From an uncultured Fibrobacterota bacterium (lineage in GTDB: Bacteria > Fibrobacterota > Chitinivibrionia > Chitinivibrionales > FEN-1185): a stretch of 64,000 nt of DNA. Shown here piece after piece: positions 1-64,000 of this stretch. The position numbers and the translations under genes were made by a program. Location of the stretch: positions 128,001 through 192,000 of the forward strand of contig CAVWBU010000027.1 in assembly GCA_963753345.1 (NCBI GenBank). Direction: 5' to 3'. The notes under the pieces were generated by a model. The model was not told where the DNA came from. It worked only from the letters and a program-made list of their open reading frames with translations, and made no database searches. Position 1 is the stretch's first letter; each line of letters begins with the position of its first letter.

Positions 1-390
1 CTTTATGCCGTATTCAGCGAGGTTGTCGTGAAGGTTCTGGAAACTTTCCTGGTTCTCCTGCATTTTGTCCTGGGCCGAATCGGCGACAAATACGACTCCG
101 TCAACGCCGCGGAGAACGAGCTTCCTGGTTGCGTTGTAGTAAACCTGGCCCGGAACGGTGTAGAGCTGAAATTTGGTGGAAAATCCTTTGATCTTTCCGA
201 GATCAAGAGGAAGGAAATCGAAAAACAGGGTTCGGTCGGTCTCCGTGGCGAGCGACACCATATCGCTCCGGTAGTCAACCGGGATCTTCCTGTGGATTAC
301 CTGCAGGTTGGTTGTCTTGCCGCTGAGGCCGGGACCGTAGAAAACGATTTTTACGCTTATTTCTCTGATCGCATAATTAATTGAAGCCAT
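1..390 (-). CDS. mglA: MglA-family small GTPase, truncated by the window edge
   Basis: Not in the ORF track. Manual minus-strand translation from ATG at 390 gives [30 protein letters not shown]...[20 protein letters not shown]...[32 protein letters not shown], which are the hallmark MglA motifs. Confidence 0.95.
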
Positions 391-481
391 CGATGGTTCC
401 CTCTCTTAATCACGAGGCAAAAAAACTCTTGTGCGGTTATACGCTCCAATCGGCCAACGATGCACCCACGTTTTCACAATT

Positions 482-510
482 AATATAGTTCCGAAAGAAA
501 GCAGATGCAA
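482..510 (-). promoter_or_regulatory. Putative sigma70 promoter for mglA
   Basis: Minus strand TTGCAT-17 bp-TATATT, about 90 bp upstream of the mglA ATG. Confidence 0.55.
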
Positions 511-638
511 GGAAAGTGTAGGTAGCACAAAACAATCGCTCATGGATTTTTTGTCGCTTTGCAATGTCCGAAATTCTCCCTCAATCTGCTGCAAGATTTC
601 GCGAGGGGAGGGACCTGCGTCACATCGCATGTACCATG

Positions 639-1712
639 TTACTGCTGAATGCCGCGGAAAATTTTGGTCTCCCTGCCCGTAACCGCATCAACCTTTGAAA
701 TGAGACCGGCCTTGACCAGCGATGCGGCGTCAGAAGGCGGTCGTCCCTGCAACGCCCTGTACTGAAGAGCGGCAATCGCGGTCTTCCGCGTATTCCATTG
801 CATCTCCACGGTTGCAATGGATTGAAGACGGCCCATCTCTGCTTCGCGTAAAAAGGTCTTCTTGCCGAAAAATGAAAACAGAAAAAGCGCCGACATCCAG
901 AGCAGAACGATGATTGCGGATCCCATGGCCGCAATAACTTCGGCAATCAGCTTTCCAATTGAAACGGCCGGCGCTTTTGCCTGCTGATGTTTGACGGCAA
1001 GCGGTGCGATTGTGGAATTCTGCCATAATGCAAAAAGAGTTTCGTAAACACGATACGAGTGAATGATTGATTTTTCGCAGAGCGCCCCCACGGCTGTTTT
1101 CCCGTCCACGAGAGACAACACGTAATCCGAGAGATTGGCAAGCGGCGATGCCGGCGCCGCGGAGGGCACGGCGGGTTTGTTGACAATGGAAAATATCGTG
1201 TTGTTTGAGATATGCTGGCGGATCCTTTTCCATTCGTCACTCCGGCGCATTGCCTCCATGGTGATCGCGTCAACCGGAAACGATACGCCGCCGACGACGT
1301 ACTCCTGGATGCTTTCGAGCGAGTCGAACCGATAATTGCCGTCGTCCCACAGGAAAAGGCCGCAGGCGAGGTCTTCAACCCCCATTTGCGCAAGGGTGGC
1401 AAGCTCATTGGCCGCAAGATAATTCCTATTCACCAATTCCCGCGAAAACTGCCGCATTTCCCCGTGGCACACGTACAAGAGTTCGTTGATCTCTTCGTTG
1501 GAATAATGACGCATTGTCTTGAGATACCGAAAGAGAAATGTCTGCAGATTCTGTTCGCTCGTGCCGGCCGCAATCACGGAACCCTGCGAAAAGATGACAA
1601 ATGCTTCGCTGTCGCGGTGTGAGAGGACCAGCTGCCCGGTCTTGGAGTCGCGGGAAATAAGCTGAAAGATTTCCGAAAGTTCGAACTCGCGAAGACTGCC
1701 CCGGAGTGCCAT
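639..1712 (-). CDS. DUF4388 (PatA-N-like) domain membrane protein
   Basis: N-terminus MALRGSLREFELSEIFQLISRDSKTGQL, later LFLWDDGNYRF and MEAMRRSDEW. One C-terminal TM helix followed by a pseudopilin-like YRALQGRPP..LVKAGLI segment. Confidence 0.85.
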   Translation of the reverse strand: MALRGSLREFELSEIFQLISRDSKTGQLVLSHRDSEAFVIFSQGSVIAAGTSEQNLQTFLFRYLKTMRHYSNEEINELLYVCHGEMRQFSRELVNRNYLAANELATLAQMGVEDLACGLFLWDDGNYRFDSLESIQEYVVGGVSFPVDAITMEAMRRSDEWKRIRQHISNNTIFSIVNKPAVPSAAPASPLANLSDYVLSLVDGKTAVGALCEKSIIHSYRVYETLFALWQNSTIAPLAVKHQQAKAPAVSIGKLIAEVIAAMGSAIIVLLWMSALFLFSFFGKKTFLREAEMGRLQSIATVEMQWNTRKTAIAALQYRALQGRPPSDAASLVKAGLISKVDAVTGRETKIFRGIQQ

Positions 1713-1713
1713 G

Positions 1714-3873
1714 TCAATTTCCCCGCTTGGTGAAAACTACCACAGTGCCGACGATCCCCCGGATCGCGAAAATGCCGAAGTATATTCCAACGGCGCAATA
1801 CAACGGCACGGTAACCATTTGTATCGCCCACGCAGGGTAATCAAAAGTTGCATGACGAAGCGAGAAGAAAAGGGCATACACCATTGACGTTGCCGCAAGA
1901 AGCGGCAGCGATTGGTACAAAGGCGCCTCACGGCAAACGAAGCCGGCTCCCGGGAAGAAAAGATCGAGCACCATCGCCCGTACCATTTGAAACCTGATCG
2001 TCCCCAGCTGGATTTTTTCCATAATGCGCTGGCGGATCTGCTCGTTGCGGATGCTCTGGGTCGCCTTGAAACAACTGCTGCAAATACTCCCGCGCTTGCA
2101 CTTGCGACATACCGGTTTCTGACAGACCTTGCAGGATGCCACCCTCCGCACCATGTCTTTTGACCATACGGCATTATCGAGAACGAGAAGCAAAATGAAG
2201 AGAATTACGGACAGGAAACTATACCAAAGGAGCGGAAGGCCGAAAAAGAGTCCGCCGAATCTCTTCTGCGTCGTTTCCCAGGAGCCGCAATAGGCGGGGA
2301 ATATGTTTTTCCAGAAATACCCGGGGCTGAAATCCGGCCAGATGAGCTGGCGGAGAGGCGGCCAGTCTTTTATAATTGGAAAATAGTCGTCATTTTTCTT
2401 AATAAACGCGTCCACGAACTCGGGATCCATGCGTGAGGCCTGGGTTGTGTAATCCATGCCCTTGGCCGTCTCCATGGTCCCGTAATAATAATATTGACCG
2501 AGGTTGAAATAGGGGGGGGCGTAGCCCGGATAGAGGCTGATGCAGTGCTCGTACGCATTTCTGGAGCCGGGAAGGTCGCCGGCATAGTAGAGAGCATTTC
2601 CCGAGGCGGTGATCACAATAGGGTCGTCTTTCGCAAGCGATTGCGCCATTTTAAGGTAGGGAAAGCCTGCAAGCGGCGTCCCTTTTTTGCAGAAGCAAAG
2701 TGCGACCGCGGTTTGGGCAAGGAAGTCGTTGCTGTTGTGCAGCGCGTGCAAACCGACCGTCGTCTCGAGCGGGCCGTAATATCCCTCATCAAGCACCTTC
2801 TTGTAAAGCTCCACCGAACCGTTCGCGGAAAGCGTCTGGTCGAACATGTCGTTGACTTTAACGCCGAGAGGGACAAGGAGAAACATCACGAGGGCGACAC
2901 CGGCGAGCCATTTGTCCTTGGGAACAAATCGCCGCCACAGGATAAAAAAGCAGACCCATGCAAAGGGAAGCATGCCGAGAAATGCGACAGATCCTACCGC
3001 CGCCATCGCGAGAACCAGTTTCCCTCTGGCGTTGAGAATATCCGGGAACCGCTCCGACAAGAGATGGAGCGCAATTGGTGCGCACCGTACCGCGAGGCCC
3101 AGCAGAATCCCCGCTATTAAAAACTCGACCACCAGGGAGAGCCAGCGAAACAGGGCGCGGACGCATGCAAGCTGGGTTTCCCATGACGCGGAAAACGACC
3201 CCCCCATGTCGCGGAGCAAGTCTACGGCCTTCGCAAGGTCAAGAATCCCGGCGTGTTCGATGGAAAAAACTGCGGGCCACAGGCAGCGTCGGTCGAACCT
3301 CTGCGCCCAACCGGTATAAAATTTAATATCGTTCCCGTTACTGCCGGCAAGTGCGACCGACGAGCGATAGAGGAGCTGCTGCACGATGACGGGAGCGGCT
3401 CTCGCACCGGACGTTAGAAAAAGCTGTTCAAGCTTCTTGAGGCATTTTTCCTCCCACGCAGCCAATTCGCACCTGTCAAACTCAACGGCAAGGACCCATA
3501 GTTTGCCGGGATCCCCTTCCGCCGCGGCAACGGCGCGGGCAAACCAACTGGCGGCAACGTTGATGTCGTTGCCGGAAGCTAGCCCTCTCAGAAAGCAGAA
3601 CCACGGAGTGGTGGTGTCCTGCACCGCCGTGCGGATATTGCCCGGTTCCGCCGTCAAATGCTGGAACCGGGCGCTGTCGATGCCCGCTTCGCGATAGCAA
3701 CTGTCCCGCGAATCAAGCGCCGAGGAGATTTCGTGCTCCCAGAAGACCGGATCGGCCCGGGGTGCCAAAGGAACCAGCGCGACAAACCCCAGCCAGACAA
3801 GAAGGGGCATGCCGACACGGCCACGGCCGGACGGGAAGAGAAGATGTTGAAGGAGCACCGTTGTTACTTGCAT
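1714..3873 (-). CDS. Multi-TM TPR protein with a Cys cluster
   Basis: 719 aa; several hydrophobic helices; TPR-like GNALYYAGD and YFNLGQYY; CKVC..VCRKC...ICSSC cluster; ends 1 bp before the DUF4388 gene. Confidence 0.75.
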   Translation of the reverse strand: MQVTTVLLQHLLFPSGRGRVGMPLLVWLGFVALVPLAPRADPVFWEHEISSALDSRDSCYREAGIDSARFQHLTAEPGNIRTAVQDTTTPWFCFLRGLASGNDINVAASWFARAVAAAEGDPGKLWVLAVEFDRCELAAWEEKCLKKLEQLFLTSGARAAPVIVQQLLYRSSVALAGSNGNDIKFYTGWAQRFDRRCLWPAVFSIEHAGILDLAKAVDLLRDMGGSFSASWETQLACVRALFRWLSLVVEFLIAGILLGLAVRCAPIALHLLSERFPDILNARGKLVLAMAAVGSVAFLGMLPFAWVCFFILWRRFVPKDKWLAGVALVMFLLVPLGVKVNDMFDQTLSANGSVELYKKVLDEGYYGPLETTVGLHALHNSNDFLAQTAVALCFCKKGTPLAGFPYLKMAQSLAKDDPIVITASGNALYYAGDLPGSRNAYEHCISLYPGYAPPYFNLGQYYYYGTMETAKGMDYTTQASRMDPEFVDAFIKKNDDYFPIIKDWPPLRQLIWPDFSPGYFWKNIFPAYCGSWETTQKRFGGLFFGLPLLWYSFLSVILFILLLVLDNAVWSKDMVRRVASCKVCQKPVCRKCKRGSICSSCFKATQSIRNEQIRQRIMEKIQLGTIRFQMVRAMVLDLFFPGAGFVCREAPLYQSLPLLAATSMVYALFFSLRHATFDYPAWAIQMVTVPLYCAVGIYFGIFAIRGIVGTVVVFTKRGN

Positions 3874-3960
3874 TGATCAGCAGTCGTTCGTTCTGAAAAA
3901 AGTGGTCTGGTCGCAATCGCACACCGGCCAAACACGGCGTTTCACAATTGCATTATATAA

Positions 3961-3989
3961 ATTCTACATCCGGGGCACTCGAAAGGCAA
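3961..3989 (-). promoter_or_regulatory. Putative sigma70 promoter for the TPR/DUF4388 pair
   Basis: Minus strand TTGCCT-17 bp-TAGAAT. Confidence 0.5.
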
Positions 3990-4095
3990 TTGTAATCATC
4001 ACGGAAATACAGTAATGCGGGCACGAAATCGATCCAACGGAAAATACACGCACGGCGGCAGCAGAAGAAAATCAGCCCGTGCTGTGCTGCCGTCG

Positions 4096-5337
4096 CTAGC
4101 CCTCGCCGCGGACAAGGTCCGCGTTCGATTCGCGCTTTCGCACGACGGCAAAGGAGGTTCCGTCAACGAGCACTTCGCAGGGACGAGGGCGCGCATTGTA
4201 ATTCGACGACATCGAGAAGCCGTACGCTCCTGCGCCGCGCACCGCAATGAGATCGCCCTGGGCGAGACGGTCGATCTCTCGCCCCAGCGCGAGAAAATCG
4301 GACGACTCGCACACCGGGCCGACAATGTCGGCGGTAACGCGATCGGCTCCGGAGCGCCGGACCACGGGGACCGCGTCATGATAGGCGTCGTACAACGGCG
4401 GACGGATGAGGTCGTTCATACCAGCGTCGCATATGTAAAACAGTTTCGATTGCGTCTGTTTCACGTAGGTCACGCTCGTAAGCAGCACTCCGGCGTTGCC
4501 CACGATGAACCTGCCCGGTTCAACGATAAAATTGCATTTCAGCCTGTCGGCCCAGGGAGCGAGGACGCCGGCGAATTGAATGGGGGTGAACGGAGTTTCG
4601 TCTTTGTAAACAATGCCGAAACCGCCGCCGATGTCGATGGTGTGAACGTTGATGCCGTTTTTGTGTAGCCTGGCATACAGGTCGCCGAGTGCTTCGAGCG
4701 CAAGGCGGTATGGCTCCAGCGAGAGAATGGGCGAACCCAGGTGCACATCGATCCCGATCGGGTTGACATGAGGCAAAGCATGAGCTTTGCCGTACAATGC
4801 AACAGCCTCGGCAATGGGGATGCCGAATTTGTTTTCCTTTTTCGCGGTCGTCGTGAAATGATGCGTTCGCGCGTCGATGTCGGGATTTACGCGAAAGGAA
4901 ATCGGGACAATGGTATCCATCGATGTTGCGATATCGGAAACGGCGTGAAGCTCCGCCTCCGATTCGATGTTGAACATGCCGATGCCGCTTTCAAGGGCGT
5001 ACCGCAGCTCCGCGGCGGTCTTGCCGACGCCCGAGAACACGATTTTCTGCGGTTCGATGCCTGCCGCAAGCGCCCTGAAAAGCTCGCCGCCGGACACGAT
5101 GTCGGCGCCGAGTCCTTTGCCTGCGATGACGCGCAGAATGCCCAGGTTAGCGTTCGACTTGACGGAAAAGCATATGCGGACATTGAGCGACTCAAACGCT
5201 CCCACGAGCAATTCGATGCTGTTGACGATGCTTGCTTTGCTGTAGACGTATGCGGGTGTACCTACGTCGCGGGCAATTGACGAAAGCGAAACGTTTTCGC
5301 ACCACAGTTCTTCGCCCACAAGATGAAAATTGATCAT
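4096..5337 (-). CDS. lysA: Diaminopimelate decarboxylase
   Basis: FSVKSN (PLP lysine), DIVSGGEL, HLGS, IDIGGG, EPGR, GPVCESSD, SMSSNYNARPR. Confidence 0.95.
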   Translation of the reverse strand: MINFHLVGEELWCENVSLSSIARDVGTPAYVYSKASIVNSIELLVGAFESLNVRICFSVKSNANLGILRVIAGKGLGADIVSGGELFRALAAGIEPQKIVFSGVGKTAAELRYALESGIGMFNIESEAELHAVSDIATSMDTIVPISFRVNPDIDARTHHFTTTAKKENKFGIPIAEAVALYGKAHALPHVNPIGIDVHLGSPILSLEPYRLALEALGDLYARLHKNGINVHTIDIGGGFGIVYKDETPFTPIQFAGVLAPWADRLKCNFIVEPGRFIVGNAGVLLTSVTYVKQTQSKLFYICDAGMNDLIRPPLYDAYHDAVPVVRRSGADRVTADIVGPVCESSDFLALGREIDRLAQGDLIAVRGAGAYGFSMSSNYNARPRPCEVLVDGTSFAVVRKRESNADLVRGEG

Positions 5338-5383
5338 TCTTCATCCTTGCCGGATTCGTAAAGCGGAAAGAAAAGAACGGGGA

Positions 5384-5644
5384 CTACTTGGCCAGCAGCT
5401 TGTTCACATGAATGCAGAGCCGTGATTTCTTGTTGGCCGCGTTGTTTTTGTGAATGAGTCCGCCGCAGGCGCACTTGTCGATAAAGGACACGGCCGCCTT
5501 GAGACGGTCCGGCGCGGTTTTCTTGTCGTTTGAGTCGAGGACGCTGCGGATGACGGTGCGGAGTTTTGACCATTCGCTCCGGTTCCTGAGATTTGCTCTT
5601 CTGCTTTGTCGGATATGTTTTTCACACGCTTTGTGCTGGGGCAT
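5384..5644 (-). CDS. rpsT: 30S ribosomal protein S20
   Basis: MPQHKACEKHIRQS..NLRNR...IDK...GLIHKNNAANKKSRL. Start moved to the ATG at 5644, which has GGAG upstream. Confidence 0.93.
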   Translation of the reverse strand: MPQHKACEKHIRQSRRANLRNRSEWSKLRTVIRSVLDSNDKKTAPDRLKAAVSFIDKCACGGLIHKNNAANKKSRLCIHVNKLLAK

Positions 5645-5847
5645 CGAGAAAACTCCTTGGAGACTTTCTTGTGAAAGGTGTCGACACGGGATTTGAAACG
5701 ATTCAAAATACATTGGTTCTCGGATGGTAGTCAATAGCTGTCGCCGCACCGGCAGGATCTGCTTTGCGCGGCAGGCCCCCTCAACAATAATTACCAGTTC
5801 CGCGCCGTTAAAGGTATTTTTATTGTGCCTTGTTTTCTTGTCCGGTC

Positions 5848-6963
5848 ATGAACGACAAACGGCAATGCCCGTCACGGGCGGAAGGCAACAACGGCGCGAT
5901 GGACGGATCCTTTACCCATACGGAACTGCGCGGGGCGATTCACCTGCACACGACGTATTCCGACGGCGGGGTTTCTTACCCTGTGCTCATCGACACGGCG
6001 GCGGGGCTCGGGCTGGATTACATCGTTGTCACCGACCACGGATCGCTTGCGGGAAGAGAGGCCGGATACGAGCGGTTTCACGGGGACCTGTTCGTGTGCG
6101 TCGGATACGAGCACAACGATGCCGGCAACATCAACCATTACCTTGCGATCGGGTGCGAGTCGGTGGTGAGCTGGCGCGACACCCCGCAGGGGTACATCGA
6201 CCGGATAAAGGCTCAGGGCGGCGTGGGGTTCATCGCCCATCCCATAGAGGTGCGCCACTACTTCGAGAAATATCCTCCGTACCCGTGGACCGCATGGGAC
6301 GCAACGGGATTCGACGGCATAGAGCTGTGGAACCAGATGTCCGACTGGCTGGAAAGCCTGCGGCACAGGCTCCATTTTGTCAAGTTATTCTACCCGCGAA
6401 GGTTTCTTCTGGAAATACGGAAGGAGCTTCTGGCGAGATGGGACGCCATGAACCGCAGCCGCTTCGTGGCCGGCATCGGCGGCGTCGACGCCCATACCAT
6501 GAAGGTCAGGTTCGGGCCGCTCAGCCGTACCATCTTTCCCATCAAGGTGGAACTCAAGGGGATCAGGACGCACCTGTACGTCGAGCGGCCGCTGCCGGCT
6601 TGCGATGTCGCCGGCGCAAAGGCAATGCTGCTGTCGGCGCTCAAGAACGGGAACGGATTCATCAGCAATTTCAGGAGGGGCGACGCAAAGGGAACGCGGA
6701 TGTTCTTCCTTGACAACAAAGACCGCGCGGTGCCGCCCGGGCTCTGCGGCATCGCCGCGGAGGCGCCCGGACGCCTCGTCGTGCAGGTCCCGGAACAGGC
6801 CGAGATCGTTCTTGTGCGCAATGGCGAGCGCATCGCGTCGCACGGCGGACGGGAGGCGGAGTTTGCAATCAGGAATAGTGGCGTTTACAGAATAGAAGCG
6901 CGAAAAGGAAAATATGGCTGGATTTATTCAAATCCTTTCCCCGTGGGAAGCTATCCGCTGTGA
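5848..6963 (+). CDS. PHP-domain metallohydrolase
   Basis: GAIHLHTTYSDG, VTDH, AHP, IELWN, GGVDAH. Start uncertain (5848 or 5899). Confidence 0.85.
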   Translation: MNDKRQCPSRAEGNNGAMDGSFTHTELRGAIHLHTTYSDGGVSYPVLIDTAAGLGLDYIVVTDHGSLAGREAGYERFHGDLFVCVGYEHNDAGNINHYLAIGCESVVSWRDTPQGYIDRIKAQGGVGFIAHPIEVRHYFEKYPPYPWTAWDATGFDGIELWNQMSDWLESLRHRLHFVKLFYPRRFLLEIRKELLARWDAMNRSRFVAGIGGVDAHTMKVRFGPLSRTIFPIKVELKGIRTHLYVERPLPACDVAGAKAMLLSALKNGNGFISNFRRGDAKGTRMFFLDNKDRAVPPGLCGIAAEAPGRLVVQVPEQAEIVLVRNGERIASHGGREAEFAIRNSGVYRIEARKGKYGWIYSNPFPVGSYPL

Positions 6964-7005
6964 TTGCCGCCGTTCGGCCCCGTTCGGGGCGGGGAACGGG
7001 CGCTC

Positions 7006-7971
7006 ATGAGTCTCCCGCTGCCGCAGCGTTGCGCGGACGCCGTATTTCTTTCCCGTCCGCTGCTGTTGATACCGGTTTGGGGCTTCTGCAGCTTCGGGTA
7101 TGTCGCCGGGCTGCGGTGCGTGAGGGGAGTGGCGTTCGCCTTCGGGTGGGGCGCTCCGTTTCCGAAATTCGGTTGGATGCTGGTATTCTCGCTTTCAGTG
7201 GCCGCAGTCTACGTCTTCAATCAGATAACCGACCGCAACGTCGACGCGGTGAACGCCGGCTTCCCATTGTTGTCAAAGGGGAACATCCCGCTCCGGGTGG
7301 CGTGGGCCAGCGCCGCTCTTCTCGCGCTTGCGTCGGTTCTCATTCCGCTGTGGACGCGTCCTGGTGTGGCGGTGTTTTCGTGCCTGGCGCTTGCAGTGGG
7401 GTTTGCCTACAGCGCAAAACCGGTGCACCTTGCGGGACGGCCGGTGTGGGATTTTCTCGCAAACGCCTCGGGATACGGTCTCATCGCGTTCGGCGCGGGC
7501 TGGCACCTGTCGGGCGCCGCGTTCGGGGCGCGGTTTCTCGCTTCGAGCCTGCCGTATTTCCTGCTCATGTGCGCCGGTTCCATAAGCTCGACGCTGCCGG
7601 ATTACGAAGGAGACCGGCGATACGGCAAAAACACAACGGCCGTTTTTCTCGGCGTGAGAAAAGCCCATCTTGTCGCGTGCGTATTCATTGCGGCGGGACT
7701 CGCATGCTCCCTGCTGGTGCGCGACTGGGCCGCGGCGGCATGCGCCGGATGCGCCGTTCCGCTGTATGCGGCGCATGCCGTTCGCAATACGGTGAGGAGC
7801 ATGGAGGCGACCTATAAAATCGGCGGCATGCTCATGATGGTCGCCGCCGCGGTTCTTGTTCCCTGGCTTGTTCCGGCGTCTCTGGTGTCTCTTCTAGCAA
7901 CGGTGATGTACTTCCGCCTGAGGTTTCATGTCTCGTATCCTTCGCTCGTGCCGATTCCTCCAAAGGGTTAG
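7006..7971 (+). CDS. UbiA-family prenyltransferase
   Basis: Multi-TM protein with Asp-rich motifs NQITDRNVDAVN and LPDYEGDRRYGKNT, plus YSAKP. Start 7006 (ATG) or 6964 (TTG). Confidence 0.85.
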   Translation: MSLPLPQRCADAVFLSRPLLLIPVWGFCSFGYVAGLRCVRGVAFAFGWGAPFPKFGWMLVFSLSVAAVYVFNQITDRNVDAVNAGFPLLSKGNIPLRVAWASAALLALASVLIPLWTRPGVAVFSCLALAVGFAYSAKPVHLAGRPVWDFLANASGYGLIAFGAGWHLSGAAFGARFLASSLPYFLLMCAGSISSTLPDYEGDRRYGKNTTAVFLGVRKAHLVACVFIAAGLACSLLVRDWAAAACAGCAVPLYAAHAVRNTVRSMEATYKIGGMLMMVAAAVLVPWLVPASLVSLLATVMYFRLRFHVSYPSLVPIPPKG

Positions 7972-8980
7972 GATTGCCCTGGGTGCGGCGGCGCTGCTGG
8001 CCGCGGCCTCGCCGTGTGCCGGGTTTTCGCTTCCGGCAGACAGGTCCGCTCAGGCAAGGGCGGTTGTTGACAGGCTTGTTGCGGGCGACTATGACGCGTC
8101 GCTGCTTCTGTGCGACTCAATGATCCGGTCCGACGAAGCCGATCCGCTCGGGTGGATGCTCAAGCTCTCCGCCATAGGGCTCCACGACCTCGACCTTGAC
8201 AGCGCGACAGAATCGCTTGATTTCGGCGGCGTTTTCAGGAAGACTTCAAATGTTATTTACAAATATGAGCGTACCCACGGCGTTTCATCCTATTCGCGCA
8301 CGATCAAGGGATTTTCGCGGGGTATGTCGGCCGCCTACAGTTTGTGGAGGAAAAAATACCTGGCAGGGCTCGATCTCGGCTTCGGCGCCATGGACGACCT
8401 GCAGGAGGCGAAGAAGCTTGACAATTCGAACTTCGACGTCGATTTCTTTCTCGGGTTCTATACCTATGTGCGGGCCGACCTCAAGAAGAATTTCGGCTGG
8501 GCTTTTTTCTGGTACTCCGGCGACAAGGAAGAGGGGATAAGGGCCATCCGTCTGTGCAGCAGAAGCGCGCAGTTCTGCCGCCGGGCCGCGGCATTGCTGT
8601 TGAGCGAGGTCCTGTACCGCGAGGGCCGGTTCGCCGAGTCCGATTCGATCACCGCCGATCTGCTGCGCTTGTTTCCCGGCAGCCGTCTCGTGCAATGGAC
8701 ATGCGCGAAACGGGCCGAAGCGGCGCGGTCGTGGACCGAGGCGGCGGCTTCGTACACAATGCTTGCCGACGCCTACGAGTCACTGCCGAGCGCTCGGAGA
8801 AACTCCCTGGTCACGCGGGACAGGGCGGCGCACATGTATTTTTGTGCCGGCGATTTCGGCCGTGCCAGGCTTGCCTGCAACAAAATTCTCGGACGTGCCT
8901 GCGCGCGGGGCGACGCGTTCTGCCGTCAGATCAGCGAGGACGCCGCAAAACTTCTTGCCGGGCTGCCGGCGGTGCGGTGA
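7928..8980 (+). CDS. Exported TPR-like protein
   Basis: Signal-like ALGAAALLAAASPCAG, helical repeats, DVDFFLGFYTY...GDKEEGI. Start uncertain. Confidence 0.65.
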   Translation: MSRILRSCRFLQRVRIALGAAALLAAASPCAGFSLPADRSAQARAVVDRLVAGDYDASLLLCDSMIRSDEADPLGWMLKLSAIGLHDLDLDSATESLDFGGVFRKTSNVIYKYERTHGVSSYSRTIKGFSRGMSAAYSLWRKKYLAGLDLGFGAMDDLQEAKKLDNSNFDVDFFLGFYTYVRADLKKNFGWAFFWYSGDKEEGIRAIRLCSRSAQFCRRAAALLLSEVLYREGRFAESDSITADLLRLFPGSRLVQWTCAKRAEAARSWTEAAASYTMLADAYESLPSARRNSLVTRDRAAHMYFCAGDFGRARLACNKILGRACARGDAFCRQISEDAAKLLAGLPAVR

Positions 8981-8994
8981 CACAAGGGAACACC

Positions 8995-9180
8995 ATGATT
9001 GCCGTTGACCAGACACTGTGCGACGAGTGCGCAACCTGCGTTTCCGTGTGCCCGACCGATGCAATGATTCTTGACGGAAAGATAATTATTGACGAAGGAA
9101 AATGCATTTCGTGCGGGAATTGCGTTGATGTGTGCCCGTTCGGGGCGCTGTCGCAGGCCCCGGCGCGGGGAAAGGGCTAG
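8995..9180 (+). CDS. 2[4Fe-4S] ferredoxin, 61 aa
   Basis: CDECATCVSVCP and CISCGNCVDVCP; ATG at 8995 preceded by AAGGG. It is the C-terminal part of ORF-track entry 8554..9180. Confidence 0.92.
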   Translation: MIAVDQTLCDECATCVSVCPTDAMILDGKIIIDEGKCISCGNCVDVCPFGALSQAPARGKG

Positions 9181-9183
9181 GCA

Positions 9184-10344
9184 ATGGCGCAGCCAAGGCA
9201 CTTCGACATCACCGTCGTCGGCGGCGGGCCCGCGGGAATAGTCGCCGCAATTCATGCGGCGCGCGGCGGGAGAAAAGCGTGTCTTGTCGACCGCAAGAAA
9301 AACACCGGCAGTCCGGTCCGGTGCGGAGAAGCCATCGGCCTCAAGGGCTTTTCGTCGAGCGTAAGCCTCAAGCCGGAATGGATTAAGTGCAGAATTTCCC
9401 ACATGAAGCTCGTTTCGCCGTCCGGGATGGCCGTGACCGTGCCCAACAGCTATGAAGGGTACAGCATCGACAGGGAAAAAATGGAAAGCGATCTTACGCG
9501 CGAGGCTGTCACTCTCGGCGTTGAGTTCTTTCCGGACACGTCAATCGTTTCGGTGCAGCAGGACAACGGCGGGTACCTTTGCGAAAGCAAGGACGCGGCG
9601 TTCGCGTCCCAGTGCGTCATCCTTGCGGAGGGCGTCGAATCCAGGCTCGGCCGAAGCCTCGGATGGAAAACTGTTCTTGACAGAGGAGATATCCATTCAT
9701 GCGCGTTCGCCCGCGTTGCGCATGATCGCGTGGAGCCGGGCGCATGCGTCTTTTACCTGGGTTCCCGGCGCGCGCCGGGCGGGTACGTCTGGGTGTTCCA
9801 CCGGGGCGGGAACACCGCCAACGTAGGGCTCGGCGTCATCGGGGACCGCTGCCGGGCGGGAATGCCGAGGGCGCTATTGGAAGAATTCATCCGCGAGGAA
9901 TTCCCCGGCGCGCAGGTTTCGGACGTGCACTGCGGCGGAGTTCCCATGGCCCGGTGGATACGTCCGCTGGTGCGCGGCGGCGTAATGCTCGCCGGCGACG
10001 CCGCGCACATGATGAACTGCATGAGCGGCGCGGGCATCGCCTATGCCCTCTATTCGGGAAAAACCGCCGGCACGGTCGCGGCCGAATCCTTTGCAGAAGG
10101 GAAATGTCGGCGGAAACTGTTGATGCGCTATCAGGATCAGTGGGCTTCCTTTTACGGCAAACAGCAGAACCGGTCCTATGCCGTAAAAGAAGCCATGATC
10201 GGATTCCCGGACGCCTTTCTCGACGACATTGCCCGCGCCGTGACGCGCAAGGGCGCCAAGCCCATGAGCATTCTTTCGATTTTCATACGCGCCTTTTATA
10301 AAAGGCCCTTATTATTGATGAAAGTCATCCGCCTTCTCAAATAA
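9184..10344 (+). CDS. Geranylgeranyl reductase family flavoprotein (archaeal DGGR-like)
   Basis: GGGPAG, PVRCGEAI, APGGYVWVF, ANVGLG, GDAAH...SGAGI. Confidence 0.88.
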   Translation: MAQPRHFDITVVGGGPAGIVAAIHAARGGRKACLVDRKKNTGSPVRCGEAIGLKGFSSSVSLKPEWIKCRISHMKLVSPSGMAVTVPNSYEGYSIDREKMESDLTREAVTLGVEFFPDTSIVSVQQDNGGYLCESKDAAFASQCVILAEGVESRLGRSLGWKTVLDRGDIHSCAFARVAHDRVEPGACVFYLGSRRAPGGYVWVFHRGGNTANVGLGVIGDRCRAGMPRALLEEFIREEFPGAQVSDVHCGGVPMARWIRPLVRGGVMLAGDAAHMMNCMSGAGIAYALYSGKTAGTVAAESFAEGKCRRKLLMRYQDQWASFYGKQQNRSYAVKEAMIGFPDAFLDDIARAVTRKGAKPMSILSIFIRAFYKRPLLLMKVIRLLK

Positions 10345-10445
10345 CCCCCTTTTTTATATAAATACCTCCCTAGGCTATAATCTATTTTTAACAAATTATT
10401 CACCTTGGAAAAATATTTCCGATTACTGAAAGTAAAGGAGCGGGG

Positions 10446-12530
10446 ATGGGGCGTGACATTCTCGAACGGGTCGCCGACAATATCAGAATCCTTTCCGCCG
10501 CAATGGTCGAAAAGGCAAAGTCCGGCCATCCGGGCGGCTCCATGGGCGGCGCGGATTTCATCGCTGTCCTGTACTCGGAGTTCTTGTGCTTTGACCCGCA
10601 AGACATGCAATGGCCCAACCGTGACCGGTTTTTTCTCGACCCGGGACACGTGTCGCCCCTGCTCTATTCCATGCTCCATCTGCTGGGGCTTTACACCTTC
10701 GACGACATCCGCAATTTCCGCCAATGGGGGAGCGTCACTCCCGGGCATCCTGAACTCAACGTTGCGCGCGGGATAGAGAACACGTCCGGCCCCCTCGGCC
10801 AGGGACATGCAATGGCGCTCGGGGCGGCCATTGCCGAGCGGTTTCTTGCCGCGCGGTTCGGAGAATGGCTTTCGCACAAGACCTACGCGTACATCTCCGA
10901 CGGCGGCATTCAGGAGGAGATCGCCCAGGGCGTGGGCAGACTCGCCGGGCATCTCGGGCTTTCCAACCTCATCATGTTCTACGATTCGAATTGCGTGCAA
11001 TTGTCAACAACGACTTCCCTGGTCACGAGCGAGGACACGGCGAAGAAATACGAGGCGTGGGGATGGCGCGTGGAGTCGATTCAGGGTAACGATATCGCAC
11101 AGATCCGCAAGGCTCTTGCCCGGGCGACTGCGGAACAATCGAAGCCGACGCTCATCATCGGTCACACGCGCATGGGAAAGGGCGCTCTTGACGAAAAGGG
11201 AGGGAGCTTTGAAGGGCGGGTGGCAATGCACGGCATGCCGCTTTCCAAGGCGGGCGCGTCGTTTGCAAAGACCGTGGAGAACCTCGGCGGTGACCCGAAA
11301 GATCCCTTTGCCGTTTTTCCTGATGTCAAGAAATACCTCGACAGCGTTCGGGTAAGCAAAACGACGCAGTCGCGCGCAAGGCGCGACGGCCAGGCCCAAT
11401 GGGAAAAGAGCAATCCCGGCGAAGCGGCGAAACTCCGGGGTTTCCTGTCTGGCGAACTTCCCCCCATAGACTACGCCGCCATCGCGCACGCGCCGAACGT
11501 CGCGACGCGCGTCGCCTCCGGCACCGTGCTTTCGGCGTTCGCCACGAAGGTCGAGAACATGATTGTTTCTTCGGCCGACCTGTGCAACAGCGACAACACC
11601 GAGGGATTTCTCAAAGGCGGCTCGCGCATCTTTTCAAAAGGCGACTTCGGCGGCGGCTTTCTGCAGGCGGGCGTGTCCGAACTCACCATGGCCGGAATCA
11701 TGAACGGCATCGCCCTGCACGGAGGCGTCATTCCCGTGTGCGGCACGTTTTTTGTTTTTTCCGATTTCATGAAGCCCGCCATCCGTCTTGCAGCCCTCAT
11801 GAAGCTGCCCGTCAAGTACGTGTGGTCGCACGACTCGTTCCGCGTGGGCGAGGACGGACCCACGCACCAGCCCATCGAACACGAAACCCAGATCCGCCTC
11901 CTGGAGAACATGAGCAATGCGGACGGGAAACGGAGCATGCTCGTGCTCAGGCCCGCCGACGCGGCGGAAACAACCGTTGCCTGGCAGATGGCCATGGAGA
12001 ACAAGCACCGCCCCACCGCCCTTCTGCTCTCGCGCCAGGCCATGACCGATCTTGCCGCACACGCGGCCGCAAGCCGGTACCTTGACGCGTGCAAGGCCGC
12101 GCGCGGCGCCTACACGGTGTTCGAAAGCGGCGCACGGCCCGACCTCGTGTGCATCGCAAACGGGTCCGAGGTCGCCACGCTCGTCACGGCGGCGAAAAAG
12201 CTGTCCGAGGAAAAGGGAATGGCGGTGCGGGTGGTTTCGGTGATTTCCGAAGGGTTGTTTTTCGACCAGACCGTCGAATACCGCGAAAGCGTGATCCCGT
12301 TCGGCGTGCCCGTGTTCGGGCTCACCGCGGGACTGCCGCAGGCCCTGAGGGACGCGGCCGGCGTGTTCGGATCGGTTTACGGATGCGAGCGGTTCGGCGC
12401 GTCGGCGCCGTTTGCGGTGCTCGAGGAGAAGTTCGGGTTTACCCCCGATTCGGTGCTCAGGAAGATCGAACTGTTCCTGGGCGACCACGCGCGGTTCTGC
12501 GAAAGGCTCGCCGCCGCGCTCAAGCGGTGA
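10446..12530 (+). CDS. tkt: Transketolase
   Basis: SGHPGG, DRFFLDPGH, TPGHPE, GPLGQG, SDGGIQE, GEDGPTHQPIEH. Confidence 0.96.
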   Translation: MGRDILERVADNIRILSAAMVEKAKSGHPGGSMGGADFIAVLYSEFLCFDPQDMQWPNRDRFFLDPGHVSPLLYSMLHLLGLYTFDDIRNFRQWGSVTPGHPELNVARGIENTSGPLGQGHAMALGAAIAERFLAARFGEWLSHKTYAYISDGGIQEEIAQGVGRLAGHLGLSNLIMFYDSNCVQLSTTTSLVTSEDTAKKYEAWGWRVESIQGNDIAQIRKALARATAEQSKPTLIIGHTRMGKGALDEKGGSFEGRVAMHGMPLSKAGASFAKTVENLGGDPKDPFAVFPDVKKYLDSVRVSKTTQSRARRDGQAQWEKSNPGEAAKLRGFLSGELPPIDYAAIAHAPNVATRVASGTVLSAFATKVENMIVSSADLCNSDNTEGFLKGGSRIFSKGDFGGGFLQAGVSELTMAGIMNGIALHGGVIPVCGTFFVFSDFMKPAIRLAALMKLPVKYVWSHDSFRVGEDGPTHQPIEHETQIRLLENMSNADGKRSMLVLRPADAAETTVAWQMAMENKHRPTALLLSRQAMTDLAAHAAASRYLDACKAARGAYTVFESGARPDLVCIANGSEVATLVTAAKKLSEEKGMAVRVVSVISEGLFFDQTVEYRESVIPFGVPVFGLTAGLPQALRDAAGVFGSVYGCERFGASAPFAVLEEKFGFTPDSVLRKIELFLGDHARFCERLAAALKR

Positions 12531-12592
12531 GGGCTCGCCGGCATGGAAAAGATGTGCGGGCTTGACGTCTGCAAAACGGCGGAGGTGCTCGT

Positions 12593-13120
12593 ATGAAAAT
12601 CGGCGTCGTAAGCGACACGCACCGGAACGTTGAATATCTCGTTGAAGCGGCGGACTGGCTGTGTTCGCGCCAGAAGATCGCCATGCTGTACCACCTCGGC
12701 GACGACTACGATGATGTAAAGGCGCTCGCGGACAAATACATCGACATCGTCCAGGTGCCGGGCATATACGACGAGCGCTACACCGACGGCTCCCTTCCCA
12801 AGAAGATCGTGGAAAACGTGCTGGGCGTCCGGATCATGCTGGTTCATTCCATGGAAAAGGACGTTACCCCGAAAGACAAGATGACCGTCGACATAATTCT
12901 CCACGGCCACACGCACCATAGCGGGCTCACGGTCGAAGACGGCCTCTTGTGCATGAACCCCGGCCATCTCAAGGGCCCCAAGGACAAGAATTTTCCTCCC
13001 ACGTTCGGGCTGCTTGACATACAAGACAAGAACATCCATGCCACAATATTCGGCCTGGATTTCAAGCAGGTGTCGTCCATGGAAGTGTTCCGCTCCGAAA
13101 ATAGGCTGTACAAGGCGTAA
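12593..13120 (+). CDS. Metallophosphoesterase (YfcE/MJ0936-like)
   Basis: VSDTH, HLGD, HGHTH, MNPG; GGAGG RBS. Confidence 0.85.
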   Translation: MKIGVVSDTHRNVEYLVEAADWLCSRQKIAMLYHLGDDYDDVKALADKYIDIVQVPGIYDERYTDGSLPKKIVENVLGVRIMLVHSMEKDVTPKDKMTVDIILHGHTHHSGLTVEDGLLCMNPGHLKGPKDKNFPPTFGLLDIQDKNIHATIFGLDFKQVSSMEVFRSENRLYKA

Positions 13121-13175
13121 CAACGGCGGGGCGTGCACTGCCGCGGCGTTTTCCGTGAAAGGCGCATTTGTCCAG

Positions 13176-15170
13176 ATGGAGATGCCGTTTCTCAGCACCA
13201 CGGTCATCGTCTTCGGCCTTGCCATTCTCGTGCTCCTCGCCTGCTACCGCCTGAGAATCCCCACCATCGTCGGATTCCTGCTCACCGGTCTCCTCGCGGG
13301 CCCCGGCGGTTTCGCGCTCGTTTCAAACGAAAAAGTGGTCGAGTCCCTCGCGCAGATCGGCGTCGTGATCCTCCTCTTCAGCATCGGGCTTGAATTCTCC
13401 CTGCAGAACCTTCTTCAATTGAGAAAAACGGTCTTTGCCGGCGGGTCGGTCCAGGTCCTCGCCACCATCGCCGCTGTTGCCGCGGTTTCCCTGTTGACAG
13501 GCCGCACGCTGCCGCAGTCGCTGTTCATGGGGTTTCTCCTGTCTCTTTCCAGCACGGCAATTGTCCTCAAGTGGTTCCAGGAGAAGGCCGAAGTGGAAAG
13601 CCCTCACGGGAAGACGAGCCTCGGCATTTTGATTTTCCAGGACCTGGCTGTTGTCCCCATGATGCTTCTCGTCCCCGTTATTTCGGGGGCATCGTCCAAT
13701 GTCGGCTCGTCAATCGTCACGCTGCTCTTGAAAGTCGCGGGGACCCTGGTCTGCATGTTCGTCCTCACGAGGTGGGTGGTCCCCAAGGTTCTGTTCTGGG
13801 TCGCAAAAACGAGAAGCAGGGAGCTTTTTCTTCTCGCAATCATCGTGATCTGTTTCTCCGTTGCATGGCTTACGTCAAGCATGGGGCTGTCGCTCGCGCT
13901 CGGCGCGTTTCTGGCGGGGCTCATTCTGTCGGAATCGGAGTATGCCTATCAGGCCCTCGGATCCATCCTGCCGCTTCGAGATGTTTTTACGAGCGTTTTT
14001 TTCATCTCCATTGGCATGCTGTTCGACGTCGCGTTCTTCCTGCGCCATCCGGTGCTCATTCCCGCGCTTGCCGTCGCGGTTTTTGCGGGCAAGTTTATCA
14101 TTGCATTTTTTGTTCCGGCAATCCTGGGTTTACCCCTCCGCACCATGGCGCTCACCGGACTTGCCCTCGGCCAGGTGGGAGAGTTCGCGTTCATTCTTTC
14201 GCGCACCGGCCTGGATTACCGGCTCCTTGACAGAAACTACTACCAGGTCTTTCTCGGCGTTTCGATCTTGACAATGGCGGCAACGCCGTTTGTGATGGCG
14301 GCCGGTCCGAAAATCGCCGATCTGCTGCTTTTGCTTCCTTTTCCCGGCCGCCTCCGGTCGGGATTGCGCACGTCGGAAAGCAATGGAAGCGCCTCGGTCT
14401 CCCCGCAGCTTTCGGACCACCTCATTATCGTCGGGTTCGGGGTAAACGGCCGCAACGTCGCCCGTGCCGCTCGCGCCGCGGGCGTCCCGTACGTTATCAC
14501 TGAAATGAATCCCGAGACCGTGCGCAAGGAAAAGGCGGCGGGAGAGCCCATTCACTTCGGCGACGCAACCCAGGACGCAATCTTGTTGCATGTCAAGATC
14601 CAGAACGCCCGGGTCGTTGTCGTCGGAATACCCGATCCCGTGGCCACGCGACGCGTGGTGGAAATCGCCAGAAAGCTCAATCCGTCGGTCCACATCATTG
14701 CGCGCACACGGTTTTTTCACGAGACAACGCACCTGTATTCACTCGGCGCAAGCGAGGTGATCCCCGAGGAATTTGAGACGTCGGTGGAAATCTTCGCACG
14801 CGTGCTTGTCAAATACCAGGTCCCGCGAAATCTGATCAACCAGTTCATCGCCGAAATCCGGTCCGACAGCTACCAGGTGCTGCGGAGCAACTCTGGAGAA
14901 AAGGCCACGGTTGCTGACCTCAAGTTCGCGGTCCCGGACGTGGAAGTGAACATGGCGTGGGTGGGCGAGGGCGCGTTTCTCGCAGGCAAGACCATTGCGG
15001 AGCTCAACCTGCGCCGCACCTACGGCATAACCCTGCTCGCGGTGCGCAGAGGAGCGGAGATCATCTCGAATCCGGACAGCGGGCTGGGGCTGGCAGAGGG
15101 TGATATTCTGGTTTTTCTGGGGAAGCCTGGGGATAATGGGAAGTTTGCGGAGGCGATGAAGGGGAAGTGA
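13176..15170 (+). CDS. CPA2 (Kef-type) cation:proton antiporter with TrkA-N and TrkA-C domains
   Basis: LLFSIGLEFS, LSSTAIV, LIFQD, QVGEFAF, IIVGFGVNG, GDAT and a C-terminal RCK_C. Start moved to 13176. Confidence 0.92.
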   Translation: MEMPFLSTTVIVFGLAILVLLACYRLRIPTIVGFLLTGLLAGPGGFALVSNEKVVESLAQIGVVILLFSIGLEFSLQNLLQLRKTVFAGGSVQVLATIAAVAAVSLLTGRTLPQSLFMGFLLSLSSTAIVLKWFQEKAEVESPHGKTSLGILIFQDLAVVPMMLLVPVISGASSNVGSSIVTLLLKVAGTLVCMFVLTRWVVPKVLFWVAKTRSRELFLLAIIVICFSVAWLTSSMGLSLALGAFLAGLILSESEYAYQALGSILPLRDVFTSVFFISIGMLFDVAFFLRHPVLIPALAVAVFAGKFIIAFFVPAILGLPLRTMALTGLALGQVGEFAFILSRTGLDYRLLDRNYYQVFLGVSILTMAATPFVMAAGPKIADLLLLLPFPGRLRSGLRTSESNGSASVSPQLSDHLIIVGFGVNGRNVARAARAAGVPYVITEMNPETVRKEKAAGEPIHFGDATQDAILLHVKIQNARVVVVGIPDPVATRRVVEIARKLNPSVHIIARTRFFHETTHLYSLGASEVIPEEFETSVEIFARVLVKYQVPRNLINQFIAEIRSDSYQVLRSNSGEKATVADLKFAVPDVEVNMAWVGEGAFLAGKTIAELNLRRTYGITLLAVRRGAEIISNPDSGLGLAEGDILVFLGKPGDNGKFAEAMKGK

Positions 15171-15256
15171 AGCCGATGTGACAAGTGAGGATAGAGTACC
15201 AGCTTCACAAAGGATCAATGATATGGCAGAGGAGGTATCACCATTGTTCCCGCCGG

Positions 15257-16204
15257 TCAGTTCTTCACAAACGTCTCTTCCACCTGTTCCCAATATTCCT
15301 TCATTGTTTTCGTCCTTTGTGTTTTCCTCAATCTTTCTTCCGGTCCTGCAAACGAAAACGAGAAAAAACACCAAAATTGTTTAAGTCTTCCAAGCAGCAT
15401 CTGCCCCGAAAATCCGATTGCCTGGTATCCTCGTACGACATCTTCGTGAAATCGGTAGAGCCTCTCGCTATATGTCTTTTTGGAACAATTGGTTAATCCT
15501 TTTATCCGTTCGGCAAGTGACGGGTCCATTAACAACCCCCGGCCTATCATAAAAGAATCAATTTTGTCAAACCGTTCGGCGATTTTTTGGAACGAGGCAA
15601 CATCCGTAATGTCTCCGTTGTAAATAACGGGATGCCTCGAAAGCGCGAGACATTCGGCGAACGAATCCAGGTCAACCGATCCGCCATACATCTGCCTGGC
15701 TGTCCGTGCGTGGATAATCACCCCGGCAAGCGGGAAGGCATTGAGGACATCAAGCACGGCCGGAGCTTCGGATGGTTCGTTCATGCCGAGCCGCATCTTT
15801 GTCTCGATCCGACACTTGACATTAGGGACAACCGATTCGAGGAAACGGGCGATCATTTCCGGATGGGGAAGCAGGCCTGCGCCGCGCTTCTTGTTGACCA
15901 CCATGGGGTAGGGACAGCCAAGGTTCCAGTTTACCGTTTCGTATCCGAGGGAAAACAGTTGATTCGCAAGAACGATGAATTCATCCGCATCTTTGCCTAT
16001 GATCTGGGGAATAAGACAGCTCGCCTTGTTGTATTTGGGAAGAACGTCGCGGAGGTGTGAGTCTCGAACGGTTTTCCCTTTGACTGTTGTGATGAACGGC
16101 GAATAGCATGCGTCAATTCCGGCAAAATGCTTGAACAGGATGTTGCGGAAAACGAAATCGGTATGCCCGTGCATTGGCGCGAGAAGAAGTTTCACGGGAA
16201 TCAA
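15257..16204 (-). CDS. dus: tRNA-dihydrouridine synthase
   Basis: LAPMHGHTD, NWNLGCP, GAGLL, KMRLG, HARTARQMY, NGDI, MIGRG. Confidence 0.92.
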   Translation of the reverse strand: MIPVKLLLAPMHGHTDFVFRNILFKHFAGIDACYSPFITTVKGKTVRDSHLRDVLPKYNKASCLIPQIIGKDADEFIVLANQLFSLGYETVNWNLGCPYPMVVNKKRGAGLLPHPEMIARFLESVVPNVKCRIETKMRLGMNEPSEAPAVLDVLNAFPLAGVIIHARTARQMYGGSVDLDSFAECLALSRHPVIYNGDITDVASFQKIAERFDKIDSFMIGRGLLMDPSLAERIKGLTNCSKKTYSERLYRFHEDVVRGYQAIGFSGQMLLGRLKQFWCFFSFSFAGPEERLRKTQRTKTMKEYWEQVEETFVKN

Positions 16205-17817
16205 AGGCCTTTGCGATCGTGGCCGAAGTAAAGCGGGCTTGTGGCGGCAAAGGTAAGAGAGCCGTCCTCCCTTTTGCAGACCGCCTCGGTGCGAAGGTAA
16301 CCGTTGCGCGTTATCGTGGAGAGTTTTATTTCCTCAACCGCCCTCTTTTCACCCTTGAATGTTTTTGAGAATATTATACGCTCGGCTCTTTCGCCAGGCT
16401 CGCCTGCAAAAACCTGAATGAAGTTGAGCCCTCCGAATTCGCAGGAGCTTATAGCCTCGATAGTTGCAGATTGACAGTCCAGAGGAACGGCCATTGGCTT
16501 TTCGCTGAGTTGAGTAGGAGCCAGCCGGAGAAACGGCCCGCTCGTCACAAACGTTTCGCCGTTTATTATGGCGGCAATGATGTCCTCTTGTGACCGTGCC
16601 TTGCGGTAAATGCCCGTCCTGGCGCCCGACAAGTGGCGGGTGAAGCTCTCCGCTATGTCAAGAAAGGGGACGCTCACATACCGGTACCTGTTGAAATCGC
16701 CGTGGGAATCGTTGCCGGCCACGAGCGGCATTCGTCTTCCTTTGAGCAATTCGGCGATCCAGAGGTTCCTTGCGCGGAGCCATGAATTGCCGAATCCGTT
16801 ATTGACGGCCTGCACTGCGTCAAGCTCGACGCTCATGTCTTTCCGGGACCAATTGCCGCGATGCAGAAAAAGCCGCTGGCTGAATCCGAACCTTGAACCG
16901 GGGTGCGCCGCAACCGCTATGCCGCCTTGCCTGTGGATGTGCCGGATTGCGTCAGTCAAGCTCAGAGTCGGCAGTTTTCCCGACCGTGCTCCATCGGCAG
17001 AGCCTGATATAAAACGAGAAATTCCTATGCCGCAGAGATGGACCGCCTTGCGCCGGGAATTGAGGACGGATATTTCTTCGCCCTGCAGCACAACAGTCTT
17101 GAAGCCGTCGGAACGCGTGATTTCCTCGGAGGATGATTTCCATCGGGTGAGGCCGCTGTCCGCTTTCAGGAAATCGGTCATGCTGCAACAGAGATCGTAG
17201 GAATGATCGGTGATCGACAGGAAGTCAAGCCCGCACGTATCGGCAATCGTGTCGATGACGCGGATCGGCGGGCCGAACTCGACATGGCTCTGGGAATACT
17301 GGGAATGCACGTGAAGGTCGCCGAACGAACAGCGATCCGCGCCCGGCAGCGGCTCGTTTGCGGCGAAACATGAAAACGGCAGCTTTGACGTTGTGGCGAA
17401 GTTGTCGTTGACGACTGTCCAGCTCCGCTTCCTGCTTGTCATTACCGCCTTGCAATTGACAAGGATTCTTCCCGACGGAATTTCATCCCGTTTGATGACA
17501 AAGCGGAAGACGCGTGATTGTCCTCCAAACGGGTGCGGGATAAGGCAGGACCCCGGATCGCCAAACGTAAAGAGGATCGGCTGCATTCCTTTCTGCGAGA
17601 CGGTTATGGACGTTTCCTTCACTTCTGCGGGGAATTGATCCACGTCGTTCACCATGAGGACAACGGGGAGGTCCTTTCCGGGACCGCAGCGGTAGGGGAG
17701 GTCGAAAACAATCTCGGGTTCTTTTTTGAAAAGAATGCTGGGAAAAAATGGAAAAAAACGGAAATGGGTTTCCGGGTAGAGAAAAACAGGTGTGGGAGGG
17801 ACTGATGGAAGAAACAT
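16201..17817 (-). CDS. PHP-domain (CehA/McbA-like) metallohydrolase with N-terminal extension
   Basis: GDLHVHSQYS, ITDH, GEEIS, AAHP, GNDSHG; overlaps the dus start by 4 bp. Confidence 0.8.
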   Translation of the reverse strand: MFLPSVPPTPVFLYPETHFRFFPFFPSILFKKEPEIVFDLPYRCGPGKDLPVVLMVNDVDQFPAEVKETSITVSQKGMQPILFTFGDPGSCLIPHPFGGQSRVFRFVIKRDEIPSGRILVNCKAVMTSRKRSWTVVNDNFATTSKLPFSCFAANEPLPGADRCSFGDLHVHSQYSQSHVEFGPPIRVIDTIADTCGLDFLSITDHSYDLCCSMTDFLKADSGLTRWKSSSEEITRSDGFKTVVLQGEEISVLNSRRKAVHLCGIGISRFISGSADGARSGKLPTLSLTDAIRHIHRQGGIAVAAHPGSRFGFSQRLFLHRGNWSRKDMSVELDAVQAVNNGFGNSWLRARNLWIAELLKGRRMPLVAGNDSHGDFNRYRYVSVPFLDIAESFTRHLSGARTGIYRKARSQEDIIAAIINGETFVTSGPFLRLAPTQLSEKPMAVPLDCQSATIEAISSCEFGGLNFIQVFAGEPGERAERIIFSKTFKGEKRAVEEIKLSTITRNGYLRTEAVCKREDGSLTFAATSPLYFGHDRKGL

Positions 17818-17977
17818 GCTGTATTTTATTGGATGATGATAGGTGGGTTACCGTCGTCTGTCTTGTCATTCCCGCTTGCGCGAAAGTGATACCCGGCATC
17901 GAAACAAATTATGTGCTCATGCTTATGATATGAATTGCTTTGTAAATATAGGTTGTTCCTCCCAGCCGGACTAAAAA

Positions 17978-19015
17978 ATGAAGACCCATGAATTCGATTA
18001 CTCACTTCCTCCGGACCTCATCGCGCAGCATCCGCACCATGAACGCGACCAATGCAGGCTGCTCTTCCTTTCTCGGAAGACAGGGGAGGTGCGCGATCAT
18101 GAATTCAAAGCTCTTGTCGGTCTTCTTTCACCGGGAGACCGGCTCGTTTTCAACGACACCAAGGTGATCCCGGCGCGGCTTTTCTGCCGCAAGGAATCAG
18201 GCGGAAAGGTGGAACTGCTGCTTACGGAACCGGAATCCGGCGGCGCCTGGAGAGCGCTGGTGAGACCGGGACGCGGTCTGCGGACAGGCACAAGACTCCG
18301 CGTCGAAGCGGCGCCGGATATTGCCATTGACATCGTTGGCGTGCAGGAGGATGGAACGCGCACAATAATGCTTGACAAAGGCACCAATCTTGTGTTTTCC
18401 GATGTGCTGAAAAACTATGGGGTGATGGCCCTTCCTCATTACATCAAACGGCCCGCCGGTGCGGACGATCGGGTGACCTACCAGACTATTTTTGCCAGGA
18501 ACGAGGGAGCCATCGCGTCTCCGACGGCGGGTCTTCATTTTTCCACCGGAATCGTGGAAGCGCTTTCGGCACGGGGCGTGGAAACGTCTCATATAACCCT
18601 GCACGTCGGCGTGGGAACGTTCAAGCCCGTCACTGAGGAGGATCCCCGTGACCACGTCATGCATGACGAACGGTACGAGTTGACCGGAGAGACTGCGGAC
18701 GAGATTTTGCGCACTAGGAAACAAGGGGGCAGGACAATCGCGGTGGGAACAACCGTTGTGCGCGTTCTGGAACATTGCGCAGAAGAGGACGGCAGCTTGC
18801 GGCCTTCGCACGGCAGAACAAACCTGATGATCCTGCCGGGGTACAAATTCAAAACAGTTGACGGAATGATAACAAACTTCCACGTGCCGAAATCAACGCT
18901 GCTCATGCTGGTAAGCGCGTTCGCCGGCCGCGATCGTGTGCTTGACGCGTACAACCACGCCGTGAAGCAGAAGTACAGGTTTTTCAGTTACGGCGATGCG
19001 ATGCTGATTCTATAA
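17978..19015 (+). CDS. queA: SAM:tRNA ribosyltransferase-isomerase
   Basis: FDYSLPPDLIAQHP, VFNDTKVIPAR, YQTIFA, ASPTAGLHF, AVGTT, TNFHVPKSTL, YRFFSYGDAMLI. Confidence 0.97.
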   Translation: MKTHEFDYSLPPDLIAQHPHHERDQCRLLFLSRKTGEVRDHEFKALVGLLSPGDRLVFNDTKVIPARLFCRKESGGKVELLLTEPESGGAWRALVRPGRGLRTGTRLRVEAAPDIAIDIVGVQEDGTRTIMLDKGTNLVFSDVLKNYGVMALPHYIKRPAGADDRVTYQTIFARNEGAIASPTAGLHFSTGIVEALSARGVETSHITLHVGVGTFKPVTEEDPRDHVMHDERYELTGETADEILRTRKQGGRTIAVGTTVVRVLEHCAEEDGSLRPSHGRTNLMILPGYKFKTVDGMITNFHVPKSTLLMLVSAFAGRDRVLDAYNHAVKQKYRFFSYGDAMLIL

Positions 19016-19042
19016 CCTCTATTTTAATTTAGATACGAAATT

Positions 19043-19262
19043 GGGCGCCTGCCTCCTGGCACCGGTTCTCCTCCAGGCTCGGCTATTCGCCTCGTTGCCG
19101 GTCCGCCCTATGCCTGTCGGCTGGGCACCCCGTCGGGTGCTTCCAAGGGTCGTCGGCCGGCACAAGGCAAGCGACATAATAACAAAGCGCGAAGCGCTAT
19201 TACCATACCTTGGGGAACGAAGTGACAATTCGCTCTCGCTCACCCTCCGTCGCCCCTGGCGC
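19043..19262 (+). repeat. Structured dispersed repeat, family 1 copy A (contains a family 2 motif)
   Basis: Shares ordered blocks GGGCG / CCGGTTCT(T)CCTCC / CCCTATG / CCTCCG(G)TCGCCCCTnnCGC with the inverted copy at 19372-19524. Confidence 0.65.
19164..19229 (+). repeat. ~65-nt dispersed motif, family 2 copy A
   Basis: AAGGCAAGCGACATAATA..GCGCGAAGCGC..CCTTGGGGAACGAAGTGACAAT, matching the reverse complement of 23289-23352. Confidence 0.85.
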
Positions 19263-19371
19263 AAGAAACTACCCCTGCACGTTCAATGTAATTAGTACCT
19301 GTTACAACTGTACGATTACTTGTCAAATGATAGCCACCTACGATTGCATGAATGCGCATTTGCTTGTTTTA

Positions 19372-19524
19372 CGCGTTAGGGGCGACCGGAGGCCGCGCTG
19401 GAGCGCGGTGCCGCCCGGACCCGGCCCTGTGGGCCATAGGGCCGAGGCGGCCCGAGGCCCTCGGCTGAGACCGGAGGAAGAACCGGCCCGAGCCTGAGCA
19501 TTTGCGATGGCGAGGGAAACGCCC
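19372..19524 (-). repeat. Structured dispersed repeat, family 1 copy B
   Basis: Minus strand reads GGGCGTTTCCC...CCGGTTCTTCCTCC...CCCTATG...CCTCCGGTCGCCCCTAACGCG; very GC-rich with several hairpins, inside AT-rich flanks. Confidence 0.65.
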
Positions 19525-19558
19525 ATTATTTAACATTGCTCAGGCTAATGCAAGAGTA

Positions 19559-19587
19559 TTGACAAATATATTTCCACCGACTATATT
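19559..19587 (+). promoter_or_regulatory. Putative sigma70 promoter
   Basis: TTGACA-17 bp-TATATT. Confidence 0.7.
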
Positions 19588-19598
19588 TATTGTGATTC

Positions 19599-19636
19599 AA
19601 GCCCGCACGCTTTTGGCTTCGCGGGCTTCATTTTTT
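19599..19636 (+). terminator. Terminator-like hairpin
   Basis: AAGCCCGC (19599-19606) pairs with GCGGGCTT (19621-19628), followed by CA and T6. Confidence 0.55.
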
Positions 19637-19795
19637 GTCTGCGCCTGGTTCTGGTAAACGGACATCGCTCGCGGTACAAATTACCTTCTCGTTCGCTATC
19701 AAATAACAATCACGCTCCACGGCACCCGCGGACGGCCGGCTCGTGCGGTTTCCGTTGCGCGCGTCCGTTGAAGACGCATCGAAAGGAAGTGCAAT

Positions 19796-20710
19796 ATGAG
19801 CACCGGCACCATGATGAAATCTCCGGACGGCATACTCTGGCAGGACTATCGCGCGTCAAACACCGGCATGGTGGTGTTCTACGCGTCTGACCCCGTGTCC
19901 GAAATCGCGGTACGCGAGATTGCAGAAGACATTGATTCTCCCGTGGTCCCGGAGCCGAACTATGAATCGGGCACCTACGGGTTCTACGGCTGTTCGAGGA
20001 CCAAAATCCGCGGAGCATTCGCAAAAAGCAAGATTCGCTATCTGTTTTTTCTCACGAAGTACGCGGGGAATAAGGACGGTTACAAGGACAAGATGCTCGT
20101 TACCGGCTATTTCCGCATTGCCAAGACTGCCGACGTGCAGAAACTGCACCTGCGCTATCTGAGCGAGTATTCCTGCATCGACGCGCCCACCTGCATCGCG
20201 CTGAGGGCCGACGAAGTTCGTTTTGTCGGTCTGCAGGACGCCTTTGAAGTGTCTCCCGACCAGCTCAAGACGTGGGGATTCAACGCAAAAGTATCAAAGC
20301 AATTACGCATCATTCTGAGCGTCGAGCAGACGTCACAGCTTCTTGAATTCCTCAAGAGCAAGCCCAACCAGCTTGATGTTTACGTATCGGAGACCAAGCG
20401 GCTGTCTCCGTTCGATGAAGAAGCTGCGGATGAAGAGGAAGAGGAGGAGTCACTAGAATTTAAACAAAGCGAGGGGCAAGAACCTGTAACCGAGGCTTCT
20501 CCCGATGTGCCGCAACCAGTTGAAAATCAGTCACCCGCATCGGAGCTGCCAATGCAGGGTGAGGTGAAAGAACCTCCAGCCGAAATCAAAATAGAAGCCC
20601 CCTTGCCAGTGCCGGACGCAACTCCATTGCCGCAGGAAACTACCCAGGGTGATGCGGTCGTGCCGCCTCCCCAACAGGAAGGTTTTGCCGGGCAGCCGCC
20701 GGTCGTGTAG
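19796..20710 (+). CDS. Hypothetical protein; globular N-domain (possibly Nmad-like) with acidic/Pro-rich tail
   Basis: PEPNYESGTYG..C..KIR...YLFFLT...TGYFRI core, then EEAADEEEEEE and a P/E/Q-rich tail. Confidence 0.7.
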   Translation: MSTGTMMKSPDGILWQDYRASNTGMVVFYASDPVSEIAVREIAEDIDSPVVPEPNYESGTYGFYGCSRTKIRGAFAKSKIRYLFFLTKYAGNKDGYKDKMLVTGYFRIAKTADVQKLHLRYLSEYSCIDAPTCIALRADEVRFVGLQDAFEVSPDQLKTWGFNAKVSKQLRIILSVEQTSQLLEFLKSKPNQLDVYVSETKRLSPFDEEAADEEEEEESLEFKQSEGQEPVTEASPDVPQPVENQSPASELPMQGEVKEPPAEIKIEAPLPVPDATPLPQETTQGDAVVPPPQQEGFAGQPPVV

Positions 20711-20740
20711 CCGTGCACCACGACGTCGGATAACGCAATC

Positions 20741-21802
20741 ATGGAGCGCATAATTGAGGCCCGTGTCCAGAGGGCCATCAGCGAAAAAGTGTTTCCCGGC
20801 TGTGTTGTCGGTTTTGTGTCCAAAGCAATGCCGCCGACAATTCTGCCTTTTGGCCGGCACACGTATGATGTGCATTCCACGACGATGAACGAAGATTCCA
20901 TTTTCGACGTGGCATCCATCACCAAGGCGATTCCTACATCGAGCCTGGCGCTGCAGCTTATCGATTCAGGCAGACTCCCGCTCGACGACAAGATAAACAA
21001 ATTCATTCCAAAATTTTCCAGCTCACAAAGCGATAAGGTGCTTGTCCGCCATCTCCTCACCCAGACCGTCAATTACAATTTCCGGCTTTCCTCGCTCAAG
21101 GACGGCGGTCCGCAGGCCATTCTCAACGCGATTTGCACCGGCGAACTTGCCGACGAACCGGGTTCAACATTCTTCTATTCGAACGCGACCAGCATTCTCC
21201 TCGGAATGGTCGTGGAAAAAATTTTCGGGGAAGGTCTTGCCGTGTCGGCGCAGCGGGAATTTTTTGACCCTCTCGGGATGACTCGCACATCATTTTTTAC
21301 GGAGGGATTCTCAAGGAACGACATTGTTCCAACGGAAATAGATCCATGGCGGCGCCGTACGATACAGGGTGAGGTTCACGATGAGAGTGCATGGGCGCTC
21401 AGGCAAGTCATGGTGGCGGGTTCGGCAGGATTGTTTTCCACGGTCCCGGACATTCTGCGCTTTCTAAGAATGTTGCTCAATGATGGTTTCCAGGGGGGCA
21501 GAAGATATTTTTCAGCCTCTTGTCTTGAGCAGATGGTTACCAACCAGATCCCTTCCCTTGGTCTGCAGGCGGGACTCGGCTGGGAACTCAACCAGGAGCG
21601 CTACATGGGTTCTTTTTGCTCGCGTTCCACGATAGGCAAGACAGGATTTACCGGGTGTGTCTGCATGGCCGATATGGCCGCGAAATCGGCCTTGGTAATG
21701 CTGTCGAACTGGACGTATCCGTCCCGGAAACCAGACGCCGCGGCGATAGACTGCGTGCGGCGCGACATTGCCGACATCATTTTTTTATCCGTCAATAAAT
21801 AA
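20741..21802 (+). CDS. Serine hydrolase (class C beta-lactamase-like family)
   Basis: FDVASITK (SxxK), YSN, GEVHDE, GSAGLFST, GKTGFTG. Confidence 0.9.
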   Translation: MERIIEARVQRAISEKVFPGCVVGFVSKAMPPTILPFGRHTYDVHSTTMNEDSIFDVASITKAIPTSSLALQLIDSGRLPLDDKINKFIPKFSSSQSDKVLVRHLLTQTVNYNFRLSSLKDGGPQAILNAICTGELADEPGSTFFYSNATSILLGMVVEKIFGEGLAVSAQREFFDPLGMTRTSFFTEGFSRNDIVPTEIDPWRRRTIQGEVHDESAWALRQVMVAGSAGLFSTVPDILRFLRMLLNDGFQGGRRYFSASCLEQMVTNQIPSLGLQAGLGWELNQERYMGSFCSRSTIGKTGFTGCVCMADMAAKSALVMLSNWTYPSRKPDAAAIDCVRRDIADIIFLSVNK

Positions 21803-21829
21803 GAGAACTCTCGTGGAGGGAGCCTGCAA

Positions 21830-23215
21830 ATGACGAAACGGAAATTCAGAAAACGCATAGCATGCGTCGGCGCAGGATATGTGGGCGGTCCCACCATGGC
21901 CGTTATCGCGTCGAAATGCCCGGATATCAAGGTCACGGTGGTTGACATCAGCGCACCCCGCATTGCGGCGTGGGAGAGCGACAACCTGCCTATTTACGAA
22001 CCCGGCCTTCTCGACGTGGTGAAAAAGGCAAGGGGCAGGAACCTGTTTTTCTCCACGGACATCGACGCGGCGATCCGTGATGCCGGAATCGTGTTCGTGT
22101 CGGTCAATACGCCAACGAAAACGTTCGGGGAGGGCACGGGAAAGGCGGCCGACCTTCAGTACTGGGAGAAAACCGCGCGGAACATCGTGCGGGTCGCGGA
22201 TTCCGACAAGATAATCGTGGAGAAGAGCACCCTGCCGGTGCGCACGGCCCACGCCATGGAAAGGATTCTCAACGCCAACAGCAAGGGCATTCATTTCGAG
22301 GTTGCGTCGAATCCGGAATTCCTGGCCGAGGGAAGCGCGGTCAAGGATCTCCTGAGTCCCGACCGTGTTCTCATCGGGACGCATGAGACAAAGTCGGGAT
22401 TTGCCGCGCGGAGGGAACTGGTCGATCTTTACGCTCACTGGGTTGACAGAAAGAACATCGTCACGAGCAATGTGTGGAGCGCGGAATTGTCAAAACTCGC
22501 GGCCAATGCATTCCTTGCCCAGCGGATATCGTCGATCAACAGCATCTCAGCCATCTGCGAAAAGACCGAGGCGGATGTGGCGGAGGTGGGGCATTCCATC
22601 GGCATGGACAGCCGTATCGGTTCAAAATTCCTGCAGGCCAGCGTGGGGTTCGGCGGGTCATGCTTCAGGAAGGACATCCTTAACCTTGTGTATCTATCTG
22701 AGCACTATGGACTTGCGGAAGTTGCTCATTATTGGGAGATCGTAGTTCAGATGAATGATTTTCAAATGACACGGTTTGTTCGCACCATGATAAGCGCAAT
22801 GTTCAACACTATCGCAAAGAAGCGAATCGCCATCCTGGGCTTTGCCTTCAAGGCGAACACGGGAGACACGCGCGAGTCGCCGGCAATTTACATAACGAGA
22901 AAGCTTCTGGAAGAACAGGCGCATGTGGTGATAACCGACCCAAAGGCGCTTGCAAACGCAAAGGCCGACCTCGCGGACTGCAAGGGGACGGTAGAATTCG
23001 TGAGCGATCCGTATGCCGCGGTAAGGGGCGCGCATGCCATGGCCGTGTGCACGGAATGGGATGAGTATACGCGGCTCGATTTCAAACGGATATATGCGAG
23101 CATGGAAAAACCGGCGTTTGTTTTTGACGGCCGCAACATCCTCGATCACCGGCGGTTGTTTGAGATCGGGTTCAACGTGTTTCCGGTTGGGAAGAGGCCG
23201 TTCACCCATTTCTGA
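21830..23215 (+). CDS. ugd: UDP-glucose 6-dehydrogenase
   Basis: GAGYVGGPT, SVNTPTK, EKSTLPV, NPEFLAEG, GFGGSCF, FAFKANTGDTRES, FDGRN. Confidence 0.96.
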   Translation: MTKRKFRKRIACVGAGYVGGPTMAVIASKCPDIKVTVVDISAPRIAAWESDNLPIYEPGLLDVVKKARGRNLFFSTDIDAAIRDAGIVFVSVNTPTKTFGEGTGKAADLQYWEKTARNIVRVADSDKIIVEKSTLPVRTAHAMERILNANSKGIHFEVASNPEFLAEGSAVKDLLSPDRVLIGTHETKSGFAARRELVDLYAHWVDRKNIVTSNVWSAELSKLAANAFLAQRISSINSISAICEKTEADVAEVGHSIGMDSRIGSKFLQASVGFGGSCFRKDILNLVYLSEHYGLAEVAHYWEIVVQMNDFQMTRFVRTMISAMFNTIAKKRIAILGFAFKANTGDTRESPAIYITRKLLEEQAHVVITDPKALANAKADLADCKGTVEFVSDPYAAVRGAHAMAVCTEWDEYTRLDFKRIYASMEKPAFVFDGRNILDHRRLFEIGFNVFPVGKRPFTHF

Positions 23216-23288
23216 TATTTGGCGGGGATGTTTGATGAATCCCACAGCGAGCGACTATAAGTATGTTTTCTTTCCATAGGGATGGAAG

Positions 23289-23352
23289 ATTGTCACTTCG
23301 TTCCCTAAGGTGTTGTAGTTGCGCTTCGCGCAAATATTATGTCGTTTGCCTT
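23289..23352 (-). repeat. ~65-nt dispersed motif, family 2 copy B
   Basis: Minus strand AAGGCAAACGACATAATA-TTT-GCGCGAAGCGC-AACTACAACA-CCTTAGGGAACGAAGTGACAAT. Confidence 0.85.
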
Positions 23353-23354
23353 TT

Positions 23355-23374
23355 CCCCGCAGCTTGCTGCGGGG
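23355..23374. repeat. REP-like palindrome
   Basis: CCCCGCAGC-TT-GCTGCGGGG, a perfect 9-bp inverted repeat next to family 2 copy B. Confidence 0.7.
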
Positions 23375-23438
23375 TTCTTCAATACCGGGAGTGCAGGTCG
23401 TCCTGCTCGCGCATAAAGTTCGATTGACGTATCAATCC

Positions 23439-23475
23439 AAAAAAAAACAACCGATTCATCACCGGTTGCTTTTTT
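23439..23475. terminator. Bidirectional intrinsic terminator between convergent ugd and trpB2
   Basis: A9-CAACCG...CGGTTG-C-T6. Confidence 0.6.
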
Positions 23476-23508
23476 ATCAATAGACAAGTCCGTCAGCAAT
23501 TCACCTTC

Positions 23509-24909
23509 TCACCACTTGCCGGTCTTGACCATTTTTGCCTTCGGAAGGGCCTTAAGGTCCGCCTCTGCGCGCTCGATCTCCGATTGCGGAAGATCAAAGT
23601 CGCTGAGCTTGCCGTCGAAGAATTTCTGGTACCCTCCGAGGTCAAGCATGCCGTGGCCGGAAAGGTTGACAAGAATGACTTTTTCCTTGCCTTCCTCTTT
23701 TGCTTTCTTTGCTTCCTGGATCGTAGCGGCAATCGCATGGGACGTCTCGGGCGCCACCACAAAACCTTCGGTCTGCGCCCAGAGCATGGCGGCTTTGAAG
23801 CACTCTATTTGAGCTACGGCGCGCGGTTTGAGAAGTCCTTCAACAACCGCCTGACTCACCAGCGGCGCCATGCCGTGGTACCGCAGTCCGCCGGCGTGGA
23901 TGGGCTCGGGGACAAAGTTGTGTCCCAGAGTGTACATGGCGGCCAGCGGCGTCATTCCCGCCGTGTCGCCCGAATCGTAGGAAAATATGCCGCGGGTCAT
24001 TGAGGGGCAGGATGTTGGCTCAACCGGGATGATCTCGATCTGCGCGCCGTTGATCTTGTCGTAGACAAACGGGAAAGCGATGCCGCCGAAATTGCTGCCG
24101 CCGCCCGCGCAGCCGATGATGATATCCGGCTTCTTGATGCCGACCTTGGCAAGCTGTTTCTTTGCCTCGAGGCCGATTATCGTCTGGTGCATAAGCACGA
24201 AATTGAGGCAGCTGCCGATGGAATAGCGTGTTTTGCCGGTCGGGTCGGTCACGGCAGCTTCAATGGCTTCGCTTATCGCCATGCCGAGGCTTCCCGGAGT
24301 ATTCGGGTCCTTGGCAAGGAACGCGCGGCCTGCCTGTGTTTCGCTGCTTGGCGAGGCGATGCATTTTCCGCCCCAGGCTTGCATCAGGCTTTTGCGAAAA
24401 GGTTTCTGCTCAAAGCTGATGCGAACCATAAACACCTTGCATTCAAGGCCGACAAGCTTGCATGCGAGACTCAGGGCCGATCCCCACTGTCCTGCGCCGG
24501 TCTCGGTCGTCAAACGCTCGAGTCCGAATTGCTTTGCGTACCACGCCTGAGGTATCGCCGTGTTCGGCTTGTGGCTCCCTGCAGGCGACACACTTTCGTC
24601 TTTGTAATATATCTTGGCCGGCGTGCCAAGGGCTTCCTCGAGGTACACGGCGCGGCGGAGCGGCGACGGTCTCCAGCGGTACAGCATATCGAGGATTTCC
24701 TGGGGAATGTCGATCCACCGCTTGGTGCTGTATTCCTGCTCAACAAGGTTCATGGGAAAAACCGGAGCCCAGCCTTCGGGCGGGACCGGCTTGCCGTCCG
24801 GACCGAGGTAGGGAAGCATGGGAGACGGAAGGTCGGGTTTCAGGTTGTACCATTGGCGCGGAATCTCGTCTTCGTTCAGAAGGATTTTTACGGGCAGCTT
24901 GACGGGCAT
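23509..24909 (-). CDS. trpB2: TrpB-like PLP enzyme (TrpB2, stand-alone)
   Basis: IPRQWYN, SPAGSHKPNTA, TETGAGQWG, GGGSNF, HAGGLRYHG, APETSHA, LSGHG. Start at 24909 with AAAGGAG RBS. Confidence 0.93.
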   Translation of the reverse strand: MPVKLPVKILLNEDEIPRQWYNLKPDLPSPMLPYLGPDGKPVPPEGWAPVFPMNLVEQEYSTKRWIDIPQEILDMLYRWRPSPLRRAVYLEEALGTPAKIYYKDESVSPAGSHKPNTAIPQAWYAKQFGLERLTTETGAGQWGSALSLACKLVGLECKVFMVRISFEQKPFRKSLMQAWGGKCIASPSSETQAGRAFLAKDPNTPGSLGMAISEAIEAAVTDPTGKTRYSIGSCLNFVLMHQTIIGLEAKKQLAKVGIKKPDIIIGCAGGGSNFGGIAFPFVYDKINGAQIEIIPVEPTSCPSMTRGIFSYDSGDTAGMTPLAAMYTLGHNFVPEPIHAGGLRYHGMAPLVSQAVVEGLLKPRAVAQIECFKAAMLWAQTEGFVVAPETSHAIAATIQEAKKAKEEGKEKVILVNLSGHGMLDLGGYQKFFDGKLSDFDLPQSEIERAEADLKALPKAKMVKTGKW

Positions 24910-24963
24910 AACGGCTCCTTTATGGTTCGTGAAATACAATGGCCTGATGAAACGATTAGTGAT

Positions 24964-24991
24964 AAAATACTTTAGCCGTGCGTACTGTCAA
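24964..24991 (-). promoter_or_regulatory. Putative promoter for trpB2
   Basis: Minus strand TTGACA-16 bp-TATTTT. Confidence 0.45.
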
Positions 24992-25129
24992 GAAAATCAG
25001 ACGTTTTCCGCATAAACATCTGCCGACCTGTGCGATGAAGTCGCCGCAATAATGCCTCCCTGCGGCGAAATCTATTTTGAAGCCGTCGTTCTTCATCACC
25101 CCTTGTCTTATACGAACGGGAATTCTCCC

Positions 25130-27406
25130 ATGAACCTTATGGTTGCCGTTTACACCGTTTTTCTCTGCGCAGCCGTCCCGCCGCAGGCCCAGAAAAAACT
25201 TGTTGTTCTCGCCTCCGGCGAAACGCATGCGACGCTTGACGCATGCGATTGTCCGAACGCTCCGGGCGGCGGGTTCGCCAAACGTGCGACACTGGTGGCG
25301 AAAATGCGGGACTCAAGCGAAGTCGTTCTCGTGGACGCGGGAGGGTTTGCGGGCGGCGGGGTCTACGATGCGTACACCGGGGGCCGCGCCCAGGATTCTA
25401 TGCGGACGCTGGCGGCCCTCCGCGCCATGGGATACATGAAATACGATGCCGCGTGCATCGGAGACGACGATCTCCAATACGGCGGAAGATGGCTTGCATC
25501 GCAGGCCGCGGCCGCGGGGGTTCCTCTCGTGTCTGCGAATTGCTTCGGGCCGGACGGCAGGGTCCTGGGGGCTTCGTATGTGATAGTCCAGCGTGGCGGG
25601 CATGTGTTCGGCATCACCGGCGTGACCACGCAGGAGCGAATCGTACAAATGGATGATTCCGTTACGGTAAAGCCGCCGGTCCCCGCGATTCGCCGTATCT
25701 GGGCGGACCTGAGAAAGAAATCCGAGTTTCAGATAATTCTGGCGCATCTCGGCGAAGACGACAGCCGCAGCCTCCTCGATTCGTTTCCCGAATGCGCTCT
25801 TGTCGTCAATGGACACCGCAAGAGTTCCACTGATGAATTCATCACCGATCGCGGCCAGGTGATGCTGCAGTTCGGGTTCCAGGGCAAGGCGCTTTCTTTT
25901 GCGGAAATCGCGCCCGACAGCAGGGGCATCGGCATTGCAAGAAACGGATGGCTGGACGTCGGGCCCGCAATCCCCGATGAACCGGTGGTTGCAAAGCTCG
26001 TCACGCTTCCATCAGTCGGCGGTGCGCCGGGCGCGAAAACCGTTTTCGACCTGTATATTATGTCGCAATGCCCGTACGGTTGCGCCGCTCTCAGGGAATT
26101 CGTGTCGTTTGCCGCAGCATTCCCGCAGGCGGAATGGCATGTATGGTTCATCGGCTCGGTGTCCATCGACGGCAGCATGACCTCGCTTCACGGCGCGGAC
26201 GAAGTGAGCGAGGAACTTCTGTGGCTTTCGGTGCATGCACTGTATCCCGGGAGATGGCTTGAATTCCTCACGAAACGTTCCGCTTCATTCGAGACAAAGA
26301 CGGAGGCGGTGATACGGTCCATGGGGCTTGACGTGTCCAAGCTGCGGACCTGGGTTGCCAAGAAGGGCCGGGCCGAGCTTGCCATGCAGTATACCAGGTC
26401 GATGCGCATGGGCATCAATTCTTCTCCATCGCTTCTTGTCAACAACACGATATTTCAGGACGACATTACGAAACCAAGGATTGCAAAAATCGTATGCGGT
26501 TCAGGCGAGGGAAAGTCCGCGTACTGCGATTCACTGCCCGAGTGCTTTGCAGATCGTGACTGCAGAAAACCGGGGAAAACCGGCACGTGCGTTTCGCATA
26601 AAGGCGCGAAAGCTGCATGCGAGTTCACCGATGCAGTGCGTTTCACGCTTGCCGTCCTTATCCCCGACACCGTATTTTCGCATCCGGAAACAGGGGCTAT
26701 TGCAAGCCTTCTCGCAGATTTTCCCGGCATGGTAATAGACACCGTGCGGCTTAGTTCGAAGCGCGGCGCATCCATGGCTGCGCTGTATAATCCACCGTTC
26801 CTGCCGTTCTTCCTTTTCGATACTGCGATTGCCACAACGCCCAATTATCGCGGCGTTGCGTCGACGCTGGTGCCGGCGCGGAACAAATTCACGTTCGGCC
26901 CCGGCATGGTCAAGCCGTCGTACTTTTACAAGCGGAAAACAATGCCGCGGGCGTTTGCATTGTATGTCGATCCGGCATTTCCCGGTGCGAAAGACGCGGT
27001 CCGGATCGTACTTGACGCGGGCAGGAAAAGCAAGGGCGTTTCAGTGAAGCCTCTGGTGTATGATTCGGCCGGTCCCGGCACAGAGGAGACGATGCGCAAC
27101 GAAGAAGCGCTCCGGTGGCTTGTGCTTGCGGGCAAATATCCGGCGGTATTCGGGCGCTACCTTGAGCGTTTTGTCGAAAGGGCAACCACGTCATACTGGT
27201 TTACGGACTGCAAGAAGCTCGGGATCAATGTTGACGAATTCGTAACCATGGTGCAGAAAAACGGCCCGCTGCTGGCTGCGCACCGGAAGGAAATTGCGGA
27301 GCTGGGCATGCGGGAACCCGTGGAGGTTCTCGTTGACAACAGGGAAGTGGTGGCGGTGAAGAACCAGAAGGAACTGGGTGATTTGCTGTGGAAAGTGTTG
27401 AAGTGA
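25130..27406 (+). CDS. Exported multidomain protein: 5'-nucleotidase-like N-domain plus thioredoxin/DsbA-like domain
   Basis: Signal-like N-terminus; GETH..DACDC..GGFAKRAT, LVDAGG, PLVSAN, ILAHLG, NGH; then LYIMSQCPYGC, SLHGADE, GINSSPSLLVN. Start uncertain. Confidence 0.7.
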   Translation: MNLMVAVYTVFLCAAVPPQAQKKLVVLASGETHATLDACDCPNAPGGGFAKRATLVAKMRDSSEVVLVDAGGFAGGGVYDAYTGGRAQDSMRTLAALRAMGYMKYDAACIGDDDLQYGGRWLASQAAAAGVPLVSANCFGPDGRVLGASYVIVQRGGHVFGITGVTTQERIVQMDDSVTVKPPVPAIRRIWADLRKKSEFQIILAHLGEDDSRSLLDSFPECALVVNGHRKSSTDEFITDRGQVMLQFGFQGKALSFAEIAPDSRGIGIARNGWLDVGPAIPDEPVVAKLVTLPSVGGAPGAKTVFDLYIMSQCPYGCAALREFVSFAAAFPQAEWHVWFIGSVSIDGSMTSLHGADEVSEELLWLSVHALYPGRWLEFLTKRSASFETKTEAVIRSMGLDVSKLRTWVAKKGRAELAMQYTRSMRMGINSSPSLLVNNTIFQDDITKPRIAKIVCGSGEGKSAYCDSLPECFADRDCRKPGKTGTCVSHKGAKAACEFTDAVRFTLAVLIPDTVFSHPETGAIASLLADFPGMVIDTVRLSSKRGASMAALYNPPFLPFFLFDTAIATTPNYRGVASTLVPARNKFTFGPGMVKPSYFYKRKTMPRAFALYVDPAFPGAKDAVRIVLDAGRKSKGVSVKPLVYDSAGPGTEETMRNEEALRWLVLAGKYPAVFGRYLERFVERATTSYWFTDCKKLGINVDEFVTMVQKNGPLLAAHRKEIAELGMREPVEVLVDNREVVAVKNQKELGDLLWKVLK

Positions 27407-27450
27407 GATTGGCTTTGATTGGTACCTTGAAAAACAACCCACCAATCCAA

Positions 27451-29172
27451 TCACCAGATAAAATCCTCCTTCGCCGGCAAGGTCAACCCCTTAGCACTTT
27501 CGAATTCATATTCCTGTTTGTCGGAAAACACAACGATCTTTCTTCCGTCACCCTTTAGCCCGGAGGCCCCCTGGGGATTTTTTCCTCGCACGATATTGAG
27601 AAGACAGATTGCTTTTTCCAACCCGTCGCCGCGGCCGTAATTCCACACCTCGTCGGGCTGTGCCATGCGGTTTCCGTCATAGATGGATTCGCTGGGCAGT
27701 TTTTCAAGGGCTGCCGCAGTTTCCTTGATATCAAGCTTTGCCGCGCCCGCAATGCTCACGGGGTTCCTGTCGAGTGCGGCCTTGAGAAAAGGCTTCCATG
27801 GGCTGCGGCTGAGATCGCGGAATGCAGCGAAGGCAAGATCGGCCACGGGGTTTTCGGAGCGGACAGACTCAAGGCAATCGACGATCCGCTCCCGCGGCCA
27901 GTCGGCCCCGATCTCAATGGAGGGCGATTTCTCCCAGGTCTTGTTGTCAGAAGGCAGTCGCGGCGCGATGCGGCAGAAGTTGACAAGGTCTTTCATGACT
28001 TCTTCGGAATTGAAGCAACTGTGGTGCAGGTATTTTTTTAAGTTGTCAATTGAGGGAATGCTGTCAAGCGAAACCCGGTTGTTTTTGAAGAACTCCTCAA
28101 CTTCGCGGAGCAGGAGGCGGTCGGGGAGCGGTTCGGGATAGAATTCGTCCTCGTCTATTTCGTGAAGGAGCTGGTTGCGTGTGCCGTCGCTCACCTTGAA
28201 TTTGCTGTTATGCTCGTACGAATAAACTTTTTCCGCCTCGATATACCGTGGTTTCCCGCAGCAGTCGTGGATTATCTGAAAGCACTTTTGCAGCCGGCTG
28301 TTCTGCCTCAGGAAATTCGCCAGAATTTCAAAGGTGATGTCGGTGGTGAGGTACTCCGTCAACCGCCTTGAAAAATGCTCGTAAGACCCTTTTGAAATGG
28401 TTGCGTTGTCGTACAGGGTGTGGATGTACCCCGTATGGTTCGCCACCACGGTGACGCGCTCATGTTCCAGGGCGCGACGGGCCTTCTCGCTGAGTTCGGT
28501 GCCGTTGAACCACATGTTTTTGGTGACGATGCGGCGGTTGTTGGTGATTATTCCGTCGTTGATGTCCACGAAGTTCTGCGAGTGGAGGGGTGTCGCCATC
28601 AGGTAGATATTGACGAGCGGGACGCCGGCGGTCACGAACAGCGCGCTGGCGTACAGGGTTGAAAGCGACACGCATTCACCCGCGCCGCCGGTGTATCCCG
28701 GTTTGTGGCGAAAGGCCTCCATGGCCTCTACGGTTTCCGTTTTCCAGTACGGGATGATGTTTGACGTGTATTTGTCAAGACCGAAATGCCGGCGGATGTC
28801 TATGTCGAAGTAGTATTTGTCTCCCTCATAACCGAACAACGCATTGCTCTGCGCGAGCGCTTCCGGGCCAATAAACGACGAAAACCGCGCCAGTTCCTTT
28901 TCCTTTGTGGTAAGTCCCCAGGTGTCAAGATCAAGGTTGAAGGAAAAACGGTCGATAATATATTGTTTCGTCCGCAGAAGCCGCCGGTACTGATTGAGTG
29001 AATCCATGCCGGAAAACCACGGAAGCGTTTTCCACTTCCACAAGGCCGGCGACATGATGTTGGCGAGAACGAGCGCGAAGAGAAGCTCGGGGAAGATAAA
29101 GACTTCCATATCGGAAAGCGTTATCGCCGAGGAATACTTTTCAAGCGAGGCTGGATTGTCCGGGTCATACAT
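27451..29172 (-). CDS. Hypothetical protein with transglutaminase-like motifs
   Basis: Start moved to MYDPDN at 29172 (GAGG RBS). GAGECVSLSTLYA, TPLHSQNFVD, and C-terminal QPDEVWNYGRGDGLEKA. Confidence 0.75.
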   Translation of the reverse strand: MYDPDNPASLEKYSSAITLSDMEVFIFPELLFALVLANIMSPALWKWKTLPWFSGMDSLNQYRRLLRTKQYIIDRFSFNLDLDTWGLTTKEKELARFSSFIGPEALAQSNALFGYEGDKYYFDIDIRRHFGLDKYTSNIIPYWKTETVEAMEAFRHKPGYTGGAGECVSLSTLYASALFVTAGVPLVNIYLMATPLHSQNFVDINDGIITNNRRIVTKNMWFNGTELSEKARRALEHERVTVVANHTGYIHTLYDNATISKGSYEHFSRRLTEYLTTDITFEILANFLRQNSRLQKCFQIIHDCCGKPRYIEAEKVYSYEHNSKFKVSDGTRNQLLHEIDEDEFYPEPLPDRLLLREVEEFFKNNRVSLDSIPSIDNLKKYLHHSCFNSEEVMKDLVNFCRIAPRLPSDNKTWEKSPSIEIGADWPRERIVDCLESVRSENPVADLAFAAFRDLSRSPWKPFLKAALDRNPVSIAGAAKLDIKETAAALEKLPSESIYDGNRMAQPDEVWNYGRGDGLEKAICLLNIVRGKNPQGASGLKGDGRKIVVFSDKQEYEFESAKGLTLPAKEDFIW

Positions 29173-29422
29173 CGCGGAACCTCTGTATTGTAAACATGCC
29201 GATGATTTAGGATTTGAGATCACAAATATACGTCGGAACCTCGAGGAATAATCTGTTGGCGGCATGAGACAATTGTTTATTTTCAAAGTATAAGAATTCG
29301 AAAAATTATCCTCGGGGCGGAAGACTGAATCGTGCTCTTGGGTGTTCCGCATCAACAAAAGCCCCGTGATTAAGGGAAGATGTTCTGTTGAAACCTGTTT
29401 TTGAGACCATCGCAGGGAGAGC

Positions 29423-30577
29423 ATGAGAATTCTCGCCGATTCGAACATTCTATTTGTCCGCGAAGCGTTTGCACAGTTCGGCAATCTGACTACGATGGAC
29501 GGACGCGCCATCTCCCGGGATAAGCTGAAAGGCGAGGACGCGCTTCTCGTGCGTTCTGTTACGGGGGTGAATGCGGAACTCCTGAAAGGCACCGGGGTCA
29601 AATTCGTTGCGAGCGCCACCAGCGGCACCGACCATGTTGACATGCGCTATTGTGCCGATAACCACATCGGGTTCGCCTATGCGCCCGGCTCGAATGCAAA
29701 TTCGGTTGCCGAGTATGTCGTGGCTGCGCTCCTTAACTGTGCTGCTGCAAGAAACGTGCGGCTCAAAGACCTCACGCTCGGCATTGTTGGCGCGGGAAAC
29801 ATCGGTTCGCGGGTTTTTACGCTTGCCCGGGCGTTTGGAATGCGATGTTTGCTCAATGATCCCCCTAAGAAGGCATTGACAGGAAGCGAAATTTATCTGC
29901 CGCTTGAGACCGTGCTTGCGGAATCGGACATCGTAACCCTGCACGTGCCGCTTGCGGCCTCCGGATCAAACGCCACGCTGCGGATGGTAAACAGTGGCTT
30001 CGTCCGTTCCATGAAGAAAGGCGCGTTTCTCATAAATACCAGCCGGGGAAACGTCATCGACGAAGCCGCGCTCATAAAAAACCGGGACAGGCTCGGTTCT
30101 GTTGTGCTTGACGTATGGCAAAATGAGCCGGCGCCCGATCCGGCGACCGTCGCGCTCTGCGATATCGCCACGCCGCATATCGCCGGCTACTCCTACGACG
30201 GGAAGGTGCGCGGCACGGAAATGATCTGCGCTGCGGCGGGCTCGTTTTTTTCCATGGAGAACACGTGGCGGCTGCCGCAGACCGCCATCATACAACTCGT
30301 TCTTCCGCCGGTGCGGGACCCGGATGCGGCCGTCGCGGAAGCGGTGACACGTGCGTATCCCCTTGAGGAAGACAGCACGAGGTTTAAAAGAATTCTTTCG
30401 TCGAAACAGAATGAGCGGGGAGCATTCTTCGACGAAATGCGGCGGAGCTATCGTCAGCGTCTCGAATTTCACCATTACTCGGTATGTATAAACAATAATA
30501 TGCCGGAATCCGTGGTTCCAATGCTTACGGGCCTGGGGTTCGGCATGAAAACAGGCGGCGCGGAAGGAAAACACTAG
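29423..30577 (+). CDS. pdxB: Erythronate-4-phosphate dehydrogenase
   Basis: MRILADSNI, LLVRSVT, SATSGTDHVD, APGSNANSVAEY, NDPP, HVPL, TPHIAGYSYDGK. Confidence 0.92.
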   Translation: MRILADSNILFVREAFAQFGNLTTMDGRAISRDKLKGEDALLVRSVTGVNAELLKGTGVKFVASATSGTDHVDMRYCADNHIGFAYAPGSNANSVAEYVVAALLNCAAARNVRLKDLTLGIVGAGNIGSRVFTLARAFGMRCLLNDPPKKALTGSEIYLPLETVLAESDIVTLHVPLAASGSNATLRMVNSGFVRSMKKGAFLINTSRGNVIDEAALIKNRDRLGSVVLDVWQNEPAPDPATVALCDIATPHIAGYSYDGKVRGTEMICAAAGSFFSMENTWRLPQTAIIQLVLPPVRDPDAAVAEAVTRAYPLEEDSTRFKRILSSKQNERGAFFDEMRRSYRQRLEFHHYSVCINNNMPESVVPMLTGLGFGMKTGGAEGKH

Positions 30578-32031
30578 TGGAAAAGAAATGCGACATCGGG
30601 GTTGTCGGTCTTGCCGTCATGGGCGCCAATCTTGCGCTCAACATTGCCGATCACGGATTTTCGGTGGTGGTTTACAACCGAACACTTGAAAAGATCCGTG
30701 AATTCATTCTCGGGCCGGCCAGCGGAAAGGACATTATCGCTGCGGGATCAGTTTTAGACCTGTCGCGCCTCCTCGTCCGTCCGCGAAAGATTCTTCTTAT
30801 GGTGAAAGCCGGAAAAGCGGTAGACGAGGTCATTGATGCGCTGATTCCGCTGTTGTCGAAGGGCGATTGCATCATTGACGGCGGCAATTCGCATTTCGCG
30901 GATACGCAGCGGCGCGCGGCGCGCATGGAGTCGGCGGGCATGCTGTATGTCGGATGCGGTGTTTCGGGCGGCGAAGCTGGTGCGCGCAACGGCCCGTCCC
31001 TGATGCCCGGCGGAACCGCGGCCGCATGGCCGATGGTGCGGCCGGTTCTCCAGAAAATCTGCGCAAAAGCCCTTGACGGCACTCCGTGCTGCGACTGGAT
31101 AGGCGCAGGCGGGGCGGGACATTTTGTAAAGATGGTCCACAACGGCATCGAATACGGCGACCTGCAGCTCATCGGTGAATCATACCAGTTCCTCCGCGAC
31201 GGGCTCTGCCTCAGTGCCGCTGAGTGCTCGGAAATTTTTGCGCTGTGGAACAAAGGAGAACTAGAGAGCTATCTCATTAAGATCACGGGAGACATTCTGA
31301 AATTCAAGGGCGACGATGGATCGTACCTTGTCGATGGTATCCTTGATGTGGCGGAACATAAGGGAACCGGCGCGTGGGCCGGTGCAAGTTCGTTTGACCT
31401 GGGCGTGCCCGTTACCCTCATTGCCGAAGCCGTGCTCGCCAGGTTTTTGTCCTCGCTGAGGCACGAGCGGACCGTTGCCGCCTCAGCGCTCGATGGCCCG
31501 GGCAGAAAAATCGCAGGAGACAGGGAACAGCACATCGCGGAACTGGCGAACGCTTTATACGCATCGAAGATCGTGAGCTATGCGCAGGGGTTCATGCTGC
31601 TGCGCGCGGCTTCGGCCCGGTTCTCATGGGACCTCGATTTGGGGAACATTGCGCTTTTGTGGCGCGCTGGATGCATCATCCGCAGCGGGTTTCTCGACAG
31701 GATACACCAGGCCTTTGCACATGATAAAAACGTATCGTCGCTTATTATTGACGGGTACTTCCGCGACGTGCTTGCGAAATGTCAGGACGGATGGAGAACA
31801 ACCGTGTCTGCGGCCGCTATCGCAGGCATTCCAATGCCCGCGCTTTCCGCTGCGCTGTCCTTTTACGACGGATACCGGTGCGGCCGTCTCCCCGCGAACC
31901 TGCTTCAGGCGCAGCGGGACTGTTTCGGTGCGCACGGATACGAACGCATGGACGGACCGGCCGGACGGTTTTTCCACACCGATTGGATGGGTGGAGGAGG
32001 CACTTTCGCGTTGGGGAGCCGCAATGTATAA
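30577..32031 (+). CDS. gnd: 6-phosphogluconate dehydrogenase (decarboxylating)
   Basis: GLAVMG, VYNRT, MVKAG, IDGGN, VSGGE, GHFVKMVHNGIEY, GCIIRS, QAQRDCFGAH. Confidence 0.96.
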   Translation: MEKKCDIGVVGLAVMGANLALNIADHGFSVVVYNRTLEKIREFILGPASGKDIIAAGSVLDLSRLLVRPRKILLMVKAGKAVDEVIDALIPLLSKGDCIIDGGNSHFADTQRRAARMESAGMLYVGCGVSGGEAGARNGPSLMPGGTAAAWPMVRPVLQKICAKALDGTPCCDWIGAGGAGHFVKMVHNGIEYGDLQLIGESYQFLRDGLCLSAAECSEIFALWNKGELESYLIKITGDILKFKGDDGSYLVDGILDVAEHKGTGAWAGASSFDLGVPVTLIAEAVLARFLSSLRHERTVAASALDGPGRKIAGDREQHIAELANALYASKIVSYAQGFMLLRAASARFSWDLDLGNIALLWRAGCIIRSGFLDRIHQAFAHDKNVSSLIIDGYFRDVLAKCQDGWRTTVSAAAIAGIPMPALSAALSFYDGYRCGRLPANLLQAQRDCFGAHGYERMDGPAGRFFHTDWMGGGGTFALGSRNV

Positions 32032-32089
32032 TAAAGCCGTTGTGCAGCACGAATTCTGATCGAACATTCATTCCACAAAGGAGGAGCTC

Positions 32090-32380
32090 ATGGTCGACAT
32101 GATCAAGAAAACGCTTCTTGCAGGCGTTGGACTCGCGTTCATGACAAAAGAGAAGGCGGAAGAAGTGGCGAAGAAATTCGTGCAGGACACGAAAATCGCC
32201 GAAGGCGAGGGAAAGAAGTTCGTTGAGGAGTTGCTCAAGAAGTCAGAGGAGGCGAAGAAGAGCGTTGAGAAACTGGTGGAGACTGCGGTCCACACTGCGG
32301 TGACGAAACTGGACATTCCCACCAGGAATGAAATACGGAAACTCGAGGACAGAATACGGGAGCTGGAAGGGAAAAAGTAA
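32090..32380 (+). CDS. Phasin-like / PHA synthesis regulator family small protein
   Basis: KKTLLAGVGLAFMTKEKAEE...LDIPTRNEIRKLEDRIRELE; AAGGAGG RBS. Confidence 0.75.
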   Translation: MVDMIKKTLLAGVGLAFMTKEKAEEVAKKFVQDTKIAEGEGKKFVEELLKKSEEAKKSVEKLVETAVHTAVTKLDIPTRNEIRKLEDRIRELEGKK

Positions 32381-32702
32381 CAGGTCGACGGTCGAAAGCA
32401 AGGCAGGTTATTGGGGACGGCAAATGGTGCTGTATCTAAAGAAGACCGTTACTGCAATATTTTGATTAGTAAGGTGAAAATACAGTTTTCCTCATCTGTA
32501 TTCTCATTGATTGGGGCTAGAACCATCATATCTTGTTGTCCTCGTGGTTCGCATCCGGGCAGCCGGCAGGGCGCCTAATATTTGTTCGTCTGCCCACAAA
32601 CAAGTATCTTACATTATTATACCCACTTGATATGGCTTGCATGCAAATCACGCATTTCGCTGCTATAGGCCGGGATTATCCAATTCGCACGGAGCCGCTT
32701 GA

Positions 32703-35700
32703 ATGAAGACCATTGGAATTTGCTTCGGCGCGACCTCGGTCCAGTATGCGGTTGTAAAAGGCGACGCCGAATTCAAGGCCGTCGAACAATCCGGACGCGT
32801 CGTGCATGAGGGCAATCCCGGCCGCGTGCTGCAGGAGTTACTTGCGAGGCTTGACCTTTTCGAAGTGGACAGGATAGCGGTCACGGGACGGAGTTTCCGT
32901 TCCGCTGTGAATCTCACCGGCATTGCCGAACCGGAAGCGATTGAGGCTGCTCTTCACGAGGATTTCCGCGATAAGCCGTTGCCCAATCTTGTGGTGGCTC
33001 TCGGCGGGGAGACCCAGCTCGTGTACAAGCTGGGCGGACAGGGCGGAATTGTTTCGGTGCATTCCGGAAACAAGTGCGCATCGGGCACCGGCGAATTTTT
33101 TCTCCAGCAGGTGCGGCGGATGGGGCTGTCGCTGGAGAGCGCCATTGCACTTGCACAGAAGGGAACTCCGCACAGGATCGCGGGCCGCTGCAGCGTGTTC
33201 TGCAAAAGTGATTGCACGCACGCTCTTAACAAGGGCGAACCCATCGAGAACATCGCGGCCGGCCTGTGCTCCATGGTTTCAGACAAGATCGCCGATCTCA
33301 TCAAGGACCTTCCGTGCGACCGCGTGATGCTCGTGGGCGGCGGCTCGCTCAACACCGCGGTGGTCAGGATCCTGGCAAAGCGCTTCGCATCGCTGTATGT
33401 GCCGGAAACCGCACCGTTCTACGAGGCTTACGGCGCGGCGTTGTGGGCGTTTGCCAACGAGTGTCGGCCCGTGCCGGAAAATGCAGGGGACCTTTCGCGC
33501 GGCACGGTCATTCCGTTTTCCAGTCATCCACCGCTTTCCGCTGCAGCGCATTTCGTGGATTTCAAGCCGTCCGCGCCGGAGGCATTCGATCCTTCCGCCG
33601 AGTATGTGCTCGGTCTGGACGTGGGATCAACCACGACAAAGGCAGTGTTGATGAATCGGGCCACAACGCGCGTGGTCTCGTCCGTATACCTGCGCACGAA
33701 CGGCAATCCCGTGGAGGCTTCGAAAAAATGCTACGCTGCGATCCTGCACTCCATCGCCGGCAGTGAGGCGGTCATCACCGGGCTGGGGGTCACCGGATCG
33801 GGCAGGCAGATAGCGGGTCTGCATGCGCTTACCGCCAACGTGGTGAATGAAATTATCGCTCATGCAACCGCCGCCGCCCATTTCGACAAGGGCGTTGATA
33901 CGATTTTCGAGATTGGCGGCCAGGACGCAAAATACACGCTTCTCACCGGCGGCGTTCCTTCCGATTACGCGATGAACGAAGCGTGCAGCGCCGGCACCGG
34001 GTCGTTTCTCGAAGAATCGGCGTTCGAATCACTCAATGTAAAGATGGAAGACATAGGGCAGCTTGCGCTCGAGGGAAAATCTCCGCCGAATTTCACCGAC
34101 CAGTGCGCGGCGTTCATATCGAGCGACATCAAGATGGCCGGCCAGCAGGGGATTGACAGAAACGACATTCTGGCGGGGCTGGTGTATTCGATATGTCTCA
34201 ATTATCTCAACAGGGTGAAAGGCTCACGGCCGGTCGGCAAGAAAGTCTTCTTGCAGGGCGGCGTGTGCTACAACAGGGCGGTTCCCGTGGCAATGGCCTC
34301 CCTGCTCAAGATGCCGATCGTTGTGCCCCCGGACCCCGGCCTCATGGGGGCCCTGGGAGTCGCGCTTGAAGTGGACAGCCGCCTTCGTCTCGGGCTTGCC
34401 CAACCGCAATGTTTCAATCTTGCCGAACTTGCCGGCCGCGAGGCGGTCCGCGAGGGGAGTTTCGCGTGCGCAGGAGGCAAGGAGAAGTGCGACAGAAAAT
34501 GCGAGATTTCAAGAATACGCGTGGGCGGCATGGTGCACCCCTTCGGCGGATCGTGCAACAGGTATTACAATCTCCGGCTCAAGGCGGAGGTTGACACGCA
34601 GGGGCTCGACCTCGCGGCGGTCCGCGAAAAACTGCTGTTAGAAACCTTCGGAGTCGCACCGGCGAAGGAAACAGGGGACCGTCGCACCGTGGGACTGTGC
34701 CGCTCGTTTCTTACCCATTCGTTGTATCCGCTCTATTCGCATTTTTTTACCGACATGGGTTTCTCGGTTGTTCTTTCCGATGCCATCGACCCCGACGGCA
34801 TTTCGCGCATCGAGTCCGCGTTCTGCCTGCCCGCAGAGATAACGCACGGAAGTTTCTACAACCTCCTCCGGCAGAACCTCGATTACATTTTTGTCCCGCA
34901 TGTGACGCAAATGCCGGTGAGGAACGTTCCAACCTACAGCAGGCTGTGCGTATTTGTCCAGGGGGAATCCTATTATCTGAGAACGACCTTTCGCAGGGAA
35001 ATCGAGAATTCGCCCACCACAATGCTTTCGCCCGTTCTGCGCATGGACAAGGAGTATGAGCAGGCACGTGGGGCGCTGTGCGCCATGGCCGCCCGGATGG
35101 GCGTTGCCGGGCCGGTCGCGTCGGCCGCTTTCGAACACGCCTGCGCCATGCAGCATGCTTTCGAGGCAAAGCTGCGGCAGGTGGGGGCGGAGGCGCTCTC
35201 GCATCTTGATACGCATCCGGAAAGCTTCGGCATCGTGCTGTTCGGGAGGCCGTACAACGCATTCTCATCGGACGCGAACATGGGAATTCCCCATAAGACG
35301 GCATCGCGCGGGTACCTCATTATCCCGCACGACATGCTGCCGACCGACCACTACGAGGTGGACGGCCAGATGTTCTGGGCAATGGGCCAGAAGGTCATGA
35401 AGGCGGCGCGGTTCGTGAAGGGCCACGACCGTCTTTTCGGTTTCTACGTCACCAATTTCTCATGCGGCCCGGACTCGTTCCTGCTTACGTATTTCCGCAA
35501 CATGATGGGAGAAAAACCGTCGCTCACTCTTGAACTCGACCAGCACACCGCCGACGCCGGACTTGACACGCGCATAGAGGCCGCCCTTGACATCATAAAA
35601 AGCTGGCGCCGCGTGCGTCGGGCCTCGGTTCGCGGCGGCGGCGCGGGCTTCAAACCGACCCGCGTTGTATTCGAGGGCACAAAACCCGTGGTGCATGCGT

Positions 35701-37037
35701 CCGACGGCCGGGTGCGCTCGATGTATCACCCCGATGTCGAACTCGTTCTTCCTTCCATGGGCCGCTTCGCCACCGAAGGAGTCGCCGCGGTGCTCAGGGG
35801 CATCGGCATAAACGCCATCGGCCTGCCCATAGCCGACAAGGAAGTGCTGCTTGAAGGCAGGAAGAATACATCGTGCAAGGAGTGCCTTCCGTATATCGTC
35901 ACCACAGGCTCCTTTCTCAGGCACGTGCGGTCGCGTCCGCAGAACGGCGCCATAACGCTGTGTTTCATGGCTTCGGGAGGCGGGCCGTGCAGGCTCGGCC
36001 AGTATTGCACCGCCATGGACCAGCTGTTTCACAACCTGAAGATTCCCAACGTCGCCACGCTTCCGATGACAAATGAGAACGGTTATGCGGGCTTGGGGAA
36101 CAGGGCGCTGCTCTCGTCGTCCCAGGCGATTCTTATTGCAGACGTCTTTTGTGATATCAGGAGCTTTCTTTCGGTCGCGGCGGTCAATAAAGAAATGGCA
36201 CTTGATAAACTAGAGGAATGCTGGCACGACATTTTGGCGTATTTCGAGAAGAAAACAGGCGGCCGACTATCTTTCGTGCTTGCCTCGGTAAGCCGAAAGC
36301 TTGCAGGTATTCCGCTCGCAAGAAGCCTGCGCGAGGTTCCCGTTGTCTCCCTTCTGGGTGAGATATTCGTGCGTCACGATGAATTCTCCCGAAAGAACGT
36401 GGCGTGCTACTTCGAGGACCGCGGCATCATGGTGAGGATTGCGCCGGTCACCGAATATCTCGCGTACAGCAATTATATCATCAATCAGGGCCTGGGCGAG
36501 AAAACCATGACGCTCGCCGGTCAAATGAGGGTTCGGCTCATGACAGGGGTTCAGGAGTGGTGGGAGCGGAGGATAAAAACCATTCTTGCAAAGAGCGGGT
36601 GCTACAGGTTTGAAATGATAGGCGTGGAAAAGACCATGGCTTCGGCGTCGCATCTCATGGATGAGGACTTCCGGGGCGAGTGCATTCTGACCGTCGGCCT
36701 CAGCATGCGGGAAATACTCCACGATTCATGCGGCGTGATATCCATCGGGCCCTTCGGCTGCATGCCGTCGCGGGTTGCCGAGGCGGTTCTCAAAAAGGAG
36801 ATGAACGCGGAGGGCAAGCTGCGGATGAATATTCCTTTCCCGAATTCTTCGCTGCTCAAGGAAATCCCGGAGTTTCCCTTCCTCGCCATCGAGACCGACG
36901 GCAGCCCGTTTCCGCAGCTCGTGGAGGCGAATCTTGAAGCGTTTGTCGTGCAGGTGAAACGGGTGTACGAAAAGATGAAGGCGCAGGCCGGTGAAGTGAG
37001 GCCCGCTGCAAGACTTAGCGTTGCACGTGGACAATGA
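32703..37037 (+). CDS. CoA-substrate-specific enzyme activase (two BadF/BadG/BcrA/BcrD ATPase domains plus DUF2229-like region)
   Basis: KCASGTG, RCSVFCKSD, GLDVGSTTTK, EIGGQDAK, NEACSAGTGSF, NFSCGPD, GPCRLGQY, PFGCMP. Confidence 0.88.
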   Translation: MKTIGICFGATSVQYAVVKGDAEFKAVEQSGRVVHEGNPGRVLQELLARLDLFEVDRIAVTGRSFRSAVNLTGIAEPEAIEAALHEDFRDKPLPNLVVALGGETQLVYKLGGQGGIVSVHSGNKCASGTGEFFLQQVRRMGLSLESAIALAQKGTPHRIAGRCSVFCKSDCTHALNKGEPIENIAAGLCSMVSDKIADLIKDLPCDRVMLVGGGSLNTAVVRILAKRFASLYVPETAPFYEAYGAALWAFANECRPVPENAGDLSRGTVIPFSSHPPLSAAAHFVDFKPSAPEAFDPSAEYVLGLDVGSTTTKAVLMNRATTRVVSSVYLRTNGNPVEASKKCYAAILHSIAGSEAVITGLGVTGSGRQIAGLHALTANVVNEIIAHATAAAHFDKGVDTIFEIGGQDAKYTLLTGGVPSDYAMNEACSAGTGSFLEESAFESLNVKMEDIGQLALEGKSPPNFTDQCAAFISSDIKMAGQQGIDRNDILAGLVYSICLNYLNRVKGSRPVGKKVFLQGGVCYNRAVPVAMASLLKMPIVVPPDPGLMGALGVALEVDSRLRLGLAQPQCFNLAELAGREAVREGSFACAGGKEKCDRKCEISRIRVGGMVHPFGGSCNRYYNLRLKAEVDTQGLDLAAVREKLLLETFGVAPAKETGDRRTVGLCRSFLTHSLYPLYSHFFTDMGFSVVLSDAIDPDGISRIESAFCLPAEITHGSFYNLLRQNLDYIFVPHVTQMPVRNVPTYSRLCVFVQGESYYLRTTFRREIENSPTTMLSPVLRMDKEYEQARGALCAMAARMGVAGPVASAAFEHACAMQHAFEAKLRQVGAEALSHLDTHPESFGIVLFGRPYNAFSSDANMGIPHKTASRGYLIIPHDMLPTDHYEVDGQMFWAMGQKVMKAARFVKGHDRLFGFYVTNFSCGPDSFLLTYFRNMMGEKPSLTLELDQHTADAGLDTRIEAALDIIKSWRRVRRASVRGGGAGFKPTRVVFEGTKPVVHASDGRVRSMYHPDVELVLPSMGRFATEGVAAVLRGIGINAIGLPIADKEVLLEGRKNTSCKECLPYIVTTGSFLRHVRSRPQNGAITLCFMASGGGPCRLGQYCTAMDQLFHNLKIPNVATLPMTNENGYAGLGNRALLSSSQAILIADVFCDIRSFLSVAAVNKEMALDKLEECWHDILAYFEKKTGGRLSFVLASVSRKLAGIPLARSLREVPVVSLLGEIFVRHDEFSRKNVACYFEDRGIMVRIAPVTEYLAYSNYIINQGLGEKTMTLAGQMRVRLMTGVQEWWERRIKTILAKSGCYRFEMIGVEKTMASASHLMDEDFRGECILTVGLSMREILHDSCGVISIGPFGCMPSRVAEAVLKKEMNAEGKLRMNIPFPNSSLLKEIPEFPFLAIETDGSPFPQLVEANLEAFVVQVKRVYEKMKAQAGEVRPAARLSVARGQ

Positions 37038-38257
37038 TGAAATCCGTTGCAACCGCCATTCTTGCGGTTGCCGCCGCGGCGTCGATGTGTTTTTCCGGCT
37101 ACGGCGACAAGGTGAACGGCCTTCCCAACTGGCAGGAACGCGCCGTCTTCGTCCTCACGAATGCCTGCCGCATGGCTCCTGCCCAGTACCGGGACGTGTA
37201 TGTCGGCGCCTCGTACGCTATTCTTCTTCCGTCAAGTTATCCCGCTGTGCCTCCGGTGTACTGGAACCTCGCGCTCAACACCTCGGCCCGTTTCCACGCG
37301 ATAGAGATGGCCGACACCTGCGGTCTTACCCATAATTCCTGCAACGGGGACGCTTTTTCCACGCGGGTGCAGCTTTTCTACAATAACAAGAGTTTCACCA
37401 TCGGGGAAGACATCGCCGCAGGGTATTCCAGTCCGCTTGCCACCATGTCGCAATGGCTTCTTGACAAGCAGTCGAACGGAGCCGTTCCCGCCGACCTTTC
37501 CCTATGCGGCACCGCCCGCTGCGACGGGCACCGATGGAACATCATGAACCCGGGTTACCGGGAAATGGGCACGGGATACGCGTACGGTCCCCAAACCTAT
37601 AACTATTTCTGGTGCCAGGATCTTGGCGGCGGCAAGCCGGATTTCAACAATCCCATCGTAGGCGGCGTACACGTTTTTGTCCAGACCGGGACAACGACGT
37701 TTCTGGCGAACTACTTCGACCCATCGGGAAAACCCTCGGCTCCCTCGCTCTACGTTGACAATCAGAAAGCCGCCTTGACGCTGCTTATGGGCGCCGATTC
37801 CGCAGGAACCTATTCGGCTGCGCTTGCAACGGCAAACGTCTGCCGTTCGTACTATTTCACCTTCCTTGATGTCAAGGGTGCGCTGTGGCGATACCCGGAG
37901 ACCGGGGATCTTGTCACGTTCGGCGAAGGTTCGTGCGGCCGGGACTTTGTCCCGCCGGAGAGCCTGAGCGTAAAGCGAACCGGATCGCATTCCATGGGAC
38001 AGAAGCCAAACAAATTGTTGATTGATGCGACGGATCGCCGGCTTGTTGTTTCCCTTAGCGGTGTTCCGGAGAAACTCAACGGGGCCGAATTGTTTGACAT
38101 CCGGGGAAATAGGTGCTCGGACCAAGGCCGCGCCATGGATAACGGCACCACGATTATTTTGCCTCTGGAGCGCGGATTATCCGATGGCGTCTATCTGATC
38201 CGCATATCACAGACGAACGGGAAAACCGCGACAAGCCGTCTCACCGTAACGCGCTGA
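37034..38257 (+). CDS. Secreted CAP/SCP-domain protein with T9SS-like C-terminal tail
   Basis: Signal peptide; LTNACR, SARFHA, GEDIAAG, GHRWNIM, YREMGTG; tail FDIRGN...LSDGVYLIRI. Confidence 0.8.
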   Translation: MMKSVATAILAVAAAASMCFSGYGDKVNGLPNWQERAVFVLTNACRMAPAQYRDVYVGASYAILLPSSYPAVPPVYWNLALNTSARFHAIEMADTCGLTHNSCNGDAFSTRVQLFYNNKSFTIGEDIAAGYSSPLATMSQWLLDKQSNGAVPADLSLCGTARCDGHRWNIMNPGYREMGTGYAYGPQTYNYFWCQDLGGGKPDFNNPIVGGVHVFVQTGTTTFLANYFDPSGKPSAPSLYVDNQKAALTLLMGADSAGTYSAALATANVCRSYYFTFLDVKGALWRYPETGDLVTFGEGSCGRDFVPPESLSVKRTGSHSMGQKPNKLLIDATDRRLVVSLSGVPEKLNGAELFDIRGNRCSDQGRAMDNGTTIILPLERGLSDGVYLIRISQTNGKTATSRLTVTR

Positions 38258-38414
38258 GCTCAGTCGTCCTGCGTGTCTTCCGCCTTCCCCTCATCTCTGC
38301 ACGGTATCACGAGTTCTGCTGCGACATTTCCCATAAACAGGGATGTATTTTAAGCTCTTGTAATGGCATGAGTGTTTGAAGCGTTGTAACACATGATATG
38401 CAGGAGTTCCGCGC

Positions 38415-39482
38415 ATGATTATCCACCTTTGCAAAGATGCTTCTCCCCAGGAAAAGCAGGAAGTCATCGACAGAATCCAGGCCGCGGGGCTCAAGCACGA
38501 ATATCTTCATTCCACGACGGGTATCACCCTCATCGGCGTGCTGGGCGACACGAGCGCCATTGAAGAAGGCTACTTCCTCGAGCTATCTTGCGTTGACAAG
38601 GTGATACGGATTTCACGCCCGTACAAACTTGTCTCCCGCGAATTTTCCAGCACGTCAAAAATCATTTCTGCGGGAGACGTTGCCATAGGCGGGGAGAAAC
38701 TGGTTATAATGGCCGGGCCCTGCGCGCTTGAAAACGAAAAGCAGATTGAAGCCATTGCGGGCTACGTTGCGGCACTTGGCATTCCGGTCATGCGCGGCGG
38801 CGCCTACAAGCCGCGGACCTCACCCTACGCGTTTCAGGGCATGGGGCTCGAAGGACTGAAGCTTCTGGCCGCGATGAGAAAGAAATACGGGGTCAAGATC
38901 GTCACCGAGGCCACCGGTCTTCACCGGCACATCACCCGGGACGGCGGCAGGGAAGACAGGACCGTCCTCGAAAACGTCATCGAATACGCGGACATCATCC
39001 AGGTGGGCGCCCGCAACATGAAGGCGTACGGGTTTCTTCAGGAACTGGCGCTCTTGACAAAGGACAATAAGAAACCCGTCCTGCTCAAGCGCGGAGAATC
39101 CTCGACGCTCAAAGACTTCCTGCTCGCCGCGGAATACCTTGTCGCAAACGGCAACCCGAACGTTATCCTGTGCCTGCGCGGGATACGCACCTTCGAGGAG
39201 GAGAAATTTCAGCGCTACACCGCGGACGTGGGCGCGATCCCGGTGCTCAAGAAAGAATCAAATCTTCCCGTAATTTTTGATCCGTCGCATGCTACCGGCT
39301 ACCGGGCAAATGTGTACCACCTGAGTCTTGCGGCGGTCGCCGCGGGCGCGGACGGTCTTATCATCGAAACCCATAACGATCCTGCGCATGCGCTGTGCGA
39401 TGGAGAACAATGCGTCACCAGGGACCAGCTGGAAAAAATAAGGGACGACGCAGCCAGAATACGCTCAGTGGTGGTCACATGA
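38415..39482 (+). CDS. aroF: DAHP synthase (class I-beta with N-terminal regulatory domain)
   Basis: [55 protein letters not shown]. Confidence 0.93.
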
Positions 39483-40528
39483 GCGCGCGTACAGACGGAT
39501 GCACGCGGCAGCGTACGCAAATTCAAGAACCTGGCGTAAGCATCGTGGCGGAATTCGCGCGGGAGCTCCACGAGTCGCTCCCGGAAATCAAGCACCGGAC
39601 GCCCATTTCGGCGCAGTATCCTTCGAAAAGCGAGCGGCTCGCGGACATACGCGTGGTCGTGTTCGACATTTACGGAACGCTTTTCAACTACTGGCGGCCC
39701 GAATTCGGCAGCGAACAGACGAAGAAAACGGCGCTGCTTTCGGCTTTTGAAAAAACGGCGACCCGGTTCGGCATGAAGAAATTTCTCCTTGAGATGAATC
39801 CGGACGAGCCGGCGGAAAAAACGCTGAGTGACCTGTACCACGGACTCATCACGCTCAAGCATGAGCTTGCCGCGGAAAAGAAGATCGAGTTTCCGGAAAT
39901 CAGGATCGAGAGAGTCTGGGAAGCGGTCGTGCTCATGCTCAGGCGAAGGGGCTACGAACCTGCGCGCTTCAACGTCGGCGGCGACAGTGACTTTGTCAAG
40001 TGCGTAGCGTATTGCTACAATTTTTTCTCATTTGCCCGCGGTCTCTATCCGGGGGTTTACGAAACGCTTGCGCGGCTGCAATCCGCAAACATCCGGCTGG
40101 GGATCGTGTCGAACGCGCAGTTCTACACGCTTATCGACCTGTCGCTGTTTCTGCGCGATCAGAGCGCCGGCGCGTGCGATGATTACCTCCGGCTCTTCGA
40201 CCCGAACCTGACGTTGTTCTCGTTCGAGTACGGCGTGGCCAAACCGCATCCGCTCCTGTTCAGAAAGCTCTTCGACGCGCTGTATGAATACCACGTTCTC
40301 CCTTCACAGGCGCTTTTTGTCGGGAACGATCTTGCCGCCGACATTCGCCCGGCGCAGGAAGCGGGAATGAAGACTGCATTCTTCGCCGGCGACGACAAGA
40401 GCGCGTTCATGCACACGCAAGAAGGCGCGGTTGTTCCTGACATCACCTTCTCGTCGTGGAACGAGCTTGCCGGCCGGATATCGTTTCATGCCGGTACGGT
40501 CAATGAGACGGAGAAAGGACCCGAATGA
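39479..40528 (+). CDS. HAD-family hydrolase
   Basis: VVFDIYGTL, GIVSNAQFYT, AKP, FVGNDLAADI; ATGA overlap with aroF. Confidence 0.88.
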   Translation: MSARTDGCTRQRTQIQEPGVSIVAEFARELHESLPEIKHRTPISAQYPSKSERLADIRVVVFDIYGTLFNYWRPEFGSEQTKKTALLSAFEKTATRFGMKKFLLEMNPDEPAEKTLSDLYHGLITLKHELAAEKKIEFPEIRIERVWEAVVLMLRRRGYEPARFNVGGDSDFVKCVAYCYNFFSFARGLYPGVYETLARLQSANIRLGIVSNAQFYTLIDLSLFLRDQSAGACDDYLRLFDPNLTLFSFEYGVAKPHPLLFRKLFDALYEYHVLPSQALFVGNDLAADIRPAQEAGMKTAFFAGDDKSAFMHTQEGAVVPDITFSSWNELAGRISFHAGTVNETEKGPE

Positions 40529-43500
40529 TGATGCGAACGTTTCATGCGGTTGTTTTTGCGGCATGCGCGGCGACTTCGTCCTTGGCCGGACAGGCGCCCG
40601 TCAATTTTTTTGCAGATTCCATAGGCAGTATCGACGCGCTGCCGGCGGCGCTCCTGCGCGGCGCGCAGGAAGCTTACGACGTGAACATGAAGGGGCTCGA
40701 TGCGCTGGACAGGGGAGACCTCGACAGCGCGGCGGCGTTTTTTTCAAAGGCCATGTCGCTGGTTCCGAATTATTCCGACGCCCACAATAACATGGGCGTG
40801 GTGCATTTCCGCAAGGGGAACATCCGGGAAGCGCTTGCGATATGGGAGTCGGTCACCAAGAGCGACCCGGAGTACGCCACCGCATACTACAACATGGGCG
40901 TTGCCGATTATCACGACAAAAATTACCAGGCATGCGTGCCGCTTCTGAAAAAGGCGGTCGGACTCAACAGAAGATTCGTGGAGGCCCTTATCATGCTCGG
41001 CCGCGTCGACCTCGCGCTCGACAGAAAAAAGGACGCGGTGGCGAATTTCCGCGAAGCGGCGAAGGCCGGTCCTGACCGGCCTGACGCCTGGCAGTTTCTG
41101 GCCTACGGCCTTTTTCGTGACAACGACACGGCCGGCGCGGTTTCGGTCCTGTCGAAGCATCAGGACAATGCCCCGACGCTCAAAATGCTCGGCGAGATCG
41201 AATCGTTCCGCAAGAACTACAAGGCCGCATCGGCCTATTTCGCGGAGGCGGTTTCGCGGGGCGGAAACGCGGAGGAACTTGTCAACCTTGCGTCTGCACA
41301 GGTTGACGAACACAACTGCAAAGAGGCGATTGCCACACTCAAGCTGTATGCCTCGAAGGTCTCGGTGCAGTCTGCCGACGCATACCTGTATGGGGGAATT
41401 GCGTCAAAGGACTGCGGCGACATGACGGGCGCACGCGCATATTTTGAAAAGGGACTTGCAAAATATCCCGCAGACGCCATTCTCAGGTACAATCTGGGCC
41501 AGATTTACTTCCAGCTCAAGCTCTTCGATCAGGCGGAAGCAATGTGGAACACGGTGAGCGATTCCCTCAATGATCCGTCGCTGTATTACCTCCGCGCGCT
41601 CAACGCACGCCGAAAGGGGAACCTCGATCTCGCCGAAAATTATGTGAGAAGCGCACTGCGTCGTGATGAGCGGCCGGAATACCTCGACCTCCTCGGCGTG
41701 CTGCTTTACGCAAAAGGAAACAAGGAGGAGGCCACGGCCAGTTTCAAGAAAGCTCTCAGGCTCGATCCGGAACTCCGGTCCGCGCAGCTGAACCTTGCGC
41801 TTGTTTCGCAATCGAAGGACGAACTCGAAAAATCGGCCATCGATCTTGAAAAGGACCGCAGCGAATGCAGGAGCAAGTGTCAGGACATTGCGCTCCGGCT
41901 CTCAATTGTCTACTACAACATGGGACAGGCGGACAAAGCCGCGCGTCTCCTTGAAGCGCTTCCCGACGGGGAGAAGAATGAGCGGATATTCCGACACCTG
42001 GCGCTTTTTCACCGCGAGCTTCACGAATGGGACAAGGCCATCCGGACGCTCGAAAAGGCGAAAACGTTTTTTATTCTCGACCTGCAGACCGAATATGAGC
42101 TGGCCGAGGATTACCTCTTTTCGGGCGATAACCGCAAAGCAATTGACGCGCTCAACGACCTGCTGGGAAAATGGGACCAGAATCCATGGCGAATCTATTA
42201 CCAGCTCGGGTATGCGTACATGGAAATGAAGGAGTTTTCCAAAGCAAAAACAGCCCTTGCGCAAAGCCTTAAGAAGAAACCGGATAATCTTGCCGCCCAA
42301 GGGGTTATGGCATACATCCTTAACCAGGAAGGGGATGTTGTGCAAGCAAGGACAATCTGGGAAAAGACGCTCAAGGAAGATCCGTCGAATAGTGGATTGC
42401 TTATCAACATGGGACTCTCGCTTGAAAAGGACGGCAGGTACGAAGAGGCGCTTGGGTACTACGAAAAGGCTCAATTGCTCAATCGCGACGACAACGCGAT
42501 CCAGATCAACATCGGCAATGCTTACAGCGGAATGGAAAAGAACCGTGACGCCGCCAAGGCGTACACGGCGGCGCTTAATTCTCCAAAGCGCAACCTTGCG
42601 GCGTACGACCTTTTTCTCATTGCGCAGAAGACCACCGACGAAACGACTGCAGGCTCGATGCTTGCCATTCTCAAGTCCGAATTTCCGTCGTCGGCATACA
42701 CAGCGCGGGCACAGGCGGACATGAGCCTGTGGAAAAAGGACACGGCGGCCGCGCTTGCAAAACTGGAATCCCTCGGCGAAAAAGACCCGGGCGACTACGT
42801 TGCCCTCGCGCGGATTTATGCGAACAGGAAAATCTTCGACAAGGCGACCGCTTGCCTGACGAAGCTTCCTGCCGAACCGTACTGGGAAAAGGCCCGGACC
42901 GGCGTCATGGCGCAGATAGATTTCCTCTCGGGAAACTATGTCCGCGCTCTTGCCGAATTGAAAACCATCGGCGACACCGGCTTTGCGGCCATGTACAACA
43001 TGGCGGTCGCGGCCTTCAACGCGAAGGAGTACCCCGACGCCGTGGCCATCGGGGAAAAAATCGTTTCCAAGGCAAGGGGTGAAGACCGTGCGGATGTGTG
43101 CAGGCTGGCAGGCAACGCGGCCATGGGTGAGAAACAGTGGAAGAAGGCCCAAGAATGGTATCAGCAACTCGAAGACCTCAAGCGCAGCGACCCTCTCGTG
43201 CAGTACAACCTTGCCGTGATCTGCTACAACCTGGGCAGCATTGAGGAATCGTGGACATACTATCAGAAGGCGCGCGCGCTCGACTCGCGGCTTCAAAACC
43301 AGGACATCGAAAAACGGTACGCACTCCTTCATTCCGACAAAGGGGCGATTTTGCAGATCTTGGACTCGGTTGACTATTGGTACAATGCGGCGGTTTCGAT
43401 ACAGGACAGCGCGCACGACAGCGCCGCCGGGGCAAACGCCGAGGCGTACTATAAAAAGATCCTTGAGAAAAATCCGACCTACTACAGGGCGTGGAACAAC

Positions 43501-43743
43501 CTGGGAGCGATTTACTCCGGAAGGGGAGAACTCGACAGGGCGGTGGAATGTTATCTCAAGTCAATCGAACGACAGCATGATCTGCCTGAAGCGTACGCCA
43601 ATCTTGTGAACATCTACATCGAAATGAAGAACGTCAAGGAGGCGCAGCGCTGGATCATCAAGGGCCTGGGCCACAATCCGGACAGCGAGATTCTCAAGGA
43701 GCTGGATGTCAAGGTGAAGCAATTGGCAAAGAAGAAAATGTAA
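40525..43743 (+). CDS. Large exported TPR protein
   Basis: Signal peptide and many TPR units (AHNNMG, AYYNMG, RYNLGQ, YYQLG, AWNNLG). Confidence 0.9.
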   Translation: MMMRTFHAVVFAACAATSSLAGQAPVNFFADSIGSIDALPAALLRGAQEAYDVNMKGLDALDRGDLDSAAAFFSKAMSLVPNYSDAHNNMGVVHFRKGNIREALAIWESVTKSDPEYATAYYNMGVADYHDKNYQACVPLLKKAVGLNRRFVEALIMLGRVDLALDRKKDAVANFREAAKAGPDRPDAWQFLAYGLFRDNDTAGAVSVLSKHQDNAPTLKMLGEIESFRKNYKAASAYFAEAVSRGGNAEELVNLASAQVDEHNCKEAIATLKLYASKVSVQSADAYLYGGIASKDCGDMTGARAYFEKGLAKYPADAILRYNLGQIYFQLKLFDQAEAMWNTVSDSLNDPSLYYLRALNARRKGNLDLAENYVRSALRRDERPEYLDLLGVLLYAKGNKEEATASFKKALRLDPELRSAQLNLALVSQSKDELEKSAIDLEKDRSECRSKCQDIALRLSIVYYNMGQADKAARLLEALPDGEKNERIFRHLALFHRELHEWDKAIRTLEKAKTFFILDLQTEYELAEDYLFSGDNRKAIDALNDLLGKWDQNPWRIYYQLGYAYMEMKEFSKAKTALAQSLKKKPDNLAAQGVMAYILNQEGDVVQARTIWEKTLKEDPSNSGLLINMGLSLEKDGRYEEALGYYEKAQLLNRDDNAIQINIGNAYSGMEKNRDAAKAYTAALNSPKRNLAAYDLFLIAQKTTDETTAGSMLAILKSEFPSSAYTARAQADMSLWKKDTAAALAKLESLGEKDPGDYVALARIYANRKIFDKATACLTKLPAEPYWEKARTGVMAQIDFLSGNYVRALAELKTIGDTGFAAMYNMAVAAFNAKEYPDAVAIGEKIVSKARGEDRADVCRLAGNAAMGEKQWKKAQEWYQQLEDLKRSDPLVQYNLAVICYNLGSIEESWTYYQKARALDSRLQNQDIEKRYALLHSDKGAILQILDSVDYWYNAAVSIQDSAHDSAAGANAEAYYKKILEKNPTYYRAWNNLGAIYSGRGELDRAVECYLKSIERQHDLPEAYANLVNIYIEMKNVKEAQRWIIKGLGHNPDSEILKELDVKVKQLAKKKM

Positions 43744-43756
43744 GGGGAGGTCATAT

Positions 43757-43903
43757 ATGAAGTCAACCACCAACCGCTATCGTCCTCCCCGCATCCGCTA
43801 CGAGCTCGACGATTGGCGCAGAAAAAAGCCGCAGGCCGATGCCGCTCCGCAATTCGGCAAACAGGCGCTGGGATACGGGAGGCGCAAAAAGGGAAAATCA
43901 TGA
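43757..43903 (+). CDS. Small basic protein, 48 aa (below ORF-track cutoff)
   Basis: GGGGAGGT RBS, then MKSTTNRYRPPRIRYELDDWRRKKPQADAAPQFGKQALGYGRRKKGKS*. Confidence 0.55.
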   Translation: MKSTTNRYRPPRIRYELDDWRRKKPQADAAPQFGKQALGYGRRKKGKS

Positions 43904-43986
43904 ACAACGGGATGCCTTCATATATTTTTGTCTGAAAATCAATTCACCGCGGTTATCTCGTACCCGGTGAGCGCACGGAGGAACTG

Positions 43987-45312
43987 ATGGATTACATGGA
44001 GTCCGTTCTGATTGTCGGTGGCGGAGGCCGCGAGCATGCGATGGTCAAGGCATTGCTGCGTTCCGATAGGCCGCTGTGCCTCTACGCCTATCCGGGAAAT
44101 CCCGGCATGCAGAACGACGGCTGCACGCTCGTCGACGGCGGCGTTACGGACTGGAACGAACTCGCGGCCTGGGTTGACAAGAACGAAATAGACCTCACCA
44201 TCGTTGGCCCGGAAGCGCCGCTCGTGGAAGGCATCGCGGATATTTTCGGGAAGAGGGGACGCGCCATTTTCGGACCAAGCGCCAAGGCCGCGCAGCTGGA
44301 GGGCAGCAAGTCCTTTGCGAAGAAATTCATGAAGAAATACGGCATCCCGACCGCGGCATTTGCCGTGTTCAACGACAGAGAATCGGCCGTTTCATATGTA
44401 AAGAAACAGGGCGCGCCCATTGTCGTCAAGGCCAGCGGTCTTGCGGCGGGGAAAGGCGCAGTGGTGTGCGAGACAATTGCCGAAGCGGTGGATGCCGTCA
44501 CCGGCATGCTCGACGGCAAGGTCTTCGGCCAGGCCGGGGCGACGGTTGTGATAGAGGAAAAAATGACGGGCGAGGAAGCGTCGGTCTTCGTCCTTTCCGA
44601 CGGCGCGACGTTCAGGATACTTCCCGTTTCGCAGGACCACAAGCGCATCGGCGATAACGACGCGGGGCTCAATACCGGAGGCATGGGCGCCTACGCGCCA
44701 TGCCCGCTCGTTGACGCCAAACTGCTCGGCCGCATCGAGGAGGACATTATCGTTCCGACGCTCGACGGCATGAAAAAGGAGGGATTTCCGTACCGGGGTC
44801 TCCTGTACGCAGGCATCATGGCGACCCCGAGCGGACCCAGGGTCGTCGAATTCAACTGCCGGTTCGGGGACCCGGAGACCCAGGCCGTGCTGCCGCTTGT
44901 CGATTGCGACTGGTACGACGTGTTCAAGGCGTGCGCCACCGGAACTCTTTCGTCGGTGGAATGGCATGTGCGGTCCGGGTACTGCGTCGCGGTGGTGCTG
45001 GCATCAAAAGGATATCCGGGCAAGTACGAAAAAGGCAACATCATCACCGGCATCGAAAAAGCGGAAGGACACAAGAGCAATGTCGACGTGTACCACGCCG
45101 GCACCGCGGTCAACAAGGAGGGGCAGTTCGTCACTAACGGCGGCCGCGTGCTCACCGTGAGCGCGTGGGACGAGAATTTTTCCGATGCCATCGCAACCGC
45201 GTACGAGGCCGTCGGCGCAATTCATTTTGAGGGGATGACCTACAGGAAAGACATCGCGGCCAAGGGCATGGCGAGGCTGAAGAAACAGAAGGCGTCGCTC
45301 GGCGTGGCGTAA
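43987..45312 (+). CDS. purD: Phosphoribosylamine--glycine ligase
   Basis: GGGGREHA, VGPEAPL, LEGSK, GLAAGKG, QDHKR, NTGGMGAY, EFNCRFGDPETQ, TNGGRV. Confidence 0.97.
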   Translation: MDYMESVLIVGGGGREHAMVKALLRSDRPLCLYAYPGNPGMQNDGCTLVDGGVTDWNELAAWVDKNEIDLTIVGPEAPLVEGIADIFGKRGRAIFGPSAKAAQLEGSKSFAKKFMKKYGIPTAAFAVFNDRESAVSYVKKQGAPIVVKASGLAAGKGAVVCETIAEAVDAVTGMLDGKVFGQAGATVVIEEKMTGEEASVFVLSDGATFRILPVSQDHKRIGDNDAGLNTGGMGAYAPCPLVDAKLLGRIEEDIIVPTLDGMKKEGFPYRGLLYAGIMATPSGPRVVEFNCRFGDPETQAVLPLVDCDWYDVFKACATGTLSSVEWHVRSGYCVAVVLASKGYPGKYEKGNIITGIEKAEGHKSNVDVYHAGTAVNKEGQFVTNGGRVLTVSAWDENFSDAIATAYEAVGAIHFEGMTYRKDIAAKGMARLKKQKASLGVA

Positions 45313-45367
45313 GCTAATGCGGGCCGCAATGGCCGATCTGGGGAAAAGGCAACCAACAGGAGTGCAC

Positions 45368-45832
45368 ATGTCCGGAATGAAAGTCGCCCTCGTCATGGGT
45401 TCGAAGTCCGACAGGGAGCACGCAGAGAAGGCCGAAGCGATCCTCAAGGAATTCGGCGTGGACTTCGAAACGTTCACCCTTTCGGCCCACCGGAATCCCA
45501 ACAAGATAAAGAAATTCGCGAAAAGCGCCGAGGAAAGCGGGTTCGGCGTGATTGTCGCCATGGCCGGGCTGGCCGCGCATTTGCCGGGCGTCGTGGCAAG
45601 TCTCACGGTGCTTCCCGTCATCGGCGTGCCCATCGAGTCCGGACCGCTCCGCGGCGAGGATGCTCTTCTGTCAATCGTGCAGATGCCGCCGGGCGTCCCG
45701 GTCGCCACCGTCGGCATCGGCAACGCTAAAAACGCGGCTCTCCTTGCCGTGCAGATTCTTTCGGTGCACAACCTCAAGCTGCGCGAAAAGATGAAGGAGT
45801 ACCGCGGTCGGTTCGGGGACGACCTTGACTGA
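45368..45832 (+). CDS. purE: N5-CAIR mutase
   Basis: MGSKSD, SAHRNP, AGLAAHLPG, PVIGVP, SIVQMPPGVPVATV. Start 45368 with AGGAG RBS. Confidence 0.96.
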   Translation: MSGMKVALVMGSKSDREHAEKAEAILKEFGVDFETFTLSAHRNPNKIKKFAKSAEESGFGVIVAMAGLAAHLPGVVASLTVLPVIGVPIESGPLRGEDALLSIVQMPPGVPVATVGIGNAKNAALLAVQILSVHNLKLREKMKEYRGRFGDDLD

Positions 45833-46451
45833 ACGGATCCCTCTGGCGCCTCTTCTAACGGGCGAGGCAGGCTGCTCGGTCGCCGACCTTGCGCGCAGGA
45901 TCGAAACCGGCGCGGTCTTCATCTATCCCACCGAAACAATTTACGGCATCGGCGGCCGCGCCGACAACGCGGCTGTCGAGCGGCGCATCCGTTCCGTTAA
46001 GGAACGCAGGACTCCGGCCCCGTTTATTCTGCTCGCGGCGGACAGGAGCCGCTTCGAAACGCTCGGCCTTCGTTTCACAGGCAACGCGGCGCTTCTTGCA
46101 AACAGGTTCTGGCCAGGCCCGGTGACTCTCGTGCTGCCCGCGCCGGGTTCGGTCGCCGGCGTGGGGGTGAGGGTTTCCAGTTATCCTTTCGTCACCGCGC
46201 TCGACGCGAAGCTCGGCATGCCGATTTTCTCCACAAGCGCGAACCTGAGTGATTCGCCTTACGTCAACGATCCGGATGCGATTTTCTCGGCATTCCGTAC
46301 GCGAGTGGATTTCATGGTCGACGCGGGGGTCCTGCCGGAATCACGGCCCTCGACGGTCGTGCGCGTCAATGCCGATGATTCGCTCGAAATTCTGCGGGAG
46401 GGAATTGTGGCCCCGGAACGTATTTTTCAAACGATACGCAACCCCGGTTGA
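45825..46451 (+). CDS. tsaC: Threonylcarbamoyl-AMP synthase (YrdC/Sua5 family)
   Basis: YPTETIYGIG, K.R, FWPGPVT, STSANLS, PSTVV, LREG. Confidence 0.9.
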   Translation: MTERIPLAPLLTGEAGCSVADLARRIETGAVFIYPTETIYGIGGRADNAAVERRIRSVKERRTPAPFILLAADRSRFETLGLRFTGNAALLANRFWPGPVTLVLPAPGSVAGVGVRVSSYPFVTALDAKLGMPIFSTSANLSDSPYVNDPDAIFSAFRTRVDFMVDAGVLPESRPSTVVRVNADDSLEILREGIVAPERIFQTIRNPG

Positions 46452-46464
46452 CCGCCAACACACC

Positions 46465-48069
46465 ATGCAGCCTGCAGACCACGCATCAACGAAGTCCGGC
46501 GCCCGACCGCGCCTTCTACTCATCAATCCGTTCGCGGAAATAAAGCAGTTTATATCCAACATCGGTTTCGCAAGGCTTATCGGCAAGAGGGCGGGCACCA
46601 CGCCGCTTGCTCTTCCCTTGCTGGCCGCGCTCGCGCCCGCGCACTGGGACGTGCGGATCATCGACGAAGAACTGGAGGCGATTCCGCCCGACATTGCCGC
46701 CGACCTCGTGGGGATCACCGCGCTGACCACCACCATCGACCGCGCATACCGCATTGCGGACTCTTTCCGCACGCGCGGGATAAAAGTTGTGATGGGCGGT
46801 CCCACCGTCACGTGCAATCCGGATGAGGCGCTCACGCATGCCGACTGCGTGGTCGTGGGCGAGGCGGAGCGTGTGTGGAAGGACCTGCTTGACGGAGCGG
46901 AACACGGAACACTGGAACGGGTGTACCGTTCGCCCGCCCCTCCGGCCTACGAACGCTCGCCGGTCCCGCGGTGGGATCTGATCGACACCGAAAAAATTGC
47001 CGCGCTGTCGGTGCAGGTGTCGCGCGGCTGCCCGTTCTGCTGCGATTTCTGCCTTGTTTCGCAGCTGTTCGGCCGGACCATGCGGTACCGGGATATCGAC
47101 GACATCATGGCCGAAATACAGTCGCTCCCCAAGAAGACGCTGTTCTTTGTCGACGACAATCTCACGGCAAACAAGGAGTTCGCACGGGCGCTTATGAAGC
47201 GCCTCGCTCCGCTCGGCGTGCTGTGGATCGCGCAGGTGAGCATCGAAATTGCGGACTTCCCGGATCTTCTCGCCGACATGGCCGCCGCCGGATGCATGCA
47301 CGTTCTGGTCGGGCTCGAATCGGTGAACGAGGCCAGTCTCGGCGAGGCGCATAAGAGGCAGAACAACATCGAACGATACGCCGAGGCGATACGCACGATA
47401 CACCGCGCAGGCATTCAGGTGAATGTCTCCATGATCGTGGGGTTCGACAACGACACGCTCGCCGAATTCGCCAGGATCCGCGAATTCCTACATGCCGCCG
47501 ATGTGTGGTATGTCAATCTTAATATTCTTGACGCAATTCGGGGAACTGCGCTTTTCCGGCGGATCGTGTCCGAAGGACGGTGGTGCAACCGGGAGAACAG
47601 GCTTACGGGCGGCATGTTCCCGACATTCCGGTACAAGAACATGTCGCAGACCGAGCTGTTCGGCGCCTACTTCGAAACCCTGCGCGCGGTGTATTCGTGG
47701 GACGACCTTCTGCCGCGGATTGCGCGGTTGTTTGCGACCGGATGGTTCACACGACCCGAGCGCAACCGGGACATCCGCGTGCGCGACAAACTACGCATGA
47801 CGCTCGGGATCATCCGCAGGTTTCTCGTCGATGCGGAGCCGGCGAAGCGCAGGATATTTCTGGAACTGTTCCGTCTTATTCGCACCCGGAAAGTGGCACC
47901 GGAGAAGGTGGTATTCTTTCTCCTCACCGTTGAAGGAATCCACAGGCTATATGCGGACATCGAGCCGATGCTGCCGCAATGGCGCGCAACAATCGCGGCA
48001 CGGGACGCGGCGACGGCATCGTCGGACGCGCGCGGCCAGGTGCAAAAAAACATTTCGGAGGCTTTGTAA
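46465..48069 (+). CDS. B12-binding-domain radical SAM protein
   Basis: PLALPLLAAL, VMGGP, GEAE, SRGCPFCCDFC (CxxxCxxC), FVDDN, GLES, IVGFD. Confidence 0.9.
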   Translation: MQPADHASTKSGARPRLLLINPFAEIKQFISNIGFARLIGKRAGTTPLALPLLAALAPAHWDVRIIDEELEAIPPDIAADLVGITALTTTIDRAYRIADSFRTRGIKVVMGGPTVTCNPDEALTHADCVVVGEAERVWKDLLDGAEHGTLERVYRSPAPPAYERSPVPRWDLIDTEKIAALSVQVSRGCPFCCDFCLVSQLFGRTMRYRDIDDIMAEIQSLPKKTLFFVDDNLTANKEFARALMKRLAPLGVLWIAQVSIEIADFPDLLADMAAAGCMHVLVGLESVNEASLGEAHKRQNNIERYAEAIRTIHRAGIQVNVSMIVGFDNDTLAEFARIREFLHAADVWYVNLNILDAIRGTALFRRIVSEGRWCNRENRLTGGMFPTFRYKNMSQTELFGAYFETLRAVYSWDDLLPRIARLFATGWFTRPERNRDIRVRDKLRMTLGIIRRFLVDAEPAKRRIFLELFRLIRTRKVAPEKVVFFLLTVEGIHRLYADIEPMLPQWRATIAARDAATASSDARGQVQKNISEAL

Positions 48070-48119
48070 ACAAAAAACCCTACAACCTTGGTTACCATGA
48101 ACCTTAACAGGAGGCGAGC

Positions 48120-48659
48120 GTGAAAATGGGCTTTTTCTTTTCGGGAATTTTCTGGGGCGGCATTTTGATCCTTCTCGGCATTTCGGTTATCGTCCGGATC
48201 GTGTTCAACATCCACATTCCCTTGGTGCGCATTGCGTTTGCGCTTGTCCTCATTTACCTTGGCATACGGGTGCTGGTCGGAGATTCGTGGTGCCGATGGA
48301 GCGGTAGCGGCGGAACCGCCGTCTTCAGTGAAGTAAAGACCGAGATCTCGGGCGATTCCGGCGACCACACCATTATTTTCGGGAAAGGCGTCGTGAGCCT
48401 GACCGACATGTCGCTTGCGGAAAAGGGAAAAAGAGTCAGGATAAACACGATCTTCGGCGCAGGGGAAATTCACGTGAGCCCTTCCGTGCCGGCCATCATC
48501 AGGGTGACTGCGGCGTTCAGCGGTGCCCGGATGCCCGACGGAAACATCATTTCCTTTGGAGAGTATAGTTACAAGACAAAATCATATTCCGATCCTGCCA
48601 AGGCGATAAAAGTTGACGCAACGGTGGTGTTCGGGGGCCTGGAGATAATCGAGCAATAG
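48120..48659 (+). CDS. LiaF-like membrane protein
   Basis: N-terminal TM helices (FWGGILILLG) and a beta-rich C-terminus (IIFG, TIFGAG, VVFGGLEI). Confidence 0.65.
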   Translation: MKMGFFFSGIFWGGILILLGISVIVRIVFNIHIPLVRIAFALVLIYLGIRVLVGDSWCRWSGSGGTAVFSEVKTEISGDSGDHTIIFGKGVVSLTDMSLAEKGKRVRINTIFGAGEIHVSPSVPAIIRVTAAFSGARMPDGNIISFGEYSYKTKSYSDPAKAIKVDATVVFGGLEIIEQ

Positions 48660-48966
48660 GGGCCGCCGGTAGCAAACAGAAAGAAAAGAGGCTTTTGTGG
48701 GCACTGGCCATTACCAGAAAACGGCCCTCAAAGGCCATTTTTTTTGCTTGTGCGGCCTTGTATCATCCCTGATTTTAATGGGTTAGTCCCTGTTTTGGAG
48801 GCGGTCGCTCTTACCGGGGGTAAGAAAAAAACACTGGTAAACGATCTGCAACAGGGTAATATTAGTGCAGAGAGGAATCGCGCCGGATAGACGAAATGCT
48901 ATGAGAGGCCGTCGATGTCGCAATTGTCGTGTGCGGAACCTCATTTCAGCCAGTCAGGATCTCATC

Positions 48967-49812
48967 ATGCCAAACCTCTATGAATTTGTCAACTACCGGC
49001 TGTACCTGCAGGATTTTCTCGCAGAGCACAAGAAAGACGCAGAGCCGGACTATTCCCACAAGATGATCCTTGCCAAAATGGGAATTTCCTCCACCGGTTT
49101 CCTCTCCAACGTCATTGCCGGCAGAAAGAACCTCACGCCGATCCAGATCATAAAACTCGCCAAAATCCTGCGGATGAACAAGGCCGAATCGGCGTATTTC
49201 GAAGCCATGGTGTACTTTACACAGGCGAAACTCATCGACGAAAAGAACGAATATTTCAACCGGCTGGTCACCCTGCAAAAAGTGAACCTCAAGGTTCTTG
49301 ATAAAAAGAAGATGTCCGTTTTCTCCAAATGGTACTATGTCGTGGTGCGGGAACTGCTGTATTTTTACCGCTACAACGGCAGCAATCCTTCGGGTCTGGG
49401 CCACAAAGTGGAGCCGACGATCCGCCACTCCGAGGCGGAACAGGCGGTCCGCTACCTGGAGGAGCTCGGATTGATTGAAAAGGGCGAGAACGGGTACTAT
49501 AAGCAGGTTGAAAACGCGGTAACGTCCGGCGATGAAGTCAGGTCGCTGCACCTTACCAACTTTCAACTCGCCACCATGGAGCTTGCAAAAAGGGCAATTC
49601 AGAAAATCCCGGCCGCCGAGCGCGACGTCTCCGTGCTTACCATGACGTTGTCGCAGGACACCTTTCAGATGGTGAAGTCGGAGCTCCAGCACATCAGAAA
49701 ACGCATCGCGAAAATCGCGGTTGACGAAGACAAGCCGGACAGAGTGTATCAGCTCAACATCCAGTTTTTCCCGGTCACCAAGAAACCGGAAGTGTCATCC
49801 TCCGATGAATAA
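48967..49812 (+). CDS. TIGR02147-family protein
   Basis: NYRLYLQDF, HTH-like GISSTGFLSNVIAGRKNL, KWYYVVVREL, ERDVSVLT, RVYQLNIQFFP. Confidence 0.88.
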   Translation: MPNLYEFVNYRLYLQDFLAEHKKDAEPDYSHKMILAKMGISSTGFLSNVIAGRKNLTPIQIIKLAKILRMNKAESAYFEAMVYFTQAKLIDEKNEYFNRLVTLQKVNLKVLDKKKMSVFSKWYYVVVRELLYFYRYNGSNPSGLGHKVEPTIRHSEAEQAVRYLEELGLIEKGENGYYKQVENAVTSGDEVRSLHLTNFQLATMELAKRAIQKIPAAERDVSVLTMTLSQDTFQMVKSELQHIRKRIAKIAVDEDKPDRVYQLNIQFFPVTKKPEVSSSDE

Positions 49813-51481
49813 GCACCTGCATACCGTTGTGCTGCCGCTTGTCCGCCTGCTGTTCTGCGGGGGAGCGTGCCTGTATTTGGAGTGCACGACCAACCTGGCG
49901 GGAAGCGTCACCGAAGGCGGCAACGTGGAGGTTGCCGGAATCGTGGTCGACGGGGCAGGCAACGCCATTGCCGGGGCCCAAGTTTCGATCCGGCCGAGTG
50001 ATTTTCTGAAAGACACTTCCGGGAAAACGCCGTCGCGAAATGTTTCGGCAAATGCGGTTTCGGACAGCAAGGGGAAGTTCCTCCTCGATTCGATTGACCC
50101 GGGAGAATACTGCATTGCGGCTGCGAGCGGCGATTCGCTGGCCGTCCTGGTGCGGGTGAGCCTCCTCAAGCCGGGCGATACGTCGCTTGCGCCGGCCCGG
50201 CTCATACCTGCTGCAACCATAGAGGGCACGGTAGTCGATCAGAACGGTGTCGCCAATGCAACCTATGTGAGGGCATACGGACTTGACAGGATCGCCAGGG
50301 TCGACAGTGCCACCGGCCGGTTCGCCCTCAGCGTGATTCCGGCAGGAACGTATCAGCTTCGGATCGACGTGTCTTCGCCGTTGTACACTCCCGTCGCCGT
50401 TCCGAATGTCGCATGCGCCAGCGGCGGGAATACGAACCTCGACACAATCGCAATAGCGCCGTTCTACGGAGAGAATTACGCCCTGTGGCCGTATTCCTCA
50501 ACTGTCAAGCTGAATACGACGTCTTCCGGAGCGCAGGTGACGAGCACCATTGCCGGGTTCCCGGTGCTCATCCGCCTGAGGGCACCGGCGTTTGCGTTCG
50601 GGCAATGCCTGCCGGACGGCCGTGATCTGCGTTTTGCCAACAGTAAAGGGGTACATCTTCCTTTCGAGATAGAGCGGTTCGATCCCAACGCCCAGATCGC
50701 GGACGTGTGGGTGCTGGTCGACACGGTCAAGGGGAACGATTCCACCGTTATTTCCTTATACTGGGGCAACGCCAATGCCGTGATGCAGTCGTCTTCGGGA
50801 ACGGTCTTCGACACGGGACTCGGCTACACAGCCGTGTGGCACCTGAACGACAAGGCGCTTAACGACAGGCGTGACGCCACCTTCAACGGCAACAACGCTG
50901 TTCCCGCTCCCGGAACGTATGAGGGCGACGAATGGACCTACGGGCTTATCGGCGGATGTGACAGCCTCGACGACAACGATGACCATCTGGTCGCACCGAG
51001 CATCAACGCCGGGGCGGCCCTGACCGTCAGCATGTGGATCAACATGTATGAATTGACTGCTTCCCACATGCAGTATTTCATCGGAAAAGCCGGTGCAGTC
51101 GCCGGCAGGCCGCCGCTGTATTCCCTTATGTTAAATGAAAGCAATCAACTGGCAATGAATGTGACCGTCAAAGGCAGGCCCGATTCCCTGAGCGGCGGTT
51201 CGCTTTCCATCAATTCGTGGTATTTTGTCGCCGGGACCTACGACGGAACGACGCTCAAGGTGTATGTGAACGGGGCGTTGGCAGGCAGCAAGGCGGTTTC
51301 CGGCCGGATTGACACGAGCAGCACTAATCTCTACATCGGTTACTACGACAGGGATTCCCAAAAGCTGCACGGCAAGATCGATGAAGTCCGTATGTTGAGG
51401 ATATCGGAGAGTGCGGATTGGATCAAACTGTGTTACGAAAACCAGATGCCAAACAGCACGTTTGGTATGTTTGGCAACTGA
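49805..51481 (+). CDS. Exported protein: carboxypeptidase-regulatory-like Ig domains, DUF2341, LamG-like domain
   Basis: Lipoprotein-like LEC..GSVTEGGN; FPVLIRL..DGRDLRF..LPFEIERFD..VWV..LYWGN; AVWHL; WYFVAGTYDG; GKIDEVR..SADWIKLCYENQ. Confidence 0.85.
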   Translation: MNKHLHTVVLPLVRLLFCGGACLYLECTTNLAGSVTEGGNVEVAGIVVDGAGNAIAGAQVSIRPSDFLKDTSGKTPSRNVSANAVSDSKGKFLLDSIDPGEYCIAAASGDSLAVLVRVSLLKPGDTSLAPARLIPAATIEGTVVDQNGVANATYVRAYGLDRIARVDSATGRFALSVIPAGTYQLRIDVSSPLYTPVAVPNVACASGGNTNLDTIAIAPFYGENYALWPYSSTVKLNTTSSGAQVTSTIAGFPVLIRLRAPAFAFGQCLPDGRDLRFANSKGVHLPFEIERFDPNAQIADVWVLVDTVKGNDSTVISLYWGNANAVMQSSSGTVFDTGLGYTAVWHLNDKALNDRRDATFNGNNAVPAPGTYEGDEWTYGLIGGCDSLDDNDDHLVAPSINAGAALTVSMWINMYELTASHMQYFIGKAGAVAGRPPLYSLMLNESNQLAMNVTVKGRPDSLSGGSLSINSWYFVAGTYDGTTLKVYVNGALAGSKAVSGRIDTSSTNLYIGYYDRDSQKLHGKIDEVRMLRISESADWIKLCYENQMPNSTFGMFGN

Positions 51482-51496
51482 CTGTTTGCTCTTTTG

Positions 51497-52150
51497 TTAA
51501 TCCCGCCGTCTCCGCAAGACAAGGATTTCAACGCGCGTTTTTCCCTCATTCACGAATTCCTCCCAAGCAAGCGCGCCCGCAAAACCGGCTGTGCCGGCCG
51601 ATTTCTTGAATAAATCCCACCATTGTCTGCACGGGTCGGCAATCAATGCAAAACCTCCGGGCGCAAGCGCGTCACCAAGAAACCGCAGGACCGGCTCCAC
51701 CCACCGGGCCTCGTATATTATATCCGACGCAATGATGCAATCGAACACGCGCTCAAAACAGGGATGGCGCCAGTCGGTGCATACGACAATGGAGCGCGGG
51801 GCGTGCAAGAGAATGTTGTGCCGGGAAAAACGGCAGGCGTCAAACGAAATATCCATTGCAACGCACCGGACATTGTTGCGACCCAGCAGCGCCGAAACTG
51901 TTCCAAGCCCGCTGCCAAGTTCACCTACGAGTCCGTCTTCGGGCAACGTCTGGCGCCACCTTGCCGCAAGAAAGTTGAACAGGCCGAACGACGCGGGCCA
52001 CTGCTCGGCCCAGTAGGGAAGCATCTTGTCTTTTTCGTATTCTTCGTCGGTCATTGAATCGAGGATGCCTTCGGGGTTGGCAGGCCGCACGAACTGCATT
52101 GCTCCGGCATTGGTGGCCATGGAGAACGCGACATGAGGAACGGGAAGCAT
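51497..52150 (-). CDS. Class I SAM-dependent methyltransferase (Nnt1/METTL21-like)
   Basis: LPYWAEQWPAS, ELGSGLG, DW, IIASDIIYE, ADP. Confidence 0.85.
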   Translation of the reverse strand: MLPVPHVAFSMATNAGAMQFVRPANPEGILDSMTDEEYEKDKMLPYWAEQWPASFGLFNFLAARWRQTLPEDGLVGELGSGLGTVSALLGRNNVRCVAMDISFDACRFSRHNILLHAPRSIVVCTDWRHPCFERVFDCIIASDIIYEARWVEPVLRFLGDALAPGGFALIADPCRQWWDLFKKSAGTAGFAGALAWEEFVNEGKTRVEILVLRRRRD

Positions 52151-52247
52151 GCTGTAAATTTACATTCATGAGACATCACAAAGGCAGCCAGGAATGATGG
52201 GCGCTCCGCGGCAATGCCGCGGCAGGCTGACTGCGACTTGATTTAGG

Positions 52248-52277
52248 TTGACCGAGGATTCTACGAGGCGGTATAAT
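52248..52277 (+). promoter_or_regulatory. Putative sigma70 promoter for the small ORF and tRNA-Leu
   Basis: TTGACC-18 bp-TATAAT. Confidence 0.55.
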
Positions 52278-52308
52278 CAAGAAGTCAGAGATCACTTGAA
52301 GAAAGGAA

Positions 52309-52563
52309 GTGGGTGTGCAGGGTAGAAGCTGCAGACTGTACGACGAAAACCTTGTGCACGCGATCATGGTGTCAACGGGGCTTGCCATTGTCGACTACAT
52401 CAAGCAGTCCAAGAGCGTCAACGCCACGGACATCTACGATTTTGTCGAGCAGAACGCTGAGCACATCATCCGGAACACCCTTGACGATATGAACCGGGCA
52501 TGTCCCGACGGCCCCGAACCGCCGTTCGACGCCCCCGACGACGACATTCCGCCCTCTTTTTGA
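52309..52563 (+). CDS. Small acidic hypothetical protein
   Basis: 84-aa ORF with backbone-like codon use, amphipathic helices and a Pro/Asp tail. Start uncertain. Confidence 0.55.
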   Translation: MGVQGRSCRLYDENLVHAIMVSTGLAIVDYIKQSKSVNATDIYDFVEQNAEHIIRNTLDDMNRACPDGPEPPFDAPDDDIPPSF

Positions 52564-52628
52564 CAGGCGCGACAAACATCACATTGCGACGCACGGCAAG
52601 CATCATTTAAATTACCATACGACATTCG

Positions 52629-52712
52629 GCCGAGGTGGCGAAACTGGTAGACGCAGTGGACTCAAAATCCACCGGGGGCAACCCCATGAGAGTTCGACTC
52701 TCTCCTTCGGCA
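52629..52712 (+). tRNA. tRNA-Leu(CAA)
   Basis: GCCGAGG/CTTCGGC acceptor stem; GTGGA-CTCAAAA-TCCAC anticodon arm; long variable arm; GTTCGA T-loop; no encoded CCA. Confidence 0.96.
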
Positions 52713-52751
52713 ATTATAAATCTCCATACCACTTCAATAGATTTTTACTTA

Positions 52752-52783
52752 TCAACTCCTCAACTTTTCAACTTCTCAACTTC
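52752..52783 (+). repeat. Four tandem octamers TCAACTYY
   Basis: TCAACTCC TCAACTTT TCAACTTC TCAACTTC. Confidence 0.75.
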
Positions 52784-52864
52784 TGCCCACAATATGTTAT
52801 TTTCCACTAGTGCTGTCGCGGCGGCTTTTTTGCATCGAATGGGCGCGCAAGGGAAGGAATATTT

Positions 52865-53788
52865 GTGGGCATTGTCATCGGCAGCTCCGCGGTGGACTGG
52901 AATTCCTTTGTCGGAAGGGAACTCGGCAACGTCACGCTTATCCGGGAACTCGGCCGCGGGGTAATGGGCGTCGTTTTCGTAGGGTACCAGAAGTCGCTCA
53001 GGCGTCAGGTCGCGGTCAAGGTGCTTGCAAAGGCGGCGGATTCCCCGGAACTTTCCAGTGCGCTGTTCCGCGACGAAGGCGAGATGGTCGCGGTGCTCGC
53101 GCACCCGAACATCATTCCGATATTCGAAATGGGAGAGGCCGACAATTGTTTTTTTCAGGTGATGCAGCTGGTCGACGGAACAGACCTTCGCTCCATCATA
53201 CGAAGTTTTGCGCGGCACCCGCTTCCGCGCAAACGGCTCATGTCGCTTTCCGAAGCAATCGGGTACATGGTGCAGATACTTGACGCGCTCCAGTATGCGC
53301 ATGAGGAGGGCGTCATTCACCAGGACATTAAGCCTGCAAATATCCTTGTGGAAAAGCGCAGCAAGCGGCCGCTCGTTGCCGATTTCGGCATTGCGAGGGC
53401 GCTCGCGGGCGAATACAAATCGGAAGGGCTTGTGGTGGGAACGCCGCTGTACATGGCGCCCGAGCAGGTGACCGGCACGGCCACCGACGGAAGGTCGGAT
53501 CTGTATTCGGCAGGAGTCATCCTGTTCGAGATGGCTGCCGGCAGCCTTCCGGTGCGGAACACGGAACGTGCGGAGCAGATACTCCTGCGCAAAAAGACCG
53601 CTCCCGACACGTTCTTTACCGCAAAACCGAGCGAGGTATCTTCGCGGATCGACGCGCGGCTCGAAGGGATAATCCTCAAGGCGACATTGCCGTCAGCCGA
53701 ATGGCGGTACCCTTCGTGTAAGGCGTTTGCCGACGACCTCAGGAAATACGCGGAGGAAAACTTTCTGTCATCCATATCCGACGAGTAA
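52865..53788 (+). CDS. Hanks-type Ser/Thr protein kinase, kinase domain only
   Basis: LGRGVMGVV, VAVK, HPNI, HQDIKPAN, DFG, GTPLYMAPE, SDLYSAG. Confidence 0.93.
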   Translation: MGIVIGSSAVDWNSFVGRELGNVTLIRELGRGVMGVVFVGYQKSLRRQVAVKVLAKAADSPELSSALFRDEGEMVAVLAHPNIIPIFEMGEADNCFFQVMQLVDGTDLRSIIRSFARHPLPRKRLMSLSEAIGYMVQILDALQYAHEEGVIHQDIKPANILVEKRSKRPLVADFGIARALAGEYKSEGLVVGTPLYMAPEQVTGTATDGRSDLYSAGVILFEMAAGSLPVRNTERAEQILLRKKTAPDTFFTAKPSEVSSRIDARLEGIILKATLPSAEWRYPSCKAFADDLRKYAEENFLSSISDE

Positions 53789-53800
53789 GGGAGACGGGGC

Positions 53801-55954
53801 ATGAAGAACGAACCGCATGCCGGCGGAAAGATCGACCAGAAACACGCCCAAACGCTTGCGCGGCTTTTCAACATCGCCTATAATGGCGCGATACTCTACG
53901 GCGGCACCCACCAGACCACCGTCGACGCCGCCGTTCCCTTTCACAGCTTCCTCATGAGGATTGTTTCCGGTGAAACCATGGTTTCCGTTCTTGCGGAGCG
54001 GGAGTCGGTCTTCGTGGAGAATTTTTGCATCGACAAGATCATCAACGTGAGGCGGCTCGTGGTGCATTTCAGGAAGCTCGGCCTTCAGTCGATCACGTTT
54101 TCAAAGGAGGTTTCGGTTGACGGCATACGAGCGCTTCTCGTTGTCCTCAGCGACGCCGAAGCGTATCCCAACGCAACCGCGATGCAGAACCGCCTTGCGT
54201 TGCTCAATGTCAAGGGAATCCGGCTCAATTATGTCGTGTATCGCAAGATGACCACGGACGAAAAGGTGGTCGATAAGAACGCCATCCATACCCTCGCGAC
54301 GCAGCCGCTCGGGCCGACACCCATGGACACCACCATTGTGAAACAAGTGCTCGACGGGCTTTCGGAGGTTGTGTCGGCCCGGCGGATCGTTGACGGGTTG
54401 CCTGCGGTTTCTTCGGCACCGGAGGGCGCCCAAGCGGCCGACCTTTCCACGCTGCTCGAACAGATGCGCGCGATTAATTCGCGCATCAACGATCCTGCCG
54501 CCGCGTCCGGCGACGGGCTGTCCATACAGGAAATGATGGAGTCCATTGTCAAGCTCAGAAGGGACGTGAACGACAAACTCGGCCTGATCCGCAAAACCCA
54601 TGCGCTCAATGAAACGGAGAATTCGGTCGTCAGCGAACTTGACACAATGAGCCATGAGGTGATGCTGCGGCTGCTCTGCGAGGAATACAAGCGCGGCGGC
54701 ATCTCCACCAAGCGTCTCGCGCAGATCACGCGGCGCATGATGCCGGACATCAAGGAGCTCAAGCGCATGCTGCCGCGGCTCAAGGACGCGCTTTTGAAAG
54801 AGGGCATGCCCCAGGCGGACTATCTCCAGTACGTTACCGACATCCTCAAGGACATCGAATCGGACGGGCTGGCCGGCGTATTTGAGGCGGCTGTCAAGGA
54901 CATCGGCGTGTCCATGGAAGAGCTTGTCGAGTCCATCCGCGCCGACCCGGCCGACGCGGCACGGCTCATCGTGCTTGCCTCCGAGATCCGGAAATCCTCG
55001 CGCTCGGACGATTCTCAGCTCTCGTCGCTTCTTACCGACTACATTGAAAGGGCGAGCCAGTCTCTGTCGCTCGAATCAAAGGACGTCGCGACCAAGGAAG
55101 GAATACATCTTCTCAAGTCTGCCATCGGCAGGATTGAAACCGATCTTGTCGAGAAGCTCCGGGGCCAGGGCATTCCCGCGGACGTTCTCGACAAGGCGTC
55201 GGGTCTTCTGCAGACGCGCCTCGATGCAACGGTGAGCGGCGCGAAACAGGAATGGGCATCGCGGTTTGTCTCGTCGCTCAAGGAACTCGGCGAAAACGAG
55301 CTCCTTCAGGTTCTCCGCGAGCTCTTTTCGCAGGAAGGCGGCGCAGATCTGGTGCGCGAGCCGCTTCGGAAGCTTCTCGCGTCGAAAGGCTATTCCGAGG
55401 AGAGCATCGTCCGGCTCATGGAAAAAGCGGCGTCAAAATCCGCGGCCGCTTCCCAGGAGCTTCCGAAGGGAATCCTGAATGTCAATGCTACTCTTTACTT
55501 TCTGGAACGCGAGATAAAACGGCACCAGCGGTACAACACGCCGTTTACGTGTCTCATCCTGACGAACGTGCGGGTCAAATCCAACGGGAACCCTTCGCAT
55601 ATTCCGACTGAAGGGGAGACCAAAGCGATCATGCCGCAGGTGCTCTCGTTCCTGAGGCATGTTTTGCGCGACCTGGACATTGTGGGTTCGCTCGGGCTTG
55701 TTTCGGGAGACGTGCCTTTCGTGGTGCTGCCGCAGACCGGGGATGCAGGGGCCGAAAAGGTCATCGAACGCCTGCAGCGCGATCTGAGCGCCCGGGCATT
55801 CGAAGCGGACGGCGCGCAGGTCAAAGGGTCATTCGCGCTGTCGTATTCTTCTTTTGACAAGACAACGATGACGGGATACCGTTCTTTTCTCGAGTTTGCG
55901 CTGGGGCGTCACCGGAAGGTGGAAAGCGGTATTACCTCGGCGCAGTCTTCCTGA
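53801..55954 (+). CDS. Large helical protein with degenerate GGDEF-like C-terminal domain
   Basis: N-terminal LYGGTH segment like HD-GYP/HEAT-associated N-domains; C-terminal FLEREIKRHQRYNTPFTCL...LRDLDIVG...FVVLPQT..GA..VIERL, without GGDEF. Confidence 0.7.
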   Translation: MKNEPHAGGKIDQKHAQTLARLFNIAYNGAILYGGTHQTTVDAAVPFHSFLMRIVSGETMVSVLAERESVFVENFCIDKIINVRRLVVHFRKLGLQSITFSKEVSVDGIRALLVVLSDAEAYPNATAMQNRLALLNVKGIRLNYVVYRKMTTDEKVVDKNAIHTLATQPLGPTPMDTTIVKQVLDGLSEVVSARRIVDGLPAVSSAPEGAQAADLSTLLEQMRAINSRINDPAAASGDGLSIQEMMESIVKLRRDVNDKLGLIRKTHALNETENSVVSELDTMSHEVMLRLLCEEYKRGGISTKRLAQITRRMMPDIKELKRMLPRLKDALLKEGMPQADYLQYVTDILKDIESDGLAGVFEAAVKDIGVSMEELVESIRADPADAARLIVLASEIRKSSRSDDSQLSSLLTDYIERASQSLSLESKDVATKEGIHLLKSAIGRIETDLVEKLRGQGIPADVLDKASGLLQTRLDATVSGAKQEWASRFVSSLKELGENELLQVLRELFSQEGGADLVREPLRKLLASKGYSEESIVRLMEKAASKSAAASQELPKGILNVNATLYFLEREIKRHQRYNTPFTCLILTNVRVKSNGNPSHIPTEGETKAIMPQVLSFLRHVLRDLDIVGSLGLVSGDVPFVVLPQTGDAGAEKVIERLQRDLSARAFEADGAQVKGSFALSYSSFDKTTMTGYRSFLEFALGRHRKVESGITSAQSS

Positions 55955-55985
55955 CAAGCATCTGTAATCTTGCAAAAAAAAAGAA

Positions 55986-56076
55986 CGGAGGGGAGAGGAT
56001 TTGAACCTCCGGTAGCGGTATTATCCACTACGACGGTTTAGCAAACCGTTGCCTTCAGCCACTCGGCCACCCCTCC
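55986..56076 (-). tRNA. tRNA-Ser(GCT)
   Basis: Minus strand GGAGGGG/CCCCTCC acceptor stem; ACGGT-TTGCTAA-ACCGT anticodon arm; long variable arm; GGTTCAAATCC; G discriminator. Confidence 0.96.
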
Positions 56077-56078
56077 AA
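56038..56078. repeat. att-like direct repeat, left copy (within the intact tRNA-Ser)
   Basis: TTAGCAAACCGTTGCCTTCAGCCACTCGGCCACCCCTCCAA, identical to 63643-63683. Confidence 0.92.
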
Positions 56079-56159
56079 CAATCTTATAACTTATTGGAGT
56101 TAATTAAGTTGCGAATTTTTCTTAAACTTACTTATTGGGCTTACTAAAATGCTTTTACT

Positions 56160-56193
56160 AAAAATATCGTCAGTAAATACTGACGATATTTTT
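56160..56193. terminator. Perfect 16-bp inverted repeat (bidirectional terminator or protein-binding site)
   Basis: AAAAATATCGTCAGTA-AA-TACTGACGATATTTTT. Confidence 0.6.
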
Positions 56194-56524
56194 CATTCGT
56201 AAAAAATATATAAAAGGGGATGGCAATGGGAAGAAAAAGTGAGCCATCTTGTTTAGATTCTGCAAACGGCAATATTTTTTTTGCAATGACATGATGTTAG
56301 TGACCTCTGCACGTCAGTGAAAAATGGATAGCTTCGTCTTAAGTATTGAAAATAGACCGCTCAAGTAATAGAATATTACATATACCACCAGATTCTCTCC
56401 TGTTGAGTTCCACAACAGTGCGGTGCTTGCATAGCATTCCGATAAGGAAAAGTCACAGGACGTATGTTTGCACGGGCTGTGGCCTTCAAAGCAGCGGCAA
56501 AAAACAGGAAATGAATTAACAAAT

Positions 56525-58681
56525 ATGACTGATTTCCACGGCAAACAAAAACAAGAAAAACCTATAGTGAACAGCGTGAGAGACGGCCTGCAACGTCAAA
56601 TGTCTTTCCGGTGGACAACACACCCCGTTTTATTCGCAGTGCTTTTATTCCTTGCTGGCGGCAGCTTGAGCTTCTGGATTGCCGTTCTGCAGCGCAATGC
56701 TGATATCAACTATAAACGCGATCAGGTCACCCTGGAGATTGATCATATCCGTAATGACCTCAGCCGCGAACTCTATGCGACCATCAACCTGACGCAGGGA
56801 CTTGTCGCCCTGGTGCGCATGCAAGGTGGCATACGGCAGGACCAATTTGAAGCAATGGCGCGCGAACTTAAGGATCGTAGCACGCTTATACGGAATGTAG
56901 CTCTTGCACCGGGAAATGTAATTCGATTTATGTATCCTCTTGCGGGAAATGAAAAAGCCATAGGCCTGGATTATCTGAAGACGTCGGACCAGGCAGGTAC
57001 GGTCCTGCGGGCCATTGAAGAAAATCGCATAGTTGTTGCCGGGCCAGTACGCCTTATTCAAGGTGGGGTCGGTATCATAGGCCGTACGCCGATTTTCCTG
57101 AGGGACTCGATTAATAGCGGAAAGTCGCAGCGCTATTGGGGAATTGCGGCGACCGTCATTAGTTTCGATTCGCTTGTCCATATGGCTGGAATCGAGACGG
57201 CCAGCGCAAATCTGTATATCGCGCTTCGTGGAGCAGATGGTACCGGGGCCCGCGGCAATGTTTTCTGGGGCGACAGTGGTGTCTTTGCTTCCGGTCCCGT
57301 GTTGATGGAAATCGCTTTACCTTCGGGAAGTTGGCAACTGGCCGCGGTACCGCGCGGTGGATGGCCTGCATTCAAACCTCTCGCTTCGGCATCGTTTCTC
57401 GCGGGATTTCTTATATCATTATTTTTCTCGATGCTGCTCTTTGAAACATTGCGTATCAGTCAATTCCGCGCATTCGAGATTGCCGAGCGGAAAAAGATCG
57501 AAGAAACCCTGCGCGAGCGCGAACGGCAGATTTCCATGATCTACGATACGGTCGGGGACAGCATATTCAATCTCAAAATAGAAAAGGATGGGAGTTACTG
57601 TTTTTCATCTGTCAATCAGTGTTTCCTTTCGACCACCGGGCTGCAAGCCGTTCAAATAGTCGGAAAACGGGTGCAGGATATTATTCCCGAGCCATCGCTG
57701 TCGCTGGTGTTGGAAAAATATTCGGAGGCAATCCGGGAGAGGAAGATCGTGCGATGGGAGGAGGTCTCGCAATATCCCACGGGACGGTTGATCGGGGAAG
57801 TGAGTATCGCCCCGATATTTGACGGGTCCAATACCTGCGTCGGCCTGGTTGGATCGGTTCACGATATCACAAAGCGAAAAAACGATGAAGACGAAATTCG
57901 AAAACTTAATTCCGAGCTTGAACAGCGCGTAGCCGAACGCACCGCAGAGCTGGTTGTGGCCAGGGACCGCGCAGAATCGGCCGACCGTGTGAAGTCCGCT
58001 TTTTTGGCCACCATGTCCCACGAACTGCGTACGCCGCTCAACTCCATCATCGGCTTTACCGGTCTCATCCTGCAAGGCCTGGCCGGGCCCTTGAACGCGG
58101 AACAAACCAAACAGCTCTTGATGGTGCAGAACAGCGGACAACACTTGCTTTCCCTCATTAATGATGTGCTGGACATTTCCAAGATCGAAGCAAGCCGAAT
58201 AGATATCGCCGACAAACCGTTTGATCTGTCCGGCTCCATCCAAAAAGTCATCAAAACCGTGAAACCCCTGGCCGACAAGAAAAACTTGCCTCTGGCAGCG
58301 CAGGTGGCGGTTGACGTAGGCGAAATTTCCGGCGATTGCAGGCGGGTTGAGCAAATCCTGTTGAATCTACTGAGCAATGCCATCAAATTCACCGAGAAAG
58401 GTGAAGTGCGTGTAGAGTGTTCTCTGGACAGGGGATTTGCTAAGATCCGTGTTGCCGACACCGGTCCCGGCATTAGGCCTGAGGATCTTGATAAATTGTT
58501 TCAACCTTTCCGCCAGCTTGACACCGGCCTGATGCGTCAGCACGAGGGAACAGGGCTGGGCTTGGCCATCTGCAAGCGGCTGGTCGAGCTGATGGGCGGC
58601 GCAATTACTGTTGAGAGCGAGTGGGGCAAAGGAAGCGCGTTCGAATTCACGCTACCCGTTCATCAGGAAAAGGGATCATGA
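56525..58681 (+). CDS. CHASE-PAS sensor histidine kinase
   Basis: TM; CHASE (YPLAGNEKAIGLD, AGPVRLIQGG..IIGRTPIF, YWG); TM; PAS; MSHELRTPLN; NAIKFT; DTGPGI; GTGLGL. Start 56525 or 56600. Confidence 0.92.
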   Translation: MTDFHGKQKQEKPIVNSVRDGLQRQMSFRWTTHPVLFAVLLFLAGGSLSFWIAVLQRNADINYKRDQVTLEIDHIRNDLSRELYATINLTQGLVALVRMQGGIRQDQFEAMARELKDRSTLIRNVALAPGNVIRFMYPLAGNEKAIGLDYLKTSDQAGTVLRAIEENRIVVAGPVRLIQGGVGIIGRTPIFLRDSINSGKSQRYWGIAATVISFDSLVHMAGIETASANLYIALRGADGTGARGNVFWGDSGVFASGPVLMEIALPSGSWQLAAVPRGGWPAFKPLASASFLAGFLISLFFSMLLFETLRISQFRAFEIAERKKIEETLRERERQISMIYDTVGDSIFNLKIEKDGSYCFSSVNQCFLSTTGLQAVQIVGKRVQDIIPEPSLSLVLEKYSEAIRERKIVRWEEVSQYPTGRLIGEVSIAPIFDGSNTCVGLVGSVHDITKRKNDEDEIRKLNSELEQRVAERTAELVVARDRAESADRVKSAFLATMSHELRTPLNSIIGFTGLILQGLAGPLNAEQTKQLLMVQNSGQHLLSLINDVLDISKIEASRIDIADKPFDLSGSIQKVIKTVKPLADKKNLPLAAQVAVDVGEISGDCRRVEQILLNLLSNAIKFTEKGEVRVECSLDRGFAKIRVADTGPGIRPEDLDKLFQPFRQLDTGLMRQHEGTGLGLAICKRLVELMGGAITVESEWGKGSAFEFTLPVHQEKGS

Positions 58682-59064
58682 AAAACAACATTCTTGTCAT
58701 CGAAGACAACGAGCAAAACCTCTACCTCGTGACATTTCTGTTGGAACAAAGTGGCATTAAGATTTTCGCGGCCCGAAGCGGACCCGAAGGAATCATACTG
58801 GCAGGCCGGATTCAGCCCGATTTAATTCTTCTCGATATCCAATTGCCATTGATGGACGGCTATGCGGTGGCGCGGGAATTGAGGCGCAATTCGGCCCTGC
58901 GGGACGTGCCTATCATAGCGGTGACTTCCTACGCGATGGTGGGCGATCGGGAGCGCGCTTTGGAAGCAGGGTGTGTGGGCTATATCGAAAAGCCGATTAA
59001 TCCGGCAACATTCTTGTCTGAAATTGAGCGCTATCTGCCTGCGCCTGGGAAAATGAACGGCTGA
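58678..59064 (+). CDS. Single-domain response regulator (DivK/CheY-like)
   Basis: ILVIEDN, LLDIQLPLMDG, AVTSYAMVGD, EKPI; ATGA overlap with the kinase. Confidence 0.92.
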   Translation: MKNNILVIEDNEQNLYLVTFLLEQSGIKIFAARSGPEGIILAGRIQPDLILLDIQLPLMDGYAVARELRRNSALRDVPIIAVTSYAMVGDRERALEAGCVGYIEKPINPATFLSEIERYLPAPGKMNG

Positions 59065-59074
59065 TGGGAGGCCC

Positions 59075-62000
59075 ATGAAAAAACTTCTCATTGTTGACGA
59101 CAATGAACAAAACCTGTACATGCTGCAGGTGCTTTTGTCGGCAAAGGTTTTCAAGTGGTACAAGCATCGAACGGCGCCGAAGCTCTGGATAAGGCGCGGT
59201 TGGCGCCCGAACTGATTATCTCAGACTGTTGATGCGGTGATGGACGGTTACGCTTCTGCACTATTGGAAGAACGACGAGCTCTCAGAAATACTTTTGTAG
59301 TGTACACGCCACTATACGGACGCGAAAGATGAGCACTTGCTCGGAGTTTGGGAGAGGAAGATTTATTTAAAAGGAATTGAAGCATTATGGTGCATAAAAA
59401 TGTGCTGGTGAAAGCGAAGCAAGGCAAACTGTCCCCGGTGCGTGAGCCGCGAGCGATAAAAAGGCATTGATGAATGAATACAGTGAAGTCCTGATCCGTA
59501 AATTGGAGGAAAAAGCTCTGCAGCTGCAACAAGCCAACGCACGCTTGAGAAGGACATCGCAGAGCGTAAAAAAACGGAGATTGCCTTGCGCCTCGATGGC
59601 GAGATAATGGCCAATATGGCCGAAGGCGTCCAGTTGACGAGAGAAAATGATGCGGTAATAGTTTATGTAAATACACAGTTTGAAAAGATGTTTGGTTACA
59701 GCCCGGGGGAATTGCTCGGGAAGCGTGTCTCTGTGCTTAATGCGTCTTCCGAAAAATCTTCCAGAGGCACGGCGGATGATATTATCCGAACTCTTGAGAA
59801 CAAGGGTACGTGGGATGGAGAAATCTTTAACGTAAGGAAAAACGGCGCGACATTCTGGTGTCATGCGAGCATTTCCACATTCGTCCATCCGGATCATGGG
59901 AAGGTTTGGATTTCGGTTCAGCAGGACATAACCGAGCGCAAACGGGCGGAGGAAGCGTTGCGCGAGAGCGAGGAGAAATACCGGAGCCTTGTGGACGGCG
60001 CCAGCGAAGCAATTCTTGTAGTGCAGGACGGTATGCTCAAATTCGTCAACCGCAGTGCCGTGGAGCTTGCGGGGTATACGGAACAGGACCTTATTGGGAA
60101 ATCTTTTACGGAATTATTTACCCGGATGATCGAAAGATGGTGGCGGATAGTTATGTGAAACGGATGAAAGGCGATTCTGCAACGTCGAGATATGAATTCA
60201 GGCTGTTTGCTGACGACATAAAATGGGTGGAAATAAACGCGGTCATCATAAATTGGAAAGGCAAGACTGCCACGTTGAATTTTCTCACCGACATCACCGA
60301 GCGCAAGCAGGCCGAAGATGTCCAACGCCGGAATTCGCATGATATGGAGTTCCTTTCACGCTCGGCAATGACGCTTGTTGAGTTGACGTTTGAAAAAGAC
60401 GTTTATCAGTATATAGGAGAACTGCTCAAGGAAATACTTCCGGAAAATACGGTGGCGGCCGTGAGTGAATTTGACGAATCCACGCGTGCATTTCACGGGA
60501 GGAACATCATTGGAATTGACAAGACGATTGGAGTGATAAGAAAAATCCTCGGCAAGGACCCCATGGAGCTTTCCGGCGACTTCGGGCCTACGGCGAAAAA
60601 AGCCTTGTTGAGCGGAAAACTGCAGAAGATAGACATGGGCTTGCAAGACTTTGCACAGATCATCCCTGATAGCATCGCTCGCGCCATAGAGAAGCTTCTC
60701 GGTATAAAGGCGTTCTTTGTTATCGGTTTTGTCAAGGAGGGTAAAGTGTTGGGCGGCCTCTCCATTTTCCTTCGCAAGGAGAGCGTGCTTGCCAATCCCG
60801 GCGCTATAGAGGCCTTTGCGGCACAGGCCGCAATAGCGATTGCGAAAAGGAAAGCCGAACAGTCGCTGCGCGAGAGCGAGGAGCGGTACCACACGTTGTT
60901 CGATGACGCCAAGGACGGGATCGCGCTAGCCGATGCCGAAACCGGAAGGATTGTCGAGTGCAACCAGGCGTTGTGCAGAATGGTCGGGATGGACAAAGAG
61001 GAACTTGTCGGGCAGATGCAGTCGTTCATTCATCCTCCGCAGACTCTGGTCAATGGAGAATCGGCGGGCTATATGAAGTATAAGAGAGGCGATCCGGAGA
61101 TGATCCTTGAAGAACAGCTTATATCGAAAAGCGGCGAATTGACACCGGTGGAAATCAAGGCCGCCCGTGTCCAGATGAACGGCCAAGACTACATGCTGGG
61201 GATCTTCCGCGACATCTCGGAGCGTAAACAACATGAAAAGGAAAAGGAACACCTCCAGGCCCAGCTTCTCCAGGCCCAGAAAATGGAGGCCGTAGGCACA
61301 TTGGCCGGCGGCGTGGCCCACGACTTCAACAATCTCCTCACCGCCATTTCGGGCTTCACGACGCTGGCCATGGGGAAAATAGACGAATCCGATCCCAGTG
61401 CAAAGGGACCTGAAACAGGTGAGCATCGCGGCGACAAAGGCCGCCGGTCGTCACACGCCAGCTCCTTCTTTTCAGCAGGAAACAGCACATGGAGCCTATG
61501 CCGATGGACCTCAATGCCACAATCAGCCGCCTGCTTAAAATGCTCGACAGGCTTATCGGGGAAGACATTGTCGATTGAGACAGACCTGGAAAAGGGCATG
61601 TGGAGCATTCTGGGCGACGAGGGAAATATCGAGCAGGTGCTCATGAACCTTGTCGGTAAATGCAAGGGACGCCATGCCCGAAGGCGGAAAATTATTCATC
61701 AAGACCGAGAATGTGACCATCGATGATGAATATTGTCGTCACGTACAAGACGGCCCGCCCCGGACGCTTTGTCTGCCTGTCGGTATCGGACACCGGCACA
61801 GGCATGGACGAACTGACGCTGGAGCACATTTTTGAACCGTTTTTCACCACAAAGCCGCAAGGCAAGGGAACAGGGCTCGGTTTGTCCGTGGTGTTCGGCA
61901 TCGTCGAGCAGCACAAGGGCTGGATAAATGTTTATAGCGAACTCGGACATGGCACTACGTTTAAGGTTTATTTCCCGTCTTCATCCGCCAGGTCCCGAAC

Positions 62001-62423
62001 AAAAAAGCAAAGAAGATGGTCCCCGCTTGCTTCCTTGGAGGGAAAAGGCGAGCGCATCATGATCGTTGAGGACCAGGCCGAGGTGCGTGCGACTCGCGAA
62101 GGAAATGCTTGCAACAAACGGATATTCGGTGTTCACGGTTTCAACCGCAAAAGAGGCGATGGAACTGTTTGAAAAGGAAAACGGCAGAATTCGACCTGGT
62201 ATTCAGCGATGTCGTTCTCCCAGATAGGTCCGGGATCCTGCTGGTGCAGGAGTTGCTGAAACGCTGGAAATTCGAGGTTATCATCACGAGCGGCTATACG
62301 GACGAAAAAGCTCATTGGGACTTTATAAAGGAGCACAACTATCGCTTTTTACACAAGCCATATGCCGTGCGCGATCTTTTGCAGGCGGTAAGGGAAGTGC
62401 TGGACGAAAAACGAGAAAGTTGA
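59075..62423 (+). pseudogene. Hybrid histidine kinase (REC-PAS-PAS-GAF-like-PAS-HisKA-HATPase-REC) broken by many frameshifts; decay or sequencing error
   Basis: Starts MKKLLIVDDNEQNLYML at 59075. Pieces continue across frames in ORFs 59586, 59858, 61650, 61723 and 62109 ([41 protein letters not shown]). Confidence 0.8.
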
Positions 62424-62436
62424 CAGGTGAATAACT

Positions 62437-63399
62437 ATGGAAAGATTAAAAGTCCTTATCGCCGATGACGACGGATCAATCAGGACCCTGGTAAAAGAGT
62501 ATCTGGAACAGAAAGGTTTCAGGGTCATTGTTGCGGTAAACGGAAATGAAGCCGTGATCCTGGAAGAAAGGTTACGGCCCGACCTGGTAATTCTGGACGT
62601 GGAAATGCCGGTGATGAGCGGGCTTGAAGCATGCAAAGCCATTCGGGCAAAACGGAGCGGTATTCATTACGTGCCGATTATTTTCCTAAGCGGCATTCTG
62701 GTGGAAGGCGCGGTTATCATGGGCCTGCAAATAGGCGCGGATGACTACGTACGGAAACCGTTTGAGGCCCTCGAACTTGTGAGCCGCATCAACAACCTCA
62801 TCAAAATGAAGAAATTCATTGAGCAGGTGGAATCAATCGAAAACGTGATTTTCTCCCTTGTCAAATCCATCGAAGCGCGGGATTCCTACACCGCCGGACA
62901 TTGCAGGCGCGTGGCCGAAATTTCGTCGAAGCTTGGCAAAGAGCTGGGGCTGTCCGGCGAGGAAATAAAAATCATCCATAAGAGTTCCATGCTGCACGAC
63001 GTCGGGAAAATCGGGGTGCCGGACCAGATACTCAATAAACAGGGCAAACTGCTTGATGAGGAGTTCACCCGAATCAAGGAGCATCCCGCGAGCGGCGGGG
63101 AAATCTGCGGGTGTCTGCGGCTCGCCGAACAATCTCTTGACATCATACGGCACCACCACGAAAAACTTGACGGAAGCGGATACCCTGACGGGTTGAAAGC
63201 GGAACAGATCAGCAGGTATGTGAGGATCGTCACCGTGGCGGACATCTACGACGCTCTGACGACCGACAGGCCCTACCGTGTGTCAAAAAGTGTTCCCGAT
63301 GCGATTGGCACATTGAAAAAAGAGGCTTCCGAAGGAAAACTGGACACGGGCATCGTGAACTGCATGGAGAAAATTTCCTACGGACAACAGGCCGCATGA
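62437..63399 (+). CDS. REC-HD-GYP cyclic di-GMP phosphodiesterase (RpfG-like)
   Basis: REC (ADDD, LDVEMP, KPF); EARDSYTAGHCRRV; LHDVGKIG; HHHEKLDGSGYPDGL; ADIYDALTTDRPYR. Confidence 0.93.
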   Translation: MERLKVLIADDDGSIRTLVKEYLEQKGFRVIVAVNGNEAVILEERLRPDLVILDVEMPVMSGLEACKAIRAKRSGIHYVPIIFLSGILVEGAVIMGLQIGADDYVRKPFEALELVSRINNLIKMKKFIEQVESIENVIFSLVKSIEARDSYTAGHCRRVAEISSKLGKELGLSGEEIKIIHKSSMLHDVGKIGVPDQILNKQGKLLDEEFTRIKEHPASGGEICGCLRLAEQSLDIIRHHHEKLDGSGYPDGLKAEQISRYVRIVTVADIYDALTTDRPYRVSKSVPDAIGTLKKEASEGKLDTGIVNCMEKISYGQQAA

Positions 63400-63642
63400 C
63401 CACAGGCCATGTTCTGCCCAGAAGCCGCCGACTCCTGTCGCAGAGCAATATTGTATTTTAAATAAGTACGTGAGGAAGGGGAGGGCTGAGGTCTATTTTG
63501 ATTGGGTTGAAGAATAGCTTCTTTGTTGTCAATAACTCACCATAAATTCGCAGCCGACACCGAAGAGATGATTTTTGTCTTTATTTTGTCTTTATCGGCT
63601 AAGAAGTGCCGAATTTCGCAGGAAAAACGCGAACCAGAGGAC

Positions 63643-63683
63643 TTAGCAAACCGTTGCCTTCAGCCACTCGGCCACCCCTCCAA
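63643..63683. repeat. att-like direct repeat, right copy = displaced 5' half of tRNA-Ser(GCT)
   Basis: 41/41 identical to 56038-56078; identity stops exactly at the edge of the anticodon loop. Confidence 0.92.
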
Positions 63684-63723
63684 ACGAGGATTGTCAAGCG
63701 CGGAATCAAAAAAATGATGTCTA

Positions 63724-63752
63724 AATATACTACGTAAGGATTTGCATTACAA
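63724..63752 (-). promoter_or_regulatory. Putative original tRNA-Ser promoter
   Basis: Minus strand TTGTAA-17 bp-TATATT, about 40 bp upstream of the tRNA 5' fragment; same -10 hexamer as other candidate promoters in the window. Confidence 0.55.
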
Positions 63753-63849
63753 GCCCGGCATCACGGCTTGAGGAAATCGAGTCCCAGCGCCGAATCGCCC
63801 GTGCGCTTCAAGAACGGAACCCCGTCCCGACGGCCTGGAAATATTGCAC

Positions 63850-63878
63850 TTGCATTGGCTTCCCCTTTGCAGTAGAAT
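63850..63878 (+). promoter_or_regulatory. Putative promoter for the gene starting at 63916
   Basis: TTGCAT-17 bp-TAGAAT. Confidence 0.55.
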
Positions 63879-63915
63879 TAGTTTATACTGTGCAATGTTA
63901 ACATGTTAGGGTGAC

Positions 63916-64000
63916 ATGGATTCCATTAAACGCTCCTATCATAGATACCTTAGGTATTTCCTTTCCAAGGACGATGCCACTGCCACGCCCTACGATAAAT
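63916..64000 (+). CDS. glgP: Probable glycogen phosphorylase, N-terminal 28 aa only
   Basis: MDSIKRSYHRYLRYFLSKDDATATPYDK resembles the phosphorylase N-terminus (L.Y.L.KD...AT..D); only a short fragment is visible. Confidence 0.55.
   Translation, partial: MDSIKRSYHRYLRYFLSKDDATATPYDK

Follow-up and report, generated by a model that had tools for sequence, protein, structure and literature searches.

A displaced tRNA 5' half bounds a 7.6-kb interval at the single tRNA-Ser(GCT) gene of a Fibrobacterota genome: a probable case of integration at the anticodon loop

The intact tRNA-Ser(GCT) gene of the window (the whole 64,000-nt stretch of DNA analyzed here, from contig C27 of genome G000) is separated from a second copy of its own 5' half by 7.6 kb, and this interval is probably an island that arose by site-specific integration at the anticodon loop, brought a tRNA 5' half and upstream region of its own, and has either decayed or is served in trans. 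The target would have been the anticodon loop, used with reversed (5') polarity, and two 41-bp repeats would be attL- and attR-like scars. The incoming DNA would have carried tRNA nt 1-39 together with its own upstream region (the “type A” module, 165 bp long and containing an insulating hairpin), leaving a working gene assembled from a host 3' half and an insert 5' half, and displacing the host's former 5' half and promoter by 7.6 kb, to beside glgP. A tyrosine integrase most likely catalyzed the event; its gene would since have been lost or lie elsewhere, and remodeling would later have turned the interior into a patchwork of two-component genes, including a dead one. We infer both the integrase mechanism and the direction of the event. 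The features concerned are:

53801-55954, plus strand: conserved 717-aa gene without a Pfam family, the stable left flank, on the 3' side of the tRNA
55986-56076, minus strand: intact, single-copy tRNA-Ser(GCT) (Rfam tRNA model; ARAGORN gives 55985-56077)
56038-56078, unstranded: repeat copy 1, in the working gene; attL-like core, putatively supplied by the insert (repeat search, genome-wide pattern search, congener comparison)
56079-56242, minus strand: “type A” module (about 165 bp), now upstream of the tRNA (DNA alignment to congeners)
56160-56193, unstranded: bidirectional terminator-like hairpin within the type A module (perfect 16-bp palindrome, T runs on both strands)
56468-58681, plus strand: CHASE-PAS histidine kinase, 737 aa (Pfam)
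58621-59064, plus strand: single-domain response regulator (Pfam Response_reg)
59523-62414, plus strand: PAS histidine kinase pseudogene in at least three frames (Pfam PAS and HATPase_c on pieces)
62437-63399, plus strand: response regulator with an HD-GYP domain (Pfam)
63643-63683, unstranded: repeat copy 2, the putative ancestral tRNA 5' half, displaced; attR-like (repeat search, homology to the G003 tRNA)
63724-63752, minus strand: TTGTAA-17-TATATT, the putative displaced ancestral tRNA promoter (promoter scan; aligns with TTGCGA-17-TATATT of G003)
63916-64000, plus strand: start of glgP (glycogen phosphorylase, 803 aa, extending past the window), the stable right flank (Pfam Phosphorylase, E = 1.5e-255)

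The initial annotation had described an exact 41-bp repeat running from the anticodon loop to the tRNA 5' end, with the fragment upstream of the gene, and repeat search, ARAGORN, and Rfam all confirm it. Positions 56038-56078 and 63643-63683 form a direct repeat of 41 nt at 100% identity, spaced 7605 start-to-start; a genome-wide pattern search allowing up to 3 mismatches returns exactly these 2 copies (reversed control, 0), and chance is excluded by far as the source of such a repeat. It covers tRNA nt 1-39, with the entire anticodon loop up to its 3' edge, plus 2 bases upstream: TTAGCAA at 56038-56044 complements the 7-nt loop TTGCTAA and is bordered by the 5-bp stem ACGGT/ACCGT. The displaced fragment lies upstream of the minus-strand intact gene, in identical orientation. 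This gene is single-copy, a point that the initial annotation had left as a condition: it is the sole decoder of GCT among 53 tRNA genes of a 94.26%-complete assembly.

The flanks of the interval are stable across the genus. The 717-aa gene adjoins the tRNA in 5/5 congeners (42-92% aa identity; the short G001 contig carries its C-terminal 414 aa only), glgP keeps its side relative to the tRNA in all four congeners that have both genes on one contig, and the order and orientation of the tRNA and glgP are kept in the five of five genus genomes with both on one contig. The distance between the two genes takes values of 0.44, 7.8, 14.9, 16.4, and 83 kb in these five genomes, and the interval is a hotspot. 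The site is empty in G003, a member of the same genus, in which 441 bp separate the tRNA and glgP; this gap supports an insertion between the two genes, which the initial annotation had made dependent on cargo-free relatives keeping the tRNA beside glgP. The 63643-63737 stretch (fragment and upstream DNA) matches the 5' half and promoter of the G003 tRNA with 79% identity over 96 bp, in support of the proposal that the 5' half and upstream DNA of the intact gene are the incoming ones, and the promoter reported next to the fragment was recovered by a promoter scan, reading from 63752 to 63724 on the minus strand.

The type A module, present in one copy in G000, is 88-90% identical to that of G005 (90% over 207 bp) and 82% identical to that of G002 over 258 bp; it precedes the tRNA in G002 and, in part, in G004, and adjoins the displaced fragment in G005. 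A gapped motif scan for the module returned a single stretch from genome contigs, the G002 contig, and one metagenome contig that is probably the same DNA as that of G005. The outer end of the module is marked by a conserved small-ORF start, MGRKSE, which was checked as a possible integrase remnant and has one other match in the genome, a chance match within a coding region. The 717-aa gene is only 68% identical at the DNA level between G000 and G005, below the 88-90% of the module, as would be expected if an att-type arm were common to different cargos. Where, then, does transcription of the intact tRNA begin? The hairpin at 56160-56193 folds into a 15-bp stem (z = -5.5 for the whole leader), and such a strong terminator-like structure argues that the tRNA promoter lies in 56078-56160, from which the intact gene would now be transcribed; the promoter scan detected no sigma-70-like promoter in this segment.

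Comparable scars are found in two congeners. Displaced 5' halves lie 12.2 kb from the gene in G004 and 1.45 kb from it in G005; relative to TTAGCAA, they break at +0 and +2 nt, respectively, and the surrounding DNA is unrelated on both sides. Decay has begun in both fragments (3 mismatches in 39 in G004), the G005 repeat being still near-perfect. The G005 unit, 1.45 kb with one secreted-protein gene, is of “type B”, with a displaced type A module behind it; in G001, the closest relative, whose flank is 91% identical in DNA, the tRNA has type B, not type A, and there is no 5' fragment upstream of glgP. Within G000, a copy of nt 1-40 of tRNA-Lys(CTT), ending at loop +2, is found 5.5 kb upstream of that gene, apparently a second island of the 5'-half type; this genome also has ordinary 3' fragments (from tRNAs for Arg, Thr, Phe, and Lys), and next to two of these lies an integrase. 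All four breakpoints (tRNA-Ser in three genomes, tRNA-Lys in G000) fall 0-2 nt from the 3' edge of the anticodon loop and, because they are shared in unrelated contexts, they argue for a site-specific enzyme. Counted against integration is the island-side DNA next to the three tRNA-Ser fragments, which is without a common core-type half-site. The full tRNA-glgP intervals of G000 and G002-G005 and the partial contigs of G001 hold no further, more decayed fragments beyond these three.

The kinase pseudogene passes through frames 3, 2, 3/1, 2, and 3 when intact G002 homologs are aligned to it by tblastn, and is 77-85% identical in DNA to G002 loci on C5, C11, and C32. The response regulator with the HD-GYP domain shares 81% aa identity with a G002 gene located elsewhere (on C5, downstream of an intact PAS kinase), about the same as glgP does (80%). 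Of the five congeners, G001, G002, and G005 have kinase paralogs, and a search of 20 other genomes found no match to the 737-aa CHASE-PAS kinase over its full length. The cargo is a mosaic of two-component genes typical of the genus, one of them multiply frameshifted, and part of it is not foreign to the genus, which counts against an incoming island. In favor of one is the GC content, 0.505 for the island vs 0.559 for the genome.

A recombinase was sought at several levels. A six-frame search of the whole genome for tyrosine recombinases (PF00589) gave eight matches in G000, none on C27, and 34 matches in the five relatives, none on the island contigs of G002, G004, and G005. Serine recombinases are absent from the island contigs and from every tRNA-glgP interval, integrases from the intervals of the four congeners with both genes on one contig and from the Pfam scan of the island ORFs, and PHROGs has no recombinase among nine ORFs scanned; viral contigs carrying the tRNA-Ser 5' half number 0. 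The enzyme is one that we purely infer, and with no recombinase, a dead kinase, and cargo that is in part genus-typical, nothing marks the 7.6 kb as an element that is mobile today. A search of public sequencing runs listed eight DNA runs with this sequence, from two studies (peat, freshwater sediment, and soil metagenomes), and no RNA run, a result that has no bearing on expression. The k=31 contigs of four metagenome runs end inside the repeat (ends 56055-56071, starts 63647), with no junction bridged; per-contig depths in X1 and X4, which are not comparable between contigs, are about 3-5 for the island and 7-9 for the flank.

Could the system still be alive? It would be if the anticodon loops of tRNA-Ser(GCT) and tRNA-Lys(CTT) were landing sites for recombinase-free cassettes, each a promoter, a tRNA 5' half, and a few genes, that are inserted, stacked, and excised by a recombinase acting in trans, with the interval turning over faster than species diverge. 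None of the three fragment-bounded tRNA-Ser intervals has a recombinase, the one-gene G005 unit is too small ever to have contained an integrase, type B is stacked ahead of displaced type A in the same genome, and the closest relative has type B with no fragment upstream of glgP. We nevertheless regard live cassettes as rather unlikely: no candidate trans recombinase was identified; homologs of the primase-helicase of the tRNA-Lys island and of the G005 cassette gene have a tRNA gene in 0/10 loci, each followed to about 1.5 kb past the match on either side, contig permitting; and in a search of the order's 75 other genomes, the 5' half (3 mismatches allowed) had a second copy within the genus only. 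Among 79 stretches with this 5' half listed from other genomes, 77 lie inside intact tRNA genes and two run into the end of a contig or stretch, so none is a clear displaced fragment, and among 15 of the 31 joints in the k=31 contigs of the four runs there is no 56038/63643 excision joint, whether circle or empty site. The broader proposition, that in this Chitinivibrionales genus the anticodon loops of these two tRNA genes are pads for recombinase-free cassettes carrying a promoter and the front half of the gene, an integron-like capture system, strikes us as improbable.

The cargo homologs found at other loci of the genus, at an identity about that of orthologs, together with the missing recombinase gene and the fact that the type A module is the plain tRNA upstream region in G002, also fit an origin that is not site-specific. 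The half-gene copy could have been left behind when a piece of a relative's chromosome, with the conserved tRNA as its anchor, was recombined in, or by some other homologous or illegitimate event, or when native two-component genes were shifted here by a local rearrangement. We think such an origin quite unlikely; illegitimate joins would scatter over a 91-nt gene, whereas the four breakpoints lie within 0-2 nt, and direct orientation with the 5' fragment upstream is exactly the configuration of an integration product. It is very unlikely that the displaced half-gene and promoter have been kept for use, as a source of a 5' tRNA-half-like RNA or of an antisense to the HD-GYP response regulator gene. 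The promoter-like site is intact and similar to the working tRNA promoters of congeners, and the G000 fragment is unmutated (41/41), compared with the 3 mismatches of G004; yet the predicted transcript has neither a special fold (z = -0.49) nor an Rfam match, the G004 and G005 fragments are already decaying, and a recent event would explain the perfect identity equally well because the sister G001 lacks the arrangement. As for a chimeric join in the metagenome bin, the genome is a 55-contig draft and public k=31 contigs break within the repeat, but we consider an artefact extremely improbable: the repeat, at 41 bp, fits within a sequencing read, the fragment runs on into G003-promoter-like DNA and then glgP as a true ancestral site would, and the independently assembled G004 and G005 have the identical layout.

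If integration at the anticodon loop is indeed the origin, the organism's only Ser(AGY) tRNA now relies on incoming upstream DNA, and the genus supplies an empty site and, in addition, two other independent scars. The absence of a recombinase from every copy leaves room for a trans-served cassette mechanism; were that true, the att site would be an essential tRNA gene and every insertion would rewire its promoter. Island finders that require an integrase would miss decayed or trans-served 5' islands.

Islands in tRNA genes with a displaced 5' fragment and an anticodon-centered att site are said to have been first described by Zhao and Williams in 2002. The published Islander account gives a 5' tDNA fragment in 159 of 3919 islands (Hudson, Lau and Williams 2015, PMC4383910), and the anticodon-centered att site is a catalogued class (PMC4383910 Table 1; PMC6563490). 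Reversed polarity, which the initial annotation set against the usual restoration of the 3' half, is rare and already catalogued there, and the tRNA-Ser case adds an example of minority use of a tRNA site. According to the same account, Islander requires an integrase (PMC4383910). We regard the 4% share of 5' islands as probably an underestimate, since this filter would miss decayed or trans-served ones. The tRNA-Ser interval resembles the 5'-fragment class in having an intact tDNA with a cognate, direct-orientation 5' fragment upstream, a crossover at the anticodon loop (site class A, with the full 7-nt loop), a length of 7605 bp within the 2-200 kb limits, and an unoccupied site in a relative (G003, 441 bp), the gene being restored by the island's own copy. 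It differs in that no integrase lies in or beside it, for which the Islander filter would reject it, and in that its cargo is a genus-typical signaling mosaic with a pseudogene and no sign of present mobility. An integron cassette array can be dismissed: no integrase is adjacent, and the repeats are tRNA halves, not attC-like hairpins. CIMEs are cis-mobilizable, att-flanked remnants that arise by accretion and decay of integrative elements, as in the ICESt1 family. Like them, the interval has flanking att-type direct repeats, no recombination genes, tandem stacking (in G005), and, for mobilization, a need for an integrase in trans; unlike them, it has no integrase-bearing cognate element at the site in any of the six genus genomes, and its polarity is 5', not 3'. 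Classical 3'-polarity tRNA islands and prophages, the sublocation classes of Williams 2002 (as cited in PMC4383910 and PMC6563490), share the logic of target restoration and the anticodon-loop sublocation; here, by contrast, it is the 5' half of tRNA-Ser that is restored, so that the promoter is replaced too, and the old tRNA-Ser promoter is left pointing into the island.

In the genome of the window (G000), the intact minus-strand tRNA-Ser(GCT) gene is followed by a 7.6-kb island, a displaced copy of the tRNA 5′ half (the fragment) and glgP. A repeat search of the window identified a perfect 41-nt direct repeat, which is present in only two copies genome-wide with up to three mismatches allowed (the reversed control gave none) and extends from the full 7-nt anticodon loop to tRNA nucleotide 1, plus two upstream bases; in the complement, the anticodon stem and loop read ACGGT-TTAGCAA-ACCGT (56033-56049). 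The extra tRNA half lies upstream of the intact gene in unchanged orientation. Just one of the 53 tRNA genes in this 94%-complete assembly reads AGY. The initial annotation had described the repeat, its loop boundary, the fragment placement and the promoter; repeat search, sequence reading and promoter scan confirmed every detail, and its anatomy of the locus was right. The features are:

55985-56077, minus strand: tRNA-Ser(gct), ARAGORN
55986-56076, minus strand: tRNA-Ser(GCT), Rfam tRNA model
56038-56078 and 63643-63683: the 41-nt direct repeat
56079-56242: type A module, the 165 bp now preceding the tRNA, also found in three other genomes
56160-56193: terminator-like hairpin, 15-bp stem, leader z = -5.5 (fold prediction)
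56468-58681: CHASE-PAS histidine kinase (Pfam)
58621-59064: receiver protein (Pfam)
59523-62414: second kinase, PAS and HATPase_c pieces (Pfam)
62437-63399: receiver-HD-GYP (RR-HD-GYP) protein (Pfam)
63752 to 63724, minus strand: promoter-like site TTGTAA-17-TATATT (promoter scan)
G000 contig C40:82444-88049 (fetched locus L033 4444-10049): tRNA-Lys(CTT) reversed-polarity island

Which tRNA front is ancestral? A Ser/Thr kinase gene, a 717-aa gene (53801-55954) and the minus-strand tRNA-Ser(GCT) are arranged as here in all five same-genus relatives (G001-G005), and glgP is on the same side and strand in all four that have both genes on one contig. The 717-aa protein, which matches no Pfam family, adjoins the tRNA in six of six genomes of the genus, at 42-92% identity. 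The tRNA-glgP gap is 7.8 kb in the window, 14.9 kb in G005, 16.4 kb in G002, 83 kb in G004 and only 0.44 kb in G003, the relative with an empty site that the initial annotation had suggested seeking. Over 96 bp, the fragment side (63643-63737) shares 79% identity with the tRNA 5′ half and upstream region of G003, and the promoter hexamers beside the G000 fragment align with those upstream of the G003 tRNA. Because of this homology, we infer that the fragment and its promoter are the ancestral gene front and that the working 5′ half came with the insert. The sister genome G001 (91% DNA identity to G000 in the flank; 73% complete) has no type A at the tRNA and no fragment within 400 bp of glgP, and searches with the CHASE kinase and the HD-GYP gene found no match there; because of these absences, the arrangement seen today, whose repeats are unmutated, probably arose after G000 and G001 split. 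The other possibility is that the G001 site was overwritten. The variable intervals of G004 (C14:52142-64365, L025) and G005 (C19:49349-62000, L026) share glycan-related secreted proteins, a GH30 and a PKD/Reg_prop protein of ~1180 aa; the G004 interval additionally encodes PEGA-CsgG, Fib_succ_major and Kelch proteins, and there an SRAP peptidase gene adjoins the tRNA.

Type A lies upstream of the tRNA in G002 (82% identity over 258 bp including the tRNA) and, for ~40 bp, in G004. In G005, it adjoins the displaced fragment (90% identity over 207 bp); the working tRNA gene in G005, as in G001, has a type B upstream region. Because type B is at the working gene and type A beside the displaced fragment, G005 is a stack, with a 1.45-kb unit (one secreted-protein gene) before an older type A junction. 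Outside the tRNA part, type A is ~88% identical between G000 and G005, and the 717-aa gene has 68% DNA identity. This difference fits a shared att arm on different cargos, with only 166 bp compared.

From where, then, is the tRNA transcribed? Within type A, a perfect 16-bp palindrome bordered by a T run at either end folds into the 15-bp hairpin. Since the terminator-like hairpin occupies 56160-56193, the promoter is implied to lie within 56078-56159, as initially proposed; a sigma-70 scan of 56078-56159 returned no site, the sole site (56232 to 56205) being beyond the hairpin. Types B, C and D, the other upstream regions in the relatives, have an obvious TTGnnn-17-TATATT ~40 nt upstream of the tRNA. 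The leader motif ACTCCAA (within 56073-56098), invariant in four of four type A genomes, can pair with the tRNA’s own 5′ acceptor strand in a predicted 9-bp helix. A small ORF with a strong ribosome-binding site (56216-56290), divergent from the tRNA, starts M[AV][MI]GRKSE, and this start is kept in four genomes (the window, L025, L026 and L027); the ORF stops or diverges after 7-10 codons, precisely at the end of type A homology, and could be a remnant of a gene that came with the element and was lost.

The five larger frames between the repeats all encode signalling proteins (Pfam). The second (PAS) kinase is a pseudogene with intact neighbours; tblastn with intact G002 homologues as queries places at least four frame changes across 59523-62414. 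GC content is 0.505 in the interval versus 0.559 in the genome, and 0.34 in the 390 bp adjoining the tRNA. Pfam and PHROGs scans found no recombinase among island ORFs; a six-frame search of the whole genome for PF00589 gave eight matches, none on the island contig, and a genome search for PF00239 gave none.

By sequence comparison, the cargo is a mosaic at the level of the genus, with no obvious sign of foreign origin. The RR-HD-GYP gene shares 81% aa identity with a gene that lies elsewhere in G002 (contig C5), approximately the identity of glgP between the two genomes (80% aa); G000 has no second copy at E <= 1e-40. The G002 homologue is preceded by an intact PAS kinase, and the pair is collinear with 59924-63368 (73-77% DNA identity); on contig C36, orthologues of two flanking genes of this G002 operon sit 41 kb apart. 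Paralogues of the kinase pseudogene on G002:C11, G002:C32 and G001:C382 match it at 83-85% identity, and 56339-56422, which precedes the CHASE kinase, shares 90% identity with the region upstream of the G002:C32 paralogue. A search of 20 other genomes gave no full-length match to the CHASE kinase.

A 39-nt pattern (up to three mismatches) was found in 29 of 81 genomes of the order, and only G000, G004 and G005 have two copies. Their displaced copies begin at an identical TTAGCAA in G000 and G004, the G005 match being 2 nt longer, and the DNA flanking them on both sides is unrelated among the three. A tRNA-fragment census provided a second G000 case: a copy of nucleotides 1-40 of tRNA-Lys(CTT), ending at anticodon loop +2, lies 5.5 kb upstream of the intact gene. 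The DNA in between encodes an AEP-TOTE primase-helicase (815 aa; matches in 11 other genomes of the order, none in the five relatives), an AbiEi/AbiEii pair and a 181-aa unknown protein; no recombinase was found in the interval. The census also recorded ordinary 3′ fragments of Arg(CCT), Thr(CGT), Arg(ACG), Phe and Lys(CTT), and integrase genes directly adjoin tRNA-Arg(ACG) and tRNA-Phe. A 22-nt exact copy of the tRNA-Ser(CGA) 5′ end, in the same orientation ~150 bp upstream (C21:46205-46226; L034 2205-2226), stops short of the anticodon loop.

Could rearrangement without site specificity have built these structures? We consider this improbable: all four breakpoints fall 0-2 nt from one anticodon-loop edge, which illegitimate recombination would not give, and because they coincide in unrelated contexts, site-specific recombination is indicated. 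A recombinase with site specificity and an overlap centred on the loop would be expected to leave this pattern. An assembly artefact is highly unlikely.

Island and flank sequence is present at 99-100% identity in four metagenome runs from two studies, only as k=31 contigs whose ends fall within the repeat, none bridging the junctions; no RNA run was among those listed. The excision joint is absent among the joints listed. The mobility implied by the initial annotation was overstated. In runs X2 and X4, one contig each carries the same tRNA 5′ half with different upstream sequence and a loose end behind 63684; because of this different DNA, other variants of the 63684 junction co-occur in the same samples. 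A promoter motif of the TATATT type in this variant upstream region resembles type B. These metagenomes also contain ~92%-identical variants of 59397-59974 with many 1-bp differences. Recombinase-free cassette exchange, still active, is an unlikely reading of the locus, and it is very doubtful that a half-tRNA RNA is under selection.

On balance, the locus is probably a decayed (or trans-served) 5′-polarity tDNA island at a genus-wide hotspot. Its novelty had been overstated: both the mechanism class and the 5′ polarity are already known. Table 1 of the Islander report gives 3919 islands, of which 3760 carry a 3′ tDNA fragment and 159 a 5′ one, and 2083 sites are anticodon-centred; an integrase within the island is a requirement of that pipeline (PMC4383910). 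Except for the integrase, the locus shares every structural criterion of the Islander class.
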